DNA of 51,518 nt, counting the filler, from Dirinaria sp. TL-2023a (lineage: Eukaryota): assembly GCA_051941275.1 (NCBI GenBank). It is 3 parts of 3 records of this genome, joined end to end, with 100 filler letters (N's around TTAATTAATTAA, not from the genome) between each part and the next. Parts side by side here need not be neighbours in the genome. Positions count along the whole stretch, not along the records: positions 17,223 to 34,343 come from JAVEBF010000454.1; 2 more parts are not named here. One strand, 5' to 3'. Shown here piece after piece: positions 1-51,518 of this stretch; position 1 is the first letter of the stretch; each line of letters begins with the position of its first letter. Below the pieces are notes generated by a model. The model had not been told where the DNA came from, ran no database searches, and saw only the letters and a list, made by a program, of their open reading frames with translations. A program made the position numbers and the translations under genes.

Positions 1-495
1 GATAGGGGGGTTTGAAGTGGGAAGGGGTCTTGAGGGGATGAAGGTGTTTTGTGTGGATTGTAAGGAGGAATGTATATATTGGGAAGATGATAGTGGATAA
101 GGGCTTTGTTTGGGAGGGGATCAATGGCATGGTACTGTGTAGTAGAGGGGGCTGTTGCAGTGAGAATGGCTTTGTTTGATTTGTGCGTAACCCAGGACCG
201 GCGTGGAGAACTATTGTCCGCATTCATGTCGTAGAGAGCATGGCTTGTTAGTATGAAATTGTGTATTGCGAATAAGCTGAGAGAGAAAATCAGTGGAACA
301 TTGTCGGGTAGGATGTAATAACAACTTTTAGCCGGTTAACGAGAAAGGGAGACGATTGGACCGTATGTGTACCAGAGTGGCTGCCTCGACGAAGATGAGA
401 CCGAGGAGAAGAGAAAGTATGAATGGTGTCAAACAAGTCAATTGCAGACAGGAGGATCTGTGGTAGAACTTTGAATTAGAGTGGTAGACATGAGA

Positions 496-916
496 CGTGT
501 GCATGTGTGCTGCGAAATCTCGGCATCTCAAAATTCTTTCCCCCTACACGCGCAGTCACAAGTGCATGCCACGTAAGTATCAACGATTCGTTTTCATCTA
601 TCAATATTCTCCGATATTTTGCTGCCTCATAATTAAATGTATTCGTTCCTCGTTGGCGAAAGGACGAAATTCAAGCAAATAACGTTTTCAAGAAGTGACA
701 ATGAACTGATTCACCAAAAGTGTCATTATGAAATCGATGAATCGTTAAGTATTAAGGAACACAAAAAAACAAAAGAAAAAAACAAAAGGATGACTTTTGC
801 AATTTCAATCTTGAAGCATCGAGTCGAGGAAGAGAACGTTGATAGACGACGGTAACGCTGCGCATGTAGAGGAAAGAAATTTGAGATGTCAAGATTTCGC
901 AACGTACATGCACACG
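496..916. mobile_element. Degenerate inverted-repeat-bounded element (MITE / non-autonomous DNA transposon relic candidate)
   Basis: 496-555 (cgtgtgcatgtgtgctgcgaaatctcggcatctcaaaattctttccccctacacgcgcag) matches the reverse complement of 858-916 with about 8 substitutions and 1 indel. The interior is AT-rich with no recognisable coding sequence. No clear target-site duplication. Confidence 0.5.
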
Positions 917-2296
917 CCAAATTCTGCGTGAATAGAATGCTAATCGAATCGAGCATTTGGATTTAAAGATTTTAAGAGGTGAACTTGAGAGACGTCCGAG
1001 GGAAAACCCTGCTTTCGAAGTATCGAAACTCTAACTCAGGAGGAGCTTATGCAATCCAGAGCGCTTCAACCACAGAACTCCCAATCCACTCACCTTGTTC
1101 AGAGATAAGTTAGTTACACCGAGCTTGTGTCAAAGGGCGCACGTCATGGCTGGCCGGATTTCCGTTCGGTTGGCCTCGTTCCGCTTGTTCTTCATTGTAT
1201 TGGATTCCGTCTTTATCTTTCGCGCCCAATACCCCGCATAGGCACCACTGCGATATAGATTTTGTCTTGCACTACTTCCACGATTGGCAGGAGGAGAAAT
1301 CGTACATGAGCTACACCTACATGGACCAGTTGTTGCGCTGTTTGCACTCTCTGTCTTAGTCTGGACAATCGGGCGTCGTGGCTGCTCAATCTCAAGACAT
1401 TTGAGCGACGTATTGTAATAATTCCGATGGCGATCCCTCGGAATCGTGATGGCAGCATAGAGCATCCGACCTCAGAGCGCAGTGTCCCTCGGCTTCTTGG
1501 TCAACGAACGATCGTTAATGGTCGAGCACCACCACGGTTTTCGTAATGTTATGATAGAACAGCTTAGTTCGGCGCGCTCTTATCTCAAACTTCGAGCCCG
1601 CCATCAGTCACTGGGCTCGAACGCTCGCTCTTCCACGGTTGAGGAACACATAGAGTCGGCCGCTCTCTTTTCGTGATCTTTCCGTATCTGTAATTATGAT
1701 GCATTCATGCGCGTGATGGCTGTGGTCGGTCGCGCCAAGTACGGTCTCACCACTTTTATTAAGGTCACGATAGCGGCAATAATGAGGGTGCGAGGGTGTG
1801 AAGAAAGCCAAGATACGGATAAGGCCGTGCTCTATAGTGTATTTGATTCGTTAGCTTCACGAGGTGAACGGTCGATATGAGGTCTCGACCTTGTCCATAA
1901 ATGGTGTTCGACCAGCTGATTCCATCCCTGGGGCTGCTTGCTTACCTAAGGAAGCAATGCCCGAATTGATCCAAATGCAACGCCGGCGAGACCGGGTTTT
2001 AGATAGTGTCGGACCTCGCCATGGTGGCTACTGGCGTACTGGCACGTCAGCATCTGAAATCTGTTAGAAATGCGATTTCAAAATATAAAGCAGTGTCGTT
2101 GCGTAGAATGAGACGTAGAACGTAGTTCCCGCCGCCAGCCCGCCAGCCTCTCCGAAATAATTCCATGATGAGACTTCTACTGCTGTCAAAGTTAGGTTCC
2201 TCCATGCAATCGCATGAGACGTTTTGAAACAATGCAGTCTTGATATCAAGGTGTACTGCATATGCTCTCATGCTCTGTTGAGTGCCACCGGCAATC

Positions 2297-4153
2297 ATGT
2301 CCGGCCTCATAGCTGGTAGGGAAACAAGAAAGCCGCATCGAAACCACGCATACACAGAAAAAATAGAAAAAATTCGAAAAACAGAGTACCCTCACTTGAA
2401 AAGTTAACCATCCCCTAAACTCTAAACCTAGCTTGCTCCCAAGCTGACGTTAATTGTAGAGACAACGTACCTCGATCACGCGGGAATAACGCCCCATGCA
2501 AAGTCACTTGTTACGAAAACAATGAGGGATTTGAATTCGCACCTGTATGGCAACCCACACTCGCAATCCCCGTCGTCCATGCTATCCACGGGACGCATGG
2601 AAAAAGCTAGGACAGATATGCTCGGGTTCTTCAAAGCAAACCCAGAGCACTTTGATTTGATATTCGTCGCTAATGCCACTGCAGCCATAAAATTAGTGGC
2701 AGATGGCATGCGAGGTAGCGATCGTAGCGGAGAAGCCTCGGGCTTTTGGTATGGATACCATGCTGCGGCGCATACAAGCCTAGTCGGCGTCAGGGAGGTC
2801 GCAAGTGCAGCGAACATCCTCAATTGCGATGACGATGTCGAGAAGTGGCTCGCGGGAAAATTGACACACAATCAGGCCATGTGCAAGATCGGGTTATTTG
2901 CTTATCCGGCTCAGTCCAATATGAATGGTCGAAGATTGCCCTTGGACTGGCCAGGAAGGCTACGACGCTCCTCATACTCAGAGCATCAGAACATATATAG
3001 CCTACTTGATGCCGCGGCGTATGTGACAACGGCACAACTGGATTTAAGCAACCACTTAGAGGCACCGGATTTTGTGGCCCTAAGTCTCCATAAGATCTTC
3101 GGCTTTCCAGACCTGGGAGTGCTGATTGTTCGAAAAGATGCAGGACACGTCCTTAGCCAAAGATCCTACTTCGGTGGAGGGACAGTAGACATGGTCATTA
3201 ACGGTGTTGGTGGAGATTCGTGGCACGCTAGAAAAACTGGTCATCTGCACGAGGCGTTGGAGGATGGAACTCCCGCGTTCCATAGCATTCTAGCATTGAA
3301 GCCGGCTCTCGAAGTGCATCGGACTTTGTATCGAGACATGTCTAGCATATCGGAGCACTCTTCCTGGTTATCAAAGGCTTTGTATGAGAGCATGTCTAGC
3401 TTGTCTCACTATAACGGAGTCGCGTTATGCCGGATATACAAAGATCCATCATCGCAATATGGCGATCCTAAGAGTCAAGGTCCGACAATAGCGTTCAACA
3501 TTCAGACCAGTACACAGAGGTGGGTACAGAAGTCTCATGTTGAGCAGCTAGCCATCGTCAATGGCATTCAGTTACGGACTGGAGGTGTCTGCAACCCTGG
3601 GGGCATTGCGTGGGCCTTGAACCTCACCTCTCAGGAGATGAGAGCCAACTTTGCCGAGGGTCTGAGATGCGGTAATGGAGTAGACGAAATGAATGGAAAG
3701 CCGACCGGGGTCATCCGAGTCAGCTTAGGAGCAATGAGCAACACTCATGATATCCAGGTTCTGCTGTCCTTCCTACGTTTATTTCTTGAGGAAGACGCAC
3801 CCCCAGACGTAGACGAGAAGGCGCCGAACCGAGCGCCGAACACGCCGCTCTCATCGCTGACCAAACTACCGAGATTCGAGACGACGGAAGTAGAGAAGAC
3901 CGTAACGTACGAAGAAAGGCGCATGGAGCTTGATGGTCTACAACCATACAGTTCCCAATACGCGTGCCCAGTAGCGGCGTGCAGAGCAGTTCACGTGGGT
4001 GAGGAAGAGCTTGGGGAACATTTCCGTGTCCACAAACAAAGCACGAGTAAGGGAAATTCCCGGCGCCAATCGGTCCGAAGCCTAGGCCGCATAGGAACTA
4101 CTTTAATGGGGCCAAGAGGGTTTTGGAAATTGTGTTGCAATCATCTCTCGTAG
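2297..4153 (+). CDS. Molybdenum cofactor sulfurase-like PLP-dependent (class V aminotransferase / NifS-like) protein lacking the MOSC domain, ~599 aa
   Basis: Exons 2297-2402 and 2460-4153 (intron GTTAAC..GCTGAC..TAG). Motifs: IRKTEYPHL, TYLDHAG, LYGNPHS, ANATAAIKLV, LFAYPAQSNMNG, LLDAAA, PLP-Lys SLHKIFGFPDLG, FGGGTVD, EDGT, persulfide Cys RTGGVCNPG, GVIRVSLGAMS. Confidence 0.85.
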
Positions 4154-4854
4154 CGTAATCCAACCGGATGCCTTTTGGCACCGCAAAAATCTTCAATTGA
4201 GTTCTCTTTTTAGGAGCCTCTTTTCTTGCTTCAAAAATTTTCTTGACAGCAATCCAAAAGCAAAATATTTCGCAGAAAAAAAAATAAGATTAACACAGCG
4301 CTGTCAATGTCAAGCAAATGTCAACATCTAATCAGAACTAATAGCACATTTTGAACAATACAATCATCGACATGAATGATGTTTACAAAACTTCAAAAGC
4401 CTTCGGATACATTTGCTCTAGGAGGTGTTTTTGAAAACAAAGGGCACCCGTCAATATGTCGATTCCATCTGGCAGTGGAAATATTTGCTTTATGATTTGC
4501 TCTACATATTATATCAGGACTATTTTGAAACTCCCCTTGGCCCCGTTAAAGTACTGAGGCCACATCCTGCCGCTGGTTGAGAGCCGTGGCGAAGCAACTT
4601 GGGAGCTTGGACATCCGGAATGCTCGCACTCGGCAGATCATAGACCACCAAGGCAACGCACTCGGCGCCTAGTGCGTTGCAGAAGCTGAGGAAGATATCT
4701 CCTCCTAACTTTCTATGGCGACAAAGTGGAAACTCTTGGCCTACTCTGGGAACAGCTTGATTCTCCCCCGCAAACATACAGAGCATTGCAACTCGGTCGA
4801 GAAGGAAATCTGCAGGCTATCTACGGCTGCAGTTGCTTGTCCATTTAGATTTTC

Positions 4855-5175
4855 TTACGCCATAAATCTCAATCCGTCAACGAGAACACGTGAACCTGAA
4901 CATGAGTCTCTTAGTCGCCCAGGGCAGGTGTTTTTTAGATCGTAACAGTTCATGCAGCACGCATTTGGTGTCTTGTGGAGTAGTTGAGAGGAAATGGAAG
5001 GCAGGTAGGACAGTATAGAGTCATAGGGGAGTGGGATTATTATTAGATTGTGGACGTTTGAGGAAGAGAGTTCTGGGGAAAGGCTGGTGAAGATCGAGGC
5101 TCTGGCTTTGGAGGGCGCTATAAGGAGGAATTTCGATGTTCTGTGGTTGTGAATTTCTCCCGCTGAAAGACTCAA
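4855..5175 (-). pseudogene. Possible degenerate F-box-like gene fragment
   Basis: Weak F-box-like stretch SIFTSLSPEL..HNLIIIPLPYDSILSYL followed by CCMNC. No ATG ahead of the motif and no clean continuation. Pattern recognition only. Confidence 0.15.
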
Positions 5176-5573
5176 GAGTCACCCACGATATAGAAATGCC
5201 ATACGCAGGCTCGCTTCCTTAAGGGCAGCGGATATGCTAGGGGATTGATGGGGTTCTATAGGCCTGTTATCAAATTTCAAAGTACTTCAAAGTACATGTA
5301 GTCTAAGTTCTTGGCTGGAGAGCAGAGACGCATGGTGCTTATGCTCTAGATAGACTGAAAAATTTCAAAGAATCTACTGGTAAAAGAGAGAAACAACTTC
5401 AATCCTCGCGGCGGAAATTGGAGCAATGCCGCTGGACTCTGACAGCAATGGTGTTACAGACCGTTACCTACTATGAAGATTGATATAAGGGGCAGTGGAA
5501 CTGTATACATGTAAAAGATGCAGCTACACATTATTTTCTCGCATTTCACCCCATACGTAAATGCCAATCTAAG

Positions 5574-5897
5574 TTATGCACGCTTTGCTACGCTTTTTCG
5601 TTCGAGCCTTAACAGTCTTACCTGACGTCTTCCGAGGGGTTCTTCTTGCCCTCCAAGGTCCAAAGGTCCCAAACTTTGCTCCAATGCCGTCACATCGGCC
5701 TTCGGAACCCAGTCCTGTGGGTTTGGCCATGTGAACTTGGCAAATTGGCATTTAGGACATGTCGATTCAGAAAATTTAAGCTCACTCCCAGTACAGTCTG
5801 CTGTACTCCCCTGGCCATATATGTAGGGCTGGCAGCGAATCATCTCGATGACTCGATGACGGCAGCCACGATAATAAGTTCGGAGTTGCAAACACAT
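5574..5897 (-). CDS. Small (107 aa) Cys/His-rich hypothetical protein, putative zinc-binding
   Basis: ATG with A at -3 (gccactATG). Pattern MC-x9-C-x-H-x7-C-x12-C-x11-CPKC. TATATAAA on the minus strand at ~6110-6117, about 210 nt upstream. Confidence 0.55.
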   Translation of the reverse strand: MCLQLRTYYRGCRHRVIEMIRCQPYIYGQGSTADCTGSELKFSESTCPKCQFAKFTWPNPQDWVPKADVTALEQSLGPLDLGGQEEPLGRRQVRLLRLERKSVAKRA

Positions 5898-7720
5898 AGT
5901 GGCCGAGTGATCGGTGCCGCTCTTGCTATGAGCTCTGACACGGGCTTTCCCAGTTGTAGACGTTGAGTCAGGCCTTCTTATTAACCGTGATTAAGCGTCT
6001 AGAAGGTGATCCTGAGCGATGTTTGGAACAGTGTTTCAACAAAGGTCTAGATTATGGCTTTCTGACGCTGCTGGATTGTATATAGAACCGCAGTAATGGT
6101 TCAAGGTCCTTTATATACGTAGGGCGCTTGTGGGACAATGGCTTTGTGGTTTGATCGAACAAAGCTGTTTCACATTCAAGATGTGAAGGTTAGTTCCCCA
6201 TTGTTGCATTTGAACTCTCACCTGCTAGTTCTGCGAGACGGCAGCGGGCCTACCCTCATTCCGCCGTTAAATCGTAAAAACGGCCATCTGTCTTGTTAAT
6301 GTAGTGGTAAATGTCATATGCAGCTACTTACTCGTCTCGGCCACTACAGAGGAAGTAAAATCATATCCTTTTGCGAGCGGAAGAAGTCGGAAGAATTCTA
6401 TAGTAGAGAACGGTTTCAATAACTATGTAGGTGTCGCAATCAGTAGCGCGATTCGACACTCCTCAAAATGGGGGTTGTGTGCATATGATCGACGGTTTCG
6501 AGATGGTTTGGTCCATTATTGTCGGCAATTCCGATGGGACACCTTCAAGATATAATGAAGGCTTCTCAGCTTTCAACGCATGTATTTAAGCCTCTCATCC
6601 GTTAAAAACGCTTTTTCCACAAGTGATGAATTCATTAGCCGAAGACTGGAGAGGAGATGCTGCATTTAGAAGGAAGGATCATGCCATACAGGGTTATCCC
6701 TCGGAATACATTACTCAGTGGGCCACCCTGACTCGGGAGATCAGGAGTGTGCGTGGCAGTCCCCAAACGGAAGAGGAACATTGGGAACAATGCGGCAACG
6801 TTCCAGAAAGCTCTGCCAATGCAAGGCACTGGCGACCGTTGTTTCGCCCATGCCCACCGGAATTGGTCTGAGCACAATGGAAATTAGTCATAATGCAATC
6901 AGAGAAAGAACATGTTGCATAGGCTTCTAGCTTTGTTCAAAGCGTTCAGAAGGTCTCCAAGAAGTAGTTGACCACACGGGTATTCAGAACAGGTCTGTGA
7001 AATAGGTGTATTTTCATCATCGCAAAGGGGGAACATCAACGCAGAGAAGAACACCAGCGTACCTGAGCAACGCCCATGCCACAGTGATTCCAAAATGTGA
7101 GGTACTTACTGTACTTGAGTAGTTTAGGTACAGTTATCCATGCTGTCAATAATCACGTTTGGGAGAGTCTTCCGCCCCTTTCTTCTGGTAGAAGGAGCTG
7201 CACTCTGCCGAGTACGAGTACCTACAGAGCTTCCGAACTACTCCGTACAGAGTCGGAATTTGGAAATCCAATTGCCCCTTGCCACGCCAAGACGGGAGGA
7301 ACAAACTACATTAGGTAAGCTCACTAAGGTACCTTACTCGTACAGAGCCTCGAAAAACAATCACGTGCGCAAACCCCCTGCAGTTCCCAAAGACCCAAAG
7401 CCTAAAGGGCAAAGACCCAAAAGCCCAGAAGCCACAGTCGTTAGCGACCCGAAGCGAGGCGCGACTCTACCTTAAGCAAGAAACCGTCCGTGGCCCTTGG
7501 CTCTACCAATTTTCGGCCATGGTTCACTACTGCCCTTCAGCCTGTCGCTCGCTCAGCTCGTCTGTTTCTGCTCTTTTATAGGCATGATTTCATTCTTTGC
7601 AGTGTATGGTCTTGCTATGTCCCCGGTCCCGTTCAGCCTCTAATGCAGCTGTTCACGTTGGCGAAACCGCCTACAAAGTATTATTGGGTGATTTGCTGAG
7701 ATTGCCAGAGCACAAGCGGC

Positions 7721-10700
7721 ATGGCCGAGGACAATCCAGAGCTACAAGAGAAATTGAGGGAACTGGATGCTGAGCTGGAAGAAGGAGAAATCACACAGAA
7801 AGGCTACCAGAAGAGAAGGACATTGATCCTCTCTCAATACCTTACCCCGTCCGATGCGGAGCGTACACAGAGGGGACTGCGGGTCCACTCCCCCGAAGAT
7901 ACCACGCATCCCTCGAATGATGGGTCAAGATCGGCTTCGTTTGCAGCGCTGAATTCGCGCTCGAACAATGGCTCCTTCAATTCTCAGTCGCACCCAAGAT
8001 CTGCTGCCCCTTCTCACTCCGACCAAGCCCAATCTGCAGAGCCATACAGCAATTATGGCGCGAGAAACCTCGCTGTCAGGAACCCAGATACACATCCAAA
8101 CCTTTCGCATGAGTCGGGTAACCATTTGAGACCGGCAACGCCCGGATCGTACACACCATCATCTGGAAACACTAGACAGCAGAGCATGGTAGAGTCCAAC
8201 TACGCTTTCACGCCTGGCAATGAGCAGGGGCTTAATGAACAGGACGACGGCGGCTATAATGAAAATGGGCAGACAAGGCAATCTACGCTTCTCGACTCTC
8301 AGCAAAATTATTTTTCCGACTTCGCAGGGCACCAGAATGAAGGCCAACGCGATAGTTATGGAGGGGGGCCTCATCGCTATTCAACAACTGACACCTTTTC
8401 ACCTACCGCAAATACAGCACCACCGCCTCTCAGAAGCAGCGATCTTCCTCCTGCGGGCGCTTTAAGTCATCAATTGCCTTTAGAGCCCCGCGATGTGCCT
8501 TTCGCCGTGTATGATCCGCATAACGGCAATGTCCCGATGTCAAAATTCGACAATATTGCTTCAGTATTGAGGCACAGAGCGCTCACGAACCCGAAGCAGC
8601 CGGCCTACTGGGTCCTGGATCAGAGAGGGAAAGAGACAGCCTCAATCACTTGGGAAAAATTGGCAAGTCGGGCAGAGAAGGTTGCCCAGGTCATACGAGA
8701 CAAGAGTAATCTGTACAGGGGCGACAGAGTTGCTTTGATCTATCGCGATACGGAAGTCATTGATTTCGCGGTTGCTCTCATGGGCTGTTTCATTGCTGGC
8801 GTGGTTGCGGTACCCATCAACAACATTGCAGGTTTCGCAATCGCCCCAAACAACAACCTTGACGACTACAAGCGGTTGAACCTAGTACTGACCACAACTC
8901 AAGCACACCTTGCCTTGACCACGGATGCGAATCTGAAGAATTTCCAACGAGACATTACGGCAAACAAGCTTAATTGGCCTCGCGGTGTGGAATGGTGGAA
9001 GACGAACGAATTTGGCAGCTTCCATCCCAAGAAGAAAGATGAGGCACCCCCGCTTGTTGTTCCCGATCTGGCATATATAGAGTTCTCAAGAGCTCCTACG
9101 GGGGATCTCAGAGGTGTTGTGATGAGCCATCGCACTATCATGCACCAAATGGCCTGTTTGAGCGCTATCATCGCCACTGTACCTACTAACAGCAACGACA
9201 CCTTCAACGCTGGCCTACGCGATAAGCAAGGACGCCTCATGGCAGGAGGCGGTGCTGGGGAAATCCTTCTGAGTTATCTTGATCCCCGTCAAGGGATTGG
9301 AATGATCCTCGGAACGCTCCTCACGGTCTACGGCGGCCACACCACTGTTTGGATGGAAGCGCGTGCTATTGATACTCCAGGCCTTTATGCTAATCTGATT
9401 ACGAAATACAAAGCCACCCTCATGGCAGCAGATTACCCTGGTTTGAAGCGAGCTGCCTATAATTACCAGGCCGATCCAATGACAACCCGAAATTTCAAAA
9501 AGAATTTTGAACCTAATTTTTCAAGCGTTAAGCTCTGTATGATTGATACCCTCACAGTTGATAGTGAATTTCACGAGATTTTGGCCGATAGGTGGTTGCG
9601 ACCGTTGAGGAATACCAGAGCCAGGGAGCTGGTAGCGCCGATGCTGTGTCTGCCAGAGCACGGCGGTATGGTAATAAGCGTACGCGATTGGCTGGGTGGC
9701 GAAGAACGAATGGGATGCAACCTCAAAATCAGTAGAACGAGCGACGACGAAGAGCAGGAGGAGAAGAAGACACAGAAGGCTGCAGTACCCCAAAATGCTT
9801 ATGGAAGCCTCATCGGTGGTGGTACGGCACAGCCAGCTGATCAGCAAGGGCGCACTGAGCTTAGCGAAGTGCTGTTGGATAAAGAATCGTTGAAGACGAA
9901 TGAAGTTGTCGTCGTGGCGATGGGCGACGAAGCAAGGAAGCGAGCCGGTACCGAACCAGGAACGGTCCGAGTCGGTGCTTTTGGTTATCCCATCCCAGAT
10001 GCTACCTTAGCCGTGGTGGATCCAGAGACGAGCTTACTCTGCACACCATTCGTGATCGGTGAGATTTGGGTAGATTCACCTTCTTTATCGGGCGGTTTCT
10101 GGGCTTTGCCAAAGCATACAGAAACCATTTTCCATGCCAGGCCGTACAAATTTCAAGAGGGCAACCCAACACCGATGGTGGTTGAGCCAGAATTTCTGCG
10201 GACAGGTCTGCTTGGTTGTGTCATCGAAGGGAAAATATTCGTGCTCGGTCTCTACGAAGATCGCCTGCGCCAGAAAGTCGAATGGGTCGAACATGGCATG
10301 GAAATTGCGGAGTACCGCTACTTCTTCGTACAGCATTTGATAATCAGTATCATGAAGAACGTACCGAAGATATTCGATTGTTCGGCATTCGACGTTTTCG
10401 TAAATGAAGAGCATCTTCCCATTGTAGTATTGGAGTCACAGGCTGCTTCGACCGCTCCAACGACTTCTGGAGGACCACCACGTCAGCTTGATACCGCTTT
10501 GCTTGAGTCGCTATCAGAGCGGTGTATGGAAGTGCTTTATCAAGAGCACCATCTCAGGGTCTACTGCGTGATGATTACGGCTCCCAACACGCTCCCAAGA
10601 GTGGTAAAGAATGGTCGACGAGAAATCGCCAACATGCTCTGTCGTCGAGAGTTTGACCTTGGTTCACTGCCGTGCGTACATGTTAAATTCGGTGTTGAGA

Positions 10701-13442
10701 GAGCCGTGCTCAACTTGCCTGTCGGAATAGATCCAGTTGGTGGTATCTGGTCACAGGTCTCTACTTCGGCGAGACAAGAAATCCTGTCCATGCAAGACAG
10801 ACAATACTCCGGTGTTGATTATCGCGAAGTGGTCATAGACGACCGGACATCGACACCACTAAATAACTTCTCCAGCATCGTAGACCTCCTACAATGGCGT
10901 GTCGCTAGGCAGGCGGAAGAACTCGCATATTGTACGATTGATGGCAGGGGGAAGGAGGGCAAAGGCGTAACCTGGAAAAAATTTGATACGAAGGTCGCTG
11001 CTGTCGCACAATACCTACAAAATAAAGCTAAAGTTCGTCCGGGAGACCATCTGATCCTGATGTATACGCATTCAGAGGAATTCGTGTATGCAGTTCATGC
11101 ATGCTTCTGTCTCGGTGCTGTTGCTATCCCCATGGCTCCGCTGGACCAGAATCGGCTAAACGAAGATGCGCCCGCGTTCCTCCACATGATCGCAGACTTC
11201 AAAGCAAAGGCGATACTGGTCAATGCAGAGGTAGACCATCTACTGAAACAGAAGCTCGTCTCTCAGCATATCAAGCAATCAGCGCAAGTACTTCGAGTCG
11301 GCGTTCCGTCAACGTACAACACCACAAGGCCACCAAGGCAGTCCACTGGTTGCCGCGATTTGGGTTTCACAATGAAGCCTTCATGGGTTCAGTCCAATTA
11401 TCCAGTGTTGATATGGACCTATTGGACTCCTGATCAGAGACGGATAGCTGTACAGCTTGGTCATGATACAATCATGGGAATATGCAAAGTCCAGAAAGAA
11501 ACATGCCAGATGACAAGTTCAAGACCCGTCTTGGGATGTGTAAGAAGCACGATGGGACTAGGTTTTATGCATACTTGCCTAATGGGATGTTTCGTTGGCG
11601 CTCCAACGTACCTGGTCTCGCCAGTAGATTTTGCTGGCAATCCTCAATCGCTGTTCCTCACACTATCGCGGTATAAGATTAAAGATACTTATGCTACCGG
11701 ACAGATGTTAGATCATGCCATGAACTCGATGGCGGGTAAGGGTTTTGGTTTGCATGAACTCAAGAATATGATGATCTCGACGGAAGGTAGGCCGCGGGTT
11801 GATGTGTTCCAGAAGGTGAGGCTACACTTTGCTGCAACGGGTCTTGACCGGACATCGATCAACACAATCTACTCGCATGTCCTGAATCCGATGGTGGCCT
11901 CTCGTTCATATATGTGCGTCGAACCTATCGAGCTATGGCTGGACACTCGTGCGCTCAGAAGGGGCCTCATCTATCCCGTTGACCCAGATACTGACCCATC
12001 AGCACTACTTGTTCAAGACTCTGGAATGGTTCCGGTAAGTACTCAGCTTGCGATCGTGAACCCTGAGACAAACCAACTGTGCCACATTGGCGAATATGGC
12101 GAAATATGGGTGCAATCCGAAGCGTGCGTCAAGTCATTTTACGGCTCCAAGGACGCATTCGATTTCGAAAGATTTAATGGACGCACCGTGGACGGTGATC
12201 CGCATGTCACATATGTGCGTACCGGGGACTTGGGATTCTTGCACAACGTCACTCGGCCGATTGGTCCTGGTGGCCAGCAGGTCGAGATGCAAGTCCTCTT
12301 CGTACTTGGCGGCATTGGCGAAACTTTTGAGGTGAACGGCTTGAGCCACTTTCCACTCGACATTGAATATTCTATCGAAAAGTGTCATCGAAACATCTTG
12401 CCAGGCGGATGGTGAGTCTCGAAACTCGTTGTGGGTAACAACGTTGAGTGCTAATGCTCTGGCTAGTGCTGTCTTCCAAGCCGGTGGTTTTGTCGTGGTC
12501 CTCGTCGAGGTCATGCGGCGAAACTACCTCGCCTCGATCGTACCCGTTATCGTCAATGCCGTCTTGAACGAGCATCAACTAGTTTTCGACATTGTGGCTT
12601 TCGTTGCAAAAGGCGACTTTCCTCGTTCTAGATTAGGTGAAAAGCAGCGTGGGAAAATACTGGCCAGCTGGGTGACGAGGAAGATGGAGACCATTGCCCA
12701 ATTCAGCATCAGGGATGGAGACGGCACAGACAGCCAGATCACCGAAGTTGCGGAGCCTAGGAGCGCGGGTGGCAGTGTCCGTGTGGGTAGTTCGCTGAAG
12801 AATGTGGAGACTGTTCCTGCAGCACCTAGTCAGCAAGGCCAGGACTATGCAAGCATGCCAGCGGGTATGTCTGAAATGCCAGTACCTTACGAAAGCTCAA
12901 TTGTCGAGTCTCCGCCGCTACCCAGTGAAGAAGACCGGAACGACACTCCAACGGAAGCACGGAATAACCACTTTGTCACTGATGCCGAACTCCCCACCCC
13001 AAACGCCGAGCTACAGCAGGATGATGAAAACTATTCGCAGCACACTGGAATCGAGTCATCGCAGCGGTACGACTTCGATGATGAAGCAACACCCCATTCT
13101 ACACGAGACAACATCTCATTCGACTTTTCCAGCACCCACACCGCAGCCCCACCGGATCCCCGATACGACTCGAAGCCTTCACTATCCCTGTCCTCGGCTG
13201 CGGAAGACGGTCCAATGCAGGACAACGATCTCTGGACTCTACCCAGCCAACAACCTCCACAGCAGCAGGCCCAACAATATTCATATGGGTCCGGTGGCGG
13301 CGGCGGTGGTCCTCGAGGAGAAAACTTGAACGGCGTTGAAAGAAGCGAATGGCCTCAAGAGGCACTCATGCACATGAATCTCGGCAGCGGAGGAAGAACG
13401 CACGACCGCTACGATGGCAGTGGGTATGGAAACGCGATGTAA
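7721..13442 (+). CDS. CPS1: CPS1/DIP2 (yeast Cmr2-like) acyl-CoA-ligase-like protein: DMAP1-binding N-terminus plus two adenylation-like domains, ~1888 aa
   Basis: Exons 7721-12411 and 12467-13442 (intron GTGAGT..GCTAAT..TAG, giving GGCAVFQAGG). N-terminal LEEGEITQKGYQKRR; DLAYIEFSRAPTGDLRGV; GEIWV..FLRTGLLG; YVRTGDLGF; FPRSRLGEKQRGKIL. Confidence 0.93.
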
Positions 13443-14772
13443 ATAGGGATGGATGTATTTATCTTATTTTTATGAGACATGCGAAACGTGATTGGCCTGG
13501 GGATCTGGGAGGCAAGGAGTTGCATCGTTCGCGATACAGAGATATTTCCGAGGTTTGGGGATAGAGGAAGGCAGCAATGCCTGCTAGAGGTTGGATGCGC
13601 GGGCATGTGCGGTGAATCGTAATTGCAGCTAACGTTCGGTTCAGATTCAACAATATTCTAGCGTGGAAGTTTCGGCAAGATGAACCTCTGTCAAGCCGGA
13701 TTTCGAAGGTTTAAAAACGTTTAATCTGATCATGGGTACCTTACCCAGAAATGTAGAAAATACACTCTGAAGCAACCGTCTTCTGTTCTCCAGATCTGCT
13801 CTACCGTCTTGCACGACACGATTGATACACATCCTCAATTTTCGACTAATGAACCACAGAACGTCGGTCTATACGGTATCAACGTGTTGATGCAGCTCTT
13901 GCATCCTTTCCTCCATCATCATGTCATGTGGATCGATTTCCGTATTCATACAGTGCCTCCACAGCATGAGGTTGACTTTCTAAATTTTTCCTGAAATGCT
14001 TGAGTTTGATTTTTTGTTTGCTGCAGTGTTATCTAGATTCGATCTCTCAAGTTTGAATCTCGTTTCGTTAGAATTTTTTGATTTGATTTCATTTTAGGAA
14101 TGTTGAGATCGCTGAGTAGATGAGTAGGGGTTGAATTTAAGAGAAACATTGGGAGTAAATATCATCGATGTTGTTTGGTTATCGTAGTGGTCAATCTTGT
14201 CAAGTATGGTAGGATGTAGATCCTTTTGAAGAGAAAGCTGCGAATGTCATCAATACATGAGCTCAAAAATTAGAGGAGAAATCTTATATATAAGATACAG
14301 GAAACTGTGAAAGTAGATCGAATTGCTGGCAAAGGTACTCGAGCTTTGAGGCCGCGAGAGTCAATAGATGAACTGAAGTGTTGGAGGAAAATTTCACATA
14401 GTGAGAGATTCGATACACAGATATCGTGAAAGTACTGCAGTATAAGATCTATTCGATGAAATTTGTAGTGCAAAATTTAGGAGCAATGTAAGGCTGGACT
14501 TCGAATCCACGATTTTGATACCTGAGCTTGTGGATCAGCGTCAAAGCGCAGGTGGTGTTTGAGTAGATCAGAAGTTTTACCTAGGGTAAAATTTTTCTCT
14601 ATCTACTTTACTGTACTTCACTACCTTGAGGAACGATGGATCCCTGGTGTGGCATTCGCGGAGTGAATCCCGATCGGAACTAGCCCCGAAGTCGGCTAAT
14701 ATTCGGTCTTTCCCTCTCGCCTTTTTGTTCAAGATTTATTCCATTGAGAACATGACCAATTGAAAATTGAAG

Positions 14773-17122
14773 ATGAGGCAGTCCGACCCAGAAGACGACT
14801 TTATCCTCACCATATCCGACAATGACGATGCACTTCCTGTGGAGATCGACGAACTCGACTCGGTGCCCGCAGTCTCTCCCAAGAAGTTACAGAACGGCAG
14901 TAAGCGTAAACGGAGCAATGAGCCTGCAACGAATGGCACAAACATGGCTGCGAAGAAGGGCAAGAAGAGGAAGACCGTAGTTGACGAGGATCTAGATCTC
15001 GAGCTGCGGGAAGACACTTGGACTGCTCGAGGTGAGGATGACGGAGCTATAGACTCGGATTTTGAATTTCAGATCGGAGATACAGGTGCAGGGATTACAG
15101 AAGACTTCGATGTATGGAACGTGGAGGCAGAAGACCAAGTGGCAAGCGCTAGGACGAGCAAAAAGGGTGTGGACATCGACGAGCTCATTGCGCGGCGATG
15201 GAAGGGCTCACGGGAAGAGGACTTGCGACAAGAGCATTCTGGAGGAAGCGTTGGCAGTTCGGAAGAGCCTGACCATGAAGCTATGGGGGACACATTGTCT
15301 GGTCAAGCAGACTTTTCCACATCTCCAGCTGATAGTGAAACTGAAGACGAAACATTGGCTGCGGACGGCTTTGGTATGGGCGCAGTGGGGGAAGACGAGG
15401 AGGATCAGGAGAAACCGCTCAATGGGGACGACCACGACTCGTCCCAGGCTTCAGCGGACGACTCAACAGCTGAACCAGTACCTCATCCAGACGATGAAGC
15501 CTCCTCTACTGCATCAGATTTCGATGAGGACGATGCTGAAGAACAAGCGCGCCGCAAAGCCTTCTTTGCGGAGGAAGAACATCCGAAGGCCATCCCCAAC
15601 GCTCTCACCGCGAACTCCTTCCAAAGCATGTCTCTCTCCCGTCCCATTCTCCGTGGCCTCGCTTCCTGCTCGTTCACCGCGCCAACACCTATCCAGTCCA
15701 AAACTATTCCCGTAGCGCTCCTAGGCCGAGACCTTGTAGGCGGTGCCGTTACTGGCTCTGGCAAAACCGCCGCTTTCATAATTCCAATCCTTGAACGTCT
15801 ACTTTATCGTCCCAAAAGGATACCCACGTCTCGTGTGACTATCTTGATGCCGACCCGAGAGCTAGCAGTGCAGTGCTTCAACGTTGCCAAAAAGCTAGCG
15901 AGCTACACGGACATCACCTTCTGTCAGCTAGTCGGCGGTCTCAGTCTGCGCGAGCAAGAAGCCGTGCTACGGACTCGTCCAGACATCATCATCGCAACAC
16001 CAGGAAGATTCATAGACCACATGCGCAATTCTCCATCTTTCACGCTTGAGACTCTCGAAATCCTTGTTCTGGATGAAGCAGACCGCATGCTTGAGGACGG
16101 CTTCGCAGATGAGCTGAACGAGATCCTCACCACGATCCCGCGCTCCCGCCAAACCATGCTTTTCTCAGCCACAATGACCACTCGTGTCGAGTCTTTGATC
16201 CGATTAGGTCTTAACCGGCCCGTCCGTCTCGTCATCAACCCTCAAAAAACAACCGTGGGCACCTTAACCCAAGAATTCGTCCGTCTCCGGCCTGGCCGGG
16301 AAGAAAAGCGCCTCGCGTACCTGGTCCATCTATGCCAAACCGTCTACACAAGCAGCACGATCATCTTCTTCCGCCAAAAAGCGCTGGCCCACAGGGTCCG
16401 CATCCTATTCAGCCTGCTCGACCTCAAAGCCGCCGAGCTGCACGGCAGCATGACCCAAGAACAGCGGCTGGCAGCCCTAACCTCCTTCCGCACCGGCGCC
16501 GCCAACTTCCTCCTCGCCACGGACGTCGCCAGCAGAGGCCTCGACATCCCCGCCGTGAGCACCGTGATCAACTACACCGCGCCGCAAAACGCAACCATCT
16601 ACCTGCACCGCGTGGGGCGGACCGCACGAGCCGGTCGCCCGGGCCGCGCATGCACTTTGGCCGCCGAACCAGACCGCAAAGTCGTCAAGGAAATCGTGAA
16701 AGCGGCGCGATCGCAGCACGCGAAAGTGGTCTCGCGCGCCATCGACGCCGTCGCCGTCGATACCGTGGATGCCCTCCACACACGCATCGCGGAGCACCTG
16801 GAAGCGGAGATCGACGCCATCCTCGGCGAGGAGAAAGAAGAGCGCGCGATGCAGAACGCGGAAATGCAGGTCCGCAAGGGCGAGAATCTGATGGTGCATG
16901 AGGCGGAGATCCACAGTCGCCCGAAGAGGACCTGGTTCGAGAGCGAGCGCGAGAAGAAAGTCGCGAAGATGAAGGGGTTGGAGGAGTTGAATGGTGCTGA
17001 GGGGAAGATGAAGAGGAAGATGAAGAAGGCAGCGGGGTGGAGGTTAAGTGGGAAGGATAAGAAGAGGTTGGATGATGGGCGCGAGAGGAGGGAGGGCAGG
17101 GTGTGGAAGAAGGGGAAGGGGG
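14773..17122 (+). CDS. DRS1: DEAD-box RNA helicase Drs1/DDX27 (60S biogenesis), 3' end lost in assembly gap
   Basis: [12 protein letters not shown]-terminus, Q-motif [46 protein letters not shown], and Drs1-type tail [21 protein letters not shown]. The ORF runs into the N-linker. Confidence 0.93.
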
Positions 17123-17222
17123 NNNNNNNNNNNNNNNNNNNNNNNNNNNNNNNNNNNNNNNNNNNNTTAATTAATTAANNNNNNNNNNNNNNNNNNNNNN
17201 NNNNNNNNNNNNNNNNNNNNNN
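17123..17222. other. Artificial contig-joining spacer (N44-TTAATTAATTAA-N44)
   Basis: Exactly 100 nt with a palindromic core that gives stops in all six frames. Identical to the spacer at 34344-34443. Confidence 0.98.
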
Positions 17223-17315
17223 TAGGTAGCCCAGGCCTGGCACTGCGAGCTCGAATGTGCAGGGGACTTTGTGCGCGTCGGTGAGGATCGCGTCGATGGA
17301 GTAGTAGGAGTTCAT
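17223..17315 (-). CDS. PSF3: GINS complex subunit Psf3, N-terminal fragment (rest lost in gap; absent from ORF track)
   Basis: Minus-strand translation from ATG 17315 is MNSYYSIDAILTDAHKVPCTFELAVPGLGYL, the characteristic Psf3 N-terminus (YY.ID.IL....KVPC.FEL.VPGLGYL). Confidence 0.85.
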
Positions 17316-18011
17316 TATGGACTGGTGGAGATGGAGGTTAGGGGTATGAATTGACGCGTTGAGGATTGGTTTCTTCGCGTCGTCATTTTACCGTGTCTCA
17401 ACTCGGACGAGTGCCAAGGCTTTCTTTCGCCAAGGATGGTTGAATGCCCTTCACTTCAAGGTAGATATTTCCAAAGGTTTGGCTGGTCTACACACATTAT
17501 GATCACAATGAGGGTTTTCGGATCGATGTGAAAAGCACCTTCAATTGCTATCTCGAGTGATTACTGATACTCGATGCTCCGAGAAAGTGCTCAAATGGCC
17601 CCACCTGTTTGTTGCCATCATACATGTAAAAATTCACCGGCATGGCAACCCTCCATGCTATCTTGCCATCCATACCTCGCCATACCTTACCCATTTCCGT
17701 GTCGTAGAAACGCCGTACACATGAGTGCCATGCTGCGCCTTCGTAAACATCATGCCCTACCAATTCGCTATCAACCTCCGCCTCTGTCTTTAGTCCTTCA
17801 GGTCTGGATCCGAATGGCCATTGGATGTCGGTACTCGGCAGTCAAAGAACGCCGTCTCGAGATCTGGCCAAAATCTCGGGTCCAAGTAGAAGATACCGGG
17901 ACGATGCTGCTGCAACCGAAGAAGCCACCAATGCCGAATACATTCCGAATGCACCCACGGGATGAGGGAAAAGGTTGACCCATATTCCTGATACAACAGA
18001 AATTTGAACGA

Positions 18012-21000
18012 CTAATTATTATTGCGAACCTCGTGCCAGAATAGGTCGAAATCCGGGACGATACCCTTCTTTAACTGCTCTTCGTTCCTTATGACCCAGT
18101 CGTCAATCGCGATCTGCACGTCGTCATCCGTCTTGATGGTCACGTAGTCACCATCTTCGTCCGTGTACCTCAGTCGGGCACGATCCTCTGCTACTTTTGC
18201 ATCGGATACGTGCTTCATCTTCGAGTCGATCCGGTCAATCAGAGACCGGTGCTTGATGATGATGGGTACGACGATGGTGATGTGGCCAGCTTTCTCCCCG
18301 TACGTGACTTTGATTTTCAGCTGGGTTGGATAGGGGACACCGCTGCTGCTGGCAGGAAGAGGAGCGGGCGTCGCCGAGGTTGTCATCATCTGCAGCGATG
18401 CATCTGCATAGCTGCCCTCCTGATACCGGCGAGGTTCCGTGTTCGGGATCGCTTGCAGGCGCTGCTGCATCTGCTGGTCGTAATTGTTGCTCGGATCTGG
18501 GTTAGGGCGCGGGGTTCTGTCCCTTGGGTGCATTGGTGAGTGGGCATTATTTCGCGTTGGTAGAGTTCCGTTGGTGGGAGAGCTGGTCTGACTGCGGGCG
18601 ATTGGGGCTCGCATTTGAGTCATGTGTGAGGGTATTGGGGGCACAGGGACATTATCTACCGGCGGCTGGAGCTGCCCATTGGCGTATCGTCGAGGCGCCC
18701 CCGCATTGCTCTGGATATCTGGAGTGCTAGCTGATCGTAGGCGATTCTGTTGTTGTGCGTTTGCTGGACCTGCCATGACTGGCAGTGAGGGTCTCAGTAC
18801 GGTGCGACCGTCCAGCGTGTACCCATTAATTGGTCTCGTCCCCTCTCTTGAAGGCACACGGGCCATGGCTGGGGCAGTCTTATGCTTACCATCTTCGTTC
18901 GATAATCGAGGTGTCATTTGACGGGGAAGAGCGAACATGCTTGCTTGGGAGCTTGATCGTGTGGACATAGGCGAATCACCGCCAGGAGAAAAATATGAAT
19001 TTCCTCCAAACTCTCCTGGGGAGCTTGCAGCGGGAGGGATATTGGTCTTCAGACTCAGTGGAGGCTGGTATGCCGCTGGCTCAGGCATGGGAAATCGGGG
19101 TGGTGCGCCGCGTACAGAGCCATTCAAAGTCGTTCCTGCCGATACCAAGCTGTTGCTTGAAGCCTGTCGAGTCATGCCGAAATTCGAAGATCCAGGTACA
19201 CCGGAAGACGTATTGCCATGACCCTCATCCGCATCATCATCGAGGTGTGGATTCTTGAGAGATGATAGCTGGTCCTTCATTGCCAAGAATTCCGTTTCCG
19301 ATGTGCCAGTCTGACCAGAGCTTCTTGCAGATTCACTCAGAGCCTTCTTCTGGATCTGGACTTGATCTCGCCATGTGTTCATGTCACCTTCATTCAAAAA
19401 CCGGATAACGAAGTTTTCAACACCCGGGTCACCCTTCCAGAAAATCTGAATCTTATAATCCTGCTTTTCTGCAAAGTTGTCAGCAAGCAAGTTGCAAGAT
19501 CGATTTTGGAATTGCCTTTACCTGACTTCGCGACCGTCAGTACGTCCGTGACATTCTGCATGAATATGCGTCCCTTGAGCTGCAAACGCGGTTTTCCTTT
19601 CTTGTCCACCAGCGACTTGTTGTTGCCTATCATCTTGTTCTTCGGCTTGTTCGGGTTGATCTCTTTACAGCAGAGCAGAATTCGCTCGAAGAGGTAGACT
19701 TTGTACTGTATACGCACAGGAGAAATTAACTTCAGTTCCTCACAAGTCTTGCTCTCAATTGATGTGATGGGAGTCGATCCCGTCGTCTGCAATGAGGACT
19801 TAGTCCTCTCTTGCACGGACATATTTGATGCCCTAGGCCATGGCCCAGACGCGGGATCCGAGGGCGACTGAAATGTATGGAATACGGTTTCTCTAGTAAG
19901 ACAACCATTGAAGTTGTACAAGTGCGCGTAAAGAGAAGGGTCCACAGGGGCATTTCGGGGCTTTTGGAGGACAGCCTTGACCTTACGACCTTGAGTCTTG
20001 ACCTTCTGACCGAAGTTAGAAAGCAGACCAGGCGACCCTACAAACTTGCTCTTCCGGCTAGGCGTTGGGGGTATTGAACCACCCTCACTACCTAAGCCTT
20101 CACGGGAGCTAGGCTGTGCCACGGGAATGTCGATGCTAGCGGGAGATGCGGCTGCGGTGGAAAATCCTAAAGGGGTTGACGGGCTTGCTGTCTTGCCTAG
20201 TTTATACCTCTGGAAGAGTCCGGCTTTCGAAGGCTTGCTACGAGGTGCGGGCGCCGTCTTTGTGGAAGGTCCAGTGAGGCCAGCGGTAGCCTGAGCAACT
20301 GCAGTGGGAGTCTCGGCAGTTGCCTCCCTTCGGGGCTGTTGATCGGCCTTGTCACCGTCTTCCTCTGGAACCTCTCTCAGTCCACTGACAAAGCGCCGCA
20401 GTCCGTAGGGGCTTGGCAGGCTTTGGTCTTGCAGTGTCGAGTCCGGTGTGGGAAGGCCAGTGCCCTCATAGTCGGCCTGGGTCGAACTATGCGGGAGTGG
20501 TCTCTGACGCATTTGCGTCGCGTTCATTGACCAAGGAGAAGACCCAGCCAGCTGACCACTGACTAGCCTGACGTGTTGACGGCCTTGCGGGCTGAGAGAA
20601 TCAAAGATTGTACAAACCTCGCGTTCTACTTCCTTGGCACCTTCACCCTTGACTACTGTGTAGTCACCGAAAAGTAAAAGCTCTCCGAAGTGTTCTATTT
20701 GGTGGTTTTTCCAATCCTCAACGCGGCTCTGGAGTTCGCATACCGCTGCGAGTCGCTGTTCCTTGTGAATCGCTTCGTTTGCCCGGAAAAGTATCGACGT
20801 GGCCGCTGCGCTCCCTTGGACGAGATCATACTTACGATCGTCATCTAGGCCGCCCTTCTTTCTCAGTTCCTACAAACAGGATTAGTATGACTTCCCTTGC
20901 GGTTTCTGAACCATACCTCGAGCAGCAGCGGATATTTCGACAAGCGCTGAAACGGTTTGACCAGGAATGACAGAAGAACAGATTGGGCCTCTACCATGCC

Positions 21001-22170
21001 ACGGACATTAGACGAGATTGGAGCAGCCTTGATCTTGTCCCACTCCCTTACGACCGCGTGATTGCAACGGACCTGGTTGGCGATAAACGGCTCATAGACA
21101 CGGAAGGAGTCCTTGTACTGGATGAAGAGCTGACCCCAGTTCTGTTGGATTTCCGGCAGGTGGTTTTGCTGCTCAATCCGAATCAAGAAGCGGCGTTGGA
21201 AATCCAGGAGTGCGTTCAGGTTCAAGAAGATGTCGTGCAACGCATCACCCGCGATCGCTCCGCACTCCTCAAGATCCTTCTTGAACTGCTGCAGGTCTTC
21301 AAGGTGCTGCACATAGTCCCTCTCCGTGGTCACGATTTCTCGGATGAGATTCTGCCGATAGGTCAACGTCTGGGGCACTTCTTTCTCTCCCTTTCTGGCT
21401 CGGCTCTCATTTAGCAATCCGCGGCTTTCAAGGATTCCAAGAACACGATTGACAACCTTGGTCACCTGCAACATGGATTAGCATCGCGAATTATCCGGAT
21501 GATGACTGCAAAGGACAAAAGCTCCGTGTTATGACCTTAAGAGAAGATGCGCGGATGATGCTAAGGATAACAAAAAGACACTTACTTTGACAAACCCAGT
21601 GGTGTCGCCCCCGTACAGATCCGTGATGAGAAAGCACTCGCTTGGCGGGAACTTCAGGTCGGTCAAGCAAGCTTGTAAAAATTTGAACGTCGCCGCTTTT
21701 CCTACTTTTGACTCTGCCATCCGAGAAGCGTCCACGTTCAGCGGTGCCTTGGGCAAAAGCGCGTTGTATATGGCCATGAGCGGGTATCCTCGTCTCAGGC
21801 AGTTCCACATCGATGTCACGGGATCTGTTGACTCCATTGCCTCGGCTTCTTCTTCTTCCATTTCTGCAATGAATATTTCGAAGTTGGGCACTCGTGCCAT
21901 CCGCGCTTTCAGATCCAGGCATATCTGGTACAGCGAGCTTGAGAGATCTCCGCGTCGATTCATGATGTTGTCGTTCGGCCGAGGAGCGTCGCTGGGAGGT
22001 GGAGAGGCCAATGCTTGAGAAGGAGGCTGTCCTTGCTGGCTTCCGTTGGGTGCCATCCTCGCCGATATTGGTCCGAACTGGCTGGGATGCGAAGCCACTC
22101 CCGAGTTTGCAAAAGCCGGAGGATGAGTCCCTCGAGGATGCAGTGAAGAGGTCATGTCGGTCGCTAGCAT
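18012..22170 (-). CDS. CDC24: Rho/Cdc42 guanine nucleotide exchange factor Cdc24/Scd1 (CH-DH-PH-PB1), ~1008 aa if fully spliced
   Basis: Exons 22170-21586, 21465-20917, 20869-20618, 19705-19522, 19468-18012. Motifs: SLYQICLDL, DPVTSMWNCLRRGYPL, LYGGDTTGFVKV, EIVTTERDYVQHLE, FLVKPFQRLSKYPLLL, RVEDWKNH..FGELLL, YLFERILLCCKE, LQLKGRIF, PB1 RLRYTDEDGDYVTI. Start could be 22170 or 22155. Confidence 0.92.
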
Positions 22171-23067
22171 GCCACGGAGTACTACAAAGGAGTCGTATAC
22201 CACTGCTGAGTCAGGTTCCGAACCTCATAATCCACTTCAGATGCTCCTGGGCTTATTTGTCATGAACCTTTCACAGGACAGTATTGATGCCACTAGGACG
22301 CGCCCGGAAGGAGTTTCTTCAGCTTTGCCTTGAGTCCAGTAGGCACGCGGACTGGTCTTTGGTGGAAGCGAAATTGGTTAGGCGGAGCAACACATCTTGC
22401 GAGGCTGGTGATTGTGAGGTACAGTAAGGTGTTGGCGATCAACAGAGGTCTAGCCCTCGAACTCAGGAATGCGGCCCCAGGGAGGAATGCAGCAGGGAGG
22501 ATGAGATGATGGGTGGAGATATTGCAGGCGACAGGGATTTCACGTCAGAGGACATGCAAGTACGCTCGGTCAGGTGTGAGCCTGTGACAGCAAAGAGGAT
22601 CAGTAGGTGGGTCGGTAGCAGAAGGTGTTTGAGAAGTTGCAGAAGGTGAGAAGGTGGGTCTGCATGGGGGCTGCTTGGCTGGTCTTACGCTTTTGAGTAT
22701 AGCGGCGGGAAGAAGCGAGAAGTGGGTGGCTCGAGGGGCTGCCAAGTGCCAAGGCTGCTTCATGTGAGTGAGAGGAATAGGAAGCCGTAGTTCAACACTT
22801 ACCGTGGTCTACCTTGGTCCTCGGTCTATATAGTTTAAGGGATGGTAAGGTACTTATACATAGTATACTGGAGTGTCTCTTGTCCATGTCTCCATCCCCC
22901 GGGGGGATACAGATCAGAATTACTCGCTGCAGCATCCTTTTAGGATATGTGGTGGGCTCCAGTACTAGAGGAGAAGGCTAGCTACTAATGGACTAGTGGC
23001 TTTTTCCCCGAACCAGGTGTTTACAGGTCCTACCCGGTACTCCTTCCACACTGCTTGGTCAGCGGTG

Positions 23068-26000
23068 ATGGATAAGTACAAGACGAATGCGCTGGACACG
23101 CCGTTCTTGTACCCGTCAATGAGACTCTCGAACATGGATATGTCCTACAAGATCGACGAGGGGTATTCGGAGGAGACCCGGAGCCAGGATGAACTGGACT
23201 CGGCTATGAGGCTGGAATCGAGTACAGACGAGATGTTGCCCAACCCGATGCGCCTGGCCATGGATAGTATCATGAGCTTAAGAGAGGAAGACAGGAGCGG
23301 TATGGCTTGAATCATGGGAGATCAACGGAGTCCTACATGCTAATGAACTACTCAGAATTTGTATACAACGTTCTTCAAACGCTTCGCACGTCTTCTATAG
23401 CCCGCATCGTGGAAAGACTGACGCCGCATTTGCATAAGGATCCGTTGACATACCTCCCGCCCGAAGTCACATCAGAGATTTTCTCGTACCTGAGCCCCTC
23501 GATGCTGCTCGAAGCTTCAAGAGTCTCCAGGCCATGGAGGGAACGGACGCTTGACAGCCGTCTCTGGAAACTCAAGTTTTTTTCAGAGGGGTGGGACTTG
23601 GAAGTGGACGAGCTTAGAGCTCTTGAACAAAGCCCGGACTCGCCACGAAAGGCTAGGAGTCGACGAGCCGAAACCTACGGCGAACAGCGCCGACAAAGAC
23701 GGCGGATGCACGGGGCCAGCGAAGCAGATACGACGACAGGCCAGAACGCACTAAGAGACCCATTATCTCTCCGGCATGAGGCTCAGCATTGGAGCGAGCA
23801 AAATGGTGCAGTTGAAGCCGACACTGAGCATGATTCGCCAGCCCTTGGATCATCCAAGGATGAGGAGATGTTGGACGTGGATCGTGGCATTATGACACCG
23901 CTTGCGCGTGAAGCACAAGATTTTCCACTTCTTGATGCTGAGCCATGGTCTACGAATGGCAAAAACCTTGTCCGGGGTACAGTGGTTCCGCCTGAGAGCA
24001 TTCAGGGGTTATCTCGCCCCGTCGACGCTCGACAGACCTCTGAGACCAGCATAGGCAACACACAGCAAACTCGTTTCAACATAGATCCTCCATTAATATC
24101 TTACCCCGTCCGAGGCCAGCCGCGACTGAATTATCAGCAGCTGTACAAACAAAGGCGGAAGTTAGAAGAGAATTGGAACACGTGCGCGTATAAGAGTTTC
24201 CAACTGCCTCACCGTGACCATCCCGAAGAAGCTCACCGCGAATGCGTGTATACGATCCAGTATATTGGAAGGTATCTGGTGAGCGGCAGTCGGGACCGAA
24301 CTTTGCGCAAATGGGACCTGGAGACTCAGCGACTGATTGGCAAGCCTTTGCAAGGGCACTCCGCGTCCGTGCTGTGCTTGCAGTTTGATAACAGCAAAGA
24401 CGAAGACGTGATTATTTCCGGAAGCAGTGACACAGATGTTATCATATGGCGCTATTCCACTGGCGAGCTCGTCGAAAGAATTACACAAGCGCATAGAGAA
24501 CCAGTATTAAACTTAAAGTTCGACCACCGATTTCTAGTTACATGTTCCAAAGACAAATCGATCAAGATATGGAACAGGCACAAAATTTCTCCAGGCCATA
24601 AAGATTACCCAAGTAAAGGCGTGAGAGGTGGCGGGAAATGTCCGGCGTATATTGTTGATTTAACAACTATCGGCTCGAACCCGTTCGACATACATAAATT
24701 TCTAACTGCTGATCAAAGAGCGCCTTTACGAGAGTATACCCACTTGATGACTTTGGACTCCCATTCAGCGGCTGTCAATGCCATTCACATTTACAAAGAC
24801 CAACTCGTTTCTGCCTCTGGCGATCGCTTTGTCAAGGTATGGAACATCCACACTGGCGAGTGCACCGCAACATGCAGAGGCCATCAGAAAGGAATTGCTT
24901 GTGTGCAATATGACGGGAAGCGTATCATAAGCGGTAGTAGCGATAATACGATCAGAATATATGACCCCGCAACCCAAGGCGAAGTTGCTTGTCTCCAGGG
25001 GCATTCGAGGTTGGTGCGTACGATACAATCCGCTTTTGAGGACCTCCCTGGCTCCCGAGACCAGCTTGAGAAAGAAGCACAGGATATCGACGGGCAGTTC
25101 TGGCTTGCACATGACGGGAGACTCCCCAACGACGATGGCTTCCGTAAGCGGAACCCTGGCTCAAAACAGCCGAAGGACATCACAGCAGTTGGACTCAAGC
25201 TTCCCCCTGGCGGGGGTGGGAGTAGCTGGGGACGCATCGTCTCTGGCTCTTACGACGAGACTATCATAATATGGAGAAAGGGATCCGATGGCCGCTGGGT
25301 CCCAGGCCATCGACTGCGGCAAGAAGAGGCTCTTCGCGCGGCTGGTGGCCCTCTAGCTTCTGGCTCCGAACCTCCACCGCCGCAAAATGCCGACATACCA
25401 TTTACAAACCGGAGGCAGCTGAGCGCCCAACGAACGAATGCTTCATACCAACCCCAGCGCACTGTAGATCCAGAGGCCCGACAAGGTATGGCTTTCCCAC
25501 AGGGACGATCTCAGCTCCCGCACGAGCCGCAGAATGGTCTGCAACCTCTGCAGCAGCCGATGAGCCATGAACCACAACAGGCAAACCAATCCAGGCCCAG
25601 ACCGAATCCCGCGACGCGTCTACTCACCACACAACAACCCTTTTCCCAATCACATAATCCGCACCAGTCCAGTAGCCATGCGCCCGTTCGCTCATCAATA
25701 TCCACCACCCAAGCAAACCAAGACCCTCGCAGCCAGCAGCAGCAGCAGCAGCAGCAGCATCTCCTCTCCGACGCGGGTCCCTCGTCTCGCCAATCCAACC
25801 TGGATCAAGCACGTCAGCCGCCAATCCTGGACACCCAACCAATCCCACCAAACAGTCTCCAACAACCACTCATCCCACAGCAACAACAACAACAATCATC
25901 AGCATCATCTCAGCATCCCCAGCCATCATCAGCCCATCCCCAGCATCCATTCCCTCAACAACAACACAACGCTCATCCTCCCCCACAAACCAGCACCTAC

Positions 26001-26240
26001 CAACCTCACCAACCAGCAGCAACAACGCAGAACCATCGCCCTGCCGCGCCCCCACAACCACCACCAGCAGCTGACCCAGCGGCCATGCAGTCGCAGCCGA
26101 ACGCTCGCGTGTTCAAGCTACAGTTCGATGCCCGCCGGATTATCTGCTGCAGCCAGGACCCAAAGATCGTAGGATGGGATTTCGCGAACGGGGACGAGCG
26201 GATCGTCGAGGCTAGTCGCTTCTTTAAAGCACCGCAGTAG
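23068..26240 (+). CDS. FWD1: F-box/WD40 protein, FWD1/beta-TrCP-like SCF substrate receptor, ~1038 aa
   Basis: Exons 23068-23299 and 23356-26240. KIDEGYSEETRS N-terminal motif, F-box DPLTYLPPEVTSEIFSYL, WD repeats (HRECVYTIQY, SGSRDRTL, HSASVLCLQFD, HSAAVNA, GHQKGIACVQYD, SGSYDETI, RVFKLQFDARRIICCSQD). The FWD1 orthology is an inference. Confidence 0.85.
25734..25757 (+). repeat. (CAG)8 coding microsatellite (polyQ)
   Basis: Eight perfect CAG units encoding Q8 in the F-box/WD40 low-complexity insert. Confidence 0.95.
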
Positions 26241-26649
26241 TACCTACCTTTTTGATACAATCTGGGTTCCGGGGAACTTTTTAGCATCTTTTTCGTTTGA
26301 TTTCTTTCGTCCCCATTTTGTCTTTTCTCAGGGGAAATCTGAGTGGGCAGTATCATGGCAAGCGGGGGGGTTTTGCTTTTAATGCGAATTTCATGATTGC
26401 CTTTTTTGTTTTTTGATGGAGAAAGCTATAATAAGCTATGCAATGAAAGGGGGGATTTTCAAGGCGTTTTTAACTAGAGGGGGCGAATATGTTGCCACTT
26501 TTGCACTTTTGTAGCTGGTAACATCAAAGGGTTATGATGCAGGATCGATCCTAAGTAAGTATGTAGGTAATAATGCTCGGTGATGAAACCTCTGGCATTG
26601 AGGTGGGGGGGAGGGGGACATAAAGTCATGGAACTTACCTCAGCTTTTC

Positions 26650-26700
26650 AAAAAAAAAAAAACTTTGCAATGCCAATGCTGATGCCAATGCTAAATGCAT

Positions 26701-26734
<34 letters not shown>

Positions 26735-26756
26735 TTTTTTTTGGGGGGGGGGGGGG
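26650..26756. repeat. Homopolymer cluster (A13; T~32, T8, G~14) between convergent 3' ends of the F-box/WD40 gene and RFT1
   Basis: Directly visible mononucleotide runs, with a short direct repeat atgccaatgct x2 between them. Confidence 0.9.
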
Positions 26757-26766
26757 AGAAAAGGAT

Positions 26767-28644
26767 TCATTTCTCCTTCTTCGTCCGCGCTTCTACGGAT
26801 GACGGTCTGGATCGGGATTTCAGTTTCTCGTAGCACTGCATGACGAATTTGCGTTCGTCGAAGATTCTGTGCTCAGTTAGCTACTGCACCTTTATTTTTT
26901 TAAAAATTGGTGGTGATGGGGAGAAAACTCACACAACAGACCCAAAACACGCCGCGACCGCGACCCATTTCCCCACATCCATCCAGCTGCCATCGAACCC
27001 GGCCTCCATCTTCTTCAAGACGACCGCGCTAACAAGCGCAGACCCCATCGTCGCCGAACCCGGGAACAACGCTTTCAGACTTAAAACCTGGCCCCGATCC
27101 CTCAACCAGCCACTCACGAACCCCCAGCTCCACACGATCCGCATGCCCATGCTGGCGCAGTTGGCGAGCACGAGGCCCCTCGCTTCGAGCTCGCAGACCC
27201 GGAGCACGAGGTACCCGCAGGCCACGAACCCGGCGCTGAAGGCGATCCACCACGCCGACTGCCGCCTGAGCTCGGCCGGGTTGGCGACGGCTGACACGAA
27301 TGCTTCGAGGAGCCCGTTTATGGCGAGGAGAGGGATGTAGTAGCTGTAGACGGCGAGTACGGCGGGGGCTTCGGTGTGCGCCCATGTCGGGCCTGCGATT
27401 GTGCGGAGGAGAAGGGGGGCGATGGTGGGGCCGAGTGCGAGGAGAGAGGTTGAGAAGAGGAGGTAGAGTTGGAGGATTGTGGTTAGGAAGTGGGCTGCGT
27501 GCGCGTACGGGTTGGGGGGTTGGCAGTCGTGCGGAGTGGGTTCTGGGTGCTTTGTGGGTTTTTGAGGGGCGGAGGTGGGTGAGGGGCTGTTGGTGAGCAG
27601 GCGGGCGAAGAACGAGCGTGAGGATTCTTCGATGGGTTGCAATAGGATGCGGGCTAGCAGACCGCCGTAGTTGGCAGCTAGCGCGTAGGCCCCCTGCGCT
27701 GCCAGCTGGCTGAAGGAGGTGATGAGGTAGCTGTCCCCGTTTGTGAGCAGCTGTTTGAATACCGATTGCCCGTAGAGGTTACTGGCTAGGTTGACGAGGG
27801 GCCTGGAGAAGCGCTGGAAGTAGTAGGATTCGGGACTTGCGGGGAGAATGATTTGCGGGAGGATGGAGAACTGGTTTTCGAATGCCAGCGTGTAGACTCT
27901 GGACAGGTATACCGCGTTCAGCACCAAGGCATAGCTGATTTGTCCAATCGCGAATGGTAGTGCGCCGAGCTCGGTCCCGGTTCTGGCGGCCCAGATTACG
28001 ATGGCGCAGGTGCTGACGCATTTTGTGGATGTTGCGAATGTTTCGGCTGTTGCTCGCGTGCTGTACAGCATCTGCTGCTGCGCGATAGCGAAGGAAGGCT
28101 CGTTGAGCAATTCAAGGATGGTGGCTACAATGTAGCCGTGCAATGCTTCGTAGATGTAGGGCGTTTGGTGCACGGCCGAACCGGCGCTTTTGAGGTAGAC
28201 GTTGGAAAGGATGTACGAGAGGGGCACGCCGATGGCGACAGCGATGTAGGCGAGGTTGATGGTTTCCTGGGCGCGCTGGCTCGGTACATGCTCGTCTGGC
28301 TGCCCGTCCCCCGTCGTATCCTCGTTCACCCTCGCCTCGTTCCATTTCCCAGGGTATTCCCTCCCTTCCTCACGTCGTTGGCGTTGGAGCGCGACTCGAA
28401 TGCTCTCGCACGCGAAGTATAGTGTCGAGCTTGCGAAGAGGTCTAATTGCGTTGCAATGCCGAGGGTTTCCGGGGAGAGATACCGTAGGAGGATCTGGTT
28501 GAGGAGGAAAGTCGTAGCTCGCGATCCGATTCGAAGGAGGACCAGGTAGGTTGCTCCCTGCGCTGACTGCGCGAGGAGTGGAGTGACGCCCGGCTGGATT
28601 GGTTTTGGATCTTTCACTGGGTCGATAGTGTCGGCTTCAGACAT
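26767..28644 (-). CDS. RFT1: Oligosaccharide translocation protein Rft1, ~603 aa
   Basis: Exons 28644-26933 and 26866-26767 (intron GTGAGT..CTAAC..CAG). Motifs: GATYLVLLRIGSRATTFLLNQILLRYLSP, FACESIRVALQR, LELLNEP, FKQLLTNGD, QGAYALAANYGGLLARILLQPIEESSR, YIPLLAINGLLEAF, GLVLANCASM. Confidence 0.92.
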
Positions 28645-29023
28645 CGTCCTAGAGCGAGTTGCGCATGAGGCTGGCGAGGGCTGGGCTTTAAGGGATATCT
28701 GGTATGGATTGGGGTTTGTAGCTACTTTGTCTCCGGATCTCTTCTCACGACTGGGTATTCATGGTTAAGCTGAGCATGACTGGATCCAGACATACGATAA
28801 TCATGAATACAGGGGGGAGGGCAGGGGACGAAGTGCCTGAGTCCAGGTGCAAGTCAAACAGATTCGACCTCCATCTTTCTCAATTGGGCTGAAAATAGGG
28901 TTTGACCACTAAGGGTTCAACTTCGGGATTTCGTCATCACCATCAGCTTCGGCCATTGCATCATTGGAGAGATTAATGGAGAGCAATGAAGGTACTCGAG
29001 TATGTCATTTGCAATTTACCTAT

Positions 29024-29067
29024 CTCTGCGAGAGTAAAGAGCTCTGCGAGAGTAGAGAGCGCTGCGA
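29024..29067 (+). repeat. 18-bp tandem repeat (~2.4 copies) in the RFT1/TF divergent intergenic region
   Basis: ctctgcgagagtaaagag / ctctgcgagagtagagag / cgctgcga. Confidence 0.8.
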
Positions 29068-29425
29068 TCCCAGACGAGCTCTACTCGCAGCCGATAAGTT
29101 TTTTAGCATTCTGCTACCACTCCCTCCGCGCGGGAAAATTCGTCCTAGCGAAGCATGAAGTCTCGACTGCTGTTGCACGTTATGGATCATATTATATAAT
29201 CTCACACTTCAATCGCAAACCAGTGAGCTCGAGCGCTGCGTCCAAAAAATGGCAGTGGCAGGGGTGTACCTTAGGATCTGCAATCTACTGCATTGCAGCA
29301 AAGGATTCGGACAATTGCTAGCGATTCCGAACACTTCCCTCTCCGATCTCCGCCAACAGACTTCTCACTTCCCTGGTCCATCCTGGGTAAGATGAAGCTC
29401 TTTTTCACATTGATCTCCGAGTAGA

Positions 29426-32157
29426 ATGGCTCCGCAGCAAGAGTGCAACATCTGTCACAGAGGGTTCCGACGAAAGTCCGTTCGTTGTTAGAACCTGCCT
29501 CTTAGGTGTGGGCTAATTGGAGAACTTAGTGATTCTCTACGTCGCCATTTGCAAGTGCACGAGCCGAACCGTCCCAAAAAGGAACGGAGAAGATCCTGCT
29601 TGCAATGTATCACGTATGTCTCTGATGAGGAAGGCTGTCATCATCGCATGAGAGGCTTCAACTTAGTCATCAGCTAAACGTCATCTTGTCTGATAGCTCG
29701 AAGATACGGTGTTCGCGTGAGCGCCCGTCGTGTCAAGCTTGCCGCAAGAGCGAGTCTCGGTGCGAATATGGGTCGAGCGAGGCGACGGTACAGTCTCCCA
29801 CGGAGCCCCAACCTGTGACCGCTCCACAGCCACTGCATGGTGGCCAAGATGCGTTGCTTGGACAAGCCATACCCACCGATGATGCTGGTGCGTGTCGTGT
29901 CGATATGTGTCGCCAATATAACGGCTGATGGCAGGCGGAGTAGACGGAGCAGACGCCTCACTGTTCGACTCGAATTTAGAAGCTCCTGCCGTAGCTTTTG
30001 GAGAGACGATCGACTCTACCTCCGATCCGATTCAACTTATTGATGATATGGCATTCTATGACTGGGGGAATACCTTTTGGTCCGACTGGCTTTTCCCAGG
30101 TGGAATGGCGACAGATGGACTGGTCCCTCCTTACGTTCCTCTCAACGATCCGGCGTCTGCGGAAAATCAAGAACCTGGAGGTATTGCTACGGCGGCGACA
30201 GACCCAGAAGTGCCTAAAGTCGGGCAAACAAGGGAATCTCTTCGTGAGACCATAACGTCCATCCTCCCTCTTCCATATAGTAATCCGTTGAAGAACTCGT
30301 GGCCTTTTGCAAGTGCAGACGATGCTGAACCCTTGCAGTCAATACCTCAATTGAGTGCAGCAAGTCGGGCATCCGAGGTTTCTTACTTCCATTTGCCAGT
30401 AATGACCGATACCACCTTCGGTAACATACTGCAAGCGGTCAAGATCCCTATGACACACCCTCCATGGCGTACCTTGTCGCTCGAGGCCTTTCCTACAAGC
30501 TCTTACATGGATGAATGTATCGACTTGTACTTTGCCAAATTTCATCCTGTGAGAATGGTGCATAACTTTTCATAACGTGTACCGGCTAATGTATCAGCAG
30601 TCTTTCGCGTTTATCCACCGCCCAAGCTTTGATGTTAATAAAAATTCGCTACTTGTCACACTTGCAATGGTTTCGATTGGCGCATGCTATTCCGAGCGAG
30701 AAGGAGTTCATGATTTTGCCACTGCGTTGGCGGAACTTAATCGTCGTCTCCTCCTGTTCATGGCATGCAAAACTGTGCTCTAACCCAGTAATATGCTAAT
30801 CTGGACTCACAGGGCGAGTACGATCCTAGTTGTATGAAAAGCTCGGACTATGTCACTGCTCAAGTCCTTGGGTTCCTTTTCGGAATTTGTAGTGGCAATA
30901 GAAGACACTTCGAGCTGAGCGAGTCAATACGAAGTACATTGGTCACTCAGGCTGCCTCGATGGGACTCTTCGACGAGATCAAAGCTTCAGCGTCCATTGA
31001 TCCTTCTATTGCTAGCCTCTGGTCTTCGTGGATTCAAGAAGAGACTCTATGTCGTCTTGGCTGGGCTATCTATGTATGCCGACTCCTGTAAGAGTTTACC
31101 GCTTCCAGTAACTTACTGAAGACAGGAAATAGATGCCTCGGTGACATTTCTTCTGAATAAACGTCCTTATCTGTCCGTCAGTAGTATGCGCCTTCAATTA
31201 CCAAGTTCAGAGGATCTCTGGGAAGCGGATTCAGCACAAGCATGGGCGTCATTACATCCCTCAAGCCCCCTGGCTCCCGTCAGAAAAAGCTTTCCAACCG
31301 TTTTAGGACTTGTTCTCACCGGACATGGCTATGAGATCGTCCGCAGTATAAAAGACCCACAGCATAGGCATTTCATCATAGTTACTCTGGCGCGTATGAT
31401 ATGGAGCCTAAAGGAGATCCAGGCGGTCCCAGGGGCTCAATTTGGAAGATTTCCTATTAACGGATTTCAGGAGACGAAAACAGAAGCTATCAAACTGCTC
31501 GAAGCTTTCAGACTCAATATCGTACTGCCATTGCATGGCCAATTGCCAAGTGCAGTAGGACTTATGCTGCGCAGTTGTCTAGTTACTCATGTGTCAAATC
31601 TGTATGCCGCTGACGATCTAATGGACTGGTTCTATCCATTGGTTCGCCGAGGCCATGTCGCTGCGCGCTGGAAAACGCGTGCGGCGCATTGGGCTTCCCA
31701 GAATCCAACGAAGGTGCGCGAGGCAGCTTACCATAGCGCTCAAATTCTGACTATAGCCCGCAAATTCCCAATCAATTTCCCGGCGGAAGTCTTCGACACC
31801 TTCCACGCTGGACTCTATCTGTGGCTGGTCTCAGGTCTATGGCAAGACCAACAGGATGGCACTGGGTTACGGGCTGGAGAACAATGCATCGAGATCCGTC
31901 TTGATGTACTACAATTCGAAGCGAGCGATGATGGCTGCTCAGATATGGTCGCTCAATGGATCAAAGATGGCAGTGGAACAGTGAATACTCGCGTCAGTAT
32001 ACATGGCGTGCCTGACTTGGCTGGCCTCGATGGCCCAGTGCAAATCCTACAACAAGTCGCCAAGCTTCTAGAGCGCATGAAAGTTTGGAAGATCAGTCAG
32101 AATCTGCTACGAATCGTTCTAGGATTGCTTCCGGAGAGAAATCAACTTTCTCCATGA
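29426..32157 (+). CDS. Fungal transcription factor: one C2H2 finger, a Zn(II)2Cys6 cluster and a fungal-specific TF (middle homology) domain, ~797 aa
   Basis: Exons 29426-29475, 29530-29613, 29697-29887, 29935-30548, 30601-30762, 30813-31073, 31126-32157 splice into one frame. C2H2 CNICHRGFRRNDSLRRHLQVH; Zn2Cys6 CLQCITSKIRCSRERPSCQACRKSESRC; IDLYFAKFHPSFAFIHRPSF; WSSWIQEETLCRLGW; LPSSEDLWEA. Confidence 0.88.
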
Positions 32158-32874
32158 CAGATATGCTAGGTTATAGCGCGAAGACACAGTGTAGCCATAA
32201 ACATGAGACAGCTTGGAAACCTGATTGAAAGCCAGAAATCCCTTGTTCAATCTTAAATCCAACCTTTAAGCTCACGTATGGAATTTCCCTGTACTGCTTG
32301 GGTTGTCACGCAGCACGCGAAGACTTGACAATTGTTCGCTACACTTGCTCAAGCTAAAATCTACTGCCATTGGCAATAATTACTGGATCCTCTCCTTTTA
32401 ATTTGATAAGCCACCGACCCTACGAGGCTTGAAGCAGTCTAGAAGCTACAAGGGGCTTACATACTCAACATTATTGCATTCACGGTCACTCAGAGAAACG
32501 AAATTTCTTATCTGAAACCTGTAAGCTTGCAAAGCGGCGAGAAAATAGTGCAGCGAAGAAAGCACGCTCCCAATGTCTACGGATAGTAGTTGATTGATGG
32601 TTCGCAACACTAGCCTCTTCGAGGGATTGGGAGACTTGAAGGATCTGAATGCGGAACCAGGGTACGAGAAGGTCATAGACGCAATGCCACATAAAGCTCC
32701 GAACACCATTCGGACTTCGTTGTGGGTGTGACACAGCACAAGCAAGAACTCGGTCATATTTCTCTACTATGTGCGCAGTAAACTGATCTCCACTCCGGAA
32801 CACAATCTTGACCGGTTGCCCTGTGATGAGTTACTCTGGAAACCAGAGTGAGAGGCAGTCTGCCCCGGATGAGA

Positions 32875-32880
32875 TATAAA
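32875..32880 (+). promoter_or_regulatory. TATA box upstream of LinD-like gene
   Basis: TATAAA about 70 nt upstream of ATG 32949, preceded by several CCGG triplets. Confidence 0.45.
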
Positions 32881-32948
32881 GGCTCCTACGTTTCCTTTCA
32901 CAGCTGGAGTTATTTGCAACAGCAACAATACTTGAACAATCATACAAT

Positions 32949-34343
32949 ATGCCACACGCTACTTACCAACGACTCGAAGGCGATGCCATACCTTCTCCTT
33001 CAGAGCAAGTACAAGATGATAAACTGCGTGGAAGCCTGCCTCATGCCTTGCCTACTCGCTACGTTGAAGAAATCTCCAAGCTGCCAAAGCTCACTCGAGA
33101 GCAATGCGGTCATATCCGACACATCTACAACCTTGTGTCACAGCCAGATAACGAATGGGCGTTCATGGGAGCCGATTCCGGGCAAGAATACGACGATGCC
33201 TTCCGTTATCAGCTGTCGGCCATGACTTACGCCGCTGGAGCAGCCCACTATCATCGTCTGCCTGCGCTTCGGTCCGTGTTTCGATCTTTGATTCAGAAGT
33301 TGATCTCGAAAATGCTTCTTCCAGAAGTATGGGGGTACTGGTACTTGACCAGTCAATCGGGGAAGAAGGTCGATCCGGATCTCAAAGAGTTGAGGAAGCC
33401 ATGGGCCGATCCCGTCCGCAAGGAGAATGTCATGGTGAGTGATGCTCACAACTCCCTTTTGATTCGAATGTTGGAGAAGGTTATTGAACTAGCAATCGAA
33501 CTAAGCTCTGTCGCAACAGTATTCGGGGCACTTGTTGTTGATGGTGTCTCTCTATTCAATGCTATTCGCAGACGATCGCTACGACAAAGAGGACAGCATA
33601 GTCTTCGATTGGAGCCCGATGTGGTGGGGGATGGGTCCCGAACGCTTCAGCTACACCAGGATGAAGCTGCAAGAAACCATCCTCAAGGGAATGGAAAGCA
33701 CAGGCTGGATCGGTGCATGCTGCGAGCCAAACATGGTTTTCATCATCTGCAACCAATTCCCGGTAAGTCGTCAAGGATACTCGATGATTGTCCACAAATG
33801 CTGACACGAGGCAGCTGATCGCGACTCGATACAATGATGTCTTCAACGGAACCAACATCCTCGACGACGTGCTCGCCAAATATAGAAAAGCTTGGGACAG
33901 CCGGGGAATGGTATCGGAGAACGGACTATTCCGCAAATTCTACTCCGTCCGACAGGACCGTATGGTTGAAGGACAAGAGATCTCGCATTCCGCCTGGTAA
34001 GCTTCCATTCATTCACCCTCCAACTTGCACCTCTTCCTCTCTAACCTCGGATTTTCATCCCGCAGGATAATGGCATTCATGCCCTGGAACCACTCCCTCA
34101 TCCAAAGCATGTCCCCCGCCGCCGGTATAGGGTATCTCCAACGCACCTCGGACCGAATCAACATCCGCCCCGCCGCCCTCGCCAACGCCATCAAACGCAT
34201 CTCCGCGGCCGAAAACCTAGACCCGGAGTCCCCCACGGTGCTCGAACGCGCGCAGCGCGAAACCTCCCAAGAGCAAATCCAACCCCACCAACAACCCCAA
34301 CCCCCCACCAGCAACAACAGCAGCAAAAAACCGAAATACCTCC
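32949..34343 (+). CDS. Linalool dehydratase/isomerase (LinD/Ldi)-family protein, 3' end lost in gap
   Basis: Exons 32949-33434, 33520-33762, 33815-33996, 34066-34343+. Spliced motifs FRYQL, DPVRKENVMYSGHLLLM and ACCEPNMVFIICNQ resemble the bacterial LinD motifs ENIMYKGHL and CEPDNYFVQCN as I recall them. Confidence 0.8.
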
Positions 34344-34443
34344 NNNNNNNNNNNNNNNNNNNNNNNNNNNNNNNNNNNNNNNNNNNNTTAATTAATTAAN
34401 NNNNNNNNNNNNNNNNNNNNNNNNNNNNNNNNNNNNNNNNNNN
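34344..34443. other. Artificial contig-joining spacer (N44-TTAATTAATTAA-N44)
   Basis: Same 100-nt design as 17123-17222. Confidence 0.98.
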
Positions 34444-34491
34444 GTTTGTGTTGCGTATGTCCGGCCGTTGGCGGAGGGTGGAGCAGAACAT
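34444..34491 (-). CDS. Possible 5' start of an unidentified gene running into the gap (MFCSTLRQRPDIRNTN...)
   Basis: ATG in strong fungal context (aatcacaATG) after a C-rich leader. Only 16 codons are visible. Confidence 0.2.
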
Positions 34492-34971
34492 TGTGATTTG
34501 TGGCTGGCTGATGGGGAGGGTTGGTGGTGGTGGGTGAGAAGGAGGAAGTGGAAAGGGATGATTCGGAGGAGATGAGAGGTGGAAGGTTGTGTAGGTAGGT
34601 CTTACACTACATGTGTGGTGCTTACTTAGGCGAGGGTATGTGAACATGGGAAAACTCGGTGGAGGAAAAGAAAAGTACAATGTTTTTAAAGAAGCTGAGC
34701 TTTATTTATCTAGGTAGGATTTGGATAAGTAGAGAGACTCCCCTACAGTGTCCCGAGGTATCATAGATACATACGTACCAAGAACTCCTGTGTATACTCC
34801 ACGCATTCAGGCTTTTCACACATTTCACACACCACTCTTTTGTTCTTTCTTGTTCATACCTTACCTATCTATTTCAGAAAAAAAATTGCAATGCATTGCA
34901 CATAGGCGGCTGGTCATAGCCCAGCCATAAGCAGCCAGCTGTACAGCTCTCCGAGCCAATCTTAGGCGGCT

Positions 34972-35884
34972 CTACTTAACAGGCTTGGCCTTAGGGTTCA
35001 ATGGTGAAGAAGCATCTTGTAGTGTCCCCTTGGCTGGTGGTTCTTGCTGAGATCGCTGTGCAGCCTCAGAATGAATAGCTGAGGATTCAGGGGTTGCAGA
35101 AGGCGCAGGCGTGGGCCGTGGGTCGTTGTTAGAGGCAAAGCGAGCGAGCCAGGACAGCCAACTTCGATTCTTTTGCTCCTGTTCCCTTTCTTCTTTTTCT
35201 TCCAGCTCCCAGAGTTCTTTAGGTAGGATTCTTTTCTGATCTGGCTTCTCACCAGCTGCGTTCCTCAACCTCAAGATCTCCCTTTCCAGCTCTACTAGCG
35301 CTCGTCGTGAAGACTTTTCGGTCTCTTCTAGCTCACCGATTCTCTCGGCCACATCTTCCCGTCGAGTGTTTTCTTTCTTTTCGCGTCGGGACCATTCGAA
35401 GCCAATCAACCCTAGGCTTACTAGGAATAGGAACGATTCCGAAACGAAGTTGGCACCGGTATCAATAGCTTTGGCTTCGGAAAGAGGCCGTATGCGCGGC
35501 TTCGTCTTTTCTCTCGCCTTCTTCTTCTCTTCCGCAGTCTCGGCCTCGAATGCTTTCATCTCGGCTTCTGTTCTGACAGTCGGTGCGTCCAATTTGTGTT
35601 TCCTCGCCTGCGCTTCGGCGGCTTCCCTCGCAATCTGCTTTTCTATGACTGCAGGGTCTTGTAGGAGTCCCAGCCGTAATCGCATATCAACACGGTGTAT
35701 GCTTTGAGCAAACCTAACACAAATTCGTTTGAAACGCTCATGTTCGCGAGCTTGAGCTTTGATCCTATTCTAGAGCAGGTCAATTCTGCGAAGCACGATG
35801 ATGCAGCAATGAAGTACGGACAGCAATTGGCTTCGAGAGTGTCCGCACGAGCAAAGATGTAAGCTTCAACACGACACCCGACAT
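34972..35884 (-). CDS. OPA3-like mitochondrial protein, ~286 aa
   Basis: Exons 35884-35822 and 35769-34972 give MSGVVLKLTSLLVRTLSKPIANRIKAQAREHERFKRIC..., followed by IRPLSEAKAIDTGANFVSESFLF (OPA3 family signature). Confidence 0.88.
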
Positions 35885-36493
35885 CGTTCATCAACCGTTA
35901 ACAATCCATTATAGAGCCATGACGAGGTTCTGAAGAATGGACGCGAGCATAGAGCCCATTAGGATGCATACGATAACCTATTCAAAGTACTCATTCTCGC
36001 TTCCTCCGACACCAGCAACGTCGGACCATGATGTGGAAAGTTCGAAGTTTCTCGATGGAGCGGGCTCGGCGGGATCATCCCAGTTAACGCGTGCCTATTC
36101 TCGGCCCGGGGTTTAGCCGTCTAGCTAACGCTACATTGTCCTGCCAACAGGAATTGTTTACCGCTCCTCGGCTCGCAGTACCTCTAGCCTCAAATCCATA
36201 TATGAGGGTCCTTGTTAGTCTCATCAAAGATTAATAATACCTTCAGGCTAACATATTTCCAGCAGCACAGAAAGAGGTCATTTCGCCTAGCGAGCAACGA
36301 CAAAGCTCTGGATCCCCAAGCTTTTAGAAGTCCTTTGCGCCAGAATGGGAAATCGTTCGGTCTAACCTGACACTGGCTGTTGCCGGCGGTACCATACTCA
36401 CGCATATTCTACAATTACGAACCGATATACCGCTACTCTCCAGTAGCGAATAGACACAGATTTTCGCTCTAGTGGAGTGGTCAGTGTCCAAAG

Positions 36494-39400
36494 ATGGAAC
36501 CCCTCTCTCCGCGCGCAGTCAACATACCGTCCAAATCGAGAGCGGCAGCAGCAAAGGACTATGCGAAACCATCCGCAAACAAAGAGCCGCCAAAGGCGAA
36601 AGAGCATGCAATTAAACCACCGCCGATCATTGTACAGCCGCCCGTACAAGAAGGCATGCTCTCAGACAAATACAGGATAGGGAACCACCTGGGAAAGGGC
36701 GGATTTGCTGTTTGCTACGAGGGAGAATTGCAGTGCAAAAAATACAAGACAACAGATCGTGTCTACGCTCTGAAGGTCGTGCCTGCCACGATGAATCACA
36801 AGAAGATGGAGGACAAGGTACCCATGGAATGAGGAGACGACAGAGATACGCTTACTGACTCAATTTTGAAGTTTCGAACCGAGCTCCAGATACATGCGAA
36901 ACTGCATCACCCGAGCATTGTCGAATTCCATCGCGCGTTTACATTCAAAGACAACACATATGTCGTCCTCGAGCTGTGCCCAAATGGATCGGTCATGGAC
37001 GTGGTGAAGAAGAGAGGATGCTTAAGCTTGCCCGAGGTTCGGCGCTTGACTGTCCAACTCTGTGGCGCTGTCAAGTACATGCACGCCAGGAATGTGATTC
37101 ACCGGGACTTGAAGATGGGAAACTTGTTTCTGGACCATGACATGAATCTAAAGCTGGGCGACTTCGGCCTGGCAGCCGTACTAGTCAACAAAGACGAATA
37201 TGAAGGCGTATACAGCAAGAATTTCTCAAGAAGAACAACGATGTGTGGAACCCCTAACTACATTGCTCCTGAAATTTTGGAGAAAGCGCGGGGCGGCCAC
37301 GACCATAAGGTTGACATATGGGCAATAGGTGTCATATTGTGTGTATTCTTAGCCTAAAGGTAGACCAGAGTATGGCACTGACTTTGCCCAGATTTGCGAT
37401 GCTTACTGGGCTCCCCCCATTTCAAGCGACATCGCAAGATGAAATTTATCGGAAGGCGAAAGGCGTCGAATACGACTGGCCAGGAATCGGCCCGAACGCT
37501 CGAAGATGCCACAATGACATACCCTCGGAGGCGAAGGACCTCGTGGCTCGTTTGCTGAAAGTCGATGCCGAAGCAAGACCTAACCCCGACGAAATCGTGG
37601 GCCATGCGTTCTTCTCGATGCACAATGGCAATGCAATGCCATTGACGCTTGATCCTTCATGCCGCAGACAGAAGCCAAGCTGGTTGTTGAACCAAACACC
37701 GCGTGGAGACGTTATGGATGGGATCGTTCCTCGCCTTGAACTGAGGACACTCGCCAAAGACTGTGGTGTAGGTCGACTGGAAGACAACCTCAAGCCTTAT
37801 AGAGTCATGGGTGAGAATGTGGAATTGTCTTTATACAAAGAATGTGTAGCCGAAGAGCATGCCGAAATGTCCCCAGAGGTCCCTTTGCCAATGGACAAGG
37901 TTTACACCTCCATAAGGAGTCTAAAGTCATGGCCTCAGGAAAGATTAAAAGACGAAACACCACCTTCAACCACAGTTGCTTATGAATGTGTGGAGAGTGA
38001 GCCATGTAAGCCAGTGAATGAAAATCCATCAGAGCCAATACGACCAACTCGAACCATCCAAGCTACACAATCCAGACGCGGACCAATCCAAAGCCATGCA
38101 GCGACACTCCGAGCCGCTCAAACTGGCCAAAAACCATCACGGACGCTGCCAAGAGTCGTGCCGACGGTCACTACTATCCACGAAGATGCGGAAGGTATGG
38201 GTAAACAAGAAGCGTCACAGCGACGTCCGTCACGGCGTCTGTTGAACGAACTTCCTGTCCGTCCCAACATGAGTGCATCGGCCAATGGAACTGGACAAGC
38301 TGCAGTGGCTGCTGTGCCATCGTCACGAGTCACAAGGTCGACAAGAATGCAATCCACGCCCAATCTGGTCAGAGTAGATCAAAGAGAAGCAGAGTCAAAA
38401 GCACCGGAACCAGATGCAAAGAGGAAGGAGAATGCCGCAAAAAACGAAGCTAGAATAGCAGCAAATGTCCAGGAGGAAATTAAAGAAGCTATTTTAGGCC
38501 AAAGAGGCTCGGGACGGCAGAGGCGTGCTCGTCCTAAGCCTGTTTCTCTAGATAACTCCAAAGGAAGAGTGCTTCTCAGCCCCGACGATGTCGCTGAAAC
38601 CTTATTAGATACAACTCCTAACAGTGTTCGTTCAAATCTGGGAAAACTTCATGAACAGCTGCAGAGGTTTTTGGACAAGCAAGTTTACCCAGAGAGGAAC
38701 ACCCATGCATGCCTGGCAGCGGGGAAGAAAAGCGCTAAAAATCGGCCAGTCATTCTGAAATGGGTGGATTATTCTCATAAATTCGGCGTAGGTTATATTC
38801 TCGAAAATGGCACGGTGGGGTGCATCTTGAACGGCGACGATGGAAACCCTCCCACATACGTAGCTGTTGCCGGAGCGGAAGAGCACCTCAAAAAACGCAA
38901 ATTGTCAATGTACGTCGACAAAGAACAAATTGTCCCAAAAGACGGAGCTCCAATAGCTTTCTTCGAGGACTGCCGTGCAGAGGGTATCAGACGTGTCCTT
39001 GTTTCACCCATGAAATATCAGATGCAAGGATCTCGTGGGCTTTCCGAGGAGTTGCGTCGTGGCAATGACGAGTACGACCGAGCAAAACGTGAAAGACTGT
39101 ATCTGTGGGACAAGTTCGCCAGGTATATGACTCAAAGCCTGGGAAAAGGCGACAGTAATGACTTGGATGCTCTTCCATCGAGGCAAGGACCACAATCCGG
39201 CCACTGCGAGCCTGTAGGGCCGTTCATTAGATTCTATCAGCGTCTCGGTAATGTTGGGATCTGGGGTTTCGGTGACGGGTCTTTCCAAATCAATTTCCCC
39301 GACCATACCAAATTAATCCTTTCTCCCGACGGTTCCTGGCTTGACTTCTATCACCTTTCCCTGGAGGCCGCTCGATCCCTGAGGAGAGGAGAAATGCTCG

Positions 39401-39696
39401 AAGCTACATCGTTAGTTGAAAGAAGCGCTCTTCGGTATCCGACCGATGTCATGTTGTGTGGCTCCTACCGTGGACATGACTTTAAACAGTTGATCGTCGA
39501 AAATGAATTAGCGTCCAAATTAGCATTTGTCAAAGATGTGGTAGGCATCTGGCATCAAGCTGGTGGACTTGGTTGCATGGGTGGCAGAAGTGGCATCAGA
39601 TGGGATGGCATGAGCGAAAAGGGCGGAAAGCTCGTATGGGTCACCGTCGGTGCTCATGGAGGAGACGAGCGAAAGCACGAAAGACGCGCTAGCTGA
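36494..39696 (+). CDS. CDC5: Polo-like Ser/Thr kinase (Cdc5/PlkA/Plo1), ~1031 aa
   Basis: Exons 36494-36817, 36872-37338, 37392-39696. LGKGGFAVCY (Polo-type P-loop), FRTELQIH, HRDLKMGN, DFGLA, CGTPNYIAPE; polo boxes KWVDYSHKFGVGY and QINFPDHTKLIL. Confidence 0.92.
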
Positions 39697-40326
39697 GGCC
39701 AGATCTCTGTCGTATCATATCGCCTTCTACCCACTCCCATCACACCACCACGACCAGGTCCAGCGGCATGGGCATAATGGCGGATACGGCCAGCGCGGGG
39801 AGTACTAGGTGTACCTCAGAATGATTTTAGCATTTGGACAGTTAGGTTGTCTGACGACCTATGCTTCTCTGTTATTTAATATTGTTTCAAAGACTTATAA
39901 TGATCCTTGGGATGTGTCAACCCTGAGCTTGACATAGGTACCCACAGTGTACATGTACCTACCTTACCTTGAGCTGTTTAAGGTAAAGCATGTATGTAAG
40001 GTACTCTGTAATCATCAAGGTCAGGTGACTAGATATGTAGGTAAGGTACATGTTACCCTATCACACTAGCCCAAATGCAGACAAATAATGATCACCCATT
40101 TACGAGCTCATGACTTTCAAGCTCCTGCAGACTCTCTAAATTTGTCAAATTCCCATGGGTTGTTTATTCGGCCCGGAAGCTAACACAAGATGACAGACGT
40201 CTCTACCTTCATGTACTTGGAGCAAGGCTCGATCACATGACACTCGACACGAGCGGCTGTCAAGAACATGGCTATCCAACGGTTTCCCTCTACTTCCATC
40301 CATAAAGTCACATTTCGAAGCTCAAA

Positions 40327-41947
40327 ATGCAATGTGATATTTGCCACCGGGCACTTGATGCTCGAGTGCAGTTCAACTGCACAAGCTGCGCACGCAATGC
40401 TCTGTATGGACCCAGGATTCAGCAGGCACGGGCTCTGCTCGAAGTTGAAACCTTGGGACAAGAGGTAGAGAAGAATGTCAAGTCGTCTAGACACCGAATC
40501 AAAAATTTAGACAAGCTAGATGGAGCGTTCCCAACTTATACTATTGAGCTTGCTTGCGCCGAGAAAGTGGAGCTGGAAGACCGGACCGACACGATCTTGG
40601 CCCAAGCGGATCTCTTGCGGGGACAGACAGAGGAGCTGAAGGCGTACATGGATAAGAAAAAGGCGGAGCTTTCCAAACGACGGTCGACTCTCAGTAGTGC
40701 TACTAGGAGACTCTCAAAGCGTGCCGATAGCGAGTTCGAACCACTTCAGAAAGACACAACCCGAACAAAGAGCCACTGGGATGCGCTCCATACCAAAACT
40801 GCCGAAGCGCGCAATTTCCTCTGCAGGGAGGCCGCTCAACTATACGGTCTTCAACAGCGCAGAGGGAAGAAAGGCGGAATAGAAAGAGACGTGTACCTTA
40901 TTGGGGGTTCTCCTATAATCGATCTTAGAGATTTGAACAGTGAGTCTCCTCAAAAGCATAAGCGTATCGATACTCATAGCACGAACAGACGCTTCCCCAA
41001 GTCAAGTATCTACGTCTATGAATAATCTTGCACGGTTGACCCATCTTGTTTCACATTACCTAGGCCTTCGTCTCCCGGCTGAGATCACTCTACCTCACCG
41101 AGATTATCCTCTATCTACCATTCTGTCTCCAGGCTCATCCTACACGTCTCGCGATATCCCTTACCCTGGTTTGACACCATCTCATTCTTCGAGCAATAGT
41201 CCGTCCGCTTCTCGCGCTGTAGATCTAGGTCCGCTACCTCGTCCCCGCCCCTTACACTTGGAGAAGAAATTAGCTATTTTAGCTAAACAAGATCCTGTCG
41301 CATACGCCTCGTTTGTGGAAGGTGTTACACTGCTAGCATGGGATATAGCTTGGATGGGCAAAACCCAAGGTCTAGAGATCGGAAAATTCTCTTGGGAGGA
41401 CGTCTGTGCGTTGGGAAAGAACCTCTGGCAGTTGCTTCTTGGCCCTCGCCTGGCGCCTCAAAGGCAATCCCCGGCCAAAGTTTCTGTCCAGCCTATTACA
41501 TCTCGTTTGAAATCAGTTCCAGAAAAAGCTGTACGGAGTCCACATCTTCCAGTATTGGGTCACTTCTCTCACAGTACGGCACACTCCTTCCTTCCTGCTT
41601 TCGAAGGCGTTGAGCATATGAGCGAATGGCGTTTGCAAAGTCCCGTGAAAGTTATCGACAAAGTCAAGGCCATGCTCTTGACCGAGCGTGATGGCGCAGA
41701 ATGGCAGATCCTTCGAGAAGATGAATGGGAGGAGGAAAACCTCGTGGATGAAACGGGCCTAAATCAAGAAGAGTACGGAAAGGCGACAAGAGAGACGATC
41801 TTGATAGATGGCATCGGCGAAGAGCCAAGTCTAGATGTTCCGTCCGAGAATCTCTATCATGAAACGGAACAGAAAGGTGAGGGTGAGCAAGATAGGTCTA
41901 AGGGTACTAGCGGATGGACAAAGTTGAAGAGCCGAGGTGTAGTTTGA
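40327..41947 (+). CDS. Atg14/UVRAG-family PI3K complex subunit, ~523 aa
   Basis: Exons 40327-40939 and 40989-41947. N-terminal CDIC..CTSC Cys pairs, coiled coil, ARNFLCREAAQLYGL, IIDLRDLN, SHYLGLRLPAEITLPHRDYP, LAWDIAW, GHFSHSTAHSFL. Confidence 0.8.
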
Positions 41948-42685
41948 ATGATAATAGGATTTGAGTCGGGTCCAGAAGCTATTCATGAAGGAATACCAGT
42001 GGATTTTCATCAGTCTGTAGGCTAGCTCTATGCCTTTCATCCTTCTGGTCGGTGAGCCTACCCAGTGCCTAGTGTCCTTCGATTTCTCTCACAAAGACTC
42101 GCATTTTAAGCCGTCGACGTGTTGTTTTGCAGTAACTCTTTCTTCGATTGACAATCTACCGTTTACATGGTAGTAAACGTGCTTATATCCAAGCAGCTGC
42201 GTCTGGCCTCAACAGACATTTCGGCTGTTGAGGCGACGGTTTTGCAACATTTCCCAAAGTCATGTAGACAATGGGCAATGGAAAAACTCCACAATTAAAG
42301 CTGATATTCAGAAATGCTCTCAATAATTTGGTCAAGAGCCTCACTTCGCTGGACGCTCCTAAATTGACAAGCCAAATGTCACCGGATTCACCACTTAGAA
42401 AGGGTTGGGAGCTTCATTCAGCAGCCCATCCTCCTGTCTACCTGGTCCTAGGACCAAACCTTCCATGAAATTTCTAGGGTCTTTTCAGGGTTGACGCAGA
42501 TGGTCCCAAAAAGGAAATCATGGCCGCAAAGGTACTTTATGATAGCTGGATGATGATGCAAGGAAGAATTACTTGTAGCTCCCTGGCTTGCCTCGGAACA
42601 CCAGTAACACTATAGTGTATACTTCATCCAAACCAAAAACCAACACGAATGTGGATATTGCGACCAGCGGTCATTGGTGGTCTTG

Positions 42686-45483
42686 ATGAACGGAACAGTT
42701 ACGCCCAAAAGCTCTCTGGACGCAGGTTTGCAAGCCACAACTACATCATGAGATCTTCAAATAACAATTGCCTTAGCTGACTATGATCCAATTGAGCATC
42801 TCAACGAGATATTCTCCCACCCATCCACCCTACATTCTGTACCGAAAATATCCAAAGCGCTGCGAAATTATCAACATGAAGTTGACAACGAGGTCACGAC
42901 ACTCGTCCTGCATCAAGCGACATCGGAAGCGGATAGTGTCAAGAGAATTCAGCATGCAAAGAAGGACCTGGCAGAAATGTTTCGTAAGGTTGAAAGCGTG
43001 CAGGAACGAGCCGCACAGACCGAGCGGACCATTACAGAGATGACAGCCGACATCAAGCGTCTTGATAATACCAAAAAGAACCTTACGCTCTCTATGACTG
43101 CCTTAAAAAGACTTCAGATGCTCACGACGGCTTATGAGCAACTCCGAGGACTAAGCAGTTCCCGACAGTATCGAGAATGTGCCCAGCTGTTGCAGGCTGT
43201 CATACAATTGATGGCCCACTTCAAGTCATACCGCTCAATTGACCAGATTGCGACCTTGAGTAAAAATGTAGCCGACATACAGAGGGAACTATTAGAACAA
43301 GTCTGTGAGGATTTTGAGTTAACATTCGCCAAAGGGGAGGTGGCGCAAAGACGAGCTATGCTAGTTGAAGCGTGCTCTGTAATGGATGCTTTGGGTGAGA
43401 ATGCCAGGTCGAGATTGATAACATGGTACTGCAACACACAACTCCGAGAGTATAGGCAAGTGTTTCGAGGCAACGAGGAAGCCGGCTCACTCGATAATAT
43501 CTCAAGAAGATATTCGTGGTTCAAGAGAATGCTTAAGACTTATGATGATGAACATGCTGCCATGTTTCCTGCTTATTGGCGTGTCAACGAGATGCTTGCC
43601 AATGCATTTTGCGAAAGTACGAGAGATGACTTCCGAGGCATCCTATCGAGAGCAGCTCGCAAAGCGGATGGCATGTCACTGGATGTTGATTTACTTCTCT
43701 CATGTCTGCAAGAGACTCTTGATTTCGAGCATAGTTTGGAAAAGCGGTTTTCAAGCACGGTTAGTCTCGGTGACTCCTGGCGAACACCCGCTGATATTCC
43801 TACAGTCTCGAGCTTCTATCGATACTTTAGCATCAAGCGACGATAAACCTCCAATATTCAGCCAAGCTATTTCTGAAGCATTTGAGCCTTATCTCAGTAT
43901 CTGGGTTGAAGCTCAAGACAAGCAAGTCATTCCATTTCTCCGTGTGTATAGAGGTTTAACAATTTTCAGGCACCTATCTACTATGATTCCCAAATACCGC
44001 CAATTACCCCCAAAACCTCCAGATGAAGAATTTTTTCCTCAGATGGTTATTCATTCCTCTACCGAGCTTTTCAGCTTCTACCGGGTCACATTAGCACAAT
44101 GTGCCAAACTTTCCAATGGTGACAGGCTTGTAGAATTGACAAAGGTTTTTGCCAAGTACCTCGACCAGTACGCACAACAAATTCTACTTTACCATGTAAG
44201 CGAGCGTCCAACCGGAAGCACGCCGTCCAAGGTCCCCAACATTGAGGATACCATTCTTGTGCTCAACACCGCCGACTATTGCTTTACTACATGCACCCAG
44301 CTCGAAGAAAAAATCAAGAGTCGAATCGACGTTGCCTTGAAGTCGAGTGTTGATTTGCAAAGCCAAGCGGATACTTTCATGGGTGTCGCAAGTGCTACTG
44401 TTAGATCGCTGGTGCGTAGGGTAGAAATGGACATTGAGCCTACCTGGCGGGAGATGCGCAATTGCGGATGGAGCAAGATGGAGAGCGTTCAGGACCAAAG
44501 CTCGTATGTGGGTGAACTTATCAGACGTATCGATTCTCGCGCTACAGAAATCCTAAGCATGCTCCACAAGCAGCAGTATGCGAGAGCTTTTTGTGACAAT
44601 GTTGTCGACATGGTCGCTAATGCGTATGTGTCTAATATCCTCCAATGCAAGCCGGTCTCGGAAGTAGGCGCTGAACAGGTAAGGATGGTTGCGGAAAATT
44701 ACTTGAAGCGGCGCTGATTGTCATCACCAGATGCTTCTCGATATGTATGTTCTGCAGAAGTCCCTATCAAGCCTCCTCAACCGCACGCTTCCACCAAACA
44801 CGCCAGCGCCACCTGCATACACCAAACGTGTTCAGCAGTCGATGTCTCGGATCTCTCCGTTATTGAAAACTCTTCAAGTCCGCGCCTCGCCTCCAGAGGC
44901 CCTCGTCCAGGCATACCTGATCCATATTGCAGACAAATCGGATGCCAACTTCCGCAAGATTCTCGAGCTGAAAGGCATACCCAGGAAGGATCATTCTTAC
45001 TTGGTAGAACTCTTTCAGGCCCATCAAAAGTCGTCCAGCCATGAGCAGCTCCCACAGAACTCCACTCTACTCACCCCCATGACGGTAGGACCGGCGAACA
45101 GCGGTAGTACTGCAGTTGCAGGTGCTCTCGGCATCCCGGGCTCACTTTCGAATGCGGCTAGCCTGAGCACGCCGAATCTTCACGGTCGCTTCGACCCCTT
45201 ATCGTACGGCAACGCTATCATGACAGCAGCTCGCGATGGCGTCGACCGCTTTGGGAGTCCCGCTCTTGGCGCCAGCGCGGCAGCAACACCTTCCGGTGTG
45301 GTCAGCCCACCAGCTGTGGACCAAAGGACGGGCTTCCACGATGGCCCAGCGACCCTCGCTACCCCGGCCCCGCAAGCAACGGGCCATCTGAACGAAAATC
45401 TGAGGAACATCGGTAAATTCTTCAAACGGGACATGAGTAATTTTGGAAGATTCGGAGGAGGGTCTAAAGGAGATGACTCATGA
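42686..45483 (+). CDS. VPS53: GARP complex subunit Vps53, ~866 aa
   Basis: Exons 42686-42725, 42777-43759, 43806-43921, 43970-44678, 44731-45483. DYDPIEHLNEIFSHPSTL, ITEMTADIKRLDNTKKNLTLSMTALKRLQMLTTAYEQL, EAGSLDNISRRYSWF, LNTADYC, SEVGAEQMLLD, NFRKILELKG. Confidence 0.93.
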
Positions 45484-46667
45484 CTCCCTTGCAGTAGAAT
45501 TGACAGAGCCAGGGAATCCACGTTTTGATTATGTAGCCCTGATTTGCTGCAGTCGTTGCTGCAGTTTTGACTGCAATGATCGGTGCTACTGCACCATTGT
45601 GCATGATCACTGCGTTGACAGCCGGACATACTGACAGTCTAGTGGATCACGTGATGCTCGCTTATCGGGGATGTGAATATCAATCTAAGCTTAAAGACCC
45701 TGAATATGCACGAGGGGTCGAAAGTGAACCGGCAAATCTTCGCTTCCAGCTTTTCCACCGAGCACATTATTTGGTAAGATACGAGGATACGTAAGGTAGG
45801 TACTTTATCGTACAGTAAGTACATACCTGATTACCTTATTACGGCGCAATCATTCAAAGTCCTCCGAGCTCGCTTATATCCCGCATTTCATGACGATTTG
45901 GCAACTGACATGCGAATTCGAGGTACAGTACGGAGTACAGTAGTGTTGAAGAGGATGATCGACCCTTGTCGACTAGCGACTCTGGACCTCTTCATCTGTA
46001 CGAGCAGGAGCAGCAGACGCAGATGAAGAGAGCCAGATTGGCGCATCCCGACGATGCAACAGGTTCACCTCGCGATCGGCGATCTGTGATCTGAAAAGTA
46101 CATGCATGCAGGCAGCTGCACTGTATCCCTTCCAGCAGATGAACGTGCTCGTGATTTCTCTCTTCGTTCGCAAATCGATGACAAGAAGATTCTTATCGCG
46201 CTAAAGGAGGGGCAGCAAGCGCTTCCACCTTCAGTTTGCTCAAAAACCTGCCCACGGCCCACAGCCCACCTCTTTTTTTTTTCCTACTTGTATTTAGCTT
46301 AAAGTACATTCCCCTCCTCCAAATCCCACTTTTCCCACCTTCTTCGAAAAACCTTCTGACGGATCTCTTCCGTTGAATTGTCGCGCAATCCTGCTCGACA
46401 CCCTTGATTGAATCTCTAACCAAAGACAGCACGTAACAAAAAACAAAAATCAGTTTGAGATGTTCGTCCGCTGCTCTTACACCCCGTACTGACTTTGATC
46501 TGCCCAAACCTCCTTGCTCTTGTGCGCCGGTCATGTATCACCACCATGTCTCCGTGTTCTACTCTCTCCCACTTTCGTGTCAATCCGACCGCCGCGTCTT
46601 TGGTGTGAGGGGTCAGAGATTGAGTAGTGTGCTAGTCCGAATATCCTGATCGAACGCTTGACGCATC

Positions 46668-47438
46668 ATGGCCAAGCTCTTCATTGGGTAAGTCTTTTTT
46701 GTTGCCTGTTCCCAGGTGCTGCATTGTGCCAGACCGAGCTAACGAAAGACTAGTGGCCTTGCATGGCATACCGACGATAGCGCGCTGCGGACCAAATTTG
46801 AGCAATTTGGTCAAGTAGAAGAGGCTGTACGTCTGCTGCAGATGCTGTACCAAACGATTTTGGTAACGTTTGTTTGTAGATCGTCGTTAAAGACCGTGAT
46901 ACTGGCCGTAGTCGTGGCTTCGGCTTCGTTCGCTTCTCCGACGAGCAAGCTGCCGACGATGCAATCGGCCAGATGAACAATGTCGAGTGAGTACCACAAA
47001 GCGCACTGCGCTCTACCGCTCGTGAGCACCATGAATGACGTACTGACCAACCTCAGGTTTGACGGCCGTACCATCCGCGTCGATAAAGCCTCCGAGCGTG
47101 GCTCTGGCGGTGGGGGCGGCGGCGGCGGCGGCTATGGTGGTCGTGGTGGCTACAATGCTCCCCGCGGCGGTGGAGGTTACGGCGGTGGTGGCTACGGTAT
47201 GCTCTCCCTCTCCGACTTGACGACACATCTCCTGATCTAAATAGGGGGGGGCGGAGGCGGCGGCTGGGATCGTCAAGGCGGAGGTGGTTAGTAGTATCTA
47301 ATTATTCTCAAGGCACTTTCAAAATACTGACTTGTCGCAGGCTACGGTGGCGGACAGCATTACTCCGGTGGCGGACAACCCTATGGCGGCGGTGGATACG
47401 ATCGTCAAGGCGGCGGAGGCGGAGGCGGCGGCTGGTAG
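46668..47438 (+). CDS. Glycine-rich RNA-binding protein (single RRM plus GGY/RGG tail; CIRBP/GRP-like), ~159 aa
   Basis: Six exons: 46668-46687, 46754-46826, 46880-46986, 47057-47196, 47245-47286, 47341-47438. RNP2 KLFIGGLAWHT, RNP1 [22 protein letters not shown], Gly-rich tail. Confidence 0.9.
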
Positions 47439-47829
47439 ATCCAGCTGCCCACGGCATCTGACATGGCCTGATCCCTTCGACGGCTTACACGAACGATACA
47501 GAGTCGACCCCGTGGTCTTCTTGATGGATGGCGATGAAAGGAATGATGTGTGAATGATACCCCCCCGGCAAATTCGGTCACCAGCCCCTGTCTGAAGGCT
47601 CCCAATGGTTTCGGACGAGGTCTGGCATAGCAGCACTCCTGGAAAGGTTCTCGATCTCGGCGATCTTGTGCACGGACTCGGGCGTGGAAGATGCCTTTCT
47701 GTTAGTCGAGCTGCTTCTAGCACTTTCCAGTCTTCACCCAAAGCACTTCTGCACCTGTCCACGGTCTAGATAGCTTCACGACCTGCAAAGGTCTGGTCAC
47801 GAGAAATTGGCAAGCTTGCTGCTACTGCA

Positions 47830-48886
47830 TTACTTCTCCGTCTCTTCGCGTCCGTCGTGACTATCATTTCCGCCATCGCCTATTCTGCCGGTCTCCTTCG
47901 CCACCGCTTCCTCTGCGCTCCGTGTCTCCGATGTCGCTGCCGCCTGTAAACCCCTGACTCGCTGTGCCAAGTCCTTCACGTGCTCGTCTCGACTGTCCTC
48001 CGTAAGCTCCTCCAGCGCACTCTCAAGCATAAACAGATATTCAGTGTTTTCGCCGCTCGGACCGCGGCTGCGTTGAATCACATCAGCAACATCCTGCGCG
48101 TATTGAACTCCGAGGAATTGGGGATTGGTGGGAAGTCCAATATAGACGGTGCAGTTCTCGATTTTCGAGCTTTGAAAGCCCGGTTTCGTCGGCGAAGGGG
48201 AGGGTGAAGGATAGAAATCCGTGTACTGTATGCTGTACCCATTGATTTCCCGGATGTCGAGGTAGGCGGTTACTTCGGCGACGTGTTGAGGCGGGATGCG
48301 GTAGGCAGCGCCGTACACGGGCAGAGGCGGTAGATTGTGCTATTGATCATCTGTTCGTAAGACCATGGAACTCGGGAGTATTATGGGAAAAGAATTTGAA
48401 GCAGTCACCTCGCCTACGAGCTGTTCGTAGCATGCTTGCTCGATCAAGGTGACCACCCTGCCCGGTGCTTCCGGTGTACCGCGATGGTCCTCACTGGAAA
48501 AAAATCTCTAAGTTCGCATATGCCTTCAGAATGGAGCTTGAGGTATTATTGACCTTGCTTGCCAGAAGCGACGGACATAGCCTTTTATGTAGCCCGGGAT
48601 GCGAAGGTCTGATCTTTTGCCATGGACCGGTTAGAAAAGGGAGAATTGAGCATTCGATATCAAATGGAAAAAGCGAAGATTCGAGACAGAATTGATAATT
48701 CTCAAGCCATTGAAGAAAGTGTAAGAGAGGCCTACCAAAATGAATGGGCGGTTTCCATATCAGACTTCTAATTTACTATCAGCCCTCAACCGCTATGTCC
48801 AAATATTTCTACAATTTCGCTGACCCATAACCAAACAGCCAGAACTCTTCGCGCGGACTCGGTGCATTGGCAGGCGATTGCACCAT
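47830..48886 (-). CDS. ChaC-family glutathione-specific gamma-glutamylcyclotransferase, ~247 aa
   Basis: Exons 48886-48825, 48767-48736, 48608-48554, 48493-48409, 48339-47830. [58 protein letters not shown]. Confidence 0.9.
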
Positions 48887-49545
48887 GTTTGACCTGCATA
48901 CTACTACTACTACGACTATACAGGACAGGTTCGCTGGAGTTTGCTGGAATTTGCTGGACAGGATTTCGTGATATCCGGATTTTGAAGGGCTCGGGTGTCG
49001 CGAATGTTTCCAGCGGCTATCAGAGAAGAACAGTAGAGCCCGAGCCAGCTACTAAGGTGACCTAAGCTGCTAACCAACCTTCTTTAACCACTACTGGATG
49101 ATGCTAACATGCGTACCTGGGCTTAGTCATAGCAAGCTTTTCGGGCCTCGGCGCCGATACCAAAGTCCTCAGCGCCTCATTCGTCACGCTGGCGAGACTA
49201 ACAGAGGCCAGAGCATGCCTCGAGCATGTCTCTCCTCGTCGGCACTAAAGGAACGCAACAAACGTCGTCCTTGAGACTTCGCGCAAACCTTACACCTGTG
49301 CATGCCCACCAATACGTCAATGAAGTCTACCTCTGGCATTCGGACTGAGGAACAGACTCCGATCTCACGTGGAATGACAATGGACGGGACCATAAGAGTC
49401 GGAGCGTCGCTCCAAGGAATACAGCATGCTCTGAAGCAAAGACTAGATCCTAAGTCAATTCCTACCTGAGTACCCCAGATTCTTCAATTGCCAGATAGCG
49501 TCCTCGTAACACAAGTTACTTTGCAAACAAGTTCACCCCACCACA

Positions 49546-50466
49546 ATGGCATCCACTTCTCGTCTTGACGGCAAAGTTGCCCTTGTCACCGGCTCCGGTC
49601 GGGGTATGGGACGGCAGAATGCTCTGGAGCTCGCCAGCCGCGGTGCATCTCTGGTGATCAATTACGCCAAAAGCGCGGGCGCGGCCGAGAAAGTCGTGTC
49701 CGAGATCCAAGGCAAGGGTGGGAAAGCAGTCGCCATCAAGGCGGACGTGTCTCAGCCTGCGGAGATTGTGGCCCTGTTCGACGCGGCCAAGAAACATTAC
49801 GGTCATATTGACATTGTGGTTTCCAACTCCGGCGTCGAGTCCTTTGGCCATATTTCAGAGATCACGCCGGCGGAGTTCGATCGCGTCTTCACCGTCAATA
49901 CGCGCGGTCAGTTGCTGGTGGCCCAGCAAGCTTATAAGCACCTCACTGTAGGAGGCCGCCTGGTGATGCTCAGTAGTATCAGCGCTTCCGCCCGCGGGGT
50001 CAAGGACCACGCCATCTATTCAGGGAGCAAGAATGCTGTGGAAGCTTTTGCGCGCTGCCTCGCTGTCGGTATGTTTCTCTTGTGCCTTAATGAACTGAAA
50101 GAACGGCTGCTGACGCTGTTGTACCACAAGACTTCGGTGACAAGCGGATCACGGTCAATGCCATTGCCCCTGGCGGTATCAAGACCGATATGTGGGTCGA
50201 GGCTGCCCGCAAGTATATCCCTGGCGCTGAAAACTTCTCCGACGAGAAGGTTGACGAAGTAAGCTATTTCGCCTCTGAAATAAATAGGAGTCGTTTGTTC
50301 GAGGATGCTGATAGAAGTTTTGTCACAGATCGCGTCAACTTGGAGCCCTCTCAATCGTCCTGGCTTCCCGGAAGATATCGCCCGTGTCGTTGCCTTTCTC
50401 TGCAGCGAAGACGGAGGCTGGGTCAACGGTCAAGTCCTCCAGCTCGGAGGCGGTGCTGCTTTGTAA
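49546..50466 (+). CDS. Short-chain dehydrogenase/reductase of the hydroxynaphthalene reductase / versicolorin reductase family, ~262 aa
   Basis: Exons 49546-50068, 50131-50258, 50329-50466. [39 protein letters not shown], catalytic [43 protein letters not shown]. Confidence 0.9.
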
Positions 50467-51518
50467 GAGTCGTGGCCAGTAAAATGCAAATTGCCGCCAT
50501 CGCTTTGCAAGGCGATAGAATTACGAGGGCAAAAGGATCCATTCCTTTTGTATTACGACCTTCTTGCAAGTTTTTCCCACGAAATTGGCATTTCTCGATC
50601 ATCGCCATATCTAGCACGCGTTAACTGAAGTCACTCCTTTTTTTTTTTTCTTTGAGACGATCTCGAGTTCATAGAACTATAGAGAAATAGGTATATAACC
50701 ACCAGAAACTTTGCCCTCGAGAAGGTCCCTATCTTTTAAAAAAACAATAAAACCCCCTTTGAATAAATTTCACCATATTGGGGCTTTTGGCCAATTTAAC
50801 AAGTCAAGGATTACGACCTCTTGCAGAATGGACGCAAAAAACTCCTTCCGCCGACATCAGAAATCGGAGATAGTCCAATTGTCCCATCCTCTTCCAAATC
50901 TCCAAATTCCCTCTTTACAAAAAAGACAGAAGAAATGGAAAAAGAAAAAACGCGCCTCCACTTCTGTTTTTCCCCCCCTCCCATAATCCACACACACCTC
51001 CTTATAACCTTATCCATCATACTCTCTTCATAACTTCGATATCCCTCATCCTTCCATCTATCTATATACTCACACCTCATATGGCGGGTTTTCACTCTCC
51101 TATTCTCCATCTTCCCCCTCCTTTTCTAAAAAAAATCTCTATCTTCGAAAGAAAAACCTTCAATGTAAATGTCATCATACTGGGGGCTTTGGGGCCAATA
51201 TCACTGCGATTTCCGTGCAGAGTAACGTAATATCCCGCTTCGCTTCTATTACAACAACAACAACAAAAAAAAAAGGGGGGGATTAGACAGGGTCAATGTG
51301 AACATGCAATTTAAATCTGTGAACCTTCTTTCTACCTCCCGCAAGCGATCCATGCATACTTCCATACACCTCCCTCTTTAATCGTAAATATCGATCTATC
51401 TATCTATGCCTCGAGAGCTGTCTCTCCATCATTTATAATAATGCCAGCACGATCTACATATCAGTCCACAATCCATACATATACAGGTCACTCTCCCTTC
51501 TTTCGTCCTTCATTTAGG

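Follow-up and report, generated by a model that had tools for sequence, protein, structure and literature searches.

In the lichen fungus Dirinaria sp. TL-2023a, the polarity gene CDC24 contains an exitron-like phase-0 intron that is also an in-frame open segment of 304 codons, located by its sequence and by an RNA joint at positions 19706..20617 (minus strand) of the window, that is, of the whole 51,518-nucleotide stretch of DNA analysed, filler included. We observed that the segment is spliced out, that its open reading frame (ORF) is conserved in other lineages, that its indels are multiples of three, and that its dN/dS is below 1. We classify it as an exitron-like, PTC7-type translatable intron. 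CDC24 can probably make a second, longer protein form through retention of this intron, as suggested by the comparisons described below. The first-pass annotation had proposed an intron under coding-type constraint and, in addition, an internal translation start at 20527; the former part was kept and the latter was abandoned.

Splicing of the segment within CDC24

The CDC24 coding region (18012..22170, minus strand) was defined from the spliced CDS and from a Pfam search with P0001, a 100%-identical database protein. The matches to CDC24 (3.6e-33), RhoGEF (1.3e-14), PH_10 (5.1e-29) and PB1 (3e-06) follow the domain order of Cdc24/Scd1, namely CH (CDC24), DH (RhoGEF), PH (PH_10) and PB1. The exons, all on the minus strand, are 22170-21586, 21465-20917, 20869-20618, 19705-19522 and 19468-18012. 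Besides the segment, they are separated by intron 1 (21466..21585, minus strand; 120 nt, GTAAGT...CAG, CTAAT at −16, joint in RNA runs X2 and X3), intron 2 (20870..20916, minus strand; 47 nt, GTATGG...TAG, placed by homology) and intron 4 (19469..19521, minus strand; 53 nt, GTAAAG...CAG, joint in X1 and X3). In the gene model, exon 3 (20618..20869, minus strand) encodes the end of the DH region and PH strand 1 and ends with ...KEVERE, and exon 4 (19522..19705, minus strand), also delimited by PH_10, encodes PH strands 2-4 and begins with YKVYLFERILLCCKE. When the segment is spliced out, the CDS has 3027 nt and 1008 codons for amino acids, no internal stop, and a PH sequence in which ...KEVERE is followed directly by YKVYLFERILLCCKE, as the first-pass annotation had read it; when the segment is kept, the CDS has 3939 nt and encodes 1312 aa, again with no internal stop and with the length predicted there.

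The segment divides PH_10 at profile position 22/23, and comparison with the spliced homologue P0065 places profile positions 1-22 in exon 3. Spliced homologues match the full profile. P0001, an NCBI model of 1281 aa in which the segment is coding, as it is in dozens more lichen models, matches PH_10 only from position 23 (23-120), beginning at the exon-4 Tyr. The segment explains a conflict among CDC24 models of close lichen-former and Helotiales relatives, which have either ~1000 aa or ~1200-1350 aa because predictors either removed or kept it. Species with annotations of about 1000 aa include Xanthoria parietina, Lasallia pustulata and Bacidia gigantensis.

The RNA evidence consists of contigs, not reads, of a close relative, from four runs (X1-X4) of one sample; in run X4, parts of the stretch are without cover. 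In three of the four runs (X1, X2 and X3), position 19705 is joined to 20618; the omitted stretch is exactly 912 nt long and has GT..AG ends when read on the minus strand. One contig with this joint reaches 184 nt to one side of it and 850 nt to the other. Excision at the borders originally predicted from the DNA is therefore confirmed in this relative. Contig word depth was 10.8-19.6 at the joint versus 1.3-10.9 within the segment, against a high unspliced background. Both borders were also crossed by unspliced contigs (X4 records 27 and 28). Unspliced contigs were, however, deeper than the joints at introns 1 and 4, and intron 2 was unspliced in the three RNA contigs that cover it, which indicates that the library contains much pre-mRNA or DNA; for this reason, we rejected the unspliced contigs as proof of a retained isoform.

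Among the matches listed, the six full-domain proteins found only in Logan (P0024, P0034, P0035, P0049, P0082 and P0120) all have 954-1023 aa, the size without the long insert. We infer from their contigs of 3.5-5.9 kb that these proteins are transcript-derived. At the segment site, P0034 and P0035 show a spliced structure, as does P0136, a transcript-like form from the species of lineage L059. P0122 and P0130, which combine RhoGEF and PH with the insert, were considered as retained-intron mRNAs and rejected, since intron 2 is also read through in frame and they are thus genomic ORFs. We conclude that the segment is a true spliceosomal intron in phase 0 and that its removal gives a Cdc24 of 1008 aa with a canonical PH domain.

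The fungal donor consensus is GTRNGT, the standard by which we call the 5' splice site of the segment, GTTTGT (20612..20617, minus strand; codons Val-Cys), weak. Its pyrimidine at +3 makes it a poorer donor than those of the other CDC24 introns (GTAAGT, GTATGG and GTAAAG). The 3' splice region (19706..19741, minus strand) reads EELKLISPVRIQ in frame and contains two candidate branch points, CTGAA (−30) and TTAAT (−24), upstream of the acceptor CAG (Gln). The CTRAY branch motif is absent from the segment and lies at −15/−16 in introns 1, 2 and 4, the only three introns available for comparison. In most of the remaining long open lineages, GCTRAC is found at −38 and translates as Ala-Asn or Ala-Asp. 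The sequence is dual-coded in that the splice signals are also codons (GT, Val; CAG, Gln; and, where present, the GCTRAC branch point, Ala-Asn/Asp), and the conserved peptide at its 3' end could reflect conservation at the RNA level, because it consists in part of branch point and acceptor. Three lineages that lost the ORF (L021, L022 and L027) have consensus GTAAGT/GTGAGT donors and TAG acceptors.

Reading frame and encoded insert across Pezizomycotina

The segment (GTTTGT...TACAG, 912 nt) has 304 codons and no stop in the CDC24 frame; the remaining five frames contain 9, 19, 11, 11 and 18 stops. From base composition, 11.2 stops are expected (P(0) = 1.1e-5), and only one of 20000 first-order Markov simulations was stop-free, a figure that does not yet include the 1/3 chance of a length divisible by three. 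Its GC content is 0.553, compared with 0.49-0.55 in the exons and 0.415-0.433 in the three ordinary introns, and its codon-usage score is positive solely in the CDC24 frame (+0.06, versus −0.20 to −0.40 otherwise). The segment is 8-19 times longer than the other CDC24 introns (120, 47 and 53 nt) in the present gene model. These values agree with the first-pass description of a fully open, in-frame 912-nt intron of 304 codons, far longer than the others and improbable by chance. Its reading of the initial 30 codons, and of an ATG at 20527 as codon 31, was likewise confirmed.

The comparison covered 47 lineages, the window plus 46 locus clusters, from 80 loci kept of 114 found. Loci were ranked by similarity to a query containing the insert, and one search pattern requires Gln before Tyr, so open introns may be over-represented among the lichen-type loci. 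A locus search of metagenome contigs with the insert alone gave 226 pattern matches, none of which was confirmed. An intron occupies the site in 46 of the 47 lineages, after ..ERE/..QKE and before Y-x-x-YLF; the sole intron-less lineage, L074, looks like a transcript. Introns of at least 300 nt are divisible by three and stop-free in 15 of 19 lineages (lichen-formers, Geoglossum-like and Helotiales), with lengths of 912, 909, 753/762, 726, 897, 600 and 654 nt, plus eight of 300-342 nt, while none of the four introns of 246-260 nt and five of the 23 under 200 nt are open. Short introns at this site look ordinary. For each of six long lichen- or Geoglossum-type inserts, P(0 stops) is 2e-6 to 4e-5.

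The ORF was lost in L021, L022, L027, L032 and L046, and the long form is therefore dispensable in these lineages. In L032, the intron (784 nt, not a multiple of three, 6-7 stops per frame) retains the start motif, TPSRKSK, QFNG and the end motif across three different frames; to judge from these remnants, it is a decayed ORF. P0009 suggests that an open insert of 398 codons is present in a Lasallia-like genome, at the place where the NCBI model P0020 has it spliced out.

In nucleotide-level alignments, the gaps were multiples of three in all alignable pairs: seven of seven in L005/L017, one of 9 nt in L005/L007, 6 and 3 nt in L059/L049 and in L059/L073, and 6, 6 and 6 nt in L049/L073. The dN/dS of the segment was 0.25-0.63 versus 0.01-0.15 in the flanking exons. 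In the close pair L001/L003, about 10 of 17 changes are synonymous (pN/pS 0.25; binomial p 0.002), with a pS similar to that of exon 3, and a frame-blind alignment of the window with L001 gave identities of 0.57/0.63/0.43 by codon position. The dN/dS was ~0.6 in the Helotiales pairs and in L005/L017, in which the third-position effect was absent. Frame-shifted translation as a control set the true frame clearly apart for window/L001 (0.405 vs 0.26-0.36), window/L005 and L001/L005, and did not do so in window/L018, window/L048, L005/L017 or L005/L018. The residues of conserved columns are encoded by different synonymous codons, with switches of the CGN/AGR and TCN/AGC kinds among them. Given the dN/dS of ~0.6 in L005/L017 and in the Helotiales pairs, the constraint on the insert sequence is loose. 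The proposed checks of orthologous introns for a stop-free length divisible by three and for dN/dS<1 were carried out, and the 15 of 19 open lineages, the indels in multiples of three and the dN/dS of 0.25-0.63 sustain the claim of coding-type constraint. As far as sequence can tell, the segment is under selection to stay translatable and has been readable over a long time.

Three motifs stand out in the encoded insert: the conserved N-terminal VCTIFDSLSP (20588..20617, minus strand; consensus V-x-x-I-F-D-x-L-x-P); PPTPSRKSK (20045..20071, minus strand), the most conserved internal motif, in which P267 and P270 are nearly invariant; and LYNFNGCL (19898..19921, minus strand), an F-N-G block also found in Geoglossum-like and Helotiales inserts. 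By its sequence, PPTPSRKSK fits [ST]-P-x-[KR], a kinase consensus for proline-directed Ser/Thr sites. The 304-aa loop is rich in Ser, Pro, Thr and Lys and has 13 Ser/Thr-Pro sites. AlphaFold gives the PH core of P0002 and P0123 a pLDDT of ~85-90 and the insert one of <50, with a weak helix directly before strand 2; the loop is accordingly predicted to be mostly disordered with a short C-terminal helix. Both composition and models agree with the S/P/K-rich disordered PH insert that retention had been expected to add.

Lecanoromycete insert profiles matched those of Teloschistaceae (E 2.9e-11). The match between Lecanoromycete and Helotiales inserts had E 0.007 against 0.29 and 0.58 for its reversed controls (0.015-0.63 over the reversed controls), and we rejected deep homology of these two as more than weak; Teloschistaceae profiles gave no match to Helotiales or Geoglossum profiles. 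Homology of the insert between classes therefore seems weak. Searches with the insert returned no family in Pfam and nothing usable in the ESM Atlas (best score 0.86, low recognition). A full representative search returned only four matches at E 0.001 or better (325-452 aa) and no non-CDC24 family; from their length and match position, the four look like CDC24 ORF pieces of relatives.

Proposed intron retention and competing explanations

We hold, with slightly better than even confidence, that a real intron at a shared site has been kept translatable and that its retention gives a second Cdc24 isoform. The Pezizomycotina-wide intron site lies between PH strands 1 and 2, and the unspliced mRNA would encode a 1312-aa Cdc24 because the intron is a multiple of three, stop-free and in frame with both exons. 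A 304-aa loop would interrupt the PH domain of this form. With its weak donor and distant branch point, the intron may be removed incompletely or in a regulated way, and retention would produce a second isoform, presumably translated and with a distinct function. Fungal Cdc24 is the exchange factor that activates Cdc42 and determines where polarised growth takes place; the PH loop could affect how it binds membranes or partners, or how kinases control it. If true, a second isoform with a large regulatory PH loop would represent a new control point for hyphal growth and a rare, clear filamentous-fungal case of one sequence serving as intron and as coding sequence over long evolution, and the frame-decayed lineages would be natural 'knock-outs'. 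More tentatively, it is possible that the dual-coded intron is ancient and predates the split of Lecanoromycetes, Geoglossomycetes and Leotiomycetes, that Cdc24, as the master polarity factor, switches between a compact form and one whose PH domain is interrupted by a disordered loop that kinases target at the conserved [ST]-P-x-[KR] site, that regulated retention tunes Cdc42 activation in the course of development, stress or symbiosis, and that lineages losing the ORF are left with a plain, strongly signalled intron.

Readability might serve only as a fail-safe, in which a weakly signalled intron is often left in and its open frame rescues a full-length Cdc24, so that neither a CH-DH truncation nor an NMD target results, and the long form serves no separate function. 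We regard this as rather unlikely. It accommodates the L005/L017 pair, where dN/dS is near 0.6 without a codon-position effect and yet 7/7 indels are multiples of three, as well as the largely disordered prediction for the insert and the repeated ORF loss followed by consensus splice signals (L021, L022 and L027). However, V-x-x-IFD-x-L-x-P, P-x-TPSR and FNG have been kept through synonymous codon changes, the closest pair has a pN/pS of 0.25, Lecanoromycete and Teloschistaceae insert profiles match each other at E 2.9e-11, and intron shrinkage, a simpler route, was taken by many lineages. A normal coding exon, the form that the segment takes in the NCBI model P0001 and dozens of other lichen models, with the RNA splice as a minor exitron-type event, would agree with the exon-like GC and codon usage. 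This seems improbable, considering that the RNA joint is deeper than the segment itself, that PH_10 is complete in spliced homologues and begins at position 23 in P0001, and that P0034, P0035 and P0136, taken as transcript-derived, are all spliced here; moreover, to judge from their 'MAG:' labels, the annotations come from ab initio prediction in metagenome-assembled genomes.

At the other extreme, the intron could be constitutive and never translated, its frame being open by chance or by a non-translational constraint. Splicing is the sole state directly observed, and the motif at the 3' end overlaps splice signals, but an open frame has a chance probability of ~1e-5 in each lineage, with a further factor of 1/3 for length, and the state recurs in 15 lineages, with indels only in multiples of three and an excess of synonymous changes. 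We know of no process other than translation that would require a frame without stops running on into both exons, and we consider this explanation very improbable. The proposal least in keeping with the data was that an internal promoter and the ATG at codon 31 (20525..20527, minus strand) give an N-truncated protein with part of PH and PB1 that competes for Bem1. The ATG is present and in frame, and only the closest relative, P0002, shares a Met at the matching position. In six other lineages, however, the first Met of the insert is at 3, 15, 20, 45, 48 or 50; the position is not conserved, and we rejected the internal ATG on these grounds. The 30 codons upstream are also open and carry the best-conserved N-terminal motif, and a total length divisible by three is relevant only when reading starts in exon 3. 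Transcript starts cannot be seen in the contigs. Since the whole segment stays in frame with exon 3 from its first codon, the internal start is unsupported, and initiation there is barely credible.

Comparison with known systems

Split PH domains, such as those of PLC-gamma and syntrophin, tolerate a large loop insertion and their fold reassembles around it; in the known cases, folded domains are inserted, in other loops. The AlphaFold PH core of Cdc24 likewise persists around the insert, a predicted likeness conditional on production of the long form. In contrast, the CDC24 insert is predicted to be disordered, separates strand 1 from strand 2 and can be left out by splicing.

Exitrons are parts of annotated exons in Arabidopsis and human, and their retained form is the major mRNA (Marquez et al. 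2015). The CDC24 segment resembles them in that it has splice sites, is excised in RNA, and is stop-free and divisible by three, so that its removal leaves an internal protein deletion. Further likenesses are its greater length, higher GC and weaker splice signals relative to ordinary introns (three comparison introns), and a predicted disordered region with modification sites under frame-keeping pressure. It differs in that the spliced form of CDC24 gives the canonical domain and is seemingly at least as abundant, and in that the intron site itself is old and widely common in position. Our literature search found no exitron-type case in fungal CDC24. In Botrytis cinerea, BcCdc24 has the same order of CH, DH, PH and PB1 and shares the intron site; its cDNA revealed five introns (253, 47, 57, 55 and 87 bp) and a protein of 1042 aa (PMC4010548). 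In several Botrytis database models, the 57-nt intron at the CDC24 site, a multiple of three, is read through. Botrytis differs in having a short intron at the site, and the parts of the report available to us do not describe a long insert or a second isoform (PMC4010548).

Close parallels come from the retained intron of PTC7 in Saccharomycotina, where spliced and unspliced mRNA both encode proteins, and translation and function of the long form were demonstrated (PMC7491326). As described there, this is also a fungal intron that is stop-free and divisible by three across species, and stops were acquired where lineages lose the arrangement (PMC7491326). The PTC7 intron, in the same account, is short and encodes an N-terminal-proximal transmembrane helix that alters localisation (PMC7491326), whereas that of CDC24 has 300-900 nt and would encode a predicted disordered PH loop.

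Reading frame of CDC24 intron 3

Our exon model of CDC24 (22170-21586, 21465-20917, 20869-20618, 19705-19522 and 19468-18012, minus strand) encodes 1008 aa when the segment 20617-19706 (-) is removed and 1312 aa when it is kept. Translation confirmed what the first-pass annotation had reported: the segment, which starts with GTTTGT and ends with TACAG, is a 912-nt intron of 304 codons, stop-free when read in frame with the exons on either side. Between 9 and 19 stops interrupt each of the other five frames; base composition predicts 11.2 stops (P(0) ~1e-5), and 1 of 20000 Markov-1 simulations was stop-free. The GC content of the segment is 0.553, that of the CDC24 exons 0.49-0.55 and that of the three ordinary introns (120, 47 and 53 nt) 0.415-0.433. 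With 12 other long ORFs of the window as the training set, codon-usage scoring gave +0.06 per codon in the CDC24 frame, the sole positive one (other frames, -0.20 to -0.40); the CDC24 exons scored +0.10 to +0.21.

The window gene matches at 100% the 1281-aa database protein P0001, from the metagenome-assembled genome of Dirinaria sp. TL-2023a, whose model treats the segment as coding. The gene carries the Pfam domains CDC24-CH, RhoGEF, PH_10 and PB1. The PH_10 match in P0001 begins only at profile position 23, the Tyr directly after the segment, whereas positions 2-121 are matched unbroken in the spliced homologue P0065; the segment therefore lies between PH strands 1 and 2. A Pfam search with the segment itself returned no family.

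Several other features of these models were observed. P0001 reads ...NVRGM|ELRKK and is without 26 DH-domain residues (VEAQSV...KYPLLLE; window 20917-20994 (-)) kept by homologues, and it probably misplaces the donor of intron 2; intron 2 in our model is 47 nt (20916-20870). Intron 4 (19469-19521, 53 nt) is read through in frame in the relative P0002, where it is 3n, open and adds 18 residues, a small example of ORF-type predictions swallowing short introns. By eye from the translations, a long ORF at 23268-26240 (+) is F-box/WD40-like with a long Gln/Pro-rich tail, and another at 14764-17178 (+) is DEAD-box-helicase-like. Four runs of 44 N (17123-17166, 17179-17222, 34344-34387 and 34400-34443) form two pairs with 12 nt between members, the first pair falling at the 3' end of the helicase-like ORF.

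Splicing of the segment in RNA

Four transcriptomic runs (X1-X4) of one lichen sample, in which the gene is represented by contigs only, were compared with the window; the contigs are 96-98% identical to it and therefore come from a close relative. A joint 19705->20618, which leaves out precisely the 912 nt and is bordered by GT..AG on the gene strand, was present in three of the four runs, showing that the segment is spliced out and bearing out the spliced form proposed in the first-pass annotation. Record 18 of X3 spans this joint, reaching 184 nt into exon 4 and 850 nt on the upstream side, and contig depth was 10.8-19.6 at the joint vs 1.3-10.9 inside the segment. Three database proteins are also spliced at this site, the Letharia-like P0034 and P0035 and, from the species of locus L059, P0136; their short contigs, with every intron removed, lead us to infer that they are transcripts.

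Unspliced contigs also run through the full segment and past its two borders (X4 records 27 and 28). We rejected them as proof of a retained mRNA, since ordinary introns show the same background: unspliced contigs of introns 1 and 4 are 11.6-17.4 deep, above their own joints (5.8-9.2), and intron 2 (20870-20916, 47 nt, GTATGG...ACTAAT...TAG), which has good signals, is unspliced in all three covering contigs, with no joint listed. Even a contig with the 912 nt spliced out still keeps intron 2, whose retention would close the reading frame after 21 codons. The library is therefore rich in pre-mRNA or DNA. Separately, a joint that skips 59 nt at 19271-19329, antisense to exon 5 and with plus-strand GT..AG ends, was seen in X4 only (depth 3.9, side 29), and may represent antisense spliced RNA or foreign sequence.

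Conservation of the intron site and of its open frame

Metagenome contigs were scanned against the CDC24 protein alignment, which kept 80 of 114 relatives in 46 sequence clusters (47 lineages with the window), a sampling biased to loci resembling the query. A phase-0 intron occupies the identical point in 46 of the 47; L074, which is transcript-like, is without introns anywhere. The coding constraint suggested by the first-pass annotation was upheld among orthologues: where the intron is at least 300 nt, 15 of 19 lineages are 3n and stop-free, and dN/dS is below 1 in the pairs tested. Introns of 246-260 nt are 3n and stop-free in none of four lineages, and those under 200 nt in five of 23 (all 54-81 nt). 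The open long introns measure 912 nt in the window, 909 in the L001 group, 753/762 in the L005 group, 726 in L017, 897 in the L018 group, 600 in L048 (Geoglossum-like), 654 in the L042 group and 300-342 in eight more; since clusters are no phylogeny, these 15 do not count as 15 separate events. The remaining long introns, those of L046 (3n, one stop), L021 (451 nt), the L022 group (400 nt) and L032 (784 nt), lack an open frame. A second protein search placed the Y-T-I-Y-L-F group in Leotiomycetes, mostly Helotiales, the class of each locus being taken from named database entries with similar proteins.

Database proteins parsed at the site numbered 226 (109 without insert, 81 with an insert of any length and 36 unparsed), and by our own count from this list 61 predicted proteins carry at least 100 residues there. 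The first insert residue is Val (the donor GT) in all 61 but two partial models, and the last is Gln (the acceptor CAG) in all. A GCTRAC branch motif at -38, translating as Ala-Asn or Ala-Asp, is found in the majority of long open lineages; TTAAT/TTAAC at -24 takes its place in the window and L001. Since the splice signals double as codons, the 3'-end peptide may be partly conserved as RNA. Donors of open lineages mostly depart from the consensus (GTTTGT, GTTCGT, GTCGGT, GTTGGT, GTACGA); broken-frame lineages have GTAAGT or GTGAGT donors and TAG acceptors. Among the database models, P0009 (ORF-type) is almost identical in its flanks to Lasallia pustulata Cdc24 and contains an open 398-residue insert that the NCBI Lasallia model P0020 (1035 aa) splices out, an annotation conflict as in the window. 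Several models of Botrytis and relatives (P0139, P0142-P0145, P0147, P0154) translate an intron of 57 nt (3n, stop-free) at this site and thereby gain 19 residues; the available text of PMC4010548 describes five short introns in the Botrytis cDNA, one of 57 bp, and a B. cinerea protein of 1042 aa.

In nucleotide-level alignments of alignable pairs, every gap was 3n: seven of seven in L005/L017, a single 9-nt gap in L005/L007, and 6+3, 6+3 and 6+6+6 nt in three Helotiales pairs. The 98%-identical L001 and L003 differ at 17 positions (2/3/12 by codon position; ~10 synonymous), with pN/pS = 0.25 (binomial p = 0.002) and pS 0.044 vs 0.035 in exon 3. WIN/L001 (WIN, the window copy) identity by codon position was 0.57/0.63/0.43 in a frame-blind alignment; the third-position effect was absent from L005/L017. 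Insert dN/dS was 0.25 for WIN/L001, 0.58 for L005/L017 and 0.57-0.63 for the three Helotiales pairs, against 0.01-0.15 in flanking exons; by these comparisons, constraint on the insert is looser than on the domains, which agrees with a disordered region where frame, composition and a few motifs matter. The same residue occurs in at least five of seven sequences in 44 of 378 aligned columns, and many conserved columns differ in codon, Arg (CGN/AGR) and Ser (TCN/AGC) among them. The L032 intron (L032:4252-5036, 784 nt) is not 3n, has 6-7 stops per frame and carries motif relics in three different frames (start motif; TPSRKSK and QFNG; end motif); it is either a decayed ORF or an assembly error.

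The predicted long form and its interpretation

The residues S/P/T/K/R/G/Q make up 59% of the insert, whose 304 residues contain 13 Ser/Thr-Pro sites vs 10 in the other 977. Its two [ST]-P-x-[KR] sites are the only ones in the protein, and TPSR, one of the two, is shared by P0001-P0005, P0009 and Geoglossum P0062. In AlphaFold models of P0002 (a 78%-identical relative; 86-row alignment) and P0123 (Helotiales; 66 rows), the predicted PH core has a pLDDT of ~85-90 and the insert stays under 50, apart from weak, short helices located at its beginning and immediately ahead of strand 2. Lecanoromycetes and Teloschistaceae insert profiles matched at E 2.9e-11, and between-class matches were weak (1e-4 to 7e-3; reversed controls, 0.015-0.63). 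Atlas and representative searches with the insert found nothing past close relatives.

The segment is best explained as an intron whose translatability has also been maintained. Splicing yields canonical Cdc24, and retention, if it reaches the ribosome, would give an isoform in which a phosphorylatable loop splits the PH domain. The main rival is a fail-safe that shares this mechanism, the long form having no separate role. A constitutive exon, as modelled in P0001, is unlikely; the RNA contigs are deeper at the joint than inside the segment, and spliced homologues give the complete PH_10 match. It is also improbable that the segment is an intron never translated, a reading to which the spliced contigs conform and the 3n gaps and synonymous differences do not. 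The internal start at ATG 20527 put forward in the first-pass annotation, downstream of which the frame stays open, is also unlikely, because the position of this ATG is not conserved.

In the full-text literature covered, subscription journals lying outside it, we found no account of such a feature in CDC24. An intron that is spliced and kept translatable fits the exitron concept, as set out in the available parts of PMC4484396, and likewise the fungal PTC7 example, as far as the consulted text of PMC7491326 describes it.
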